DNA from: Entomortierella parvispora E1425
Taxonomy: Eukaryota > Fungi > Mortierellomycota
Reading direction: 5' to 3'
Length of the DNA stretch: 64,000 nucleotides
NCBI GenBank assembly: GCA_020891255.1
Contig: BQFW01000004.1
Location: forward strand, 310,001 to 374,000
Part shown: positions 1 through 64,000 of the stretch, piece after piece
Layout of the letters: every line of letters starts with the position of its first letter
How positions within the stretch are numbered: the stretch's first letter is position 1
Notes under the pieces: generated by a model
Databases searched by the model: none
Seen by the model: only the letters and a program-made list of their open reading frames with translations
What the model was told of the DNA's origin: nothing
Position numbers and translations under genes: made by a program

Positions 1-220
1 AGTCTTCTTCATATCATTCTCTTTATTCAATTCTTTCATTTGTTTTTTGTCATATACAAAGGAAGTCGACGCCCAGCATCCACTTCTTTTAAGACACCTC
101 ATTTTTTTTTCTTGGTCATACAAGGAGACCCCTTTCCATCCTGTGGGAAGGGGGGAAGAGCATTGATTAACTTGACTTTTTTTGGGTGAGGAAACCAAAG
201 AGGGGAGCCACTCTCACATC

Positions 221-1567
221 TTAGTACTTGAGAGGAGCGATTCCGATGGAAGGAGAGTCGGTCTGGGAGAAGACACAGTAGTTGTTCTTGATGAAGACAT
301 CACCCAAGATCCAGAGATCCTGACCTCCCTGGACACCTGAGACACAGTTACCGGAACCATCACCGAGGTCCTCGTAGGCGAGATCGGCCAAGGGGACGTT
401 GAAGTCGGTGCCTCCAAGCTTGAAGGAAATGTTGTCGGTGCTGTTCTTGAGAGTGCAAGGGACGAGCCATCCGTTGTTGGGGTCGTTGGTGGAGCCCTGG
501 ATGGTGGCGTGGATGGCCTTGGCAGCGGCATCGCTGACGATGACCAAGGTCGTACCAGTGTCAACAATACCCTGGGAGGACTCTCCCAAGTCCTTGCCGC
601 CAGCAGTGACGCCATCAATGGCGATCTGCCAGTAACCGGGCTGGGAGACGGGGACGTAGGTCAAGTCACCAGTGTACTTGGAGGTATCAATGTCACCAAA
701 GAGGTACTCGCCTCCAGTTCCACCGTTGCGGCGGACTGAGGGCAAGAAGACTGAGACCACGGGCTTGGTGAGGACGCCAGCAGCGATGGCGTTGTCCATG
801 AAGGTCTTGACACCAGAGACAGACTCGATCGAGTCAAAGGCCAAACCAAAGAGACCGTCCGAGGGGCCAGAGCCGAACTGGGAGGACTCGTCAGTGGCCA
901 AACCAATGGTCTGCTGGACAGAGACGCCTCCGACGCTCACAACATCGGATCCCAAGATACCGGAGGCAGTCGATCCATCACCGTAGGAGATGTTCCAGGA
1001 GCGACCGTCCTTCTTGAAGGTCGAGGACTTGCTCGAGTCGAATTGGGTGTGCTTCTTGCAGGCATCGGTGGTGCAGTCAGAGGAGGGGAACCAGATGTCG
1101 GAAGAGCCCTGTTAAAAAGAAAAAAGAGAAAAAAAAAAATAGTTCGATGAGTGATTCAGATCGGGGGGAGCGTGCACCGATCGACGGGGACATTGGACAA
1201 ATTTCATTTCCGGGGCAATGAAGGATTGAAACAAGGGGATCATTACAGTGTCAAAGTCCAACTTGACATCCTGGGCGGGAGTTCCGATCGAGACAGTTCC
1301 GTAGTACTCGAGATCGGTGGGGGCATCTGTCAATGGGACAGAGCCAGAGCCAGAGGCCAAGATGTTGATACCAGGGTAGCGCTTGTTAAGCTTGGCCATC
1401 TGAGCCTTGGTGTTGTGCTTGAAGTGGGGGTTGCGAGTCAAGGGGATTGAGTGACCCTTGTGGGCAACAGAGTGACCGACACCGCCGTGGGGGCGACGGT
1501 TGATGGGCGAGGCATCGGTGATGGCCAAGACAGCTGCGGCCAAGGAAACGAGGGCTGTGATCTTCAT
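221..1567 (-). CDS. Secreted pepsin-family (A1, rhizopuspepsin-like) aspartic protease, copy 1; join(221..1108,1247..1567), 402 aa
   Basis: Signal peptide MKITALVSLAAAVLAITDA. Catalytic motifs DFDT|GSS (split by a 138-nt GT-AG intron at 1109-1246) and IVDTGTT, plus YYG, YGDG flap and WILGD. The spliced length of 1209 nt is in frame. Confidence 0.96.
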
Positions 1568-1662
1568 GATGGAAGAGAGGTGGTTGTTGTTGAGAGGGAG
1601 GATGAGGTGGAGAGGAGGAGGAGGAGGATGATGGAGAAAAAAAAGGGTGCAGATGTGCTTGC

Positions 1663-1669
1663 TTTTATA
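1663..1669 (-). promoter_or_regulatory. TATA box (TATAAAA) of protease copy 1
   Basis: TATAAAA on the minus strand ~96 nt upstream of the ATG. The same element sits 89-101 nt upstream of all five paralogues. Confidence 0.7.
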
Positions 1670-3536
1670 GTGGTGAGAACGTGGTTGCCGTTGACAACTC
1701 CAGGGTTTGAGTGAATATTTCATCGTTGAAGCGCACCAAGGGTGATCTAGTGCGGGAACGAGGGAAAGGTGAGTTGGAGATAGAGTCATCTTCCCCTAGT
1801 TCGCAATTGCCCAAGCCTAATGCAATGAGGGGCGACCATTGGTGCCAGGCTATTTCTCTCTATCACTCTCTCTATGACTCTTTCTGCCCTTCGCCCTTGT
1901 CTACAGTCCGTCTTCTCTCAGGGGTGGATATGTCGAGAAAGTACATGTGGACACCATCGTCAATTACTATTACCATAGTCAGCCCTGGGGCTGAGAGCAG
2001 ATGTCATTCCTTGAGTCCTAAAGAAGAGCACAGGTGTGTACTCCAGCTGGACCCCCGGCGAGGTTCGATGAGAGCAAATAGCAATTGCGTGGTCATTTGG
2101 ACACCGACGCTGGGCTATGGAAATTGCTAGCAAGTCCGTTGCCGAGGGAAAGCAGACTAGGGTCTATCACATATAAACTGTAATTTACCGACTCGTGACG
2201 CTAGCCCGGTTTGTCTTTGCTCGTTCTATTGCTGGCATCATCGCCTCACAGCTGTATCCACTGACTAGCCTTGAGAAATACCTCTTCTGCATGCAGGGCA
2301 AAGAAGGGAGGAAAAGCGTAGCCAACCCTGTCTCGACTTTCAAAAGAAGGCTTCTGCATGTGAACAAATGAGTTTTCAACCACCAATGGGAAGGACGCCG
2401 AACATGACTATCTTTCACACCGCGACAAGTGCCACGCTTGTCCCTGAGACCCTCTTCTCTTTTCTACGCCTTTGTACTGTATGCATACCAAGCCCCACAC
2501 GGCACCAATTTAGACGGGGACCTGCATGCCGTTGGCGCTTGGAGTGAATTGATCGAGTTGACTAATAATGGCTGTCAATGAACTAAAGCAAGGGGGAAGA
2601 GGGCTTGTGCCTGAACTAATCGTCTTTCCAATGAGAATCATTCCTCCATGGGCGTTTTTTCTCAGGCTGGGGGTTACCTTCTCGACAATAGAGACACCTC
2701 TCCCCACAGTCGCTGCCAATATTTTTTTTTCTCGGAAAGAGATGTTCTCACCAAGGATAGATTTTTGAGTTAGCCAGGGTCCTTGCTCTGTTTGTTTGTT
2801 TCTGTCCATTATACTACCTTCGATGGGAGTGAGCCCTCTGAGTTGTTCGCATCACAACAACCTCAAACAGCTGTCTTTGTCGTCATGTCAATCTCTGTCG
2901 GTGTTTCGCCCACGAGCAACCTTCTACCCTTTCTTTGTTTGAGAGCAGGGTGACAAAGGGCACGAGAAAATAGAGTAATAAACACACATGCGCCCCCAAT
3001 TGCGCCTTTTTGTCTCGGTGGTTGGGCTGGATCTGCTCATGAGAAACAAAAAATACTTAGCTCGATTACAGAAGAGTTGTGTATCTCTTCGTTCATAAGG
3101 GCTAGCTGGAACCAATCTGCAGAGTTGTATATGGGTCAGGGATTGAGTGTGTTGCTGTTGCGCATCATAAGGACAGGACACAGTAACTCTCCCAATTTAC
3201 CATTTCAGACGGTGCAGCTTACCACAAGGCCATTGGGAGAAACGCCGAACAACCTTCAAATCGTTCAAGGCGATGAGCACACGGTTTTTTTTTTGCCTCC
3301 AAGGGTTGTTTTTTCTAACTAAACATCCAAAGTTAGATCCGTCTAGGGTACCACTGCTCTAGGGCAAGCGCTGTAACCACACTGTGGCTTCCTACATTTC
3401 ACTACACCATGAAAAAGACGCGTCTGTCCCTTTGCGCCTAGTCTGGAGCGGCGTCTGTCTGTTTATTGTTTTACAATGGGAGACGTTGACAACTTGATGT
3501 AATGAAGACAAAGAGAACGTGGGATGAAGTCGCCTT

Positions 3537-4262
3537 TCATGGCCATGGCCACCAGTCCAAGTGGTATATATGAACGGTCCAGAACAACCGGTTGGTCTGG
3601 TGGACAGACAAGCCATCGACCAGGGCCCCCAACACTGCCAAGGCTTCCGGGTCTTGTTCGATCGCCTGTCCCTCCAATGTCACAGTTCTGAGCGTGCTTT
3701 GATGCCACCTCAACGGCCAGTGCAACGTTTCGGGGGTCACATGCCGGCAGTCCTGCAGTCTCAAGTGGATGAGCTGGGGGATCGACGTCAACAAACGACC
3801 AAGAGACGCAGCATCTAGATCACATCGCCTCAAATAGATCATCCGAATGGTTCGACGGTACATCCCAATTGCGAATCCAGCTTGAAAAATTCCCCAAGAA
3901 GACAAGCCCCATGGGAGGCTGACACATCGGATTTCATGGGGCCAGTCCCGAAGTATAGCAGCAATATCAATCCCACTTTCAGTTGCTTGGAATTCATGAG
4001 TCAGGACAGTGACAGAAGGCGATGCCCTATAAAAGTAAGGCAGTGTGTTACCAACAATGCTGTGATGGGGCGGGAGGGGCATCGGCGCGTCAACGATCTC
4101 GTCGCTCGAGTCAAAGGCGTAGTCGTCATCACTGCTGCCGTCATCATCATCACCATCATCACTTTCGTCGTCGAGACGGTCATTGTTGGTGTCATTTTCA
4201 GGGGGGTGAGAAGGTTGAGAAGGGGTTTGACCGTTGAGGGTGTTGCTGGTGGAGACCGGCAT
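3537..4262 (-). CDS. Small intronless protein, 241 aa, with acidic N-terminal tract and RNI-like leucine-rich repeats
   Basis: ATG-to-TGA ORF. Poly-Asp tract followed by LxxLxLxxC-type repeats (IRMIYLRRCDL, QLIHLRLQDCRHVT, TLRTVTLEG). TATAAAA at 4364-4370. Confidence 0.65.
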   Translation of the reverse strand: MPVSTSNTLNGQTPSQPSHPPENDTNNDRLDDESDDGDDDDGSSDDDYAFDSSDEIVDAPMPLPPHHSIVGNTLPYFYRASPSVTVLTHEFQATESGIDIAAILRDWPHEIRCVSLPWGLSSWGIFQAGFAIGMYRRTIRMIYLRRCDLDAASLGRLLTSIPQLIHLRLQDCRHVTPETLHWPLRWHQSTLRTVTLEGQAIEQDPEALAVLGALVDGLSVHQTNRLFWTVHIYHLDWWPWP

Positions 4263-4785
4263 GCTGATCAGATAGTTGCGTGTTTGACGAACGAAAGAAA
4301 GGAAGAGACTGATTGCACATCAACAGGGCGACAAAAATGAAATAAAAAAGGCACGTTTGCTGGTTTTATATCCCTAGGACCGGCCCCGGCATCCTCATTG
4401 CCATATTGTCGACAACTGGCTGCATTAAATGGCTTGATAGGGCTTAAAAGGGGCCTTTGTCGCCCGTCGCGCCCAGGAACCATTGTTGGACAAAGAACAA
4501 AAAAAAAAAAAAAAAAAAAAAAAAATCAACCAAGCCACACTCCAGGCACACAAAAAATCTGGTCTCTTCCTGGCCCTGGAATGCTTCCTTGCCTTTTCGC
4601 AGGCATCAGGGTGATCTTCAAAACGCACTTGTCTACAATTCTCATACCAAAACTCGATCTGTTTTGTGTTTTATTCTTTCACCTAAATACATGGCAGGCG
4701 TGTCCCGCACGCTAGATATCCGCCGGTCCCTCTCTTCCCTGTGGCCCTCAAGACAAACAAAAAGAGGAACGATGAAAGCACCCAC

Positions 4786-5964
4786 TTAATGTTTGAGGGG
4801 AGCTATTCCGATGGAGGGAGACGAAGTCTGGGAGAAGACACAGTAGTTGTTCTTGATAAAGACATCTCCCAAGATCCAAAGACCATCTTGACCGCCCTGA
4901 ACTCCCGAGACACAGTTGCCCGAACCATCCCCGACATCTTCATAGGCCAAGTCTGCAACGGCGACGTTGAAAGTGCTACCGCCCATGGAAAAACCAATGG
5001 TGTCAGTGCTGGACTTGATCGAGCACGGCACCAACCAACCGTTGTTGGGGTCATTGGTCGAGCCAGAGATCTTGCCGTGAATGGCCTGAGCGGCGGCATC
5101 GCCGACAATGATCAAGGTCGTACCTGTGTCGACAATACCCTCCGAGGACTGTCCCAAAGACTGACCATTATAAACGGCATCAGCAATCGAGATCTGCCAG
5201 TAACCTTCTTGCGAGACGGGGACATAGGTCAAAGAACCCGTGTACTTTGCGTTGTCGATACCGCCAAAGACGTAAGCACCGTCCTGGCCGTTGAACAAGC
5301 GCTCAGAGGGCAAGAAGACTGAAACCACGGGCTGGGCCAAAACTCCGGCCGCAATAGCATTGTCCAAGAAGGTCGAAACACCTGAGACAGACTCAATCGA
5401 GCTGAATCCAAGACCGAAAAGACCGTCTTCGGGAGACGAGCCAAACTGAGAGGATTCGGCCGTGGCCAAGCCAATGGTCTGGCGGACCTTGATGCCGCCT
5501 ACAGACACCATGTCAGAGCCGAGGATACCCGAGGCAGTCGATCCATCACCGTAACCAATGTTCCAGGAGCGACCGTCCTTCTTGTAGGTCGAGGACTTGG
5601 CCGAGTTGAAACGAGTGTGGGCCTTGCAAGCGCTGGTGGTGCAAGTGCTGGAAGGGAACCAAATGTCGGATGAACCAGTGTCAAAGTCCAACTTGAAGTT
5701 TTGGGCAGGGGTTCCAACAGCGACGGTACCGTAGTACTCGAGATCAGGGCTGACGTCGGTCAGAGGAACATTTCCGGTCGAGCCAGAGAGAATCTTGAGG
5801 CCTGGGTAGCGATGGTTGAGCTTGGCAATCTGGGCCTTGGTGTTGTGCTTGAAGTGGGGGTTGCGGGTCAGAGGGACAGCATGGCCAGGATGGCTCTTCA
5901 CTGGCGACGCTTCAGCGAAAGCAAGGACCGCGGCGGCCAAGGAGACGAGGGCGAAGATCTTCAT
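4786..5964 (-). CDS. Secreted aspartic protease, copy 2 (392 aa, intronless)
   Basis: Start MKIFALVSLAAAVLAFAEA at 5964; the ORF-track extension to 6030 is 5-prime UTR. Both DTG motifs intact. TATA at 6054-6060. Confidence 0.97.
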   Translation of the reverse strand: MKIFALVSLAAAVLAFAEASPVKSHPGHAVPLTRNPHFKHNTKAQIAKLNHRYPGLKILSGSTGNVPLTDVSPDLEYYGTVAVGTPAQNFKLDFDTGSSDIWFPSSTCTTSACKAHTRFNSAKSSTYKKDGRSWNIGYGDGSTASGILGSDMVSVGGIKVRQTIGLATAESSQFGSSPEDGLFGLGFSSIESVSGVSTFLDNAIAAGVLAQPVVSVFLPSERLFNGQDGAYVFGGIDNAKYTGSLTYVPVSQEGYWQISIADAVYNGQSLGQSSEGIVDTGTTLIIVGDAAAQAIHGKISGSTNDPNNGWLVPCSIKSSTDTIGFSMGGSTFNVAVADLAYEDVGDGSGNCVSGVQGGQDGLWILGDVFIKNNYCVFSQTSSPSIGIAPLKH

Positions 5965-7954
5965 GAGGGGTAAGGATTCTTGAGTGTAAGAGTGAAGGAA
6001 GAGAGAAAGTTGAACTGGATGATGAATCATTTTCCTGTCCAGGTCTTCTATCTTTTTATACCATTTGAACGCCTCGTGGAGAATGACAAATGATGTTCAT
6101 AGCCCTCAGGGGGGTGGACTCGTCAAGACAATACTCCTCTCTGTTCAGAATCTTTGTAGTAAAGGGCACGAGTCAAAGGGCACTCACATTTCAATTGAAT
6201 CTGCCAGCATCCTGTGCCGTGGTCGCCGCAAACATTTGAAAAGCTGCATGCAACAACAAATCATTCTGCATCAGGAAAAGTGATTCCGAGCATGGTGGAC
6301 ATTTCACACGCGTGCGTTCGCGTGGCTCCGCCGCCCTGGGTATAGTAGACCGAACGTGTCCCTTCTTGGTTGATGACTAGAGAGAGAGAGAGAAAAAAAA
6401 ACACCTGTTATTGGTGGAGAGCAGGGACAGTTAGCGCGTGAACCCCTTGCATGAAGCGGGCGAACGCATGCGACTGAAATGCCTTTTTTGAACAAAAAAA
6501 ACAACAATGAGGACGCCTGTTGTTGTTGTTTGGGTGTTGTGCCTTGCGCCTGGGATTGTGGTCTCCTGCGAAGTACATGTACCCACTACAATAGTCTACC
6601 TGATGAATTGATAGACAAAATGATTCTCTGGGATGGGCTCATACCCTTCCATATAGGTCAATCGCTCATATCGTTGAAGGAAAACAAAAAAATGGAAAAG
6701 AGGGAGCCACCTCTCCCGCTCGAGAGTGTATGTCAGGGTCCTGTCACAACCCATGCCACCAGGGAACATTTCTATTCTATCCATTTCCGAGCATTCAGTG
6801 ACATTAACCCCCGGGCGGGCGACATTAAACCCGGGGAGACTCTCCTCTCTCTCCTTCGATACGAAAAATAGGGTACATTGATGAGAACAAGAATGGGTCT
6901 TGACAAAAAAAAAAAAAAAAAAAAAAAAAGACAACGGAGTTGTCGTTGGCCTTGACCAACGAAACTCATCTTTTTCCCACGTCAATAGACCCTGACAACA
7001 GATGCACTGTAGCCATTCATCTACTCTTCACACTTTAAATCGCTCCAGGGGTCCGAGCCGTCAACACTCCTTGGACAGCGGGTCGCATGCTCCCCGACAT
7101 CCAGAATGAGAAAAATAAATAAATAAAAAAGCCCAAAACGAGAGATTTTTTTTTGTACAGATGATGACATCCCAGACACATGCGGATAGTTCATTTTCTA
7201 GTGCGGCGCAAGGTGATGTCCCGGCTCCCGGTTCAGTGTTCATCCCCTTGACGGTTTTGCCTCAGCCCGAGTCCTCGGTCATTCGCTGCTCTCAATTCAC
7301 TTGGGAAAGGGTGACGCCCTCGGTAGAAATCACTCGTATTCATGTCAAGTACCGTTACACAAACCAATGGGCGATGGCGCGATTTCACATCTGACAGACA
7401 GACAACAACAAAAAAGGTCCAGCAGGAAAAGAAATGACCAAAGCGAACCCTGCATGTTGGCAACGTCAACAAGTCAGGCACCAACAAAGGACTGACTGAC
7501 CAATCAAATCCATTGAAATTTTCCCTTCCCGGACAAAACGGCCTTCCCCCCCCTTTGCTCTTTTCGCCGTGAAGTCACCATTTCCACAAGACCACATGGA
7601 TGCCTCAATTGGTTAGCTTCCAACCATCCGTCTTTTTGTTCCTGAATGACACCCTATCTCTCGCTCTCTCGCTCTCTTCTCCACGCGCTGATCGCCCAAT
7701 ACCACTTTGCTTAGGAAAGAAGAGGGAAAGCCGTTAAAGATCAACGCGTCCACTTCTGGTTTTTCATCATACAACAAGAACCCCATTTGAAATCAACAGT
7801 TTTTTTTAACTAGGATTAGATTTTTTAATTAATTACATATGTACAGACAGGAAGAAGAGGCAGCAACGTCAAGAAGCCTAGACAAAGCGCCATCCATTAG
7901 ATAACTTGGTATTTAGATTTCACTCATGGAAGAGCGAAGCGGGTTTGCTCCTTT

Positions 7955-9163
7955 TTAGTACTTGGAGGGAGCAATTCCGATGCGGGCCTGACCCTTGTCA
8001 AAGACGCAGTAGTTGTTCTTGATGAAGATATCACCCAAGATCCAGGGGTTACCATCAGCCCAGTTCATGCCTCCCTGGATACCAGAGTAGCAGTTGCCGG
8101 TGCCATCGTTCAGAGGGTTCCAGGCGACATCAGCCATGGGAACGTTGAAGACAGTGCCGCCGAGAGAGAATCCAACGTTGCCGGTGGTGGACGAGCAAGG
8201 AACAGAGTAGTAAGCAGCGTTCTGACCCTGGGCAGGGTGGTAGACAGCGCCAGGAATCTGCTTGTGAACGGCAGCGGCGGCATCGTCAGAGAGGAGGACC
8301 AAGGTCGTACCGGTGTCAACAATACCCTCCTGGTTGAATCCAAGAGACTTGCCGTTGACAAGGACATCGTCCATGGGAATTTGCCACCATCCCTGGGTAT
8401 CGACATTGATGTAAGTCAAGTCACCAGTGTACTTTGAGCTATCGATACCTCCAAAGAGGTACTGACCACCCACACCGCCGTTGCGACGGACCGAGGGCAA
8501 AAAGACAGAGACCACGGGCTGGGCCAAAGCTCCGGTAGCAATGGCATTGTCCATGAAGGTGGTCACACCAGCGACAGACTCGATCTGGGCAAAGGCCAAA
8601 CCAAAGAGACCATCTTCTGGGGAGGTGCTGAAAGCAGCCGACTCCTGGGTAGCCAAACCAATGGTCTGGCGGACAGAGATACCTCCGACATTGACCATAT
8701 CAGAGCCGAGGATACCGGAAGCAGTGGACTCATCACCGTACTTGATCTTCCAGGTGCGACCGTCCTTCTTGTAGGTCGAGGACTTGGCCGAGTTGAAGCG
8801 AGTGTGCTTCTTGCAGGCAGAGGTGGTGCAGGTGCTGGAGGGGAACCAGATATCGGACGAACCAGTGTCAAAGTCCAACCTGAACTTTTGGGCGGGGGTG
8901 CCGACAGAGACAGTACCGTAGTACTCAGAGTCAGCTCCAGAATCGGTAAGACCCACAGTGCCAGTGGTACCAGCAGCGCGGACACGAGCACCGGAGCGGT
9001 TGTAACGGTTGTACATCTTGTTCATCTGGGCGAAAATGTCGGGCTTGTGGTTGTCCTTGCGAGTCAAGTTGACAGCAAAGCCGGGGTGCTCCTTCTTGAT
9101 GGGGGAGGCTTCAGCGAGGACCATGACCGCAGCGGCCAAGGAGACAAGGGCAGTGAACTTCAT
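7955..9163 (-). CDS. Secreted aspartic protease, copy 3 (402 aa, intronless, most divergent)
   Basis: Signal peptide, DFDTGSS and IVDTGTT intact. TATA at 9264-9270. Confidence 0.97.
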   Translation of the reverse strand: MKFTALVSLAAAVMVLAEASPIKKEHPGFAVNLTRKDNHKPDIFAQMNKMYNRYNRSGARVRAAGTTGTVGLTDSGADSEYYGTVSVGTPAQKFRLDFDTGSSDIWFPSSTCTTSACKKHTRFNSAKSSTYKKDGRTWKIKYGDESTASGILGSDMVNVGGISVRQTIGLATQESAAFSTSPEDGLFGLAFAQIESVAGVTTFMDNAIATGALAQPVVSVFLPSVRRNGGVGGQYLFGGIDSSKYTGDLTYINVDTQGWWQIPMDDVLVNGKSLGFNQEGIVDTGTTLVLLSDDAAAAVHKQIPGAVYHPAQGQNAAYYSVPCSSTTGNVGFSLGGTVFNVPMADVAWNPLNDGTGNCYSGIQGGMNWADGNPWILGDIFIKNNYCVFDKGQARIGIAPSKY

Positions 9164-11925
9164 GGTTGAAGGTGTTTGTTGTGGAGGGTGGGAGAGATGA
9201 AGAGGAGATGGAGGACGAAGGAGAGGATGATGAACAAAAAAAAAGTAGGGGTGAGCGAGTGTCTTTTATATCCTCGAGAGGGCAAAGGTTCTGGTCTGCT
9301 CGGCGTCATTGAGGGCGCTTAACAACAAGTCCAAGGATGTGTCATTGTAAAAGAGTTTTCTTCGATAAGGGTTTCTACGACCATCCCAGGAGTCTTTTGC
9401 GCGTGTTTTTTTTTTTTGCTTTTATTTTTGTTTCCCAGGATCAACTCAATGCACCAATCTGACAAAGGACAACGAGTGAATGAGCCCTCAGAAATCAATA
9501 CGGATGTCGCGTCCGAAAAGGGTTTTCAGGGTCGAGTGGGCGCTGAGAAAAGTTAGAGTTGCGTAGCCAACCTCTTGGCGTGATCATTTTCAAGAGCGCT
9601 TTTGGCCGCTCGTCCTATCCGATGGCATCTTTTCCCGGGAGCGGACCTCTGGACAGCAACAGCCTCGAGGAGGGGCCTGAATCATTGGATCGACGCAGGC
9701 CAAATGGGCTTTTTCAGCCTTCCTTTAAAGTTCCGCCATGAATCCCTGGCCGAAAAAGGCGACCGCCCTAACTTTCATACCGACAACAATGGAAAACAAT
9801 GGCAAGGCTTCTCTCTCACGCATACTATTCAACATGTATATGACAAATCCGGAGACAGATATCCCGCCCTTTGCCTTATTGCACAGTCAAAGAGCTTGCA
9901 ACCATGGCCGAGTTCAGGGAAATGGTGGGGAACCTTAACACCCTCTGCTGTTTTTCCTTGCTCTCTGTTGATCTCGCCTGCCAACAAAGCGTTGCAAAAC
10001 ATGAAAACAAAAACACAAAACGTTGACAATCAGCTCCGGATCTGTTCAGTTTATTCGGCTTTCTCCTGAAAGTCTAGGAGAATTGGCAAGTTGTAGAAAA
10101 GTGCTCTAATCTGCCTATGGCTCTAGCTCAGTGTTTCATTAGATCGGGTTCCTGAGCAAGCAACAACAAAGATGCCGTGTCTCTGGTACAAAGGAAGCAG
10201 TGAAACGGCGCAGTTACTCGAGAGGAGAGGGGGAAGAAGAATACATCCGACCGTTTTCAGTCGTTGGTGGTAAGAATGTTGGCGGTAAGAATGTTGGCGT
10301 GCACAAGAGAGACTGCCAAAAGGTGCTTACAATTACCGGGCGTGCCTGATTACACTATGTTTTCCAGACCCCTCGGACTCGCTTTTGCGCTCGGCTGTCA
10401 CCTGTAGTGTCGTTGTACCGAGGCTGATCAAGGCCCCATCGTCAAGTGGTGTAATCGCCCATTTGAGGATGGGTTCACAAGAATGATGGGTGCGGCTGGG
10501 GTTGGGCCGGCTAACTCAATTGAAACAACAAAACAGCGATTGAAATTCAGGCACAAGGACCATCGAGGGGCTGGAGGAGCGAGGCTCGGCTGTGCAGAGT
10601 CATAGTCAGGTGGACATGAAGGGGGATTTCTTTCCCAAGAGCAACAAAACACACCACTGGGACTCCAGAAGGCGAAACGGGCGAAACGGGTGAAGTGAGA
10701 TGAGAGCCCTCTCTCATTTCGGGCAACTGTGTGTTCACCCATCCATCCCCTGGGTTACCTGCTCCAACTGCCTGGGAAGGCCAATCTTCCCATGAGAGCA
10801 CTTTTAGCTTGCGTGTGATGGTGCAAACTCTGTCGACCTTGACGCTGATTGGACCCCGACCTTTCTCAGGGTCTACATCATCTTTGTCGGTCTTTGTCAG
10901 TCATCCCTGCCCTGACTGGTCCGCTATTTATGAGCTCTTTTTTCCCTCAAACACCGCCCAGTGCGACTCTTGGCGAGGCAGCACGCGAGCATGCCGATAC
11001 TGTGAGAGATAACCTGATAACATCCTCACCTCGGTTTTGACGGGCTCGTCTCGTTACTTTGAGTAATCAATCCTATTTTTTCAAACACAATGGTCCTGCG
11101 GCACGGGTGACAAAACAAATCCCGGGCCCAAGACACAAAACGAAAACAAAAAGTCACAGGTCCGCCATCTTCGCAACCACCCATTCTCGAGCTTTGGTGC
11201 GAGCATGCTACGGCCAGGCAAGCTCTCCAACAGTGGGAATGGCAAACTCCAAGATCAAACGCTGCGGCTCCAATAGAGCTTGCTAGGCTGTCCACTTTAG
11301 GATTGGCGCTTGTTGGATAATAAAAGCTAGAGTGATTTTGAAGTTTTCGTGACGAACAGGGAGATTGCTAACCAAAAATTGAGCCCCATTCCTCTCTCTC
11401 AAGGGCAAAGTTCAGTAGGTGGAGGTGTGGAAGGCACCTTTCAACTGGATGAGGCAGATAATGTTCATGATTGGAACAATGGCAACGATGAATATCAAAG
11501 TAAAAGAAAATTATCGAGACCGTTTTTTTTTTTTTGGTGGATTGTTCCAGGGACCAACGTTCCCATGGAAATGTGAAGGTTTACAAGTGATGTGAGCAAT
11601 CCCACGAGGTGGTCCCCTTCGTAAAAATACGGACAGACTACTGCACCAACATCAACTGTCTTGGGAGGTTCAGGTCTAGACGCCCACAAAAAAAAGCACG
11701 GTTGAATGTTGACCGGCCTCATATATTCGAGCAATTGCGACCCGAACTTGTTCACGAAAACCCAAAGGGATGTTCGCGTTATGTAGCCCTCTTTCTGGTC
11801 TCTAGTTTTGTCTAGCCGTCAGATCGACCCACAGAACGCAAAAACGCAAAAGTCTTTGAGAGCGAACTCCACCATGTTTATTTTAGCTGTTTTTCGCATC
11901 AGAAGTATCAAAAAAAGTCATTATT

Positions 11926-14205
11926 CTAATTGGCTCCTGGAGCTGCTGGGGGCCAAACGACGGGGGGGATCACAGAGTGCTCGTTCAGAGGACACATCGC
12001 GCTTCTGGGTCGGTTGCCCCACCACTCTGGGAATTCAATGCCACGCGACTCAAAGATGGCAAAGCACAACAGACCCGTGAAGGCCACACCAGCATCGAAC
12101 GCGGCCGAGAGCAAGTACGTATAACGGAGATGGGTCGAGGCGCGGTAACGGCGCAGGAAGAACTGGAAGAAGAAGCCAATGACCAGCCAGTTCACATACT
12201 GGTAAGGACGCGCTGGGGGCATCATACCTGTCGAGGCCAGCATCACAGGGACGTGGATGTTCTCCACCCAGGTACCAGGGTATCTCTTTTTGATGTAGTA
12301 GAAGGGAAGGGGGAGGATGAATCCCAGCAAGAAGAAGTAGTTGATCGCGTTGTACATGGACGTGGGTCCAAACATCCGGTTGGGCGAGATCACTCCCCAG
12401 ATAACCGATGCAGAGTAGAAGGTAGCCACTGGAGGGCAACTAAAGTCCTTGCTCTTCTCTGTGCAAATGTCGGGCTGAGTACGAAGCAACCAGTCTGCAG
12501 TCATGAGGTTGACAAATCCGGCAATGAGGGTTCCTGTGCACTGGGACCAGAACATGGCACGAGGGGGGATCTTCATGTAATGTCCAAGCTTAAGATCCGA
12601 GGTAAAGGTCAAGGCCTGGGTCATGGAGATATAACCCAAAGTTTTGAAGGTGACGTTGGCAATGGGGCGACCAGGGAGGATGTAACCAATGACATACTCG
12701 GTGATAATGTTCAGTCCAGGCTGCTGGTTGGTAAGGGCTTGAATCAGACCAACCGGCAAGACAAAGAAGCAGGAGAGACCAATGCACATGAGGACGCCCC
12801 ACCAGGGGAGCTTGTAGTCCCAGACCTCACAGAGGATAACAGCTACAATGGTCATAGCAAAGAACAAACTGAGATACCACCAGTCAGGAACCTCGGGGTA
12901 TGCCTGCATGAGTCTGTGGTGGATATCTTCGGAATGGTCGCGGGATTGTTTCCACTGGGCGACCAACTTGTGGCGATGATACAACCAGGTGTGGGTGACC
13001 ATGGACGTAAGGCCAGCAAACCCAATGCCGTAGGTCAGGGCAAAGAAGGTGGTGATACGGAGAGGACCATAGGCCTCATACTTGCCCTCATCCAATTGAA
13101 AATCGGTCATGATGGCGTCAACGTCATAGGTGGTTCCGTTCACGGTGTACAGGCTCGAGTTGACGATAGGGAACTTCTTGGCATCCCAAAGATTGAAGTA
13201 GTAGGCAAGGGGAGTCATGATGAAGGCAATGAAGGCAAAACCTACTCCAATGTTGACCTGGGCCCACCAGGGGACAACCAAGGGAGATGCAAGGTACGAG
13301 ACAATGTTATTCCAGTCCAAGGAGAGGGCGCCAATTCCAAGGCCTCTGTCACCTCCAATCTGGGCCAAGAAGATGTTGTCCGTTTTGATCCAACAAACCC
13401 AGGCAAAGTAGGTCAATGCCGGGAAGATGAAAGCAGGGAGCCAGTGGTACAGGAACATGCACAGGGTGGCGACCATGAAGACCTTGTAGCGAGACCACTG
13501 GCCAGGAAGAAGGTCTTCGTCCTTGTGCAGAGTATTGAACAGAGCGACCTGGACCAAGTTGGCAGGCCAGACCATGGCGGAGGGGTAGACAAGGTAGCGA
13601 CGAAGAACACCGGCCATACCGTAGCCCAGCATCTGGGTAGTGAGGATGAGCAGGAAGTTTGCCAACAGACCAAAGTCTTGCTTGTAGAAAACCTTTTGAA
13701 TAACAATGATATCAACAGCGTAAGCGGCACCAGCAGCACAGTTGGCAGTTAATCCAACAAGGACGTGCTCCTTGATATTGAATGGGCCGGGGTTCAAGAC
13801 GCCCGAGGGAAGAAGCCTGGCCATGGCCTTGCCGGTAGGATACGAGATCAATTGGATGACCAAGGCGGACAAACTCATAGGGACGGTTCGGAACCAGCTG
13901 TTGATCAGAGGCAGAGTTAGGCAACCAACGCTTTTCAAAATCATCTTGCAACATTCATCTGAAAAATGTACTTACAAGAACTGATTGACAAAGGAGAGCA
14001 AAACTGAGAATCCAATGGCCATGATCCAGAAGCGGAAGGTGAGAGTCGGCAACGAAGGGTCATCCTTGGTGGACACCATGGCTGCGACTTCGGGAATAGG
14101 GGAGTTTTCCTCCTCTTCGAGTTCAACAGATGTGCACTCAACATCGTGTTTTTCGTCAACGAACTCCTTCTCCGCAAGATACGCTTGCGTGGATTCTTGT
14201 GTCAT
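11926..14205 (-). CDS. OPT-family oligopeptide transporter; join(11926..13897,13976..14205), 733 aa
   Basis: OPT signature SPIPEVAAMVSTKDDP-TLTFRFW, plus NPGPFNIKEH and KLGHYMKIPPR, and many hydrophobic segments. The 78-nt intron (GTAAGT...CAG) restores NQFF-WFR. TATA at 14384-14390. Confidence 0.96.
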
Positions 14206-15292
14206 GATGGGCGTTCAAAGAATATGGGGTAAGGATATGTCTGGTCAGAGGGATGTGGAGGGGAGGAGGGGTGAAATACGATTCTTGCCACTGTAGAGGA
14301 CAACCAAATGTATAACTGGTCGAGGAAGGGAGAAATGGTGAGGAGGTGACAAGGGATAGGTCTTGGTGAGAGGGGGCTGACCCTTTTATAAGAGGCTGAC
14401 AGTCCCATCGACAGCCCCCATGGTACCCGATAATGGCCCATGAGTCGAAGAACAGTGCGTTCAGAAAGTGATTTGTTTTGGCGTGAGAGGATCTCAATCG
14501 CCTGCACGGATGAGGTTCCATTTAATGGAACGCGCTTCCGTGAGGGCGGCCAGGGAAAATTGCTTGGTATAAGACTCTTTGAGGCGGAGCACGTTTCCGT
14601 GCCCACATTTACAGTGTGGGCAAAGCCAGGGCGTTGCTGCAAGTCTATCGCGACTGACCCGCTAGCAAGTGGTTTACCGAGAAAAAACCTCCCTACCGAG
14701 AATTGAGACGAGAGGGCTGAAGGACAAAAAAGGGGCTGGGAACCTGCAAAGGATCCTATCGGATGGTAGCCGTCGCCTCGCTGCACGGAAATCTAGCCGG
14801 AACAAAAAAGAAGACTTGGAAAGGTCTGCAGGTTGGTGAGCATCGACTTTAATCGTCTTTTCGGATTTTATTTTGTAATGTGCTTCATTCGAATGCTAAA
14901 TTTGGTGGCACCCGCACAAAAACAAAAAAACAAACATCGGTTGCAGGTGAACAGCAAGACTTGAGGGAAACGCAAACAAGGAAAAGGACTTTTATTCGCT
15001 CCGTTGTCGGTAAGATGGTGGCCAGCGGGGCGTTCACAGACAGCCTGCAAAGTGGACATCCACCCAGTGCGCTCGAGAAACAATGGGTACGGACAGGAGC
15101 AAGAGGTCTGGAATAAAATCATCACCGCGCCCCAGGCACTTGGCCCAATCAGAAGCGAGGAACGAGGATCACACGAAGAGAGAGAGCGGTAATTAAGGTC
15201 ATTGACCAGTCATCTTCCAGGCAACAGAACCATTGCTGTCTGCCTCCTGGTAAGCACAGCAAGGGGACCCTTTTTTGATATCTCGCTTCTTT

Positions 15293-15298
<6 letters not shown>

Positions 15299-15324
<26 letters not shown>
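15299..15324. repeat. (TC)13 microsatellite
   Basis: Direct reading of the sequence, 3-prime flank of protease copy 4. Confidence 0.9.
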
Positions 15325-15446
15325 CCTTTATACCCACATGCTTGCATAGGTTTTCTGTTCGTAGGGTAATACTAGGGTATAGGCTGACCAGCAAGCCGGT
15401 TATTTTTATTGGTTTTTTAAAATACAAGGGATCATCAAATGAGGAT

Positions 15447-16625
15447 TTAGTACTTGAGGGGGGCGATAGCGATGTAGGGCTTGGCAGAGTGAGAGAAAAC
15501 GCAGTAGTTGTTCTTGATGAAGACATCTCCCAAGATCCAGAGACCGTTCTGGCCACCCTGGATACCAGAGAAGCAGTCACCGGAACCATCGTCAAGAGGC
15601 TCGTAGGCAACGTCGGCAAGAGGGACGTTGAAGGTCTTGCCGTTGAGCTTGAAGCCAACGTTCTCCTTGCTGGAGGTGAGAGAGCAAGGGACAACCCAGC
15701 CGTTGTTGGGGTCGTTCTTGGCACCCTTGATCTTGCCGTGGATGGCCTTGGCGGCAGCATCGCTGACAATGACCAAGGTCGTACCAGTGTCAACAATACC
15801 CTGGGAGGTCTGCTTGAGGGAGACTCCGTTGTAGGAGGCATCCTCAATCAAGATCTGCCAGTAACCCTGCTGGCTGACGGGGACGTTGTGCAAGTTACCA
15901 GTGTACTTGGTCTTGTCAATGGCACCGAAGAGGTACTCGCCTCCCTTACCACCGTTGCGGCGGACGGAGGGCAAGAAAACAGAGACAACGGGCTGGGAGA
16001 TAGCCTTGGCGGCGATGGCGTTGTCCATGAAGGTCTTGACACCCGAGACGGACTCGATGGTGCTGAATGCAAGACCGAAAAGACCATCCTCAGGGGAGGA
16101 GGCGAACTGGGAGGACTCGGCAGTGGCCAAACCAATGGTCTGACGAACAGAGATACCTCCGACGTTCACAATGTCGGAACCGAGGATTCCGGAGGCGCTG
16201 GAACCATCGCCGTAACCAATGTTCCACTTGCGACCATCCTTCTTGTAGGTCTTGGACTTGGAAGCGTTGAAGCGGGTGTGCTTCTTGCAGGCAGAGGTGT
16301 TGCAGGTGCTGGAGGGGAACCAGATGTCGGACGAACCAGTGTCAAAGTCGAGCTTGACCTTCTGGGCGGGGGTTCCGACAGAGACGGTACCGTAGTACTC
16401 AAGGTCGGGGTGGACGTCGGTGACTGGGACCTTTCCAGACTTGACAGTGGTAGCCTTGTTGATGTTGAGGCCGGGGTAACGAGCGTTCAACTTGGCAATC
16501 TGGGCAGGGGTGTTGTGCTTGAAGTGGGGGTTACGGGTCAATGGGATAGAGTGACCGTTGGGGTTACCAGCTTCAGCGATGGCGACGATGGCAGCAGCCA
16601 CGGAGACGAGGGCAGTGATTTTCAT
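15447..16625 (-). CDS. Secreted aspartic protease, copy 4 (392 aa, intronless, Lys-rich)
   Basis: Signal peptide, both DTG motifs intact. TATA at 16714-16720. Confidence 0.97.
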   Translation of the reverse strand: MKITALVSVAAAIVAIAEAGNPNGHSIPLTRNPHFKHNTPAQIAKLNARYPGLNINKATTVKSGKVPVTDVHPDLEYYGTVSVGTPAQKVKLDFDTGSSDIWFPSSTCNTSACKKHTRFNASKSKTYKKDGRKWNIGYGDGSSASGILGSDIVNVGGISVRQTIGLATAESSQFASSPEDGLFGLAFSTIESVSGVKTFMDNAIAAKAISQPVVSVFLPSVRRNGGKGGEYLFGAIDKTKYTGNLHNVPVSQQGYWQILIEDASYNGVSLKQTSQGIVDTGTTLVIVSDAAAKAIHGKIKGAKNDPNNGWVVPCSLTSSKENVGFKLNGKTFNVPLADVAYEPLDDGSGDCFSGIQGGQNGLWILGDVFIKNNYCVFSHSAKPYIAIAPLKY

Positions 16626-18663
16626 GATGGTTAAGAAGGGGAGGGAGGGTAGGGATAAGGTAAAGATGGAAGAGGGTGAGGCACAAAGAACAAACAGAGA
16701 GGGGGTCGAGACCTTTTATACCTGGAGGAGCGGTCAAGATGGTGATCGCTCTCGGCCGCCAGTCAGAGCGATCACCCGGCTCAGGAACCAAAGAGTATCT
16801 ATTTGAAACTACCTGACCACTAGCACAAGGACCAGCATCCACCCCCCTGTCAACGCAGGTCCAGCAATTTGAGAAATATTGTCCAGGTGCAAAAAGAGTC
16901 CAACTGAAGACTGAAGCATGAAATTGGGTTCGATGGCTTGAGAGCAATTGGCAGCGGCCTTCTCCAGTGAACCAACGGTGGCACTTTGTTGCCTTGTTAG
17001 GCCAGTCAGACTGTCCACAAGGCAGCAGCTTACAAAAAAGGGTGGAAGGGCGAGGGTGTCAAAGTTGGATGATTTGTTCTGAGCCCATTTCCAATTTCAT
17101 TCTCGCTGGATTTTTTTTTTCTTGGCTACTGGCTCGTAGTGCCGTGCGCTCATGGAGCGATTTATTCGCTGCTGCTGTGAGTCAAACAAGCGATGAGGGA
17201 AGCATTCCGCTAAAGCTACCCAGGCAACCGTCATTGAAGATTCGAGGGAATAAAATGCCTGAGAGCTTTTTTCCCCCTCCACCATACATACTGCATAGTT
17301 CTACAGTACTCTTCTGTATGAGCAGTGGTGGCAAAAAAAATATCTTGCCTCAAATTGTTTCTGCAGCGCGTGTAAAAACAAGGGGGCTGCGGTTGCGCGG
17401 CTCGTAAATTGCGTCTCTGGCACCCTCATGATTTGTTGGGATGGGAGGGGATGGACACCAAATAGATGAGCAAAAAAATAATAATTGCGCAACCCTGCAT
17501 GGCATCAAGTTTGACCTTTCTCGGATCTGCTCCGTTGTTAAAGGGTACCCTGTCGTTGGTACCTGATTCGGCTACCATGGGAAAGAAATCTACCTCAGCA
17601 GAGCATTTTATCATATCTCGTTTTCTTGCGCGACTTTGCCAGGAAGTGATGCGCCACCCGAAATTGTTACCCGGTGTTATCATCTTCAGCCGGCTTTGAA
17701 ATCCTTCTCTTCCCATCAGCGATCCATCGGGCCACAGAAATTTATTTTTGGATGGCTGTTGTAGTCTGCATGTGCTTGGGGTGCTGCCAGTTAGCGACGT
17801 TGCAGGATATCTAGGGCTAGGGGCAAAGCGAAAACGGCCTATCTGATGCCGCCATTGCTCTTTTTTTGGACCTGTTCTCCCGAGTCACTTTTAGTGGGAT
17901 TCTAGTGGGCTTTGTGCTCCTTTCTAAACAGAAAAGGTCAATAAGCCAACATCTTGTATATTCATTCTCAGTTACGTGGACTATAAGGGCGCAGGGGGAT
18001 AGGGTTGGCTCAAGTCGACCCTGAGATTTGGTGCTCTCATTCATTACAAGACCCTTTTCTGGTTCTGTTCAAAGGTCTGCTGACATCTTTTTTCTCACAA
18101 AGGGCTAATTTGATTGCTCTTCAAAAGTTAGAACGTGAAGGAAGAATTACTCCCACGTCTTTTTTTCGCCATTGACCAATAGTCTGGTTCCCTTTGAGCT
18201 CATCTTTCGCATAGGAGTCCATCAAGTTTATCCAGATCGGCGTAAAAACTCCATGGTTTCCTATCTTTCGAATGCACCTCGAGGACGCGATTCACTTTTT
18301 TTTTTTGTCGTTCTGGCTAATGACTGAGCCTGAAGTTGACCGTAACCTTTCTTGACAGCTTGACAGACTCCATCTACCCGATGGACCCGATGCGCCCGAT
18401 GCACGCAATACCTATTCACCTTCTCTCCAACAGACAGATACTCTACAAAACAAAAAAAAAAAGGCTGTAGTAAGAGAAACTCGACGCGTCCTTGCATTTT
18501 TTTTTTTTACAGGAGAAGCTGCACGGTCACTGCAGTTTGTAGTTATTTACATGTGTCGCAAGCCAATGGGCAGGCAATGCACCGTTCCTTTGTGCTGTAT
18601 TTACATGTGCTGCAAGCTTATGAGTTACCCAGTTTGCGTCTTTACCGAGTCAATCAGTCATAT

Positions 18664-19942
18664 TTATTTGACTGCATGGGCGAGCTTGCGACCTGTTGCT
18701 CCAGGGCGCACTCTTTTTTGTGTCGTAAAACGAGTCTGACCCGTCTTCATCACTTTGGATGTCGGCTGAAAGTGCCGATTGTACAGCTGTATGGTTTCAA
18801 CAATGCATTTCTAGTGAATGAAAGAATAAAAGACAAGTTAACATCCTACCCATGACAGAAATAACAAAGCAATGGAATCGCCTTGCACCTTAATTTCCAA
18901 CAGGTGTACAAACCCCTGTACTTGTTCCTTCCAGTTTCCCGGATCGGAGGTAGAACAAATGACTTCTAATGCATAAAGAGAACTGTTTCCAAACAGCTCT
19001 TGCTTGATAGCATCTAGAAACCCTTGGGATACAATTTGCTATATCCCAAAAAACGCAATTTTTTATGAATAGACAAGTCCACCTATGTACATCAAATATC
19101 AGTGTCAAGGAAGTGCTTTTACCTGAATGCGGGACTCCGGCGATAGCCAGATCAGAACGAGGATCAAGAGGTGCTAGTACGCCCGTTAGTGTGTCTACGT
19201 GAACGTCGCACTTTTGTCTCGAGTCAACAGTTTTGCTGGTCAATGCTTCCAGCTGGCTACCAGAACTCGAATTAGATTGCCTCCTTTCTTCAAGGTCAAG
19301 AGATCCACCTTCTTGATTCTTTTGAGTTGATTGGCCTTCCTTCGGTTTTGTCCAACTTGATTCTCGCTGGAAACAGAAAAGGCTGTTTTCAAAGAGAATC
19401 ACTTTTTGATTCTCTTTGACGAGCAAGAAAGGAGGCAGGTTATTGGCCGTGCTCTGTCTCGTACTGCTTCGCACCTTTGTCTCTGAAAGGCATCCCATGG
19501 ACTCTTCCTGTCACCTAGCAAAGCATCATAAACAAAAAAAAAAAAAGTTCAATACACGGGATTTTTTGATCGCGTGCAGTGGAGTGTTGTCCTGGAGTGT
19601 TGTCCATGCGAAACCTTCATATAAAAATACCATTTTTTTGAAGTTTGCCCTCACTATCTCCCTCCAAGCCGTCGTCCATAAGTTCAAGTTTGCAACCTCG
19701 TGCGGCGAAGTACTCCACGATAAAGCCTTTGTGGTGAACTCCCATGTCCTGCGCTAGAGCTCCAGATTGAAAAAGCGGCCACAGCGGCCTTCAGTCAAAG
19801 GCCGTGCTAGGTCCAGTGTATATATAATGAGGCTAAAACTCCTTGATCGTCATCTGGACCCTCTTTCGTCGCTTCGAGTCCTTGAAAACGAGCTTCTGAA
19901 ATTGGTGCCTGAAACGGCGAACGGCCTTGCAGGCGCGGGCAT
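18664..19942 (-). pseudogene. Multi-exon degenerate gene of unknown family
   Basis: Exon-like blocks 19631-19942, 19475-19514, 19123-19366 (or -19382), 18889-19013 and 18664-18810 are bounded by GT...AG introns of 78-116 nt. In-frame TAG (19833) and TGA (19791) interrupt the first block. Invisible to the ORF track. Confidence 0.45.
19278..19437. repeat. Inverted pair of a ~55-70 bp dispersed repeat; right arm carries a perfect 12-bp hairpin
   Basis: TGCCTCCTTTCTT (19278-19290) vs AAGAAAGGAGGCA (19425-19437). Hairpin CAAAGAGAATCA-ctttt-TGATTCTCTTTG at 19390-19418. Confidence 0.8.
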
Positions 19943-22105
19943 CTATAACATAGTTGATAGTGAGCGTGCATGTAGTTGCATTACCACTTCAGAATAGTCA
20001 TGGGGGGATGCAACAGTGTAAAAGCAATTAGCAGGTGAATGTCAGGATGCCTTGCTGCCCAAGTGAAAAAGGCATCAAGAGAAGGTGGCATCAACAGAAG
20101 GTGGCTCAGCAGCACGGACGTCAGAGCCATGCGGGCCCTTGTTGTTGACCAACTTCGACAACCTCCGAATTGAATATTGTAGAGTGAAAGAAGCGGGCCT
20201 CTACTGATGATGTTGTGAATTAACGAGTTACCTTCGAGAATGAAATGATGCGTGTGTTGAAGTGGACAAATGGGGAACCAGCGAGGCAATGGGAAGAAAA
20301 GTGAGGGCGCGTCTTTCTTGGGCGTACACCCTTAATTTAGGCGCAGCACTCTTTTTCTCCATTGTTGAAATCGCGAACGGTCCCACATTTTCATTCATTC
20401 CCACCCATCCACCAACCCTGCCATTCTTCCGCCTGTCCTCTCCCATATCCCCGTCCTTGCCTTTCCCATATCCCCGTCCTTGCCTTTCCCATCCTTTCCC
20501 ATCCTTCCCCATGCCTTTCCCCTTCCCCTATACTTGCATATTGCTTGCGATGTGCTGCCAGGTAAGGCTGGGTGTGGACATGACTCGTTCTGCTGCGCCA
20601 TCCTGAGAATCAACGGACTTCCCGGGTGTACGTCTTGTAACGGCACCTGGAACGTGGGTGCAGCCTCCATAACGGGGGTCCGTTGGGTGTTGACCGTATA
20701 AGAAGGTTGTGTGCCAGCACCATCGCAACCTTTTACAACCGTCCTTCTTCAACCCTCTTGGACAAGTAGATAAAGTCGCGGTCTACGTTCGAGAGGGGAA
20801 GGGCAGATGTCCACTACAAAGTCGAGAAGGTGATCCGCTCGCATCTTTGTTTTCTCACCGGGATGAGACGGGAATCGTGGCCCTCTGGTTCCTATCCCCC
20901 CTTTCACTGTGCAAATAACTGGAGGTGTTTATGAAGGTGTTTATAGGTGCTCTGCTCAGGCAACATCATGGTCCAACAGAGTCCTTGGGTTGGTTTCCGA
21001 ACCAGTCTTTGGCAAAAACGTGTGGTTTCTCGTGGGGTTGTCCATACAAACCAAAAAAGACGTGTCCTTCATGGTGCACGCAAACTATTATTGGGGTGCG
21101 ATGGCCTGCCGCCTGCTCGTTGGCGCGCCCTGCACGGCTTGTTTCTCTCTTGCTTGTCAAAGAGGAGGAGGAAAAACAAGTTGACTGAGAGCAGGCCAGA
21201 TAGTGAGAGTAGGTGAGAGTGAGGAAAGCAATAATAAACAGCAGTGAAAACGTAAGCAATCAGCCTTGTCTTCATTCCCACAAGCATTGACCATGGTGCC
21301 ATGAACATTGACCTCGGTGGCAGTGAACTGAGCCCAAAAAAGTCGCGCCACTAAAATGAGAGTGGCACGCGATTGATTGATTTTGAGCAAGAGAGTTCTG
21401 GCGACATCAGGGATGCCAATGGTGACATGGGGGTGGAACCATGAGCCATATGGTGAAAAGGGTGAAAAGAGAAAGAGAAGAAGAAGGTACTAGGCCCCGG
21501 GGACAAGAGTTCAAGCGGCCCCGAAGGACCGCTTAACTCCCCCCAGTGCTCGGCACCGCACCCTTCCGCTGGCCCGGCTGAAGAGGTGAAGGCTACACTG
21601 CCCCCCACGAGGAATAGGCCTACAGCGGGAGGGGCGTCATACTGCATAACCTGACATAAGGAGTCTACGCCGAGTGTCGAACCCGGGAAGCAAAGTGTAA
21701 CGGAGCGGCAACACTCCCACAGAGCAGCGTGGACCCTTATTGTGATATATGTTCTTTTGGCTTGGACCATGTGTCGCCCGTCCTGAAATTTCAACGTCAC
21801 TTTTGAATTTTGGTGGCGCTTGACCCAAAGGAAAAAAAAAACGAAATAAAAGGCACATCAAAAAACTGCATGGGCATCCAACAACGACATCTTCTAGTCA
21901 TTTGCGTGAATATGGAAAGAAAGCCAGGGAACTGATCTGTTAGATTTGGTCCAGATGGTTTACCAGCGGGGCTATACTTCCAATATCCGTATATATCATG
22001 CCAACCATCAGACAAGAGTCGTGGAAAATAAAAGGAACAAAGGCCCCAACATGACTGGAGGTATCAAGATTACACCAGACAGTTTATTGGATCTGTGACC
22101 TGTCA

Positions 22106-23215
22106 CTATATGAGAATACCAGCCTTCATGTTTGGCCAATGCTCCTGCATCTACGCAAGTTCTTCAACTTCAATATTGATGGCCTGTAGCCTCGTCACGT
22201 TCAACCGTCGCAATCGCTTCAGGCCGCTTAAATGTCCAAGCCCCTGTTCCAGGAAGCAATCCAATGAACTCCCAAGATAACCGTCTGGAGTCTCAGTCGA
22301 AGAGGTGTGTGAATGGTCGTCTTGCTCGTCGTCCGTGGTGTCCTTATCTTCACATGTCATGGCCAGAGCCTCAAACATTTCAGCATCACACCCAAGAGCC
22401 AAATCTCAAGTTGTCCCAGCCTCCTGTATGTCATTTCAAAATCTGGAGTTTCACCAGGTCCTATCTCGAACCAAATCGATAAGACCCTCAGTGATCGAGC
22501 GCACGGCCACGGACACTCGTTATCGATCCTCTCTCTAATGGGAGGGCAAGCGACATCCCCCAACCTGAATTGATCCGTGTCCTCATATTCATTGTCCACA
22601 AAATCGGCCCCCGGGCCGAGAAGCTCAGCGCGTTGTGACCTCCGATCGAAACTCCTTCCAGGTGTAATTCCCGTAATGTAATTCGACAGTGTTCAGCCAA
22701 AGCAAGTACTAGAGGTCTTGAATCGATCCAGGACTTGGGATGTATATATCCATCGTTCGAGTTAAGGTATCATAGTTGTCTCTGTCCCTGACCTCATCCC
22801 AATGCGTGCTACGTTTCTTTAGGGAAGATTCTGCATCATTCCCTGGCAACCTGATTTTCTTCAGCTGAAGGTGCTGGAGCCCGCAAATTTGCCAGAATGG
22901 CTCCGCGAGTCGGCCATGGAGATGCGAAAACACGACTTCTCGAGCAAACCTGGCTCTATACTGACCAATCCAGCCTCAAACTCGGGGGTCGGGGGGTAGG
23001 AAGGTATCCTTTTGTCTGACAGCTCCAATGATGCGCCAACGATAAGGTAGAAATGACGTATAGAAGCCCCACAAGACCAGCAGGGCACACAGAGCGTCGT
23101 CAGGGTCGAGATACTGGCAAATAATCTGCACAGGCAGAGGAATGCCGATGAAATGCAAGGTAGGCGAATCTGAGTCCAGGGCGAGAGTTGTGAGAGTGGA
23201 AATGTGGTCATGCAT
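22106..23215 (-). pseudogene. Disrupted F-box/RNI-like paralogue of the 26836-28791 gene
   Basis: Collinear fragments in several frames match the intact gene: IGIPLPVQIICQYL vs IAIPLLTDLICQQL, AEHCRITLRELHLEG vs AEQNRLTLQSLHLEG, WPCARSLRVLS vs WPCTPTLRVLS, LEQGLGHLSGLKRL vs LRQGLCHMSRLKRL. TAG at 22151 replaces the conserved Trp (ELA*MQEHWP). Confidence 0.85.
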
Positions 23216-23467
23216 CTATGCGCATGGAGTGACAGGCATGCATGTGACAATTGGATGAATGGACGGTCACGTTGCGCATGCCATGCCTTTTATTTTTTGC
23301 TTTGCTTGTTTGCCTGTCGCCACTTTTCCTCCTCCCCCTTTTGTTTCTCCAGGTATGCTCACCGCTGTCGCTGGGATGCGGACCTTGAAGCGCATGATGG
23401 ATCGCTACGTAGACTTGGTTCACGCACTCTGTCGCGCTCACACCCGTTCGCGTTTCTTCATGGTAGA

Positions 23468-26400
23468 ATGGAAGAGCAACCGCCCGTGGTCAAAGTCCTT
23501 GCTGTCCCCGAGCTCGTGGATCTCGTCCAGGTCTACTTGACTTCAAATACGGATCTAGTCCATCTCACCCTGGTCTCAAAGGCCTTCGCCCTGCTCTTCA
23601 ACCCACTTCTGTGGCAAACCATCGAGATCAGAACGGAACGGCAGCATCGCCTCTTTGTCAACACTCCACAGGTTCAGGATGCTATCCGTCGACTGGGTAA
23701 CGACTGCGTCCGAGTCATTCGTGTTCGAACGCCCAAGAGCTTGGCACCCCTTGTCCAGGCGAATACCCCCTTACTGCAGCTACACACCTTAGAGTTCCCT
23801 TGGCCAAGACGGCTGATCTTTGAAGACATGGTATTCAGGGCCAGGAATCTGCAGCCGTTCGAGGAAGAGCTGGACGTATTGAACGAGCCTTACCCCGATC
23901 ATTTTTTTCTTGAGCGGGAGAAATTCCACAGAACCAGAGCAGAGCCAGCACTTTCCATGACTCCTGAAGCAACAGACCATCGACCTCTTGCAGCAACCCG
24001 GCCACTCCGCTCTTTGTTCTGGTTACAACAGCGGCGAAAGGGCATTTGGAGACTGGAGTTTGATATTCTGCATCTCGCTCTCAGGATGATTCGATCAGAA
24101 GTGCCTCTTCGCCAGGCTGTCGAGGACATGTTCCATCTTCGACAATCACAGGAGGCCCTGGCAGAGAGCAATAGGCTGCTGCGTCCCTTATTCGCCCAAG
24201 CCGCATCAGGAGACCTGGCTGGAGCAAAGTCAAAACTGGAAGCTGATCAGGACATTGAGGACGTCTTCTTTCGTCAGGCCACAGTTCTTCCAGAGCTGGT
24301 GTCGAAATTGAGGAGAGGCGTAAAGTTGTGGGAAAAGCTGGTACCGGAGGAGGAGTCCTTGCTCCTGTTGATCGAGGATCAAATTAATCGGATCAACAGC
24401 TTTTTGGCAGAGGATGACAGGGAGCTCAGCAAGAGTGTCACTAGTGTTTGGGAGAGGGCTAAATTGCGCTGCCAGAAGCATGTAGGGGACGTCGAATCGC
24501 TTCAACGCAAGCTCCACACTCAGGAACATCAGCCGTATCGAGCATCTGCAACCATACGACGACTGCAGGAACGAGTAGAACGCAACCGTCAACTACTACA
24601 GCAAGACGTACAACAACAAAGACATGATATCTACCAACAATACATGACGCTTCTTTTGTCACGCGAAAGGACCTTGAAGTATTGGGATAGCGACTTGCAG
24701 ATGATGCTCATTAGCTTCCATCACTCGCACCAGCGACAGGGACAGTTATTCATTACACCAATCCAACGCTCTCTTCGGAATCATCTACAAAGCGAACCAA
24801 TATTACTGTTCCAGGAGTCCAGCGAGAATCGATCTCCCAGTTTGACTCTGTCAGGGCAATTGCTGGACCGTATGCAAACTTCAGTTGCGGAACAATTGAT
24901 CTACCTTTCCAACTTTAAGCCCGAGGAGAACGTTCGACCCGCGCCGCCACTGGTGGTACCAGATCCTTTCAACGAGCCCCCTCTACTTTCAGAATGGCCG
25001 AGCTATTCCGACCTTTGGGATTATTTTGACCCTGTCAGCGATGTTGACGAATGGCTGGTACCGTTTCTCACTCAAGTGTGTCCTAATCTGAGGTCATTTG
25101 GATGCATATATTTCCCGTTCGCGTCCGGATCCCTCCTCCGAGCCCTGTCATCCCCTCCTCTCTCTCTTTCCTTGACTGTCTTGTCCCTGGTCAACGCGAA
25201 TCCTGAATTGCACGTCGACGCCTCCGAACTCTTACAGCAGCTCATCGACCTACCACCTCGCTTGGACTCCTTCAGGTTCGGAGCAGAACTGGTGTTCAAT
25301 TCTGAAGCATCATCGACACAAGGACTAGAGACTCTCTTTTCTCGCTTCTCAATTCAGGGGTTGCCGGCACTTGGATTGACAACTCTGATGATCGAGGGCT
25401 CCATCCGCGACTATGACTCGAGGATCTGGACAGGAATTTTGCGTCGGTGCAGCAATCTCGAAACATTGGGCCTCAGAAGCTATTTCCCAGGCACGCTTCT
25501 GAGAGAACTTGCTGAACTGTTTATCAACGAGGGCGCTTGTCCGCTTCTCCGGGAACTCTGCTTATCGGGGGGGACCTTGGATCAAGATGCAGAGCTTGCA
25601 AAATTCCTGGAGGCTTGCAGCATGAGTGCCGATAATAGTAAAACTGGAGACCATAGTGACGGGAGCGGAAGATATGGACCCATTATCTTGAAATCACGAC
25701 GGAAGGGTGTCACACGGATCCAGCTGATGGATGCGGGTCACTTGGGCCAGGAGTCGTACAGGGTTTTGCATCGCTGCTACCACAAGACTCTGACGCATTT
25801 GAGTATTCATGACTGTCCAGGTCCATTGTCCTACAAGTATCGGCCTACTTCACCACTGCTATCTGACTCATTCAATGGTGGCGACACTGCCGTGCATCCA
25901 ATCCTGGAGACTCTTGCCTTGTTCACGGGCCTTCAAACTCTGGAAACATTCCCATCCAGGAGCTTCTACCCATACCCAACAACAGAGGTCAATCCTGGAA
26001 CATTCTTGGATGCCCATCATTTGATCCACCAATATGACAGGATATCAGAGGAAACCGCAAACTCGACAGTGGCAGCAACATTGATGCCTGTGGCATTCCA
26101 GCCTTGGCAGTGTTTTTCCACCCTACGGGTTTTACAGATCATTATCGGCGGCAATCTTTTGGAAATTCCTGAAAAAGGAGGGACTGCGTCTGGAAATGGC
26201 GGTCGTGAAACTAGAGGGGTACCAGTCCAGCGTCTTGCTGTTCTACAAAACTGCCGAAAGATCTGCAGAATGTTAGGCACCTTGACAGCGCTCGAGGAGC
26301 TGTATTTAGGATCTGATAGCACAGGAGAAGTCTCTGCATTGTACCAAGCAGCACACGATGAGGTCTACGAGGGTAAACCTCCACAATCGCCAAGCAATGA

Positions 26401-26785
26401 ACAACCCTGGACATCATTACCACGGAGAACGCCCACTGGATCCACAGAAGCATCCACTCTTCCTGGACTGCGAGCGATCCCTCATCTTGTCCGAGAAACG
26501 GCCATCTATTACGGTTTGCAAATGGACAAAAGTCTCAAGCAGGACGCGCAGTCAAACTGTCTGTTGATGTCGCTGGAAAGTGGCCTGGATGAAATGGCGG
26601 AGCTCCAGGCGTTGCGAGTCCTCGATATCAGTTTTATGGACCATGAGATTGGTCTCCCGGAACTTCAATGGATGATGGAGCACTGGACCTCTTTAAAGTC
26701 AGTACCCGGCCTGATGCGAGACGATTGGACAGATGAACTCGATGACTGGCTACGGATCAATGCACCTCATGTTCGATACTATTGA
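23468..26785 (+). CDS. F-box-like / RNI-like LRR protein with large helical insert (~1105 aa, intronless)
   Basis: N-terminal VLAVPELVDLVQVYL...LVSKAFALLFNPLLWQTI F-box-like motif. LRR region (CPNLRSF, CSNLETL, CPLLREL). C-terminal SLESGLDEMAELQALRVL...ELQWMMEHW signature. ATG at 23468 preferred over the ORF-track start at 23204. Confidence 0.85.
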   Translation: MEEQPPVVKVLAVPELVDLVQVYLTSNTDLVHLTLVSKAFALLFNPLLWQTIEIRTERQHRLFVNTPQVQDAIRRLGNDCVRVIRVRTPKSLAPLVQANTPLLQLHTLEFPWPRRLIFEDMVFRARNLQPFEEELDVLNEPYPDHFFLEREKFHRTRAEPALSMTPEATDHRPLAATRPLRSLFWLQQRRKGIWRLEFDILHLALRMIRSEVPLRQAVEDMFHLRQSQEALAESNRLLRPLFAQAASGDLAGAKSKLEADQDIEDVFFRQATVLPELVSKLRRGVKLWEKLVPEEESLLLLIEDQINRINSFLAEDDRELSKSVTSVWERAKLRCQKHVGDVESLQRKLHTQEHQPYRASATIRRLQERVERNRQLLQQDVQQQRHDIYQQYMTLLLSRERTLKYWDSDLQMMLISFHHSHQRQGQLFITPIQRSLRNHLQSEPILLFQESSENRSPSLTLSGQLLDRMQTSVAEQLIYLSNFKPEENVRPAPPLVVPDPFNEPPLLSEWPSYSDLWDYFDPVSDVDEWLVPFLTQVCPNLRSFGCIYFPFASGSLLRALSSPPLSLSLTVLSLVNANPELHVDASELLQQLIDLPPRLDSFRFGAELVFNSEASSTQGLETLFSRFSIQGLPALGLTTLMIEGSIRDYDSRIWTGILRRCSNLETLGLRSYFPGTLLRELAELFINEGACPLLRELCLSGGTLDQDAELAKFLEACSMSADNSKTGDHSDGSGRYGPIILKSRRKGVTRIQLMDAGHLGQESYRVLHRCYHKTLTHLSIHDCPGPLSYKYRPTSPLLSDSFNGGDTAVHPILETLALFTGLQTLETFPSRSFYPYPTTEVNPGTFLDAHHLIHQYDRISEETANSTVAATLMPVAFQPWQCFSTLRVLQIIIGGNLLEIPEKGGTASGNGGRETRGVPVQRLAVLQNCRKICRMLGTLTALEELYLGSDSTGEVSALYQAAHDEVYEGKPPQSPSNEQPWTSLPRRTPTGSTEASTLPGLRAIPHLVRETAIYYGLQMDKSLKQDAQSNCLLMSLESGLDEMAELQALRVLDISFMDHEIGLPELQWMMEHWTSLKSVPGLMRDDWTDELDDWLRINAPHVRYY

Positions 26786-26835
26786 AAAGTGATGTTTCCT
26801 CTCTTTAATTAATAAAAAAAAACTGCATGGTGAAA

Positions 26836-28791
26836 TCAACAAAAATATTTGTCAGCCGCAGTGATGCCCGGTAATGATTCGAATTGTGGCCAATGCTCCT
26901 TTATCCATTCAATCTCTGCGGGGCCAACCCTTGCCCTGGAGGGTCGCAACAACATCAAACGCTTCAATCGCTTGAGTCGGGACATGTGGCAAAGTCCCTG
27001 CCTGAGCGAAAGATCCAGAGAAACCTGACGGCACGCACTCCATGGAGGTCCATAGGGATCTTCATCTTCTTTCTTGTTATAGTTGTTATAGTCGACCCAG
27101 GGGTCAAAGTCTGCCATCACCTCGTTGCAGTCCAGGGTCAAATCTTCCAAAGCCTCCAGTTGCCCGAACCGCTTGTAGACGGCCGTAAAGTAAAAAGGGA
27201 AACGTTCTGCCTGCCTCTCTTTGGTAATCTTGAGATTCAGCGAGAGCACGCGCAGGGTTGGAGTACACGGCCACGACAGTCGCACCCTTGGCACCATCAG
27301 TATCTCTTTAGGCATCGACCTCTGAGCCAGGGTCACGTCCATATCCTCTTCCATTTCGTCCTCGCTGCCCTTCAAGACCTCTCCGCTAAACAAGAATTGG
27401 AACCAGTCCACGGTAGGTGTTCGAGGACTGTCCCACATCATGACTCCCAGCCCTGGCCGATCCATAGCGATACCATTGGGGGAACTTCCGATCGTAATGA
27501 ACGTCTCCAATCGGGGACATTGTTCCAAGAGTTGTAACACAGACTTGCTGTCGAAAGAGGAGCCGCAGTGTACGATAGAGATTCTTTCAAGCGTAGGATA
27601 GTGCATTGCCAAAGACCGCTTGCCGTCATAAAGATCACAGCGACAATTGAGAGTGAGAGACCGCAATCCTCGCGGTCGTGCGGGCGCCAACGGCGGCTGT
27701 TCTCCATCGTTCGCACGCAAGAGACTGCGGAGAATCCTGGCGGCGCACCAGTCAGTATCTCCTAGGAGGATGAGATTCAACTCCTCAATCCTGCTCACCC
27801 GAAGCACATCAGCCAGTTCGGACATCCGTTTGGCGTCCATAGACGGCGCTTTGAATGCGACGAGATTTGGGCAATGCCTTAATATCTCGAACAGGACCCA
27901 TGACGGTGCATGTCCTATGTTGGTGCAACTCAGTCGTGTGAGTCGAAGCTTGACCTCCATCGTCTCCAAGAGAGACCGAGCGGTGGGAGGAGGACTAAGG
28001 CGTTCCGGGAAGAGTTGGTTCTGATAGTGAAGCCACGTTGTTTCGAAATCTCCTTGCCAGAACGAGTCATTACACTGCCCTTTCAGGGTCAACTCCTGGA
28101 CCCTGTCCGGCAAGTGCAGAATCACATCAACAATGTTCTCCATGGGGATCGGCCCAAGCACCAGCACCTCGAGGCTCTCCAGCGTGGGCAATAGCTGGAT
28201 CAGTCGAGGTACGAACGGTAGAGGCGTGTTCGCCGTACTGACGAATCCCTCCAGGTGTAAGCTTTGTAAAGTCAACCTGTTTTGTTCAGCAAGGGTCAGG
28301 ATACGGCGACTGAGCGTTGCTGTGTCGACCTGTCCGACAAACTCGCTCTCTTTATACGAATGATTGTCGTCCATCTCGTCCCAGTGCATCCAGTTTCTTT
28401 CGGCCGCCGCCCGTCTGTGCCCCACTTGCTTGAGCGTCCTGAGTTGCTTGCAAAGGGCTCCCTCTTGAAGCAAGGCGTAGCCGAGCCTGTTCTCAGAATG
28501 GGGCAAGACGACGTGCCGAGCAAAACGGGCGCCGTAGCGAACCAGGGCCTCTTCGACCTCTTTGGAGGGACAGAGCGGAAAGATAGTGTTGGGTCTGTCA
28601 TCGTTTGACCGGACACTGTTCAAAGTCCGCCAGCGATGTTCTAGGAATGCCTCGTGGAATGAACGCGACACGAGAACCGCATTGGCAAAGTGCCATGGCT
28701 GGAGCTGCTGGCAAATGAGGTCAGTCAATAGTGGGATGGCAATGACTTTGTGCACAGCCCTGCCAACAAGTTGACTCGGGTCCCTGTCCAT
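26836..28791 (-). CDS. F-box-like / RNI-like LRR protein (651 aa, intronless)
   Basis: F-box-like N-terminus, LRRs (CPNLVAF, CPRLETF), and the same C-terminal signature (LSLRQGLCHMSRLKRLKRL...EIEWIKEHWP). Convergent with the previous gene, 50 nt between stops. Confidence 0.88.
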   Translation of the reverse strand: MDRDPSQLVGRAVHKVIAIPLLTDLICQQLQPWHFANAVLVSRSFHEAFLEHRWRTLNSVRSNDDRPNTIFPLCPSKEVEEALVRYGARFARHVVLPHSENRLGYALLQEGALCKQLRTLKQVGHRRAAAERNWMHWDEMDDNHSYKESEFVGQVDTATLSRRILTLAEQNRLTLQSLHLEGFVSTANTPLPFVPRLIQLLPTLESLEVLVLGPIPMENIVDVILHLPDRVQELTLKGQCNDSFWQGDFETTWLHYQNQLFPERLSPPPTARSLLETMEVKLRLTRLSCTNIGHAPSWVLFEILRHCPNLVAFKAPSMDAKRMSELADVLRVSRIEELNLILLGDTDWCAARILRSLLRANDGEQPPLAPARPRGLRSLTLNCRCDLYDGKRSLAMHYPTLERISIVHCGSSFDSKSVLQLLEQCPRLETFITIGSSPNGIAMDRPGLGVMMWDSPRTPTVDWFQFLFSGEVLKGSEDEMEEDMDVTLAQRSMPKEILMVPRVRLSWPCTPTLRVLSLNLKITKERQAERFPFYFTAVYKRFGQLEALEDLTLDCNEVMADFDPWVDYNNYNKKEDEDPYGPPWSACRQVSLDLSLRQGLCHMSRLKRLKRLMLLRPSRARVGPAEIEWIKEHWPQFESLPGITAADKYFC

Positions 28792-29098
28792 GGGATTGGT
28801 TTACTGAATGGGAAGGGTGGGATGTCGCCATTCCTGTCGGTCAGAGTGCTGTTCATCGCTGATCCAAGTTTACGCTCCCGCCTGCCCAATTGACCTTTCT
28901 GCGGTTATTTCGGCGGTTACACAACCTTGACCGAAAAACAAACATCCTTGGCAAATCGCTGCTGGGATGTCTGTCATCTGGTAGTCGAAGCGTAAAGAGG
29001 GCAATTGTATAAAGTATCCCTACCTTGAGTGATCCCTTCCAAATCCTCTTCGCCTTCCTTTTCAAAACCTATCCTTCCCTGAGAAATACAAAGCAACG

Positions 29099-30349
29099 AT
29101 GTCCAGAAGATTCTCTTTATCCTCCAAGTTTCCCCTTTCCTACTTTCTGTCGGAGGAGGACGATGGCTTTTATTTCAACGTGCAAGACGACGACCCATGC
29201 TCCTCCTCAACACCCCTATCAAATGCATCGTCCACTTCCCCGTATGTGGTCTCGCACAGCATCACGGTTGCAGCCCCTGAGACCAACCACGCTCTCTCCC
29301 AGTCCTTTCCTCCCGAGACTCCCGGCAGAACCCACGTTGCCACTCTAGGCTCCCTTCCAGTCCCAAGACTGGTATCCACCGGGATTGATCCTAGACTCTT
29401 TGCTAAAAATGAGTCCGGAAGGTTTGCAGTCAATGTTTTTGAGTACTCTGTCACCTTCGAAGCCTCGCCCCTGATCAATACTCAACTGGAGAATCCGTCT
29501 TACAATCCGACGTTGACGGCCAGCGTCACTTATGGTCATTGGTATATTTATCCCCGGTACCGCATGAACTTTTTCTTGAGCCTCCGCTCGCAAGCTCTGG
29601 GCTTTAGCAACGGCCTGTACGCGGTCGGGTATATGGCACTGATTCGAGACCGCTTTGATGACTTTGAGCCTGCAGTCCACTCCATTGGAAACTTTCACTA
29701 CTGGAGAAGGAACACAATGTTTGGGTGCACCAATAGCCGCGGTGGCACCTTGTACGACGGCAAGGACATTACGGATGATATTCTAGATGCCTCTGGTGGC
29801 GAGTATGAGACTGTGTCGTCGTCGATCCCACCTACTAGATCCAGACAATCGAAGCAAGCGGCCCAGCATGTGAAAGGAAAGGGAAAGGGAAAGGTACGCT
29901 GTACCGTTGAAGGCTGCACGGCCTCATACGCGACGCTCAGTGGTATGAACGGTCACAGAAGTGACTTCCATGGCTTTGGTGGCAAGAACTTTCGGTGCCT
30001 CGAGTGGAAGTGTAGCCGCCGTATCAAGAGCAACACCCGCTGTACCATTGCATGCTCAATGGACTGTGGGCACATATGCGGGGAGGTGTTACCGCAGAAG
30101 AGCAGTCTGATTCGACACATCTGCACCCATCATACCGGAGCAAAGCCCTATCTCTGCAAGTACTCGGATAAAGGATGCACCGCAGCGTTTTCGAGGATCG
30201 ACGCCGGGCAAAAGGGGCACTACGATCTATGCCATAACGGAGCTCCAGACCCTCCTGTCAAGATAAGAAAAAAGGGTGGCTCGGCCCAAGTCCCGAAGAG
30301 TACCCTTCCCAATCCTTCCATCTCTGCTGCTGGCCTTTCGTCTTTTTAA
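29099..30349 (+). CDS. C2H2-type zinc-finger protein (416 aa)
   Basis: Fingers CTVEGC...HRSDFH, CGHIC...HICTHH, TGAKPY linker, CKYSDKGC...HYDLCH. TATAAA near 29008. Confidence 0.8.
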   Translation: MSRRFSLSSKFPLSYFLSEEDDGFYFNVQDDDPCSSSTPLSNASSTSPYVVSHSITVAAPETNHALSQSFPPETPGRTHVATLGSLPVPRLVSTGIDPRLFAKNESGRFAVNVFEYSVTFEASPLINTQLENPSYNPTLTASVTYGHWYIYPRYRMNFFLSLRSQALGFSNGLYAVGYMALIRDRFDDFEPAVHSIGNFHYWRRNTMFGCTNSRGGTLYDGKDITDDILDASGGEYETVSSSIPPTRSRQSKQAAQHVKGKGKGKVRCTVEGCTASYATLSGMNGHRSDFHGFGGKNFRCLEWKCSRRIKSNTRCTIACSMDCGHICGEVLPQKSSLIRHICTHHTGAKPYLCKYSDKGCTAAFSRIDAGQKGHYDLCHNGAPDPPVKIRKKGGSAQVPKSTLPNPSISAAGLSSF

Positions 30350-30807
30350 CGCCAAGCAAGCCAACCGCGTATCAATTTTGTTACCGATATTGTACTATTT
30401 ATTCTCCCCATTCTCTTCTCTTCCGTCTCTTTTCACACAGCTCCACAACTGCAATTTCCAGCGTATTTATACATAAAAGACGACAAGGCAATTTAGTCCA
30501 TTTTGTTTTGTTCTGTTTGTGAATAACTTCTTTTTTTTTTTACAAAAAAAGCGAGAGAGCGAGAAGGGAGAAAAGAAAAGGAAAAGAAAACGGAATCAAA
30601 GGATGCAAGGCAACGGCGGTGAAGTTTCAAGGACCTAGCCCTCACGGGTGACTGCGAGTATCCTTTCTCATGTGTCTCGACCGTGGGGTGCTGAGTCCGC
30701 AAAAAACGGGTGGCGGAGGTGTGTTTGACGTGCGCTCTTCTGTTGACTGTAGTGTTGTGACAAGGCTGTCAAAGATCGGGTAGATCAGCAGCCAGTGCCG
30801 AGCATAG

Positions 30808-30875
30808 CCTTCCTCCTTTCTTGTGTGTCCAAGAGAATCCCTTTTTGATTCTCTTTGGAAGTCCGCTTTTTTTTC
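30808..30875. repeat. Dispersed hairpin repeat, copy b
   Basis: CCTTCCTCCTTTCTTGTG...CCAAGAGAATC...GATTCTCTTTGG, a direct repeat of 31564-31630. Confidence 0.85.
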
Positions 30876-31563
30876 TCGCTAGATCATATCGAATGCGTGG
30901 TATTAGCTTGGTAGAAAAGAAGAATGTTACAAGCAGCACTGTAAAGTTGACTTACAAGAAATCTTTGAATTTTTTGTGGTCATACAGCGAAGCTACCTCA
31001 TAATAGTCGTTGAAGGGGCCTGAGATGTCGTAGTTTCCGATAATACAGGCGAAGGTGAATGCATCGTAGTCGAACTATACATTCAACGGGTGGTGGCCAA
31101 ATTCATTAAAAGCAATGGCCACGTCCTATTTTTCCTCATTCTCATCTAGATCTTCGCTGTTTGACTTCATTTGTTGACAGCCGTGAAAGGCAACATATTA
31201 ATTTTTCACGTAATGTCCAAGTTAGCCAAATGGAACGTCATGCGACCTACCTGCGAGAGGCTGTTTGGATCAGGGGTGCCCGCTTGGCTCATCACTACAC
31301 TACTACCGCTGGTTACCCTTGGTCCCCGTATGTCTACTTTACAGATTTGGAAATAGATCAAAGAGCAGTGAGTAAATGGTTGACTGTTGTGGAGATGAAG
31401 TCCAAAAGATACCTCATCCTGTTTGTCGACCTCTTGAAACTTGTCTCCCTTGCCAAGGACTGACTGCTCCTGTGTACACAGCCTCTCGCGAGTTTTTTTT
31501 TCGACGAGCGAGTTGCGTAGTTTGTGTTGAACCAGGCGAACCTTATCATAGACAATACAATAA

Positions 31564-31630
31564 CCTTCCTCCTTTCTTGTGGGCCCAAGAGAACCACTTT
31601 TTGACTCTATTTGGAAATCTGCTTTTTTCT
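31564..31630. repeat. Dispersed hairpin repeat, copy c
   Basis: About 8 mismatches to copy b over ~67 nt by manual alignment. Confidence 0.85.
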
Positions 31631-32372
31631 GCTTTCAAGTGAACTGCTGGTGGTCGCTATGAGTCCTGAATAGTCGTACAGTAACGGAAAGCTCCAGGTT
31701 GATCATCCATGTTGCTTTTGGATTGCAGAGAAATTTAAATGGAAAGAAAGGATGGCAGGCATGGAATGGGGACGCGACATGAGCGCGCGTGCAGTGGCTT
31801 AGAAACATGTGACAAGTATCCCTCCGAACTGGGGTGGAGAGGGGTCTGTTCGGCTTGCCACCACGCGCCATGGTAGGTCAAGGTGGCAAAGAAGTGGCAA
31901 TTGGGAACCGTGGCTGCAAAAAGACAAGGAGAGGGAGTTGTGATTCATTTCATGTCTGTCCTTGATGGTGCCAAAGACATTTGCAAAAAAAAAAAAAAAC
32001 TGCTGCTGCTGGGTTTGTCTCGGTTATGGTCAAATCACCCTCTGCAACTAGGTTGACTGCATGGGTCTGGCGCACTCGCAGTGCAGCTCGAAACGAGTAA
32101 TAGCATTTCTGCTATTGTTGATGCTGCTGCTGTTGCCGAGATTCCCCTTTTTCTGCTTTCTTGACCCTCTGAGTCTTGCTTCGATTCCTTCCTATTGTTG
32201 TCCTCAGTCAGACCTTTGCTGTTGAGTGGGCAAGTTGGATGAGTGTAGAGAAACATGTTGTCACCATGTCTGCCTGTGATATCAATTATGTTTTATTATT
32301 GTTGGTAGCTTGGAAGGAGCTGAGGACAATAAGGGGACTGGGTAGGTATCAAGACTGAGGCAATGATTATTA

Positions 32373-32705
32373 TTACTGCGGTTGGAAGGATCTGATCTGA
32401 TAGTTGCCCTGTAAGTTACCGCTACCCCCGGATAGCGTGGAGCCCACAAGTGCGTGGAAGTTGGTGCCCGTATAGTATTGGACTCTGTGGCCAGATCTAT
32501 TTTCCACAGAACGTACGTTCTGTCCGCGCTGGATGAATGCGCAAATTTCAGCAGTGTTTTGGACCTTGCTCATGGACCACTGGCAACGTGTCCCGTCACC
32601 ATTCCAGCCACTATAGATGCAAAAGTATCCAGGGGTACAGGAGAAAGCCGCTTCAGTTGGGGTAAAAGCCACCGCCAGAAGCACAGATAAGGCAGTGAGC
32701 TTCAT
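32373..32705 (-). CDS. Small secreted protein resembling actinobacterial peptidase inhibitor family I36 (SMPI / beta-gamma-crystallin-like), 110 aa
   Basis: Signal peptide then SCTPGYFCIYSGWNGDGTRCQWS...NVRSVENRSGHRVQYY...NLQGNYQIRSF, with four Cys. Putative 5-prime-UTR intron at 32708-32799 (GTAAGA, CTAAC branch, TAG). TATAAA near 32876-32881 and poly(A)-like signal near 32292. Confidence 0.8.
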   Translation of the reverse strand: MKLTALSVLLAVAFTPTEAAFSCTPGYFCIYSGWNGDGTRCQWSMSKVQNTAEICAFIQRGQNVRSVENRSGHRVQYYTGTNFHALVGSTLSGGSGNLQGNYQIRSFQPQ

Positions 32706-34181
32706 TACTATTGTACATACACAATTTCATTTGCATCCCAAGTGGTTAGTGCTTGGGTAATCGAAGATGATCAGAAGCAATTCGATGGGGTCTTCTTACA
32801 TGAAATGAGTATAGGCTATGACAGTGGGAGAAGGAAGTTCTTTTTTTTTTCAAGGTGGGCGGGGAGTACATGCTCTTTATAACAATCGCTCTGGACGGAA
32901 GGATAATGATGATGCCATTCTGTGTGGAAAATAATAGACGGGAACTGGCGGCAAGATTCAAGAAACAAGGGGGTGCAGGTAAGGGGGAGTAAACTGGTGG
33001 GGACTGCGTGCAGGAGTTTCAGGGCCACGCGTCAGACCACCGGCAGCCGGCAACCTGGCGCTTGTAACCAGCTGCTCATTGATTTTGTGACAGTGGCATT
33101 CTCTCCCCTCAACTAGCTGAGGAGAAAAGGAGTAGAGAAGGAGAAGGACGAAGGAGGCAGGATTAGAAGGGGCAACAGAGACAGGGCAAGAAATATTAGT
33201 GGGTGCGACAGATATCTGGCCCACTCAAAAGCGAGTAGGATGACACCGGGACCCGAGGTTCGAACATTGATGGATTTTCCTCGACTACGAGCTCTGTCTC
33301 TGCCTTTGTCAACATCGTTTTCTACTTTCAGATAGTTAAATCATCTTGACCGTCTTTGTCAATTATAGGCCGTTTGTCGAGCTCCTCCTGGTCATCCTGC
33401 ACAATATATGAAACACACGAGCTTTGCTGTGCAGGCCGATCTGGTCTTTTTCATTCTGGTCATCTTGCATCGAGGAACAAGAGACTCTTCAGTGCCGATC
33501 GTCCCTACATTTGAGAAACGGGACATGTTCTTGTTATTGAATGAAGCCTGGCTGAATTCGATATTTATACCACCCGCGTGCTTGCAAAGGCAATGAGAGA
33601 CAATGGCTTTAAACCACTGTCTTTGACAAACAGAGGAATCCTTGAGTCTGCAAAAAGCTCAGGACTTTGCACATCGTCTTTGACGGCGCCTGCCTGGACG
33701 ACAGTGCTTGAGATACCGCTGTGGCCATTCCAGGAGAGATTCGAGATCCAGCACGAGTATGACGGGCATCCAGTCGTTCGTAAGAGAGGTGCGGCCAGAG
33801 AGCCAGAGATTGAGGTGACTATCTGAATATTTGCCCAGCACAGGTCTCGTGGCATGTCCGGGGATGGCATTCAAACAAAGACAAACAAGCCAAAAAGGCA
33901 AGAGCAAATTAGCGTTGTGTCCGTGGTCACTCAGTATTTCAGGCACAGGGACCACTCAACACTGCACTGCACTCATCTGTGACGCAGATTTGCGTGCGGG
34001 GCAGTCGATTTAGTCACGTGAAAACACGCTGGCTCTGGCTCTGCACCGTCCCGAGGCGCTTGATCTTGCGCTTCATTCGAGACGAAGCGAGCCATCTCTT
34101 TCCATCCATCCCTTCTCTCCATTACAGCTCAGCTCTCCTCCCCTCTCTCCCCCTCTTCCTCTTCTCCTCATCCCCTACACA

Positions 34182-35436
34182 ATGTCCAACGTCCGCATCC
34201 TCGTCGCCTGCAAGCGTGTTGTCGACTATGCTGTCAAGATCCGCGTCAATGCCGCTGGCACTGCTGTCGAGACCGCCAACATTAAGCACTCCATGAACCC
34301 CTTTGACGAGATCGGAACCGAGCAGGCCATTCAGATCAAGGAGGCCCTCGCCAAGGCCAAGGGCAACGCTGAGGTCGTTGTCGTCTCTTGCGGCCCCGCC
34401 AAGGCTCAGGAGACCCTCAGAACCGCTCTTGCCATGGGTGCTGATCGGGCCATCCATGTCGAGACCAACGACGAGTTGCAGCCCTTGGCCGTCGCCAAGT
34501 TGTTGAAGGCCGTTGTTGAGAAGGAGAAGCCCAACTTGGTGATCTTAGGCAAGCAGGCTATCGATGACGACTCTAACCAGACTGGACAGATGCTCGCTGG
34601 TTTGTTGAACTGGCCCCAGGTAGGCAGATAGATACCTCTCTCTCTCTTTATGGTCTTCTTTTTCGTGTCCCAAAATGTTCTCACGGGAGTCCCGGGAGGA
34701 TGGTGTGACAGTCTTGGACGACGACGCCCACTCGGGACGGGGACACACAGGATGGAGCAGCAGCAGACGCAGACAGCAAAGAGGAAGCGACTCTCCAGGA
34801 AGGGCACCTTGTTGCTATGGGGTCGCATCACCATAGCGCCATGTCGACATCCATTTGGCTCGTGAATGCTCTGCTCAGTCGAGATTGCGGGGATCAGTCA
34901 TATTTAGGAATCAGCCCAGACGAAGAACTTACTCATCTGGAACCCTTTTTTTTGCTCCCCCCCCTTTCCTCCTCTTTTGCTAGGCCACCTTCGCCTCCAA
35001 GGTCGAGCTTACCGATGCCGCCATGACCGTCACCCGTGAGGTCGATGGAGGAGTCGAGACTATCAAGACCACTCTCCCCGCTGTTCTTACCACTGATCTT
35101 CGGTAAGGTTGCCCTTATAAACAATGACTGTGTGTCATGATCCCAATTACGGATGACAAACAAACAACTCTAACGCTTTTTTTTCTATTTGTTTTTGATG
35201 TTGCTCTATGGATGCTTCGTAGCCTCAACGTGCCCAGATACGCTTCCCTCCCTAACATCATGAAGGCCAAGAAGAAGCCTTTGGCCAAGTTCACTGTTGC
35301 TGATCTTGCCGTCGATATCAAGCCCCGCTTGGAGACCTTGAAGATTACCGAGCCCGCCAAGAGACAGGGAGGCAAGATCGTCGAGAGCGTCGATGACTTG
35401 TTGGACAAGCTCAAGAACGAGGCCAAGGTCTTGTAA
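34182..35436 (+). CDS. ETFB: Electron transfer flavoprotein beta subunit; join(34182..34619,34984..35102,35223..35436), 256 aa
   Basis: [45 protein letters not shown]|ATFAS, TTDLR|[18 protein letters not shown]. Two GT-AG introns restore the frame. Confidence 0.97.
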
Positions 35437-36175
35437 AGAAACAAAAAAGAGAATTCCATCCAACCAAGAAACATATCCCCCACACCATCCCCCGACTGCC
35501 GTCGCTCCTTTATCCACCATACAAATAAACTGCAGCTATTAGACACTGTATCCTCCTTTTTTTGCCCATGTTCTCAAAGGACAATGCCCGAAATGGCTTG
35601 CCGTGGTGGTACACTACCCGCCTTTTGTAGCACAGGGCGCTGTGAACAGAAATCATATATGGACTGTCTCTAGGTTCACTAGGCCTTCATAGGTCGCGCC
35701 ACAAGGACGATGCTGGATAATGGTGCCCTTGATAACCCAATAAGTGCTGAATGCTCCGATGGCTATAATGCACGCTAACTATCCTCGAACCTTGCAGCAG
35801 GGGTCGAACGTCCCAGTCTTAAAAATCCTTGCACCAAACGCAGACTGAGAATCAAAAACTCACTTTTTGATATTCGAATGGTGGATGGATATCGTCGCTT
35901 TCAAAAGTCGTTCGACAGCTCAACGACACAATCATAGTATCATACCGACCATGCAGATTGGCTACGCATCATCCTAGGGAGACTCACTTTTCACTTTAGT
36001 TCGTACTTTCTCACAGGTTCTCGCAACACACTTTTTTTTTTTTTTATTCTTTCGCCTAAATACATGGGACGTGGCCTGCACGTTAGATTTTTCATCGATG
36101 CTCACACCCGTCGTCATCGAGACACGCGGTTTGAATACAGAGAGGAGGAAGGGAATGAACAGGGAAGCAATCCAC

Positions 36176-37366
36176 TTAATGCTTGAGAGGAGCGATTCCA
36201 ATGGAAGGCGACGAGGTCTGGGAGAAGACGCAGTAGTTGTTCTTGATGAAAACATCTCCCAAGATCCAAAGACCGTCCTGACCACCCTGGACACCCGAGA
36301 AGCAGTTGCCGGAACCATCTCCGAGATCCTCGTAGGCCAAATCGGCCACTGGGACGTTGAAGGTGACACCACCCAGTTTGAATCCAACATTGGCAGTGCT
36401 GGAGGCGGCCGAGCAAGGCACCAACCAACCGTTGTTGGGGTCGTTGGTCGAGCCGGGAATCTTGGCGTGGATGGCAGCAGCAGCAGCATCACCGACAATG
36501 ATCAAGGTCGTACCGGTGTCAACAATACCCTGAGAGGTCTGCTTGAGCGAAACGCCGTTGAAGGAAGCATCCTGGACCAAGATCTGCCAGTAACCCTCCT
36601 GGGTGACGGGAACGTAGGTCAAAGAGCCAGTGTACTTGGTAGAGTCAATACCGCCAAAGAGGTAGGCACCTCCCTGCCCGTTGAAGAGACGCTCTGAGGG
36701 CAAGAAGACAGACACTACGGGCTGGGCCAAGACACCAGCAGAGATGGCATTGTCCAAGAAGGTCTTGACACCCGAGACGGACTCGATGGTGTCAAAGCCA
36801 AGACCGAAAAGACCGTCCTCGGGGGAGGAACCGAACTGGGAGGATTCCTTGGTGGCCAAACCGATGGTCTGACGGACAGAGATGCCTCCGACAGAGACCA
36901 GGTCGGAACCGAGGATACCCGAGGCCGAGGAGCCATCACCATAGGAGATGGACCACTTGCGACCATCGGCCTGATAAGTCGAGGACTTTGCCGAGTTGAA
37001 GCGCGTGTGGGCCGTGCAAGCGCTGGTGGTGCAGGTGCTGGAAGGAAACCAAATATCCGACGATCCAGTGTCAAAGTCCAGCTTGAAGACCTGAGCAGGG
37101 GTTCCGACATTGACGGATCCGTAGTACTCGAGATCGGGGCTGACATCAGTCAAGGGGACGCTTCCGGTGGAGCCAGCAGCCTTGATCTGGAGCTGAGGGT
37201 AACGAGCATTCAGCTTGCGGATCTGGGCTGGGGTGTTGTGTCTAAAGTTCTCGCGACGGGTCAAGGGGACAGCATGACCATCGGGATGGGGGCGTCTGGC
37301 CACAGGGGTGGCCTCGGAGACAGCGAGGACGGCGACGGCCAAGGAAAGAAGAGCGGTGATCTTCAT
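36176..37366 (-). CDS. Secreted aspartic protease, copy 5 (396 aa, intronless)
   Basis: Signal peptide, both DTG motifs intact. TATA at 37457-37463. Confidence 0.97.
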   Translation of the reverse strand: MKITALLSLAVAVLAVSEATPVARRPHPDGHAVPLTRRENFRHNTPAQIRKLNARYPQLQIKAAGSTGSVPLTDVSPDLEYYGSVNVGTPAQVFKLDFDTGSSDIWFPSSTCTTSACTAHTRFNSAKSSTYQADGRKWSISYGDGSSASGILGSDLVSVGGISVRQTIGLATKESSQFGSSPEDGLFGLGFDTIESVSGVKTFLDNAISAGVLAQPVVSVFLPSERLFNGQGGAYLFGGIDSTKYTGSLTYVPVTQEGYWQILVQDASFNGVSLKQTSQGIVDTGTTLIIVGDAAAAAIHAKIPGSTNDPNNGWLVPCSAASSTANVGFKLGGVTFNVPVADLAYEDLGDGSGNCFSGVQGGQDGLWILGDVFIKNNYCVFSQTSSPSIGIAPLKH

Positions 37367-39249
37367 TTTCGGAGGGGTTTGGAGGGTAAGAAGGAGAGAG
37401 TTGAAGAGGGGTGGTGAACAAGAAAAGAATAGAAAAAAGGCATCCTTGGTCGTTGCTTTTATAGCGAAAAAGTGGTATGCCGGAACATCGTCTGGACCCT
37501 TTTTACCATTATAAATGGAGGCGTGCTCCAGTGTTTTTCAAACTTGACCACAATCCTCATTGGCGATCGAGACGCGTGTGGAAGACCGGTGGCGAACTAA
37601 GGGGATGTTATTGCCATTGAAAAGAAAACTGAATGACGAGTGGAGGCGCCAATGGGAGAAAGAATCACGCAGTGGTTGTGGTCAACGAAACAAAAAAAAA
37701 GAACATTCATTCGAAGACAAGAAGAGAGCTTCAGAGGGTGCCCTTGCTGCAAACTAAGCTAGAGCTGTCCGTGTGAAACACACGCTTGACCCAGAATGTC
37801 CAATGGGACAACAACAGACAGAAATGGAGCAAAATTGCCCATGTCCCGGGTTTGTTGATAACATTTTTTTTTCAGAACGAGGTCCCTGAGAAACGGGGAA
37901 AAAAAGCCCAGGCAACAGAAATGAGCCTAGGCTCGGAAACCAACAAGAACAATGGTCATTACGAGCAAAGAGCAACAACAAACAACTACCAAACCTTGTT
38001 AACGGCCGCGTCAGGGGTAAGTTTTTGTTGTTTTTTCCAGGGCCACCGAGGCTCTGGTGAGCGAGGACACGCAGCGGGGAACGCGAAATGGAGTGAGCCT
38101 CGGTGCAATTGGTTGTGTCAAAGACAGCAGGGTTCGAGGCTTGCTTGAAGTTGCAGAGGAGGATGCAGGGGGGAAGAGTCATCTTCGAGTGGTAGTACAA
38201 AGGCATGTTTTTCCGCTGCATGCACGCCGGGAAGCTCGTCACGAGAGATCTGTCATGGTGGGTAATTGTCCTATTGGTACCTTTTTTGGCCACGGCTGAC
38301 CAGGCACAACCCCCATCGATTCTTGGTCAAAGGCTCATTAAGATGAGCTGATGAGCTGCCTTATGTACATAAGGAAACATGGGTATATATATGTGTGTGT
38401 GAATGAGTGTACCGCCTTCCGAGAGTCGTTTAGAGCGTGCACAACCGTCCCTGTCTGAACAATGAGTGATAAATGAGAGTTCAATGGTCAATGACAAGCG
38501 TGTCTGGTTTTCACACGCTCATTTACACTATAATGGAACAACTGCGCCTTGATCCAAAAAGCCGAGAGAGGGGGAGAAAGAGATGTCATTGAGTTGAACA
38601 GAAAACCGAGGAGTGGCCAACAATGTTCGCATCCGTGTGATTCGAGTCCATGGCTACCACAACAACAAAACGGCCAAAATGTGAGAATATCGAAACGTGT
38701 GCCTCTATTCATCTCCATTTGAAGGGAAACTATAGTAATGGACACAGGCCCTTCCCACAAACAAATGAGCTCACAACGCTGATGAGAACGAGTAAACATA
38801 CATGTCCCTGTCAAAGGCAGAAAAAAGCAGGACAGAGAAAAGAGGTCATGGCAGACGATTGCAGAATGTAGGCTGATTGTTGTTTGCTGTTACCCAAAAA
38901 AACCTAGAACAGGTGTAATTTGGACGAGATGGACAAACCCTGGCTGCTTATTGTTTGCGTTTTTACCGAAGAGTCATGGGAAAATGCAATGCTGAAAGTG
39001 AGTGTTGGAGTAGAAATGTCGGGGGAAAGGACAAAGAGAGACCAGCTTGCAGGGGTACAATGCAGGGTCTGAGACTACGACAGAAAAAGGCTCTTTTTTT
39101 TTTTTTTTTTTTTTTGTTGTACCTTTTTGGTTGCAAGAGACCCTGTGCCTAGACCATGGTGCCATAGTGGCCTGATCTAAGACGCGTCTCTGGCTGGTAC
39201 TGTCCTATTGTTGATTTTGAGATATTGTAGACTTGGTTTATTGGTGTCA

Positions 39250-40499
39250 TCAGAGCTCTAATGGGGAGAAGGAGTATTCTGTATACATCCACTTGCGCTC
39301 GGCCGCAGGGATGAGAAACTGCATCTTCATAAACGCGTTGTCGTCGATCAAGATCGTGGCCTTCTGAGCAACCTGACACGCCCTCAAGGCGTGCAGAACA
39401 TGCACAAAGTTATAACTAGACTCGATTGGACGATCGTACGGAAACTGGAAAGACTCCAACACGTCCCCTAGAGAATAGTTCACATCTAGATTCTCAATTG
39501 TTCCAAGACTTGAGATACGAAGATGAGGTATCACCGTTGACAAACGCATCACCACTCGGTCGCTTGTGGCATCCAAATCACGCAATCCCTCTTCTAGCCA
39601 TTCAGACTGTTATTATAGACGGCGCGTTAGCTATAGCTCAAAGTGCCAACTCGATACCTCAGAGTAAGCTTTACCTTTAGGATAATCTTGGCGTGAGAGT
39701 CCTCGTTGAAATCAAACAGCATTGACTCTTCGCTGTCGCAAGTGGGGATACGACATGTGGTGACGATACCGTCGTCCTCGAGTCTAGGAAAGAATAAAGA
39801 ATAGAGAATGTATGAGATTTTCATGAAGTCCTACACGCGACAAAGCTATCAAAGCCACAGAACTTACACAAAGTTGAGTGTTGTGCCTGGTCCATCGTAG
39901 GTTATTTTGACAGCGGTTGTGGATCCACTTGCCCCATGTCCGCTGTACCCCTGCCCCTCATACCCAGTCGGGACGTTTGCGGTCCCGAAAGTATTCAGAC
40001 AAGTCAGTAAGATTGCCAAGTTGACCTCAAACACAACAGAACCCTCTTCATCATACGCCTCTCGGCCAGGGCCCTGTATATCCTCGGTAAGGCCCACCGG
40101 TGATTCGTACGTGTACTCCTCAAAAACAGAGTGAGTGATAATACACTTTGCAAACACACAACGTGACTCTTCCAGAAGAAAAGAGATGCCGAGCTCTGAT
40201 ATTTTACAGCTTGCAGTCTAGAAGGGTAGTGAGGCGATCCACTAATCAGTGGACGAGTTTGGGATTTGAACAAAAAGGGGCCATAGATCCGAGAGACTTG
40301 CTTACGTCTTTGAAATGGACAGACTTCAAAAGTGTTGATAGGTTTCGAACGTTCTTCAGATAAGCCGAGAACTTGCTACAGATATTGGTGGCGGCAGACC
40401 AAACGAATGAATGGAGTCAGTCATGAGAGCCGCAAATGCTGATTGTTGATCATGTCGATGACTGTACCATTTGAAGGGTTCCTGTTCTTGGCGCTGCAT
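39250..40499 (-). CDS. RAD1: 9-1-1 checkpoint clamp subunit Rad1/Rec1 (multi-exon)
   Basis: Spliced fragments MQRQEQEPFKC-KFSAYLKNVRNLSTLLKSVHFKD, AKCIITHSVFEEY, FEVNLAILLTCLNTFG, LEDDGIVTTCRIPT, and C-terminal IDDNAFMKMQFLI. Internal exon borders not all resolved. Confidence 0.88.
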
Positions 40500-41045
40500 G
40501 GCTTATGAGGAAGGGTATGATGCAGCCAGACTTAGAATGAGGACAGGGGAATGGAATGGCAAGAAGAGCGAGAAGGAAGAAGTGATGGATGAATAACAAG
40601 AAATGCCGCGCTCAGGGCCAATGCATGAATTGCCACTTTGTCGGAAAATGGTGGCAAAGTTGATCACGTGAGACTTCACGTGGCATGAACATGGGTCGGG
40701 GTCGTGACTGCGCCTGCACACCATGCACTTGCATGAATGAACTGGAAAGAAAAGAGCCATTGGACAATGGCAAATGAAGAGAACCCTTGCTTCCTCCTTG
40801 TCCTTCACTTACTGCACCGCACCTTGGAACCCCCTTTTTCGATCACCCTTTTTTCTCTCTTTTCCCCAAAACCTAGCACTCTGACGCAACCCTGCCGTCT
40901 CGCTCTCGCTCTCTCTCAACCACCCGCGAAATATTTGTGAAACAAAGAGGCAACTCACGCACTCTCGCACCCAGCTATCTCTCTTCCCTTCCTCTTCCTT
41001 TCACGCATCCAGGAAACAAGGCAGAGACCATACCAAACAGGATCC

Positions 41046-44000
41046 ATGGCCTCGTCCAACATACCATCACGCAACCAGCGCACCTGGAGGAGTCCGGCCA
41101 GGCCTAGCGCGGGCCAACCCTCGAGCTCGCGCATGGCCGGCAGCCTCTTCTATTCTGTGCCCACGATCGACCACGATGACGATGACGACCACAACGACCA
41201 CGATGCCGACCTCCAACAGTATGATCCCAGAAGGCGCAGCGACACCCGTCCGCCACAGAACGAGTCTTATATGCCCGACTACTTGTCCGACACTGATTCT
41301 GACGACAGGGACCATTCAGACTCAAGTACACATTCACCTCCAATGTCGCTCTTTCTGGACAGGACCCATCAGCACATTGAAGATGACGAGGCCCCATTGG
41401 TAAGCTACGAATGACGCAAAGACGTGAAGGTCGTCTTTGAAACTGTGCAAGAACAATGGAGGCTCAGTGCCTTGCTCTCATTTCGTTTGACTCCGTCGCA
41501 CTTTTGGCTTTGGGCGCAGGCGACAGACCGTGGTGGAGAGACATCGGACCACGTAACTCGGTTTGACTCCGCTCTGTTCCCCTCGTTCCCATTGCCACTA
41601 AGCAGGAGCTGTGCGCTGTGCGGTGCAAGTTGCGGTGGATGCTGTGTGTACGACAGTGGCTAACGGAACATGCAATCTCTTTTTTTTTTTTTCCTTTGTG
41701 GCAGACTCCCGCAGCAATCTACCTCGATGTACCACCACCTGTCTCCGCCTCAAGGCCAAAAGGGAGCGGGAACATGGGGGAACAGCTCCTGGCTCCAACG
41801 ACAACGGTATGTTTTTCTTCAAATGACTCCATCTTGACGGACCATGACGCAAGAATGCCCAAAACGGGAACTGACTGTGCAGATGCTTTGCCACCGATTT
41901 GCTTGGATAGATCCCCTCTTCAGGACCAACAGGATGGACCTCGATATCATACAAGCGAAACTTTAAGGACCCGTTCTTTGCCGTCCTCTATCTGCTAGCC
42001 TTGGCCTCGTACCTCATCCTTGGCATCGTGCTCCTCTTCACCACCAGCGTAAGAACCCCCTCACCTTCTGGTTGAGTACAAAACCTTGTGACCTGAGTGA
42101 ACCTTGGCATTAACTTTATCGAATCTCTTTTGGCTCAAAAAGTCCTCTCCGCTAGAAGGCCATATATACAACGTGTTCTCAGTCATAAAGTCCAGCGCAG
42201 GTGAGATTCTAGACATCAGCGCAGTGGCCACCCTTTGACTTGCTTCAAGCACAACAAAAACTAATTATAGTATGGTCTTTTTGTTAGGAATGCTGACGTT
42301 TGTGGTTCTGTTGTCGGCTGCGCTCGGGACCCTGTGGCTGATGACTTTGCGGGCATTTACTAGGGTAACTGTTGGATCGAAATGCGCTCTCAGGAGACAA
42401 AGTGATAGCGGCACTAACCAAATGCATCCTTCCTTCTCATTACTAGCCTGTCGTATGGGCTACAGTACTGTCAGTACCGTGCTTTGCCCTCGTTATATTT
42501 ATTTGGTCATTGGTGGAGTCGTTCCAGGGACCAAAGGGGGACGACGGAAGACGGGATCCCCAGGACACAGGATTGACAGTGCTATCATTCTTGCCCTTGA
42601 GTATCGGATCTCTCTTCTTGAGTGTCATTTATTTTCGTCGTCAGTATATCGCTCGAACTACGGCGATCATTGAGGTATTTGCTTACTGTTGACGTGACCC
42701 ATGCAATTGACCCTCGTGACCCTCAAATCATGAGTTAACCATCTCTTCATTTTATCCTTAGCTTGCATGTGATATTCTGAAAGACAACCCAGACATGTTT
42801 TTCGTTTCTTTCGGACTGATGCTCGTCCATGTGGTATTTACAGCACTCTGGCTTGTTTTCTTTGCCAGGGTCTTTTTGATCGGACATGTAGAGTCAACCC
42901 TCGGATCAGGTATGCAATTAGAATGGATCACATCCTTTTTTCATTTTAATTCATAGGGAATGGCATGGCCTGATCTGATCTAAATCTTTCGTTCCTTCAT
43001 TGCTCTTGTAGCCACCTGGGTCATGGAAGACAACTTCTATCCGATCGCGGCGTTTATGATTTTCATTTATATGTGGACCTCAGCTGTCCTCTGCAATATC
43101 CAAAGGGTGACACTTGCGAATGTAGTCTCCAAGTGGTACTTCCACAGGTAATTGGGCCTCCTTCAGCATCACTGCATTCTAACACTGTGAGTTCTGTTAT
43201 TGACACCCTTTCTGTGTTTCTTCAAGGCATGAGCCTTTCGCCTACCATAGCTCAAAGATCACTGAGCCGGCACTTATAAATGCGACAACAACCTTGCTTG
43301 GATCTGTTTGTTTCGGAGCTCTTTTCATCGCTATTGTCCAGTTTATGGTGTTTGCTCTACGAAACACAGCAAAGGTATGACTTCTCAACTTTTATGGATA
43401 CATGGACGGGACTTCTCAAAACGAAGATACGACACTCATACTCACACTTCATCAATTCCTGGATATAGAAATTGAAAGGGCACTCCTTCCCTTTGTTTGT
43501 ACTCCTTGCGACATTCTGTCAAGTCGTTCAAGGACTAGTTGAAAACTTCAACAACTACACTTTGATTTACGTTGGGATCACAGGAGAAAGTTTGTTTTCG
43601 GCGGCCCGATCAGCCAGCAAAATCTTTCACAGGAATCTACTTTGGGGATTATTGTCAGGTAATGGGATGATGCACCCTCTTTAGACCGAGAAATGTACCA
43701 ACGGCGGCTAACTGCTGACTCTACTTTTCTACCACCTCTTTGTAGACTTTCTGACAAAGTTGATCCTCTTTATAAACTCGACTCTTCTCTCGCTGTTGAC
43801 CGGATTCGCAGCTTACGTGTTCGCCACCCACACGCTAAAGTCGCCTTATGGATACGTTATTGGTATTCTCTGCAGTGTGATTCCTTTCTATGTGACGAGG
43901 TTCTTCACTCATATCATGGCTATCACGTAAGAATGAAGCTTCCACAAAGATACCTGCGTTTCTTGCTGTCCCTTGTTCTAACAATTCTTATCTTGCGATT

Positions 44001-44098
44001 GTAGGGTGGATGCGACTTTCCTCTGCTACGCCATTGATCTAGACACCAACACCTGTCACTCTAACAAAGCTCATAGCGCGTTCGGAACATCTCATTAA
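41046..44098 (+). CDS. Choline transporter-like (CTL/PNS1 family) membrane protein, many short exons
   Basis: Spliced motifs YKRNFKDPFFAVLYLLALASYLILG and terminal VDATFLCYAIDLD...FGTSH*, multiple GT-AG introns and hydrophobic exons. Exon borders are partly approximate. Confidence 0.8.
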
Positions 44099-45111
44099 AC
44101 CATTACTTTTGTATCATTACTCAATCACTGGTGAACAAACATAGCCATGATTGATTCAAAACTGCAGGCTCTTGCATAGCTAGAACATCGTGTGGGAATA
44201 TCGTACGCCACCCAACAGAATACTGTGGAGTGAAGAAAGAACACGATCTGCAGGACCCACATAGTGTGTATTTTGCAACAATGACATTCCTCTTTGGCAA
44301 TGATCAGGGGGGGCGAAACCAACAATGCAATGGTTGGTCTGCATTTTTTTTTATTCTCGCGGGAACAGGTGCAAGAAATACGTGTGCAAAACAATAACGA
44401 TACAGGGAATCGATAAACCACAGCGCGCGACATGGGAACTGTATGTAGCTGCAGCAAACAATAGCGGGTGTGCTTTGGTGAAAGAAGTAAAATGGTGCAA
44501 CGGTTGCTTTTTTTTTTTTTTTTTGTGAAGACCCTCGTTTTCCTATTGTTTCTAGCTGACCGTCTTGCATTCAGACCATTTTTTGTTTCTTTCGTGTCAA
44601 TCGATCGCGTTAAAATCATTGTCGAGAAAGTGGCAGACCCTTGAGGTTATTCTTTTCAAACTTTCAGCGAGGATAACAACACCGTAATGGCTTCCGCAAA
44701 TAACAGTGAGGCAGTATGGACAGAGTGCAAAAGAGGAGCAAATGGTTGCTCGCCCCCTGTCTCTCTTTGCCCTTGCCTCTCTGTGAAACTTTCTCTACCC
44801 TGCGTTGATCGGTACAGGCCTGCTCATCCCGCCGTTAGTAAACTTTGTGCTCCACACAAACCGTCGTCTCTCCCTATTGTTTTGAGAACATGACGGAACT
44901 GCCCCAGAGGAGCGTCAAGGTAGTTATATAAACCTGGCAAAGGGTCGCTGGTCCCGCTGTCGCCCTTCTTCCGTCCAGACAAATACACACAGCCTACCTT
45001 TTTCATCTACCTTTGCCCAACAGCCGCGCTGCTTTGCATTGCTTTTTGCTTTGCTTTCCCATCTTCACTGTACCGAGTTGAACTTTTCCACACATCTGCG
45101 TGACGCCTGAC

Positions 45112-46941
45112 ATGGACACGTTCACTCCTCCATCCACATTCACTCTCTCCCCGAATTCTGATATAAGATCCTCTACTCTTTGTGACATACCCCCCAACCA
45201 CAAGAGCCCAACATCTTCAACCAATACATTTTCCTTCCCGACCCTGAACAACAGCTCCAGCACCCACTTCCTGATACCCTCTGGCGGAGCCTCAAGGCGT
45301 AGACTAGATCGTACTCTCAGCAACGGGCTCATTGAAGATCATTTATCTAAATCTACGGTCCCTGCAACACTAGCACCTTCGACAACGATGACAACGACAA
45401 CGACAACAATAATGGCAGCGCATCCCCAGAAACGGCACTCGAGTTACACTCAAAACCAACAAATGGATCCTTGGCAAGATCTAGTGGCGTTTACTTACAA
45501 CAACAACAATTATCAGGCCCATCGCTCTACTCTTTCTTTCTCGAACGCTAGCAACCACTACAGCAAAAGGACCTCACCACCACATTCTATCCACCGAAGC
45601 AACAGTACCACTTCCAACACCTCCACAATTTCTTCTTGCTCTACTTTTGTCTCTACCTCTACCACCACCAATTCAACTATCAATGGCAGCAGCAGCAGCG
45701 GCAGCAGCCACACCAGAGGCAGCAGCCATGCCAACGGCAACCTCTACAAGACAGAATTTTGCACAAAGTTCCGTGAGTCTGGTTCTTGTCCCTTTGGGGA
45801 CAAATGTCAGTTTGTGCACCATGATACCGAATTACAACGGAGGAGTCGCGCCTTGACCTACAAGACCCGACACTGTTGGTCTGGTTCTGACTGTGCCTAC
45901 CAACGAAACCATGGTCGGTGCATTTACTTGCATGGGAACGAAACTGCAGAGATGTTTGATCAACAGCGGGGCGTCAGCTTTGCAAAGGTACAAAGGATCT
46001 TGTCGGGGAAACAACAGCAACTACAAAAAAAACAGCAGATAGTCGGAGGAGGAGGAGGGACAATAGAGGCAGCGGGTGGGCGCCATTGTAGATCAATGTC
46101 AGCAGAACAGAGTTGGTCAGATCAAGGAGCATTCGAGAATGTGCAGCAAGTTCCCCCTAGGTCAGAGTCGCTGCGTCCCTTTTTCGAAAACAACTGGGAT
46201 GCTTCTTTCGAGGCAACCACCCTGATGCCGCCTGACTTGAGTACTGGTATCAACAAAGTCAACCACCAAGAGTCGAATCCTGTCCATTCTTCCTTCTGGC
46301 CCACAGCAGGGCAAGCGCACATGTCTGAAGGCAAAGCATCCTTAAGAGCAACGACTTGGACTCCCTGGTCCGCCAGCCATCCTTCGTCGGCAGCTGCAAT
46401 GGCTAGCTTTCGGTTCCCAAGCCCCGTTACCTTTTCAAAAGACACTCGCACCGCTGCGGCTGACTCTTCAGCCCTTTCGGTGTCTACAGTGATCTCTTCC
46501 AAATCAATGCCCGATCTGTTTTCACCTGGGACGATGCCCTCGATTGAAATCCCTTTTGCCTCCCAAGAAATGATCCATGAATGGAAAGACCTTTGCTTTG
46601 AGGGAGTCGAGGAAGAGGAACACACACAAAAAGATATTGACCACGAGTCGCCTTGTCGCACCTTCCATGACACGAGTCGATTAGGGCCCTTGGATACGAA
46701 CAGCACCACCAGGGCAATGCTGTTGTCCACAATGGACACAAAGTCGGGTCTTACTATCCCATTTGAGATGGGGGCAGCAGACTTGTTTTCCCATACAGCA
46801 GCTACCGATTCTTCTTTGCCCTCATCCTCTTCCACGTGTTGCAGTCGCATGAACCCGTTTGCATCCTCGAGTTGGAGCCCAAAGAGCCCAAAGTTTCCAA
46901 AGAACCCCACTAGTCCCGTTGGTCCCTATCATCTGTGGTGA
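45112..46941 (+). CDS. TIS11/TTP-like tandem CCCH zinc-finger RNA-binding protein (~609 aa)
   Basis: LYKTEF-C-x8-C-x5-C-x3-H, an 18-residue linker, then YKTRH-led second finger. Ser/Thr/Gln low-complexity flanks. TATATAAA near 44925. Confidence 0.85.
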   Translation: MDTFTPPSTFTLSPNSDIRSSTLCDIPPNHKSPTSSTNTFSFPTLNNSSSTHFLIPSGGASRRRLDRTLSNGLIEDHLSKSTVPATLAPSTTMTTTTTTIMAAHPQKRHSSYTQNQQMDPWQDLVAFTYNNNNYQAHRSTLSFSNASNHYSKRTSPPHSIHRSNSTTSNTSTISSCSTFVSTSTTTNSTINGSSSSGSSHTRGSSHANGNLYKTEFCTKFRESGSCPFGDKCQFVHHDTELQRRSRALTYKTRHCWSGSDCAYQRNHGRCIYLHGNETAEMFDQQRGVSFAKVQRILSGKQQQLQKKQQIVGGGGGTIEAAGGRHCRSMSAEQSWSDQGAFENVQQVPPRSESLRPFFENNWDASFEATTLMPPDLSTGINKVNHQESNPVHSSFWPTAGQAHMSEGKASLRATTWTPWSASHPSSAAAMASFRFPSPVTFSKDTRTAAADSSALSVSTVISSKSMPDLFSPGTMPSIEIPFASQEMIHEWKDLCFEGVEEEEHTQKDIDHESPCRTFHDTSRLGPLDTNSTTRAMLLSTMDTKSGLTIPFEMGAADLFSHTAATDSSLPSSSSTCCSRMNPFASSSWSPKSPKFPKNPTSPVGPYHLW

Positions 46942-47673
46942 AAAAAGGGATGGATCATTTCCCGCGCTAACCCTGACATAGCAATAAATAATGTGTACTC
47001 AGTTCTATCCTACTTCTAGCTAATGACCATATGAAACGCGCTCAATCTACCAACACTGAGGGCTAAGGTACTATTGTACTTTTGGGACGAGCGCGAGGGC
47101 GTGTCAAAATGGCTGTGTTTGAGGTGCCGATTGAGGAGAATGAGGAGAGGGAAGAAGAGACAAGGCATGCGAGGTCCCCGAGGGCAAGGAACGATGTCTA
47201 CCATGTCAGAGAACAAGGCGTTTGATCCCACAACAGGCACACGGCCCTTCCCACTCCTTCCCTGCACCCCTCGCGACACTCAGGTGGATTTCCTTTTTCT
47301 TCTCTGTCCCCTTATTTGGCTTGTGCCTGGTGAGTCGTGTGGGCGCTGCATTGACCCTACCTGGACAACTGCCTTGGATTCTTGGGAAGAGGATGATCAT
47401 CTGTCGGTGGAGAAGACACCTTTTAGAGCCCTTCTGTTGACAGCTGCACCTTGAGGCTTTTCTGTTCCTGGTCCTCGATTGTTATCTTGGTGAATTTCAA
47501 TCGCTGTCTCCTGGCCATCTTCCCCCCCTTGAACGATCCCTTTAATTAGGACACGAACGTCAGTCTATGTTTACGCTGTGTCCTTGGATATTTTTTTTTT
47601 CTTCTTCTTTTTCCTCTTCTTACTCCACTGACACGTCCAACAACACATCTAGACAAGTAACAAAGGCCGAAAT

Positions 47674-50497
47674 ATGAGCTCATACTATGAGGAAATAGAA
47701 GGTGAAGAATCACCTCGATGGAGTGGTCCCGTACCAGAGCCACAGGAATCACAGCACCGATCCATTTTCCGAAGGACCAGCTCCAACTCCAGCCCCATGA
47801 TCGAGTCGGTGTCTGCCATGAACAGTGCAGTTGCAGCATCGACAGCCAGCACACCCATCAGCAACAGCGATCGATCGTATTCAATCGCCTCCGATCATTC
47901 CACGTCCTGCTCGGCTCCCCTGCTTTACAACCCAATCGACTATATCAACCAGCACCAAGAACAACCTTTCGATTTTCAACCCTCTTCTTCTGGTTCTACA
48001 ACAGCAATGAAAGACGGCAGGCAACAGCGGCGAAAGACTCTATTACATCATCAACATCCACAGCCAGTTCAGATCCGATTATGGAGACTGCTCTGGTTTG
48101 TGACCCTCGTCTTGGGAGAACATGGCTTTTACTGGGTCATGATCGATCGCTGCTCTTGGCCTGAAAACCAATCATGGGTAAATGAGTCAAGACAGTAATA
48201 GGACCCATTGGGCTAAAGAAAGTTCTTCTCCCAAAAAACTAACTATTTTTTTACCTCTCTTCTACACCACATCATTTTTTTTTTCTAGGACGCAAGTGAA
48301 TCTTCTCTGAAAGACCGATACAGGATCGTCATTATCGCAGACCCACAGCTCACGGATTGGTTCTCGTACAAGCAAAGCGGGATCGGGCTATGGTTGACAG
48401 AATTTTACACGGATCTTTTCATGCGACGCTCTTTCCGTCGACTCCATGCAAAGTTTCAACCAGACGCGGTTCTCTATTTAGGAGACCTGTTGGATGGAGG
48501 GCGGGAAACGATGGACAGGGAGAGATTTGACAGGAATCGAGACAGATTTTTGGAGAGGGTCTTTGATACGACCAGATCAGGGTGGAATCTTCAGCCCGTG
48601 GTAATGGACCAGGAGGATCGAAGGCAGGGCTCAAAGGACGGAGACAACGACAATGACAATAACACGGACGAGAAGGAAGGAGAATGGGAGTGGAAAGAAA
48701 ACGAGAAGCGTCTATGTGACGAGAGTGAAAAGGACCTCCAGACAGGCGCAGAAGGCGGCTCAAGTGGCGAAAGGGAGAACAACGTGGAGGATACGCCCAA
48801 CGGCATGCAGGGTGACACAAACCTCGTGGCGGACAACAGCAATAAAAACAACAACAGTGACGCTCGAGCCTCGCGAGGGCGCGAAAAGGAGATAAACATC
48901 TCTGGTCGCTACAGCCAGCTGCTGCAGGTGCCCTTGAATGCTGACGAGAGGTCCCTGATCCGATCTGAAGGTAAAAGTGTCCGACTGTATGTTGCTGGCA
49001 ACCACGACTACGGATTCGGAAACACCATCATTCGACAAGCCGTCAAGAGATACAAGCGTGAATTTGGGTCGGTCAACTACGAGATTCAAGTCGGCAACCA
49101 TACAATCGTCGTCCTGGATACCTTGGCCTTGAGCTCAAATATCACATCGATCAGGGACGAAGCGCAAGAGTTCTTGACGAGGATTGCCAAAGGTAAAGAG
49201 TGGATGGTTCAATTTTCTCTTTTTTTCTTTTTTTTTTGCGATTTTGACTTGATCCCTGGTTCCCTGGTGCTCACTGTTCTCATATTAAAAAAACAACATC
49301 CTAATAGAAGAACCCACATCCCCGCGTATACTCTTTACCCACGTTCCCCTCTTCCGCATGGACAGCACATTCTGTGGAGAAAGGCGCGAGGCCGACAACT
49401 CGATTGTGGATGACTATGGAGAGCAATACCAAAACTTGGTCAACTCGACTCTCACCAAGGACGTCTTGCGTTCCATCCGACCAGATGTGGTCTTTAGTGG
49501 CGACGACCATGACTGGTGCGAGATTGCGCACGATCTAGATCAAAGGCTGACCCCCGAGGTGACCTTGCCGACCTTTAGCTTCGCACAGGGCATCAAACAA
49601 CCGGGCTTTGTATTGTTGACTCTCTATAACCCAGAGGAGATTACAAAGAACTTGGCACCCATGGTGTCGGACCCCGACAAAGGACATGGTGCTGCAGGCT
49701 CACCAAGTGCAGACAGGAGAATGGATGTGGCCACAGTTTCCGACAGGACCACATTCGCGTATGATGAGTGTCTATTGCCCAAGCAGTTGTCCATCTACGA
49801 CTTCTATACCGCCCTCTTTCTCCTGACGGCTGGCTGGCTCATGATCTTAAGAATGCGATGGATGCGACACCTCCGGCGGTCCTCTGCAGACCCCGTCCTC
49901 ATTCAATGGCGGCAACAGCCTGTGGGCTCACCCCTGGCCGGCAGCAAGGACGACGATGGCGGTCCGAAGGAAGAAGAAGACGACGACGAACCCTGTGATG
50001 AAGATAGCACGGTGCCTATGGTTTTAGATCAAGCAACTCAGGGAACTACAACAGCAACACGACTCTCACCCCTTCAAGAACCCCAGTGGTCAAGAAAACA
50101 GTACCCTCTGACGAGTGAGCAGGGTTTTTCGGAGCTTTGCCATGCGGAGAATTCCAATCAGGAAAAATACAAAACGACTTTCAAGACTACGATCCCGTTT
50201 TCGCCTTCACTTCGACGGTCCCTCTCTCCTCACTCTCCTATCTCTCCTATATCCCCCCTGGTGGGGAACCACAACACCGGTGGCAAGAAAAAAAGGAGAG
50301 GGGGCCCCAGTGGTTATTCGGTGATCAAAGGAGTGCGCCAAGGAGACTTGGAGATGGTGGTTGGTTGGTGCAGGGACCGGATATTACGGCCGGTGGGATC
50401 AAGGTTGTTCTGGCGGATGGTGCTCTGGGACCTGTGGAGTATCTTTCGATATGTACTGCCATTCTATGCGGTCCTGCTCATCGTGAGCCTGACGTAG
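47674..50497 (+). CDS. CDC1: Cdc1/MPPE1 (PGAP5)-like membrane metallophosphoesterase; exons approx. 47674-48177, 48289-49193, 49311-50497
   Basis: Motifs IIADPQLTD, YLGDLLDGGR, VAGNHDYG, FTHVPL and VFSGDDHDWC. N- and C-terminal TM segments. Confidence 0.88.
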
Positions 50498-51075
50498 TTT
50501 CCGTTCCTTCTCCTTTCCTTTTCTCCTGCGGCCTGCACTGCACTGTAAATAACAAAAAAAAAGATACTCAGTAAGATACACCTTTTATTCTTTTAAAGGT
50601 CCAAGTGACAGAGAAAAAAATTATTGTTTGGCGTTGACCGATGGGATATGGTCCGCCCATCCTCCCGCCTCGCTGACATTGAACCTGAAAACAAGTGCCC
50701 GTGGGTCGTGAGGCGTGGGCGTGGGCGGACAAACGAGTGACGCATAAAACACACGGATACTGTACTCCGACAACCCTCCCCCCTCAGCCTCATAGTGGAA
50801 CTGCAGGACCCCCCATGTCATGCAATGCAAAATGCGGTGTTCTATCAGTCCCTCGTTTGCCGTCGTTACCGACCATGTCCCACACCATTCATTTAGGACC
50901 CCTCTCTCTCCCTGTCTCCCGTCTCTCTGGCCACCCCCTACTGCCATGCTACCTTACTACTAGGGCAATGCTCACAAGGCAATTGTTTGAACAAAATTAA
51001 TCGAGGAGCTGGACTAACCATTGGATTGGAATTTGCGTCGTTCACTATCTGATGTTGCTCTCTTTTCCATCACCC

Positions 51076-51115
51076 CTCTATCTCTATCTCTATCTCTATC
51101 TATCTATCTATCTAT
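51076..51115. repeat. Compound microsatellite (CTCTAT)n(CTAT)n
   Basis: Direct reading of the sequence. Confidence 0.85.
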
Positions 51116-53041
51116 TCCTCTCTCAAAGGACTATTTAGTCTCCGTCGATTGCTTACAGCGCTATCGGTTCTTTATATCCTTTTTTTTCTAGATCCCTTAC
51201 ACATAGCCTGCTTATGTTTTGTTCTATCTTTTTTGTCTCTGTCCATCTTTCCCTCCAAAATCAACTTTTCTCCTTGTCGACGAAGAATTCGCGCGTTTGA
51301 GAGCTAAACATTTTATGGCGGGGGTTCAACTTCAAAGTTCGTTTGTTGGATTTTGTCCACGCGCCCTTCTGGCAAGCAGACGAAATTGACAAAAGCAGGC
51401 GCGGCGCGTCCATTTTTTTTTTTTTTTAGTGCGTCCTTTTTTTTTTTTTCTGCACCTCCATCTTTTCTAATCCAGTCGGAGATGAAATGAAGGGGGAGCG
51501 GAGGATTTTTGTTCTTACGCCAACATTTTTGAACGACAGGATGGACCCAAGGGCGGAGGGAGGGGGTCTCGTGCTATTGTGCACTTGGACATACTCAACA
51601 CTGCTGGAATATGAAGGGGTGATGGCGGCTGTTGCGGGGTGTTGCGGTGTTGCGGGTTTGCGACGGGAGACGAGGGGTAAGAGTGGTGGTGATGTGGTGC
51701 ATTTTACAAAATACCATGAAAGGTAGTACATCCCTCAAGCCAATCCCCGATCGTTGACCCTCCCCCCCTCTTCCTTTTCTTCTTCCACCTTTGACCCCCC
51801 CAAGGACCTTCATTTCATCCTATCCAAACGCCCTTCCAGAAGAGCGTCTAAATTTGCAAAAAAAAAAAAAAAAAAAACAAAAACAAAAAAAAACAGGGGG
51901 ACCTAGGCCTCCTTCAGAAAAATAACCCGTCGAGAATCACAGGAAGTTGTAAGGCGTAAGTTTCGTGCCTGTGGACCCAACCGGTCTAATGGATAAGAAT
52001 ACCCGGATAGCGCATGAGCAATAGGAGACCACACCACCGTGACAAAAGACGTAGAAAAAAATAGAAGAACGGTTGTCCTGCAGTTTAGCAAAAAAAAAAA
52101 AAAGGGTCCAGAGACAGAGACCGAGTAAATGGCTCAAGGACCTCGATCAAGAGCATGAATGAATGAGTGAATGAAATGTGTTTGATAGGTACATGGATGA
52201 CGGGGGAAGGACAAAGTCTCCAAAGAGTGAGAGGGAGAGACAAAGAGTACCAAATGAAAACAAATACTCTTAGTCTACAATGCAACGTTGTTCTGAGGGT
52301 CAAGCCATCACTGGCACTCGTTTTATGACTCAAAAAATCTCGACAAAGTTACGAATGCCACTCTGCTCGATATCGTTGTCAGTCAGTCTTGTTGGTTTTC
52401 AAAGCAACTGGCACGAATGAGCTTTCGCCCAAAGTACTGCGGGCGTCGCCCCTTTTAACGTTGGCCTCTGGGCCGAACTCCTTTTGTGTCCCTTTCTTTG
52501 ACCGTTGGACAAGTACGGGGCAGCCTGGATTTGGAATCGCTCGTGCGCGCGCTCCGCTGTGGTGGTGAGCCTTTGTATTGTTCAATTGAATCGACATTCT
52601 CTCCGTTTCCTTTTTTCTTTCTCGTTTATCTCTTTGCTGACCATAGCGACAATCGAATCCCCTTCCCTCCAGCAAAAGGCAATGAGTTCAGACTTCTGGC
52701 ACCGTTTTCCTGAAGATCTCTATTTTTCTTGGTCTAGGGTTCGAGTCATCCTCAAAGTCTCTCTGTTGTTTGAGCGATTAATCCTGTCCTTTTCATCTCT
52801 TTCCCTCTTCTTTTTTTCTTCTTCCTCTTCTTCTTTGCCCCGCTCTCTCTTCACATCTTCCACCCTGCTCCTCCGCGCCCGAGTGAGGATTGACCTCAAT
52901 CCATCTCTTCTCCTCCGACAACCTACACCTACCTTTCACCACTCTCTCACTTAATCAATCACCACCGCCCTTTCCCTTTCACCTGGTCTCTTTGCCCACC
53001 TTCGAACAACAGAGCACCTTCACTACACTTGGCATCTCACC

Positions 53042-55237
53042 ATGGTAAATATTACCAGAGACACCGTCAACAAACTTCAAATTGTCAGGAACGACATTCT
53101 TAATCCTATACCTTGAATTTCCTGTGTAGAACCAAATCTTGGAAGCAGCTGCAGCAGTGGCAACTGCTCCCGCCGTAACCCGCACAGATCTCCCTACAAC
53201 CCCTTCCCTCATGCCCACCACCACCTCTGCTGAGACTACCAACTCTACCAGTCTCGAAACCCCCATGTCAACTGGGTATCATAACCGACCTTTCGAACAC
53301 CGCGGCATCGCATCTACAGCCCTGATCGTTAGTGCGGTGTCGGGTGGGCTTTTAATCCTGACTATACTCGGTCTGCTGATCTGGTGCGTACTCCGTGCGC
53401 GACGGAGACGTCGATGCCGGGATCGGCTGTCTGATACAGAGATTGCACTGAAGCAATCCATTGGAGGACGTAACAGGGATAGCCACCCACGATCCTCATC
53501 CTCGAGTGAGAAGAACGGTAGCTCGTTCAACGGCCAGAGCTCATACCAGATTCATCCCGCTACCTCTTCCATGACCATGATGGTAGACGAGCTAGAATCA
53601 ACGGCGGGCTCCAATCGATCAACGCTACTGGAGACGTCGTCGTCTGTGACTGGAAAAGTAACCTATCCACCCAAAGCAAAAACCTCTCCAAAGTTGAGCA
53701 CAGCTACGAGAGGAAGCCGCTTCCCAAGGTCAAATGCAGTTGGTGGAACGCAGTCGTCTTCGATCCCTTCCAACGGTCAGTCACTGCTACCACCACCACG
53801 ACAGCAACACCACAGTACTCACGATAGCACCTATTACCCGCATGTGCATCAGCCTCAGCCCAGGCAGCCAGGAAAGCAAAGCCCCGTGGATGGCGTTACG
53901 CCTCTAGAGAGCTTTTACCACGACATGATTAACGCCCCTGAAACCCCCTCGTCGCCGCCGCCTCCAGAGCAGGCTCGACGACTGGTCCTGTCCTCAAAGC
54001 ATGCTGTCCCCCTCCCTCTGCCTTTCACTTCTTCTTTCTCATCCTCCACCACCACCCTAACTTCCCCCTCCAAGGCAGGCCCAGAGTCCACAAAACCAGC
54101 TGCCACGGCCAGCACTCATAAAAAGTCTGCCTCCATGTCATCTTCACCGGCAACGGCTTCAACCATTACTTCTCCCAGGAGTGCCACCGTGGCGTTGGAC
54201 TGGCCACGGGTTTCAAAGGAACACATGCCTCCACCACCCCCACCCCCATCCATGCCCCCACCAGCCATCCCGGAAATTATCTCCAATCCGCTCATTTTTC
54301 CAGAGCTGACCACTACGACTGTCTCAGCATCGGCAGCATCCGGGGATAACCCATCCTCTCCATCCACTGTACAGTCACCCACATCACCCACGCAAGTTCC
54401 ACCCACCCCCACCACTGCACGTAAAACAAACCGCTCCAGGGCGGCCACAGAGTCGTCTGTGAAATCACCTCGGAGTTCCAATTCGGGCGCCAACCGATCC
54501 TCCAACGGACATGCGGTCGAGTCGATGCAGCAGCAACAACTACTGCAAGACTCTTCCAGAGGAGCCTCTTCCAAGGTAAAATCTCCTAACATCCCATACT
54601 TTTCCTTTGTTCTTTTACTACATTAGTTTGCTGTTGCTCCACAATTACTTCTTTTTTTTTTTTTTTTGCAAAAAGTTTTTGACAACTTTCTGACACAAAC
54701 TCACAGTTGGCCTCTCCGGAAACAGCATCCGCTTCATTAGGTCAGAGCGCCATCCTGACTGTCCCAGCACGATCCGGTCCTGGGCATCGAAGGACCAAGA
54801 GCAACGTCTTGACCCTGGACTCAGTGGTCATGCCTATTTACGTTCCAGCTTCCGCTGCGTCTGCGACCACTTCCTTCTCAGCCTTTCCTTCCCCGCCCGG
54901 GACGAACCCTTCTCCCTCGATCCCTTTGAGGGCTATGGCTCGTACACAGGACCGTAAGCCACCCGTGTCTTCCGTGTTGGAACCGACAAAGTCACTGGGA
55001 CCAATGACAGTCCAGGTGCCACGGCCAACGTCCTGGCACTTGAAGGTAGAGGAAGGGGGTGGGATGGTTGCCGTCGCAGGTGCCAGCGCAGGAGCAGCAC
55101 CAGGAGCAGGAGCAGCAGCAGGAGCAGGAGGAAAGGGGGAGGAACAAGCGGCACCGTTACAGAGAAATATCAGGGAGGCCGTCGCTGATAGTCGCCGGGA
55201 GGGAGTAGTACATGCTCCGTCGTATTCGTACCTGTAG
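53042..55237 (+). CDS. Single-pass membrane protein with short Thr-rich N-terminus and long Ser/Pro-rich tail; join(53042..53044,53130..54575,54707..55237)
   Basis: ATG-only first exon (ATG|GTAAAT...TAG|AAC). One TM helix (IASTALIVSAVSGGLLILTILGLLIWCVL) followed by an Arg cluster. Second intron at 54576-54706. No recognised domain. Confidence 0.7.
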
Positions 55238-55890
55238 AAAGAGAATTGTGGTGAAAGTAGGGAAGAAAAGAGTCCCCTTCCTTTGTACATAAAATTGGTG
55301 GCAATTATGACACGATTAGAGTTCCCCGATCGATGAGATATGATATCAGCGAATGTCCCCTGTTTGCATGTTTGGGTCCCTGCCTGCTGAGGGCACACCA
55401 TTGTCGTTGGGGCATGAGAGGACAAAAGAGAACAGGAGGGCACACGGTCCAAGCGCAAGCCTTCTCTGCTTCCGCTCCCTTTTTTTTTCCTGCTGCTTCT
55501 GATATCATATGCATGTGCGGATGTGGATGTGGATGTGCGGTCCAAGTCCACAACTGAACTTGAGCTTTGCCTTGCGAATGGCGGGGGTACCTTGATGTCT
55601 TCGCCCAAAGAACCCGACTTGCTCCCCTCACAGCTTTACCACAGCGGACCTCAGGAACAGAAACAGGAACAGGAACAGCTAGAGTGACCCTAATCCGCGC
55701 TATCGGCATCTACGCAAAGTCCAGCCAAATTCGATGGATCGGACAGACTCAAGATAGAGTTTCGAGGCAACGACGTCATTTTTTTTTTTTGCAGATCGCG
55801 CATCATTGCAGTCGTGCGTCTTTGTTCTTCTCTCTTTCTTCTTTCCTTTGTCTCCTCCTCATCCAGTCCTTCTGCTCTTTGGTCTTACTT

Positions 55891-55894
<4 letters not shown>

Positions 55895-55952
<58 letters not shown>
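55895..55952. repeat. (CT)29 microsatellite ~20 nt upstream of the TPS start codon
   Basis: Direct reading of the sequence. Confidence 0.92.
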
Positions 55953-55958
<6 letters not shown>

Positions 55959-55973
55959 CACATCATATCCAGC

Positions 55974-58769
55974 ATGATCTCAGCTGCAGTAGTACCATCA
56001 CCGTCGCCACCACCCCAGGACGAGCTCCGTCTCTTGGTGGTCTCGAACCGACTGCCAGTGACCATCACCAAGGATGCCTCAGGCAACTACCAATACGCCA
56101 TGAGTGCAGGAGGCTTGGTCTCTGCTCTCTCTGGTCTCAAGCGCATGATGAAGTTTACCTGGATTGGATGGCCCGGTATCAACATTGTTGAGCAAGATCG
56201 TGCCCTTGTTCAAAAAGAACTCATGGAGAAATACTCTTGTCTACCCGTTTTCATCGATGACGAGATTGCGGACATGCATTACAACGGATTCTCAAACAGG
56301 TAACTTTTCCCCCCACCTTGGCCTTGACAGCCTTACAGACCCTGTGGAAGAAAATTATCGGAGAGTATTTGAACCTGACTCCCACACTGAGTGCTTGTCG
56401 TTGAAATAGTATCCTCTGGCCCTTGTTCCATTACCATCCCGGCGAGATTTCGTTCAACGAGGAAGACTGGGGAGCTTATCAGCAAGCGAACTCACTCTTT
56501 GCCAAAGCCATCTCAGAAATTGTCAGAGACGGTGATCTTGTATGGGTACAAGATTATCATTTGATGTTGTTACCCAAGCTCTTGAGGGAGGAAATTAGCG
56601 TCGACAGAGCCGAAGAACCAGCACGCAACATCAAAATTGGTTTCTTTTTGCACACGCCTTTCCCGAGTAGTGAGGTTTACAGGTAAGCAAAACGGAAAGA
56701 GGACATGCCAATCGACAAGTATGATTGATCCCGTCGGACACTCGCTTGAAAACTAATCGCTGGACGATGTACCCCATTCAAAACCCACAGAATCCTTCCC
56801 GTCCGCAAAGAGATTCTGCTTGGTGTTCTGCACTCAGACTTGATTGGCTTCCACACGTACGACTATGCACGTCACTTTTTGTCGTCATGCACCCGTATTC
56901 TCGGTCTCTCGACTATGCCCAATGGGGTGGACTTTGAGGGCCGATATGCTCACGTTGGAACGTTCCCTATCGGTATCGATCCTGAAAAGTTTGCAGAGGG
57001 TCTCAAGAATCCTTCCGTCATTGAGCGAATTCGCTCCCTGCGCGAAAAGTTCAAGGGGGTCAAGTTGATTGTTGGGGTGGATCGTCTGGATTACATCAAG
57101 GGGGTCCCCCAGAAGATGCATGCCCTTGAAGTCTTCTTATCGGAACACCCAGAATGGATCGGGAAGGTTGTCCTGGTCCAGGTAGCGGTCCCATCTCGGC
57201 AGGATGTGGAGGAATACCAAAGTTTGAGAGCCGTGGTGAACGAGCTGGTGGGCAGGATCAATGGAATGTATGGCACGATCGAGTTCCAACCGATTCACTT
57301 CATGCACAAGTCAGTCAACTTTGAAGAGCTGGTGGCACTGTACGCAGTCTCGGATGTGTGCCTGATCTCGAGTACGCGCGACGGTATGAACCTGGTCAGT
57401 TATGAGTACATTTGCTGTCAGCAAGAAAACCACGGTGTCATGATCCTCAGTGAGTTTGCAGGCGCTGCTCAAAGTTTGAATGGTAAGGCACGGGGAACCA
57501 AAAAAAATCGCCCCTGGAGGCCATTCTGCGTTAGACCCTATCGCATGTGATCCTCGAAAGCATGTGTTCACACAGCCGTCTTTCTCCTTATCAACGTAGG
57601 ATCGATCATTGTCAACCCATGGAATACAGGCGAGCTGGCCGATGCCATTCATGAGGCAGTGACGATGCCAGAGGATACTCGAAAGAGCAATCACCAAAAG
57701 CTCTTCCGATATGTCAACAAGTACACAGCAGCCTACTGGGGATTGAGCTTTGTGAACGAGCTTCGTAGGGTATCTGAAGAACTGGATCATCGTCGAGCTC
57801 TGCCAAAGCTGACTCTTGACCGAGCATTGGAAGCGCGACGAGAGTCTACAAAGTGCAAGGTCATCTTCTTTGACTATGATGGTACCCTGACAGCCTCACA
57901 CAAGCATCCAGAGTTTGGTAAGATTTCCTCTGCTTTTTGAAGATAGGATCTCAAAAGTATGTGGTGGTACTCGTTGATCCTAACATGCCTGTCTACCTGT
58001 AGCCAATCCCGCAAGCCAAACCATCAAGTACTTGAAATCCCTGGGAGCTCAGCCTGACACATTTGTATATATCCTCTCCGGTCGTGACAGAGTACACTTG
58101 GATTCATGGTTTGCAGGTTGCAACGTCGGACTGTCTGCAGAGCATGGCTGCTTTTACAAACACCCCGAGAGCGCTGCAAAGGCGATCAGGCATGGTTCAG
58201 ATGGTGCCATTGCGCAGGATCCCACCATGATCGTCAAGGATGCCGGCAATGGCTGGTTTAGATCGGTCGATCAGGTCGATGCAGACTGGCGTGAGACTAT
58301 TCGACCACTGTTCAAACACTACACTGAGCGCACTCCCGGAAGTTTTATTGAGGAGAAGGAAATCAACATGACCTGGCACTACCGCGAGGCTGATCCTGAG
58401 TTTGGTACTTGGCAAGCCACAGAGTTGCAGGTCAATCTCGAGAAGCTTTTGGCTCATATGGCTCTCTCCATCATCCTCGGAAACAAGACATTGGAGCTCC
58501 GACCCAGTAGTATCGACAAGTCGACGAGCGTGAAGGCGATCCTGAAGGACCTGCAGGCCGACATCGGACCAGTTGACTTTATTCTCTGCGTTGGCGACGG
58601 CAAGACGGATGAGGCAGTGTTCTCCTGCCTTGGAAACGAGTCCGTTGTGGGACCAGACGCCAAGGATGCCATCACTTGCACGGTTGGCCAGAAACAGACT
58701 GAGGCAAAGTTCTATCTCACGGATGTGCGCGAGGTCGAGTCGCTTCTTGCGGGTCTGTCCATCGCCTAA
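55974..58769 (+). CDS. TPS1: Trehalose-6-phosphate synthase fused to a phosphatase domain; join(55974..56299,56410..56682,56791..57482,57600..57917,58003..58769), 791 aa
   Basis: GT20 motifs VVSNRLP, GGLVSAL, WIGWPG, YNGFSNSILWPLFHY, QDYHL, GVDRLDYIKG, RDGMNLVSYE. HAD motifs FFDYDGTL, LSGRD, GNKTLELRP, CVGDGKTDE. The 2376-nt spliced length is in frame. Confidence 0.95.
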
Positions 58770-58867
58770 ATTGGCACGGAAGATCGCCACCAATCTCAGT
58801 CACGTGAAGCATATTTCCTGTGAATAAAGGCGTCGCGCTTTTTCCTGTTGTATCTTCACCGTTCTCA

Positions 58868-60729
58868 ATGTCAACTCTGGATCAATCGCCTTCCTCCTCC
58901 GAGAGGATCAAGTACCATGCCGAATACCATTCAAAGATCAATGCCATCACTTTGTCTGTCCAAGTACCCTCATCAGGACTCAGCTGCAGGATTGGACCCG
59001 AAGCAGTTGATCTCATTCCAAATCCACAGGCTGAGAATCCGCCCATCCATGTTACGCTTCCAGCAATGATCATGCCCACCCGAACCACTCTGGATCCCTC
59101 TTCAGGAAAGTCATCGATGCTAACGCTCAAGCTGGCAGCTATGCCTTCGATGCAATCACTGTCCTTGTCGTCGACCATGGCGGGCGAGTTCCCAACAGCG
59201 CCTTTACCGGCTTCTCAACTCCAGGGGCTCCAAAACCTTGGCTGCGGATGTTGCGGGAACCCGCTGCTTTTGAAGAATGCGGCGAGCAGTGAAGCTCCTA
59301 GTCGTGTTGATATCGGCGAGGCGAATGAAACCAGTACCACAGCTCCTAACGTCGTTCAGGAAGGACCAATCCATAGAGTGGTCGATTTGCCATCTGAACA
59401 TTGGCAGGAACTCGTGGATTGCTGGATGTGTCACGAAGAAGACTTTACAGAGTTGAGGGAAGGTGATCTTGGCGCAAGGTTGGGACAAGCACTTGTGGGA
59501 GGCACGTATTTGTTGATTCATTCTGGGAATGTGGACCATGACGCGGTGGCAATTGAAGAGGATGCTCGGACAATAGATGTAAGTTGTTGTTTCTCTTTTG
59601 ATTTTACATGTGCTCTCCAACTGCCACCAAAAACCACGGACTATTAGAAGGCCGGTATCTCGAGTTACTGATTTCCGCTGCCGATACTCCAGTCCAACAT
59701 TAATTCACAAAAAGATGGAGAAACGAAATGAGGGCCTTGCCTTCCTTTTGTTTCCAGTCTTTGCAGACTTGCCAAATCGTACTGAACTATCATTGTTCAT
59801 ATGAGCTATCTTGCGCTGCATATTCCTTCCATACACCCTACCCTTCTTTGTTGTTCTTAGGAAACGCTTGGAACGCTCTCGATATTAATGACAACATCTG
59901 TTATTTCGATAGTGGACTAGAGGTGTAAAGAGGAGATGGAGGCCGTTGTCATGCTCAAGATGTCTCTCTCCTGTTGGAGATGGGTGGTATCAGTCAAGGA
60001 AAGAAGACGGGACTGATCTGGAAATGATACAAGTGAAATTTCACAAGTACATGGTTGACTATCATGGATACAACACAACGTCAAAACAGGAGTTGAAGGT
60101 GCCAAGACAGAGATTCGCGAGTTTTGTCGCGGCAGAGATTTTTGAATCTGCCCGACATCATGCAACATATCGGTTTATCATTCAGGACCGTTTGACAGGC
60201 CGCGACTTGATGATGGTAATTTTCCTTCGAGGTCCTTGCATCTTCACTCTTTCGTACAGAACAATTATCTGACTCCTCACCCATTACTCTATCATAGCTC
60301 TGGATGCTCAACTGGGACTCCACCATTATTACAAATCAGGAACCTGTTCAGGACACAGCAATTTATTGGGATACTGCACTTCAGTCAGACTTTCCATGTC
60401 GGCATTCTGGACCATCTACCTCATCGCCTCTTCCAGAGCGGACCCGCGCAGTGGGCCGCAAAGTCATGAAGGTACTGTATCTGAAAGCAATCCCAGAAGA
60501 GGACCAAAAGGCATTGGATCCAGAGAGGGATCTCACCCAAGAAGAGGCACTGTGGAATCGGTGGCGTGGTGATCCAGGCGTGGAGAGACTAGAGTTTCAA
60601 GAGAGACTGGTACTGGGATTGCTTACAATGCTGGACCAGAGTTCTAGCTGTCTTCCTCCAGACTTGAACGGCGCAGCCTCGGCTGTCCTGGCCATGGAGG
60701 GGATGCGAGTTGGGTCGTTTGAAATTTAA
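58868..60729 (+). CDS. UBE3D / Ipa1-like HECT-like ubiquitin ligase (E2-binding); exons 58868-59578, 59913-60215, 60298-60729
   Basis: CGCCG, LPSEHWQELVDCWMCH, CSRC and KFHKY motifs. Phase-0 GT-AG introns. Confidence 0.8.
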
Positions 60730-60786
60730 AAATAATAAAAACAATATCCCGAGAACGTTCCAGTATCACGACCATCGTCGTCATCG

Positions 60787-61077
60787 TCAGACACTTTTTG
60801 GCGTGGGCTTTTTGAAGATATTCGTCAGCCAGAGGGGATCTGCGTCTTTGCAGGCTCGGATGATGGCAAGGTCCAGGTGGCCGTCTTTGATCAACTCTTG
60901 AATACGGAGAAGGTTCCGTTCGTGTCGGTGGATCGATATTCCATCCCGGATGTTGTAGCGCAGTTTCCGTCTGAGGTGAGCCATCTCTGGCGCCAAAGCT
61001 TCAACGCGTGTAGCCTTGAGGGCCTCGCGGTAAAAGCGAATGGTGGGCAGATGGGGGATCGTGGTGATGAGAGGCAT
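60787..61077 (-). CDS. Small LYR-motif (Complex1_LYR-like) mitochondrial-type protein, 96 aa
   Basis: IRFYREALKA...KLRYNIRDGISIHRHE...IQELIKDG pattern. ATG at 61077. Confidence 0.7.
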   Translation of the reverse strand: MPLITTIPHLPTIRFYREALKATRVEALAPEMAHLRRKLRYNIRDGISIHRHERNLLRIQELIKDGHLDLAIIRACKDADPLWLTNIFKKPTPKSV

Positions 61078-61309
61078 GGTGCGCGTGAGACAGAAAAGGA
61101 AGAGGGAAGTTGGTGGCGAAAAGTCTAAAAAAAAAAAAAGTGACGTCACCCTTTTTTTTTTTCCCCAGTGGGGACAGGGCACAGAACCAGACCAGCGAGG
61201 AAGAGGCAAAAAAAAAAGAAGGGAAAAAAATCAAAGTCCCTCCCAATCAAGACGGCAGCGAACATTCTGCATCACTCGTTCTTCAAGACACACACTTCCA
61301 TTCGCAACC

Positions 61310-63934
61310 ATGGATCCCAAGAAGAAGACGGTCGGATTCGCGCCCGACGTATGTGCCCTTCTACTGACTTACCTGGCGTAGTCCACTTTGTTGCTCCAGA
61401 CAACACAACCATCGGATCATGGACATCAGGATGTCGTTCTTTTTGGCTCATATTTATTTATTTTTTTTCGCACGAGCGAGTCGATGTGACTCAGCGCACA
61501 TACACCATGCGGATATATGCGTGGGCTTTTTTGTGACAGAGCGAGACATGGACTGCCTGAACATGGCTCCGGAAACGACTAAACGAGTCAAACAGCGCGT
61601 TTCTGTGGCTCTCGAAAGTGGAGACTCGGGATGACCCCTACAGACTCACCATGCTGGGATGACTCTTTTTGCAGGACGAGGAGCAAAGACCCTTCTGTTT
61701 ATTCTTTTTTTGATCTCTTCTCCCGGACATCTGGAAGCTCACTCTCTTCCTTTCTCTTCTTTTTTATGTTTTTTTTTCCTTTCTAGAATGACGCCAGCTC
61801 AGACATTCCTTCGCCAGGATCCAGCAACAACTCGAGTGCAGCCACCTCTCCCGTCTCTGCCTTCAGCAATACCCCCGATCTCGACCATAACAGCAATAGC
61901 AACAGTAGATCAGTAGGGTCATCCTCTTCATCCACTGCACCTAAATCCATCAAATCCTCAGGAGCTCGTTCATCCTACGAACCCATGAAGTCATCTTACG
62001 AGGAGCAATGGGGTTTGGCCGATCGTGTCTCTCAAAAGGCCCACAAGATGGCCTCGCCTCGCGAGGGCGGTCAGTTCCCCAAGGAAGGAGGCAAGAAGGA
62101 GGGCAAGCAAGGAGGTAAAACCTCAGGGTTGGGCATTCAAGCTAGCGGATCCGTCACATCAGGGGGAAGCGATGGACCCCATTCAGCAGGACCCAACTCT
62201 GCTGGATCCCAGAGCGGCGCTGCTGCTGCTGGTCAGAAGGGAGGAGCCCAAAAGCCCCCAACCGCTCCCTCTCAAAAATCCATGACCAAGGCAGAGCGTC
62301 GTGAACTTCAGGAGAAACAAAAGGCAGAGAAGGCAGCTCGTTTGGCCTCAGGATTGCCTGCCTCAGGGAAGAAGGCGGCTCAGGTTCTTGCTCAGCCCAA
62401 CTCTGGATTCTCCCCTAACCCTTCGAAATCCTTGGCGACTTCGTTCCCTGGAGCCGAGGCCGAAAAGGCCATGGCTGGAGGCGGTGAATCAACTAACCAA
62501 ACCAAGAGACGTGAAAAATTGACCAAGGAGATTGGATTGTTTGCTCATTTGGATCCTCCAAAGTTTGCCAACACTGCTTCGGCTCCCAAGGATCTCCATC
62601 CCGCTGTTGTGAATGTTGGATTGCAGATGGCTCAGTTCAAGATTTGTGGAGCAAACGCTCGCTGCGTTGCCACCATGAGCGCCTTCCGCAAGGTATGGAC
62701 TTTTATGAAGAAAGGCGACACACCTCTGATGCAACAGGTTGGCTGACATGATGACACTGTATTTCTATGAAAATAGGCCATTCAAGATTACCAGACACCA
62801 CCCAACACGACTCTTTCTCGCCACATGCAGACGTACTTGAACCCCCATATCAGCTACTTGGTGACATGCAGACCCATGGCTGTCAGTATGGGTAATGCCA
62901 TTCGATACCTCAAGTACGAGATTGGAAAGAACCTGGATTTGCCTGATGAGGATGTAAGATATTTTATTTTCTGGCGCTTCAGCTGAATCGATGGCGGCGG
63001 CCTTGTTTTGTTGTTTTGATGTCTTTTTTCCATCCGAGGCAATCCTTCTAACCTTTGCCATTTCTATCATTTCAGGCCCGTGCTTTGTTCTTGGAGAAGA
63101 TCGACAACTTTATTCGTGACAGAATTACGATGGCAGATCAGGTTATTACCAGCTTGGGATTGCAAAAGATTCAGGATGGTGATGTGATCTTGACCTATGC
63201 TCGCTCCTCAGTCGTGCAAGGGTTGCTTTTGGCCGCCCATGCCAAGGGTATCAAGTTCAAGGTCATTGTTGTTGACTCCCGCCCCCGTTTCGAAGGCAAG
63301 TTTGAAGTACCCTTTGATATTCAATTATATCTGGATAAATATAATCGCTCTGAATTACTAACCCCTCTTCCACTTTTGACCTTTTCGTATAATAGGAAAG
63401 CAACTTCTTCGTGCATTAGCCACAGCTGGAGTGCCTTGCACCTATGTTTTGTTGACGGCCATTGGACATGTGATGCGTGAGGTCAACAAGGTCATCTTGG
63501 GCGCTCACTCGTTGTTGTCGAACGGAGCTCTTTACTCTCGTGCCGGTACAGCTGTGGTGGCTATGTCTGCCCATGAGCGCAAGATTCCCGTGATTGTCTG
63601 CTGTGAGACCTACAAGTTCAGTGACCGTGTCCAGCTGGACAGTTTTGTGCAGAACGAGATTGGAAACCCAGATGAGCTTGTCAACGACGCCAACAACAAC
63701 TTTGGTCATAGCAGTACCCGCTGGCAGGAGAGCGTTCGCGGGGGGTTGTCGTCTACGACCAACGGAGCTACGGGTGCCGCTGGTGTGTTGAGCGGGTGGA
63801 AGGAGTCAAGAGATCTGAAGTTGTTGAACTTGCTCTACGATTTGACACCCAGTGAGTTTGTCACAGTGGTCATTACCGAAGTAGGATTGATCCCTTGCAC
63901 CTCCGTGCCCGTTATTCTCAGAGAGTTCCTGTAA
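61310..63934 (+). CDS. GCD2: Translation initiation factor eIF2B delta subunit; join(61310..61348,61787..62692,62777..62953,63076..63295,63396..63934), 626 aa
   Basis: KAERRELQEKQKA, LFAHL, ICGANARCVATM, CRPMAVSMGNAIRYLK, ILTYARSSVV, VDSRPRFEG, CETYKFSDRVQLDS, LLYDLTP...TEVGLIPCTSVPVILRE. The 1881-nt spliced length is in frame. Confidence 0.95.
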
Positions 63935-64000
63935 GTTTTTTTGAGATCCGAATCCGATGGGAAAGAACTATGAGTATGTCCCTTTGTACATTGTTGACTG

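Follow-up and report, generated by a model that had tools for sequence, protein, structure and literature searches.

A gene of Streptomycetaceae ancestry encoding a small, presumably secreted PF03995 protein in the fungus Entomortierella parvispora

The stretch of Entomortierella parvispora E1425 DNA analysed here (the window; 64,000 nucleotides) carries a small gene of the PF03995 (Inhibitor_I36) family, referred to below as the I36 gene, which is integrated in the fungal chromosome and has been ameliorated in its codon usage. We consider it likely that this gene, bacterial in origin, entered the Mortierellaceae, probably by a single transfer, was domesticated there, and has been kept as a normal fungal gene.

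The coding sequence is a single exon on the minus strand (32373..32705), ending in the stop codon TAA (32373..32375), and the 110-aa ORF quoted in a preliminary description of this DNA was found there. Residues 1-19 (MKLTALSVLLAVAFTPTEA; 32649..32705, minus strand) form a predicted signal peptide, with one basic residue, a hydrophobic core, small residues at positions -3 and -1, and predicted cleavage after TEA; the AF2 model of the protein has low confidence at these residues. The fungal protein is thus presumably secreted, and the predicted signal peptides of two other fungal copies, described below, end in ITAEAA(F/Y)NC, resembling the window copy. The mature domain (residues 20-110; 32376..32648, minus strand) belongs to PF03995 and is modelled as a double Greek key of the beta-gamma-crystallin type. 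It contains four invariant cysteines (C23, C29, C41 and C55, as alignment columns), which would be expected to form the disulfides C23-C29 and C41-C55, and no cysteine beyond C55 was found in the window protein or in any of 54 close relatives. The resemblance to PF03995 noted earlier was confirmed by a Pfam search, in which residues 18-84 scored 53.4 bits (E 2.6e-14) against a gathering cutoff of 21.1 bits; 61 of the 62 relatives in our broad-profile alignment (A3) matched the family as well. An NCBIfam search with the window protein gave no match.

The origin of the gene was evident from its relatives. Every top match was a 126-aa Streptomyces "I36" protein, 74-77% identical to the window protein over the mature domain, as expected from the actinobacterial origin put forward in the preliminary description, and the best 120 matches (56-77% identity) all came from Streptomyces, Streptacidiphilus or Kutzneria. 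Relatives were found in the genomes of about 180 bacterial species, and the best 80 of these are Streptomycetaceae, save one metagenome-assembled Actinomycetota genome; Burkholderiaceae, the endosymbiont lineage, did not appear among the relatives listed. The Atlas neighbours of the protein were all bacterial. A protein-pattern scan of metagenomes returned only high-GC actinobacterial loci (GC3 0.87-0.98), and a fungal-specific DNA probe against metagenomes gave 0 matches. The Streptomyces I36 loci showed synteny with acyl-CoA dehydrogenase (27 loci) and thioesterase (24 loci), and only core metabolic genes, with no protease partner, were found in their neighbourhoods. The I36 gene of the window therefore has bacterial (Streptomycetaceae) ancestry.

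The gene is present as a single copy (C4:342376-342705) in the 38.9-Mb, 20-contig assembly, about 342 kb inside a long contig. It is flanked by ETFB, which has spliceosomal introns, and by a zinc-finger gene, and a pepsin-type protease and an OPT transporter are also among its neighbours. The ETFB exon next to it was 100% identical to E. parvispora, the query being exon 1 only and not the joined spliced model. In M. claussenii, E. chlamydospora and E. beljakovae, the ETFB locus had nothing but ETFB in common with the window and no I36 gene within 8 kb. The GC3 of the window ORF was 0.58, within the range of host ORFs (0.52-0.69), while 80 Streptomyces homologues had a median of 0.91 (range 0.83-1.00), so that the third-codon pattern is indeed not that of Streptomyces, as had been claimed. 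The local GC content around the gene was about 49%, like the remainder of the window.

Signals of eukaryotic type were found on both sides of the ORF. A TATA-like box (TATAAAG; 32875..32881, minus strand), which had been pointed out before and may act as promoter element, lies about 75 nt upstream of a candidate splice donor, and the positions of the two would define a putative short non-coding first exon (5'-UTR; 32800..32850, minus strand, its 5' limit being approximate). Next to it is a candidate 92-nt spliceosomal 5'-UTR intron (32708..32799, minus strand), with a GTAAGA donor, a CACTAAC branch point and a TAG acceptor, corresponding to the GT-CTAAC-AG pattern that the preliminary description had placed 2 nt before the ATG. 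The candidate measures 37 nt from CACTAAC to TAG, ends exactly 2 nt before the ATG, and holds three out-of-frame upstream ATGs, which splicing would take out. Counting both strands, the 64-kb window has four matches to the pattern GTAAG-N30-60-CTAAC-N15-45-YAG, where shuffled sequence would give 0.78, and the candidate is one of the four. The grammar of the candidate matches that of the two verified introns in the adjoining ETFB gene, whose donors are GTAGGC and GTAAGG and whose branch point, CTCTAAC, lies about 48 nt from the AG. An AATAAA motif (32292..32297, minus strand), a possible polyadenylation signal, follows the stop codon at a distance of about 76 nt. A scan for bacterial promoters and terminators gave nothing above chance. 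On these sequence features, a 5'-UTR intron in the window gene is plausible. The gene is presumably spliced and expressed. Homology of the three fungal intron candidates did not emerge, as the upstream regions failed to align between genera.

Among fungi, the gene turned up in just two further lineages, each at a different locus: Linnemannia elongata (KAK5820691.1, plus a Linnemannia contig at 96% identity) and Mortierella antarctica (plus two contigs at 98.6% identity). These copies come from independent assemblies and runs and have fungal flanks. The flanks were conserved within each fungal lineage, and no synteny was seen between the three loci. All six fungal sequences, from three genera, keep an intact ORF, the four cysteines and the core motifs. 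Between genera, dN/dS was 0.12-0.46 at saturated dS (0.6-1.8); between the two Linnemannia copies it was about 1.08, calculated from 14 differences only. Two Logan contigs (P0332 and P0333) considered as transcripts were rejected, being colinear, unspliced genomic DNA. The database holds proteomes of more than 25 other Mortierellaceae species, and the I36 protein was found in none of them; this is weak evidence of absence, as that collection also lacks the protein of the window itself. The window protein was absent from the whole public collection of 15 billion proteins and was therefore probably not called by genome annotators, an example of how annotation can miss short transferred genes.

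Several other explanations of these data were weighed. Bacterial contamination or misassembly, with the ORF coming from a co-sequenced actinobacterium or an endosymbiont, would account for nothing but the very high identity of the protein with those of Streptomyces. Such a source does not agree with a GC3 far below that of the bacterial genes, with window-like local GC, with a position deep in the contig between an intron-bearing ETFB and a zinc-finger gene, with the same gene in fungal surroundings in independent assemblies of two other genera, or with the lack of Burkholderiaceae among the relatives listed. Contamination is effectively refuted, and the earlier view that the gene is no contaminant was right, given its eukaryotic neighbours, host-like codons, single copy deep in the contig, and the other Mortierellaceae with conserved flanks. 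It is extremely improbable that a fungal or eukaryotic subfamily was passed in the reverse direction to Streptomyces, or that an old, vertically inherited fungal gene was mostly lost. PF03995-type small secreted proteins have been reported in the basidiomycete Tricholoma matsutake (PMC6980582), so the wider family is not strictly bacterial, which would suit this explanation; however, the close subfamily occurs in about 180 bacterial species with a conserved neighbourhood and in only three fungal lineages, the nearest Atlas clusters, like the wider family, are bacterial, and the long, derived branches are the fungal ones. The gene might also be a decaying or silent relic without function in the fungus, its ORF intact by chance or recently inactivated, and both its absence from the public protein collection, where annotators probably left it uncalled, and the dN/dS near 1 between the two Linnemannia copies could be read this way. 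We regard this as very unlikely in view of the intact ORF, cysteines and core motifs in six fungal sequences at the divergence and dN/dS given above, and of the promoter-, splice- and poly(A)-like signals of eukaryotic type that are in place.

A separate question is whether the gene was acquired once or three times, with Entomortierella, Linnemannia and Mortierella each receiving it independently from a different Streptomyces donor. The protein trees (164, then 43 and 38 rows; 90 columns) were star-like near-polytomies, in which the fungal copies lie among Streptomyces sequences without branch support, and the three fungal copies formed one clade in 0 of 200 bootstrap trees in the ML analysis. 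Each fungal copy was 77-81% similar to bacterial proteins and 64-71% similar to the other fungal copies. The bootstrap count and these identities, together with the non-syntenic loci and the patchy distribution across the Mortierellaceae, speak for three transfers, and given its absence from the other Mortierellaceae proteomes, a single old transfer would need many losses. Nevertheless, we judge three transfers unlikely. Fungal monophyly was not rejected by the AU test (p 0.275), and the identity pattern is accounted for by the long fungal branches (0.20-0.73, compared with a median of 0.18). Moreover, identical synonymous codons were in excess in all three fungal pairs (44 observed against 29.8 expected, p 5e-5; 38 against 29.6, p 0.003; 37 against 30.5, p 0.03), while fungal-Streptomyces pairs had no such excess. 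The codons found in all fungal copies are TGT at C23, CCT at P25, AAT at N69 (0 of 80 Streptomyces genes) and AGR at R74 (0 of 77); some of them end in A or T, and those at N69 and R74 go against host codon preference. The window and L. elongata copies also have T71S and Y83F in common, substitutions that are rare in bacteria (0 and 3 of 137 proteins, respectively), and the shortened fungal signal peptides are alike, ending in T(A/PT)EAA(F/Y)xC. The synonymous codons common to the fungal copies beyond chance therefore favour one acquisition over three.

According to the history that we propose, with one acquisition, the gene would have been native to Streptomycetaceae, encoding a small Sec-secreted PF03995 protein with four cysteines and often lying near acyl-CoA dehydrogenase or thioesterase genes. 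It would have passed into a Mortierellaceae fungus, most likely once, either before the split of Entomortierella, Linnemannia and Mortierella, or with later spread from fungus to fungus. After the transfer, the Streptomyces codon bias would have been lost, and a shortened signal peptide kept, which should suit the eukaryotic secretory pathway. A TATA-type promoter would have been gained, and probably also an intron in the 5'-UTR, by which upstream ATGs are removed. The gene would then have come under purifying selection, with relocation or loss in most lineages. The case is unusually clean, as protein identity is still about 77% and the codon bias is wholly rewritten, and it could be a useful example for the pace of codon amelioration, the adaptation of a bacterial signal peptide to eukaryotic secretion, and the gain of UTR introns.

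The fold of the protein was examined by its AF2 model, which is of moderate confidence only (pLDDT 70.4, pTM 0.60). The model is a double Greek key and matched crystallin domains with Z 8.0-9.8 and rmsd 2.4-2.9 A over 80-88 residues, and Foldseek gave TM 0.46-0.64 to beta-gamma-crystallin-type folds, in line with the crystallin-type fold proposed earlier. As modelled, the protein is a single beta-gamma-crystallin-type domain. The named crystallin domains with which it was compared, spherulin 3a (1HDF), the Neurospora APP domain (5Z6E) and Protein S (1NPS), gave Z 8.3-8.6, and the single-domain antimicrobial members, S. tendae AFP1 (1GH5), SKLP (1F53), WmKT killer toxin (1WKT) and MiAMP1 (1C01), gave Z 4.4-5.5, with 69-88 residues aligned and only 9-15% sequence identity to the window protein. 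The microbial Ca-binding motif N/D-N/D-x-x-S/T-S is, by eye, absent from the window protein, which has QNVRSV and YQIRSF instead. A crystallin fold in common with antimicrobial proteins does not establish a common function.

The MEROPS/Pfam I36 family was founded on SMPI (Streptomyces metalloproteinase inhibitor, PDB 1BHU), to our knowledge its only characterised member. The scissile bond of SMPI, reported to be Cys64-Val65, lies in a disulfide-held reactive-site loop. SMPI and the window protein belong to the same Pfam family, both being small, all-beta and of Streptomyces origin and, presumably so in the window protein, secreted and disulfide-bonded, and they have an N-terminal C-P-x-G-x-x-C-x-Y-S-G motif in common, with CTPGYFCIYSG of the window protein opposite SCPAGSLCTYSG of SMPI in the profile alignment; SMPI has no cysteine there at the positions of C41 and C55. 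Neither the single sequence nor the subfamily profile (A2) matched 1BHU at E <= 10, and the 50 best structural matches of the model did not include 1BHU. The broad profile (A3) reached SMPI marginally (E 0.15), over SMPI residues 3-56 only, and the alignment stops at residue 56, short of the reactive-site region. The protease-inhibitor or antimicrobial role claimed in the preliminary description drew no support from these results, from the cysteine pattern (none past C55) or from the Streptomyces loci (no protease partner). The label "I36 peptidase inhibitor" on hundreds of Streptomyces proteins likewise rests on a very remote link to SMPI.

Once secreted, the protein would most likely have its function outside the hypha, in the binding of a target that belongs to other microbes. 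It might inhibit proteinases, as SMPI, a distant relative, does, or serve in cell-wall or antimicrobial binding in the manner of other single-domain crystallin-fold proteins. A more far-reaching proposal, which we think doubtful, is that a Streptomyces gene was turned against bacteria or rival fungi, as a secreted inhibitor or antimicrobial effector in hyphosphere competition, with arms-race evolution and intron-dependent expression. The arms-race part of this proposal draws on the fast evolution in some lineages, namely within Linnemannia (dN/dS about 1). Because the reactive-site loop is missing, the mode of such an effector would be distinct from that of SMPI, and the proposal, if true, would be a functional interkingdom "weapon capture".

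The closest known system is the Streptomyces I36 proteins themselves, about 126 aa long and uncharacterised, such as those of S. kronopolitis (P0004) and Streptomyces sp. NPDC048111 (P0002). With the window protein they have in common the four cysteines, an equal mature length, the identity over the mature domain given above, and the motifs CxPGYFCIYS, RCQWS, NVRSV, HRVQYY and GNLQGNYQIRSF(K/Q)PQ. Unlike the fungal copies, they have a longer signal peptide starting with MRR(I) and a first cysteine preceded by a linker of some 10 residues, and their genes are intronless, GC3-rich (about 0.91) and adjacent to acyl-CoA dehydrogenase or thioesterase genes, whereas in the fungal copies the signal peptide is short and resembles those of eukaryotes, the codon usage is that of the host, and the flanking signals are eukaryotic. 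Genes of bacterial origin in Mortierellaceae are being actively studied, among them NRPS genes, ice-nucleation proteins and NLR-like genes. InaZ-type ice-nucleation proteins are encoded by bacteria-derived genes in Mortierellaceae including E. parvispora (PMC12978214), bacterial-like NRPS genes have been described in M. alpina (bioRxiv 10.1101/2020.08.21.262279), and a survey of horizontal gene transfer in 44 early-diverging fungi found that coding introns are typically few in xenologs or lacking altogether (PMC11291939). The I36 gene is mentioned neither in these three papers nor in some of their supplements; its transfer from bacterium to fungus is real and previously unreported. The event is of the same kind as that of InaZ, NRPS and the surveyed xenologs, in that a gene from bacteria was integrated into a Mortierellaceae genome, ameliorated there and retained. 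It differs from InaZ and NRPS in gene family and in donor, adding a small, presumably secreted protein from the Streptomycetaceae, which share the soil habitat with Mortierellaceae.

The preliminary description had reported a 110-aa ORF with a TATA box and a candidate 5'-UTR intron, and each of these features was found. The ORF lies at 32373-32705 on the minus strand and encodes the protein as quoted, and it is an intact single-exon coding sequence. The protein scored 53.4 bits for Pfam PF03995 (Inhibitor_I36), where the cutoff is 21.1, bearing out the proposed family resemblance; an NCBIfam search returned no match. Among 5.8 billion proteins searched, the best matches were Streptomyces 'peptidase inhibitor family I36' proteins of ~126 aa, with 74-77% identity over the mature part and E about 1e-44. 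C23, C29, C41, C55 and several long motifs were invariant among 54 relatives. An AlphaFold2 model built on the alignment of these relatives was of moderate quality (pLDDT 70.4, residues 1-19 disordered), and it matched beta-gamma-crystallin domains with Z 8.0-9.8 and rmsd 2.4-2.9 A over 78-88 residues, which supports the predicted crystallin fold. Among control genomes, those of Caulobacter vibrioides and Methanosarcina acetivorans also gave PF03995 scores above cutoff, and the family therefore extends well beyond actinobacteria.

The I36 gene is single-copy at contig positions 342376-342705 and is the sole PF03995 match in the host assembly of 38.9 Mb and 20 contigs, to which the published E. 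parvispora E1425 assembly comes very close (38.66 Mb, 19 contigs plus mitochondrion; PMC8759367). Its neighbours are eukaryotic: a C2H2 zinc-finger gene lies at 29099-30349, and the intron-bearing ETFB gene (34182-35436, plus strand) is divergently transcribed, with a first exon that, searched alone, was 100% identical to Entomortierella parvispora ETFB. As claimed, codon use is not Streptomyces-like, since GC3 of the I36 gene was 0.58, a value within the 0.52-0.69 of host ORFs, versus a median of 0.91 (range 0.83-1.00) in 80 Streptomyces homologues. Contamination or misassembly is untenable because of the single copy, the neighbours and this host-like GC3, in agreement with the earlier view. 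The exact protein was missing from a 15-billion-protein collection in which the adjoining E. parvispora ETFB was present, and the gene is probably lacking in the public annotation of the genome.

At a distance of 3.5 kb from I36 there is a secreted pepsin-type aspartic protease gene (36176-37366, minus strand), and farther away an OPT oligopeptide transporter gene (11926-13944, minus strand); nothing was found tying either to I36. Long ORFs of 1193 aa (23204-26785, plus), 651 aa (26836-28791, minus) and 495 aa (53139-54626, plus) had no Pfam match at E <= 1e-5. ETFB exon 1 was 90-94% conserved at the amino acid level in M. claussenii, E. chlamydospora and E. beljakovae, where ETFB is preceded by a large Ion_trans channel gene and followed by XPO4 or SNAPC3. 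Both flanks differ in the window, and judged by gene order the E. parvispora chromosome has been rearranged around ETFB.

Upstream of the ORF on the same strand, TATAAAG was found at 32875-32881; then come the donor GTAAGA at 32799, the branch-point motif CACTAAC and, at 32708, the acceptor TAG, which leaves two bases before the ATG. The pattern GTAAG-N30-60-CTAAC-N15-45-YAG was present at four places in the window, both strands counted and this candidate included, versus 0.78 expected from shuffles. The two ETFB introns, verified and delimited against the E. parvispora protein, have the donors GTAGGC and GTAAGG and a CTCTAAC-type branch point lying ~48 nt from the AG, and the candidate thus matches host splice grammar. 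Splicing would remove three out-of-frame ATGs, and the I36 gene is putatively spliced and expressed. Another ATG, at 32869-32871 (minus) and 4 nt past the TATA box, probably precedes the transcription start. Were it included in the transcript and the junction 32800/32707 spliced, it would begin an upstream ORF of 24 codons whose TAA stop overlaps the main start codon (TAATG).

Relatives occurred in about 180 bacterial species genomes, the best 80 being Streptomyces with one Streptacidiphilus and one metagenome-assembled genome. In about one third of bacterial loci, acyl-CoA dehydrogenase and acyl-CoA thioesterase genes follow I36, indicating a stable chromosomal position; no protease partner was seen in these neighbourhoods. 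Soil metagenome matches were all high-GC and the nearest Atlas clusters all bacterial, in keeping with the proposed actinobacterial origin. A fungal-only profile search added just two clusters, one from Mortierella antarctica and one holding KAK5820691.1, titled 'putative peptidase inhibitor [Linnemannia elongata]'. Three more copies came from Logan contigs, one of Linnemannia with 96% identity and two of M. antarctica type with 98.6% identity, and each was colinear with its reference locus. In the same protein database, over 25 further species of Mortierellaceae had ETFB and no I36, which is weak evidence of absence because the window's own protein is also missing there. The Entomortierella, Linnemannia and Mortierella genes sit at three unrelated loci. 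That of L. elongata (locus L089, 10001-10339, plus) is in a gene-sparse stretch with gaps of 3 kb and 8 kb, and its nearest upstream gene encodes a Crinkler-domain (PF20147) protein (L089, 4867-6807, minus).

The phylogeny suggested in the preliminary description was run with fungal and bacterial matches, and the protein trees over 90 alignable columns were near-polytomies. The three fungal copies were never monophyletic in bootstrap trees, their terminal branches were long, and each was 77-81% identical to bacterial proteins versus 64-71% to the other fungal copies, as three independent bacterial transfers into three genera might leave; a single fungal clade was not rejected by the AU test (p 0.275). 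Given these near-polytomies, synonymous sites were used for the question of one transfer or several. Identical codons were counted at residues conserved between two copies and compared with shuffles within each amino acid, which controls each gene's codon usage. M. antarctica and L. elongata shared 44 (29.8 expected, p 5e-5), E. parvispora and M. antarctica 38 (29.6, p 0.003), and E. parvispora and L. elongata 37 (30.5, p 0.03). In each fungal pair, 11-19 of the identical codons have A or T as the third base. No excess was seen in twelve fungal-Streptomyces pairs (p 0.06-0.79).

All four fungal sequences carry TGT at C23 (1/80 Streptomyces genes), CCT at P25 (2/58), AAT at N69 (0/80; 81% of host Asn codons are AAC) and AGR at R74 (0/77; 16% of host Arg codons). 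Their signal peptides are alike and shortened, the window and L. elongata copies have two rare replacements in common, and GT..AG candidates end 2-7 nt before the ATG at the loci of all three genera, where the upstream regions did not align between genera, so that the candidate introns are not comparable by sequence. The codon excess, signal peptides, replacements and GT..AG candidates argue for a single acquisition, and one acquisition, or one followed by spread among fungi, is the probable history. Independent transfers are not favoured, as the GC bias would have to be lost separately each time.

Between genera dN/dS was 0.12-0.46, with dS saturated (0.6-1.8), and the M. antarctica-type copies differed by two synonymous changes and no others. 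The Linnemannia pair (L089 10001-10336 and a second contig, L090, 895-1230) had 14 nucleotide differences, 10 of them non-synonymous, and a dN/dS of about 1.08 from this small number, as relaxed or diversifying selection might produce; the 600 nt upstream were 97% identical. All six fungal sequences kept an intact ORF and four Cys. The gene has been kept over a long period, possibly with bursts of rapid change.

Bacterial genes are documented in Mortierellaceae, including InaZ-type ice nucleators (PMC12978214) and bacterial-like NRPS, and a survey of 44 early-diverging fungi covers such genes (PMC11291939). No mention of the I36 family in fungi was found in these works or in the supplements examined; the exception is PF03995 listed in passing among Tricholoma matsutake small secreted proteins (PMC6980582). 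The I36 transfer is a clean and instructive case of a documented type of event, and would not surprise a specialist.

The claim of an I36-type inhibitor held for PF03995 membership and failed for the defining feature of the Streptomyces metalloproteinase inhibitor SMPI (PDB 1BHU), the only characterised member. Neither the single sequence nor a subfamily profile matched SMPI, and the match of a broad family profile, at E 0.15, was confined to SMPI residues 3-56. Opposite C41 and C55, SMPI has residues other than Cys in this alignment, and the window protein lacks a Cys at the place of the SMPI reactive site, Cys64-Val65. By sequence, the SMPI link is remote; the name 'peptidase inhibitor' is borne by many PF03995 proteins far from SMPI. 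The putative product would most likely be a secreted, disulfide-stabilised binding protein acting outside the hypha on other microbes. It might tentatively inhibit proteinases through another reactive site or, equally tentatively, be a binder of the cell-wall or antimicrobial kind, as are AFP1, SKLP and MiAMP1; the remaining probability falls to some other role. Compared with the crystallin domains, the Streptomyces antifungal protein AFP1, SKLP, the WmKT killer toxin and MiAMP1 were weaker structural matches to the I36 model, with Z 4.4-5.5.
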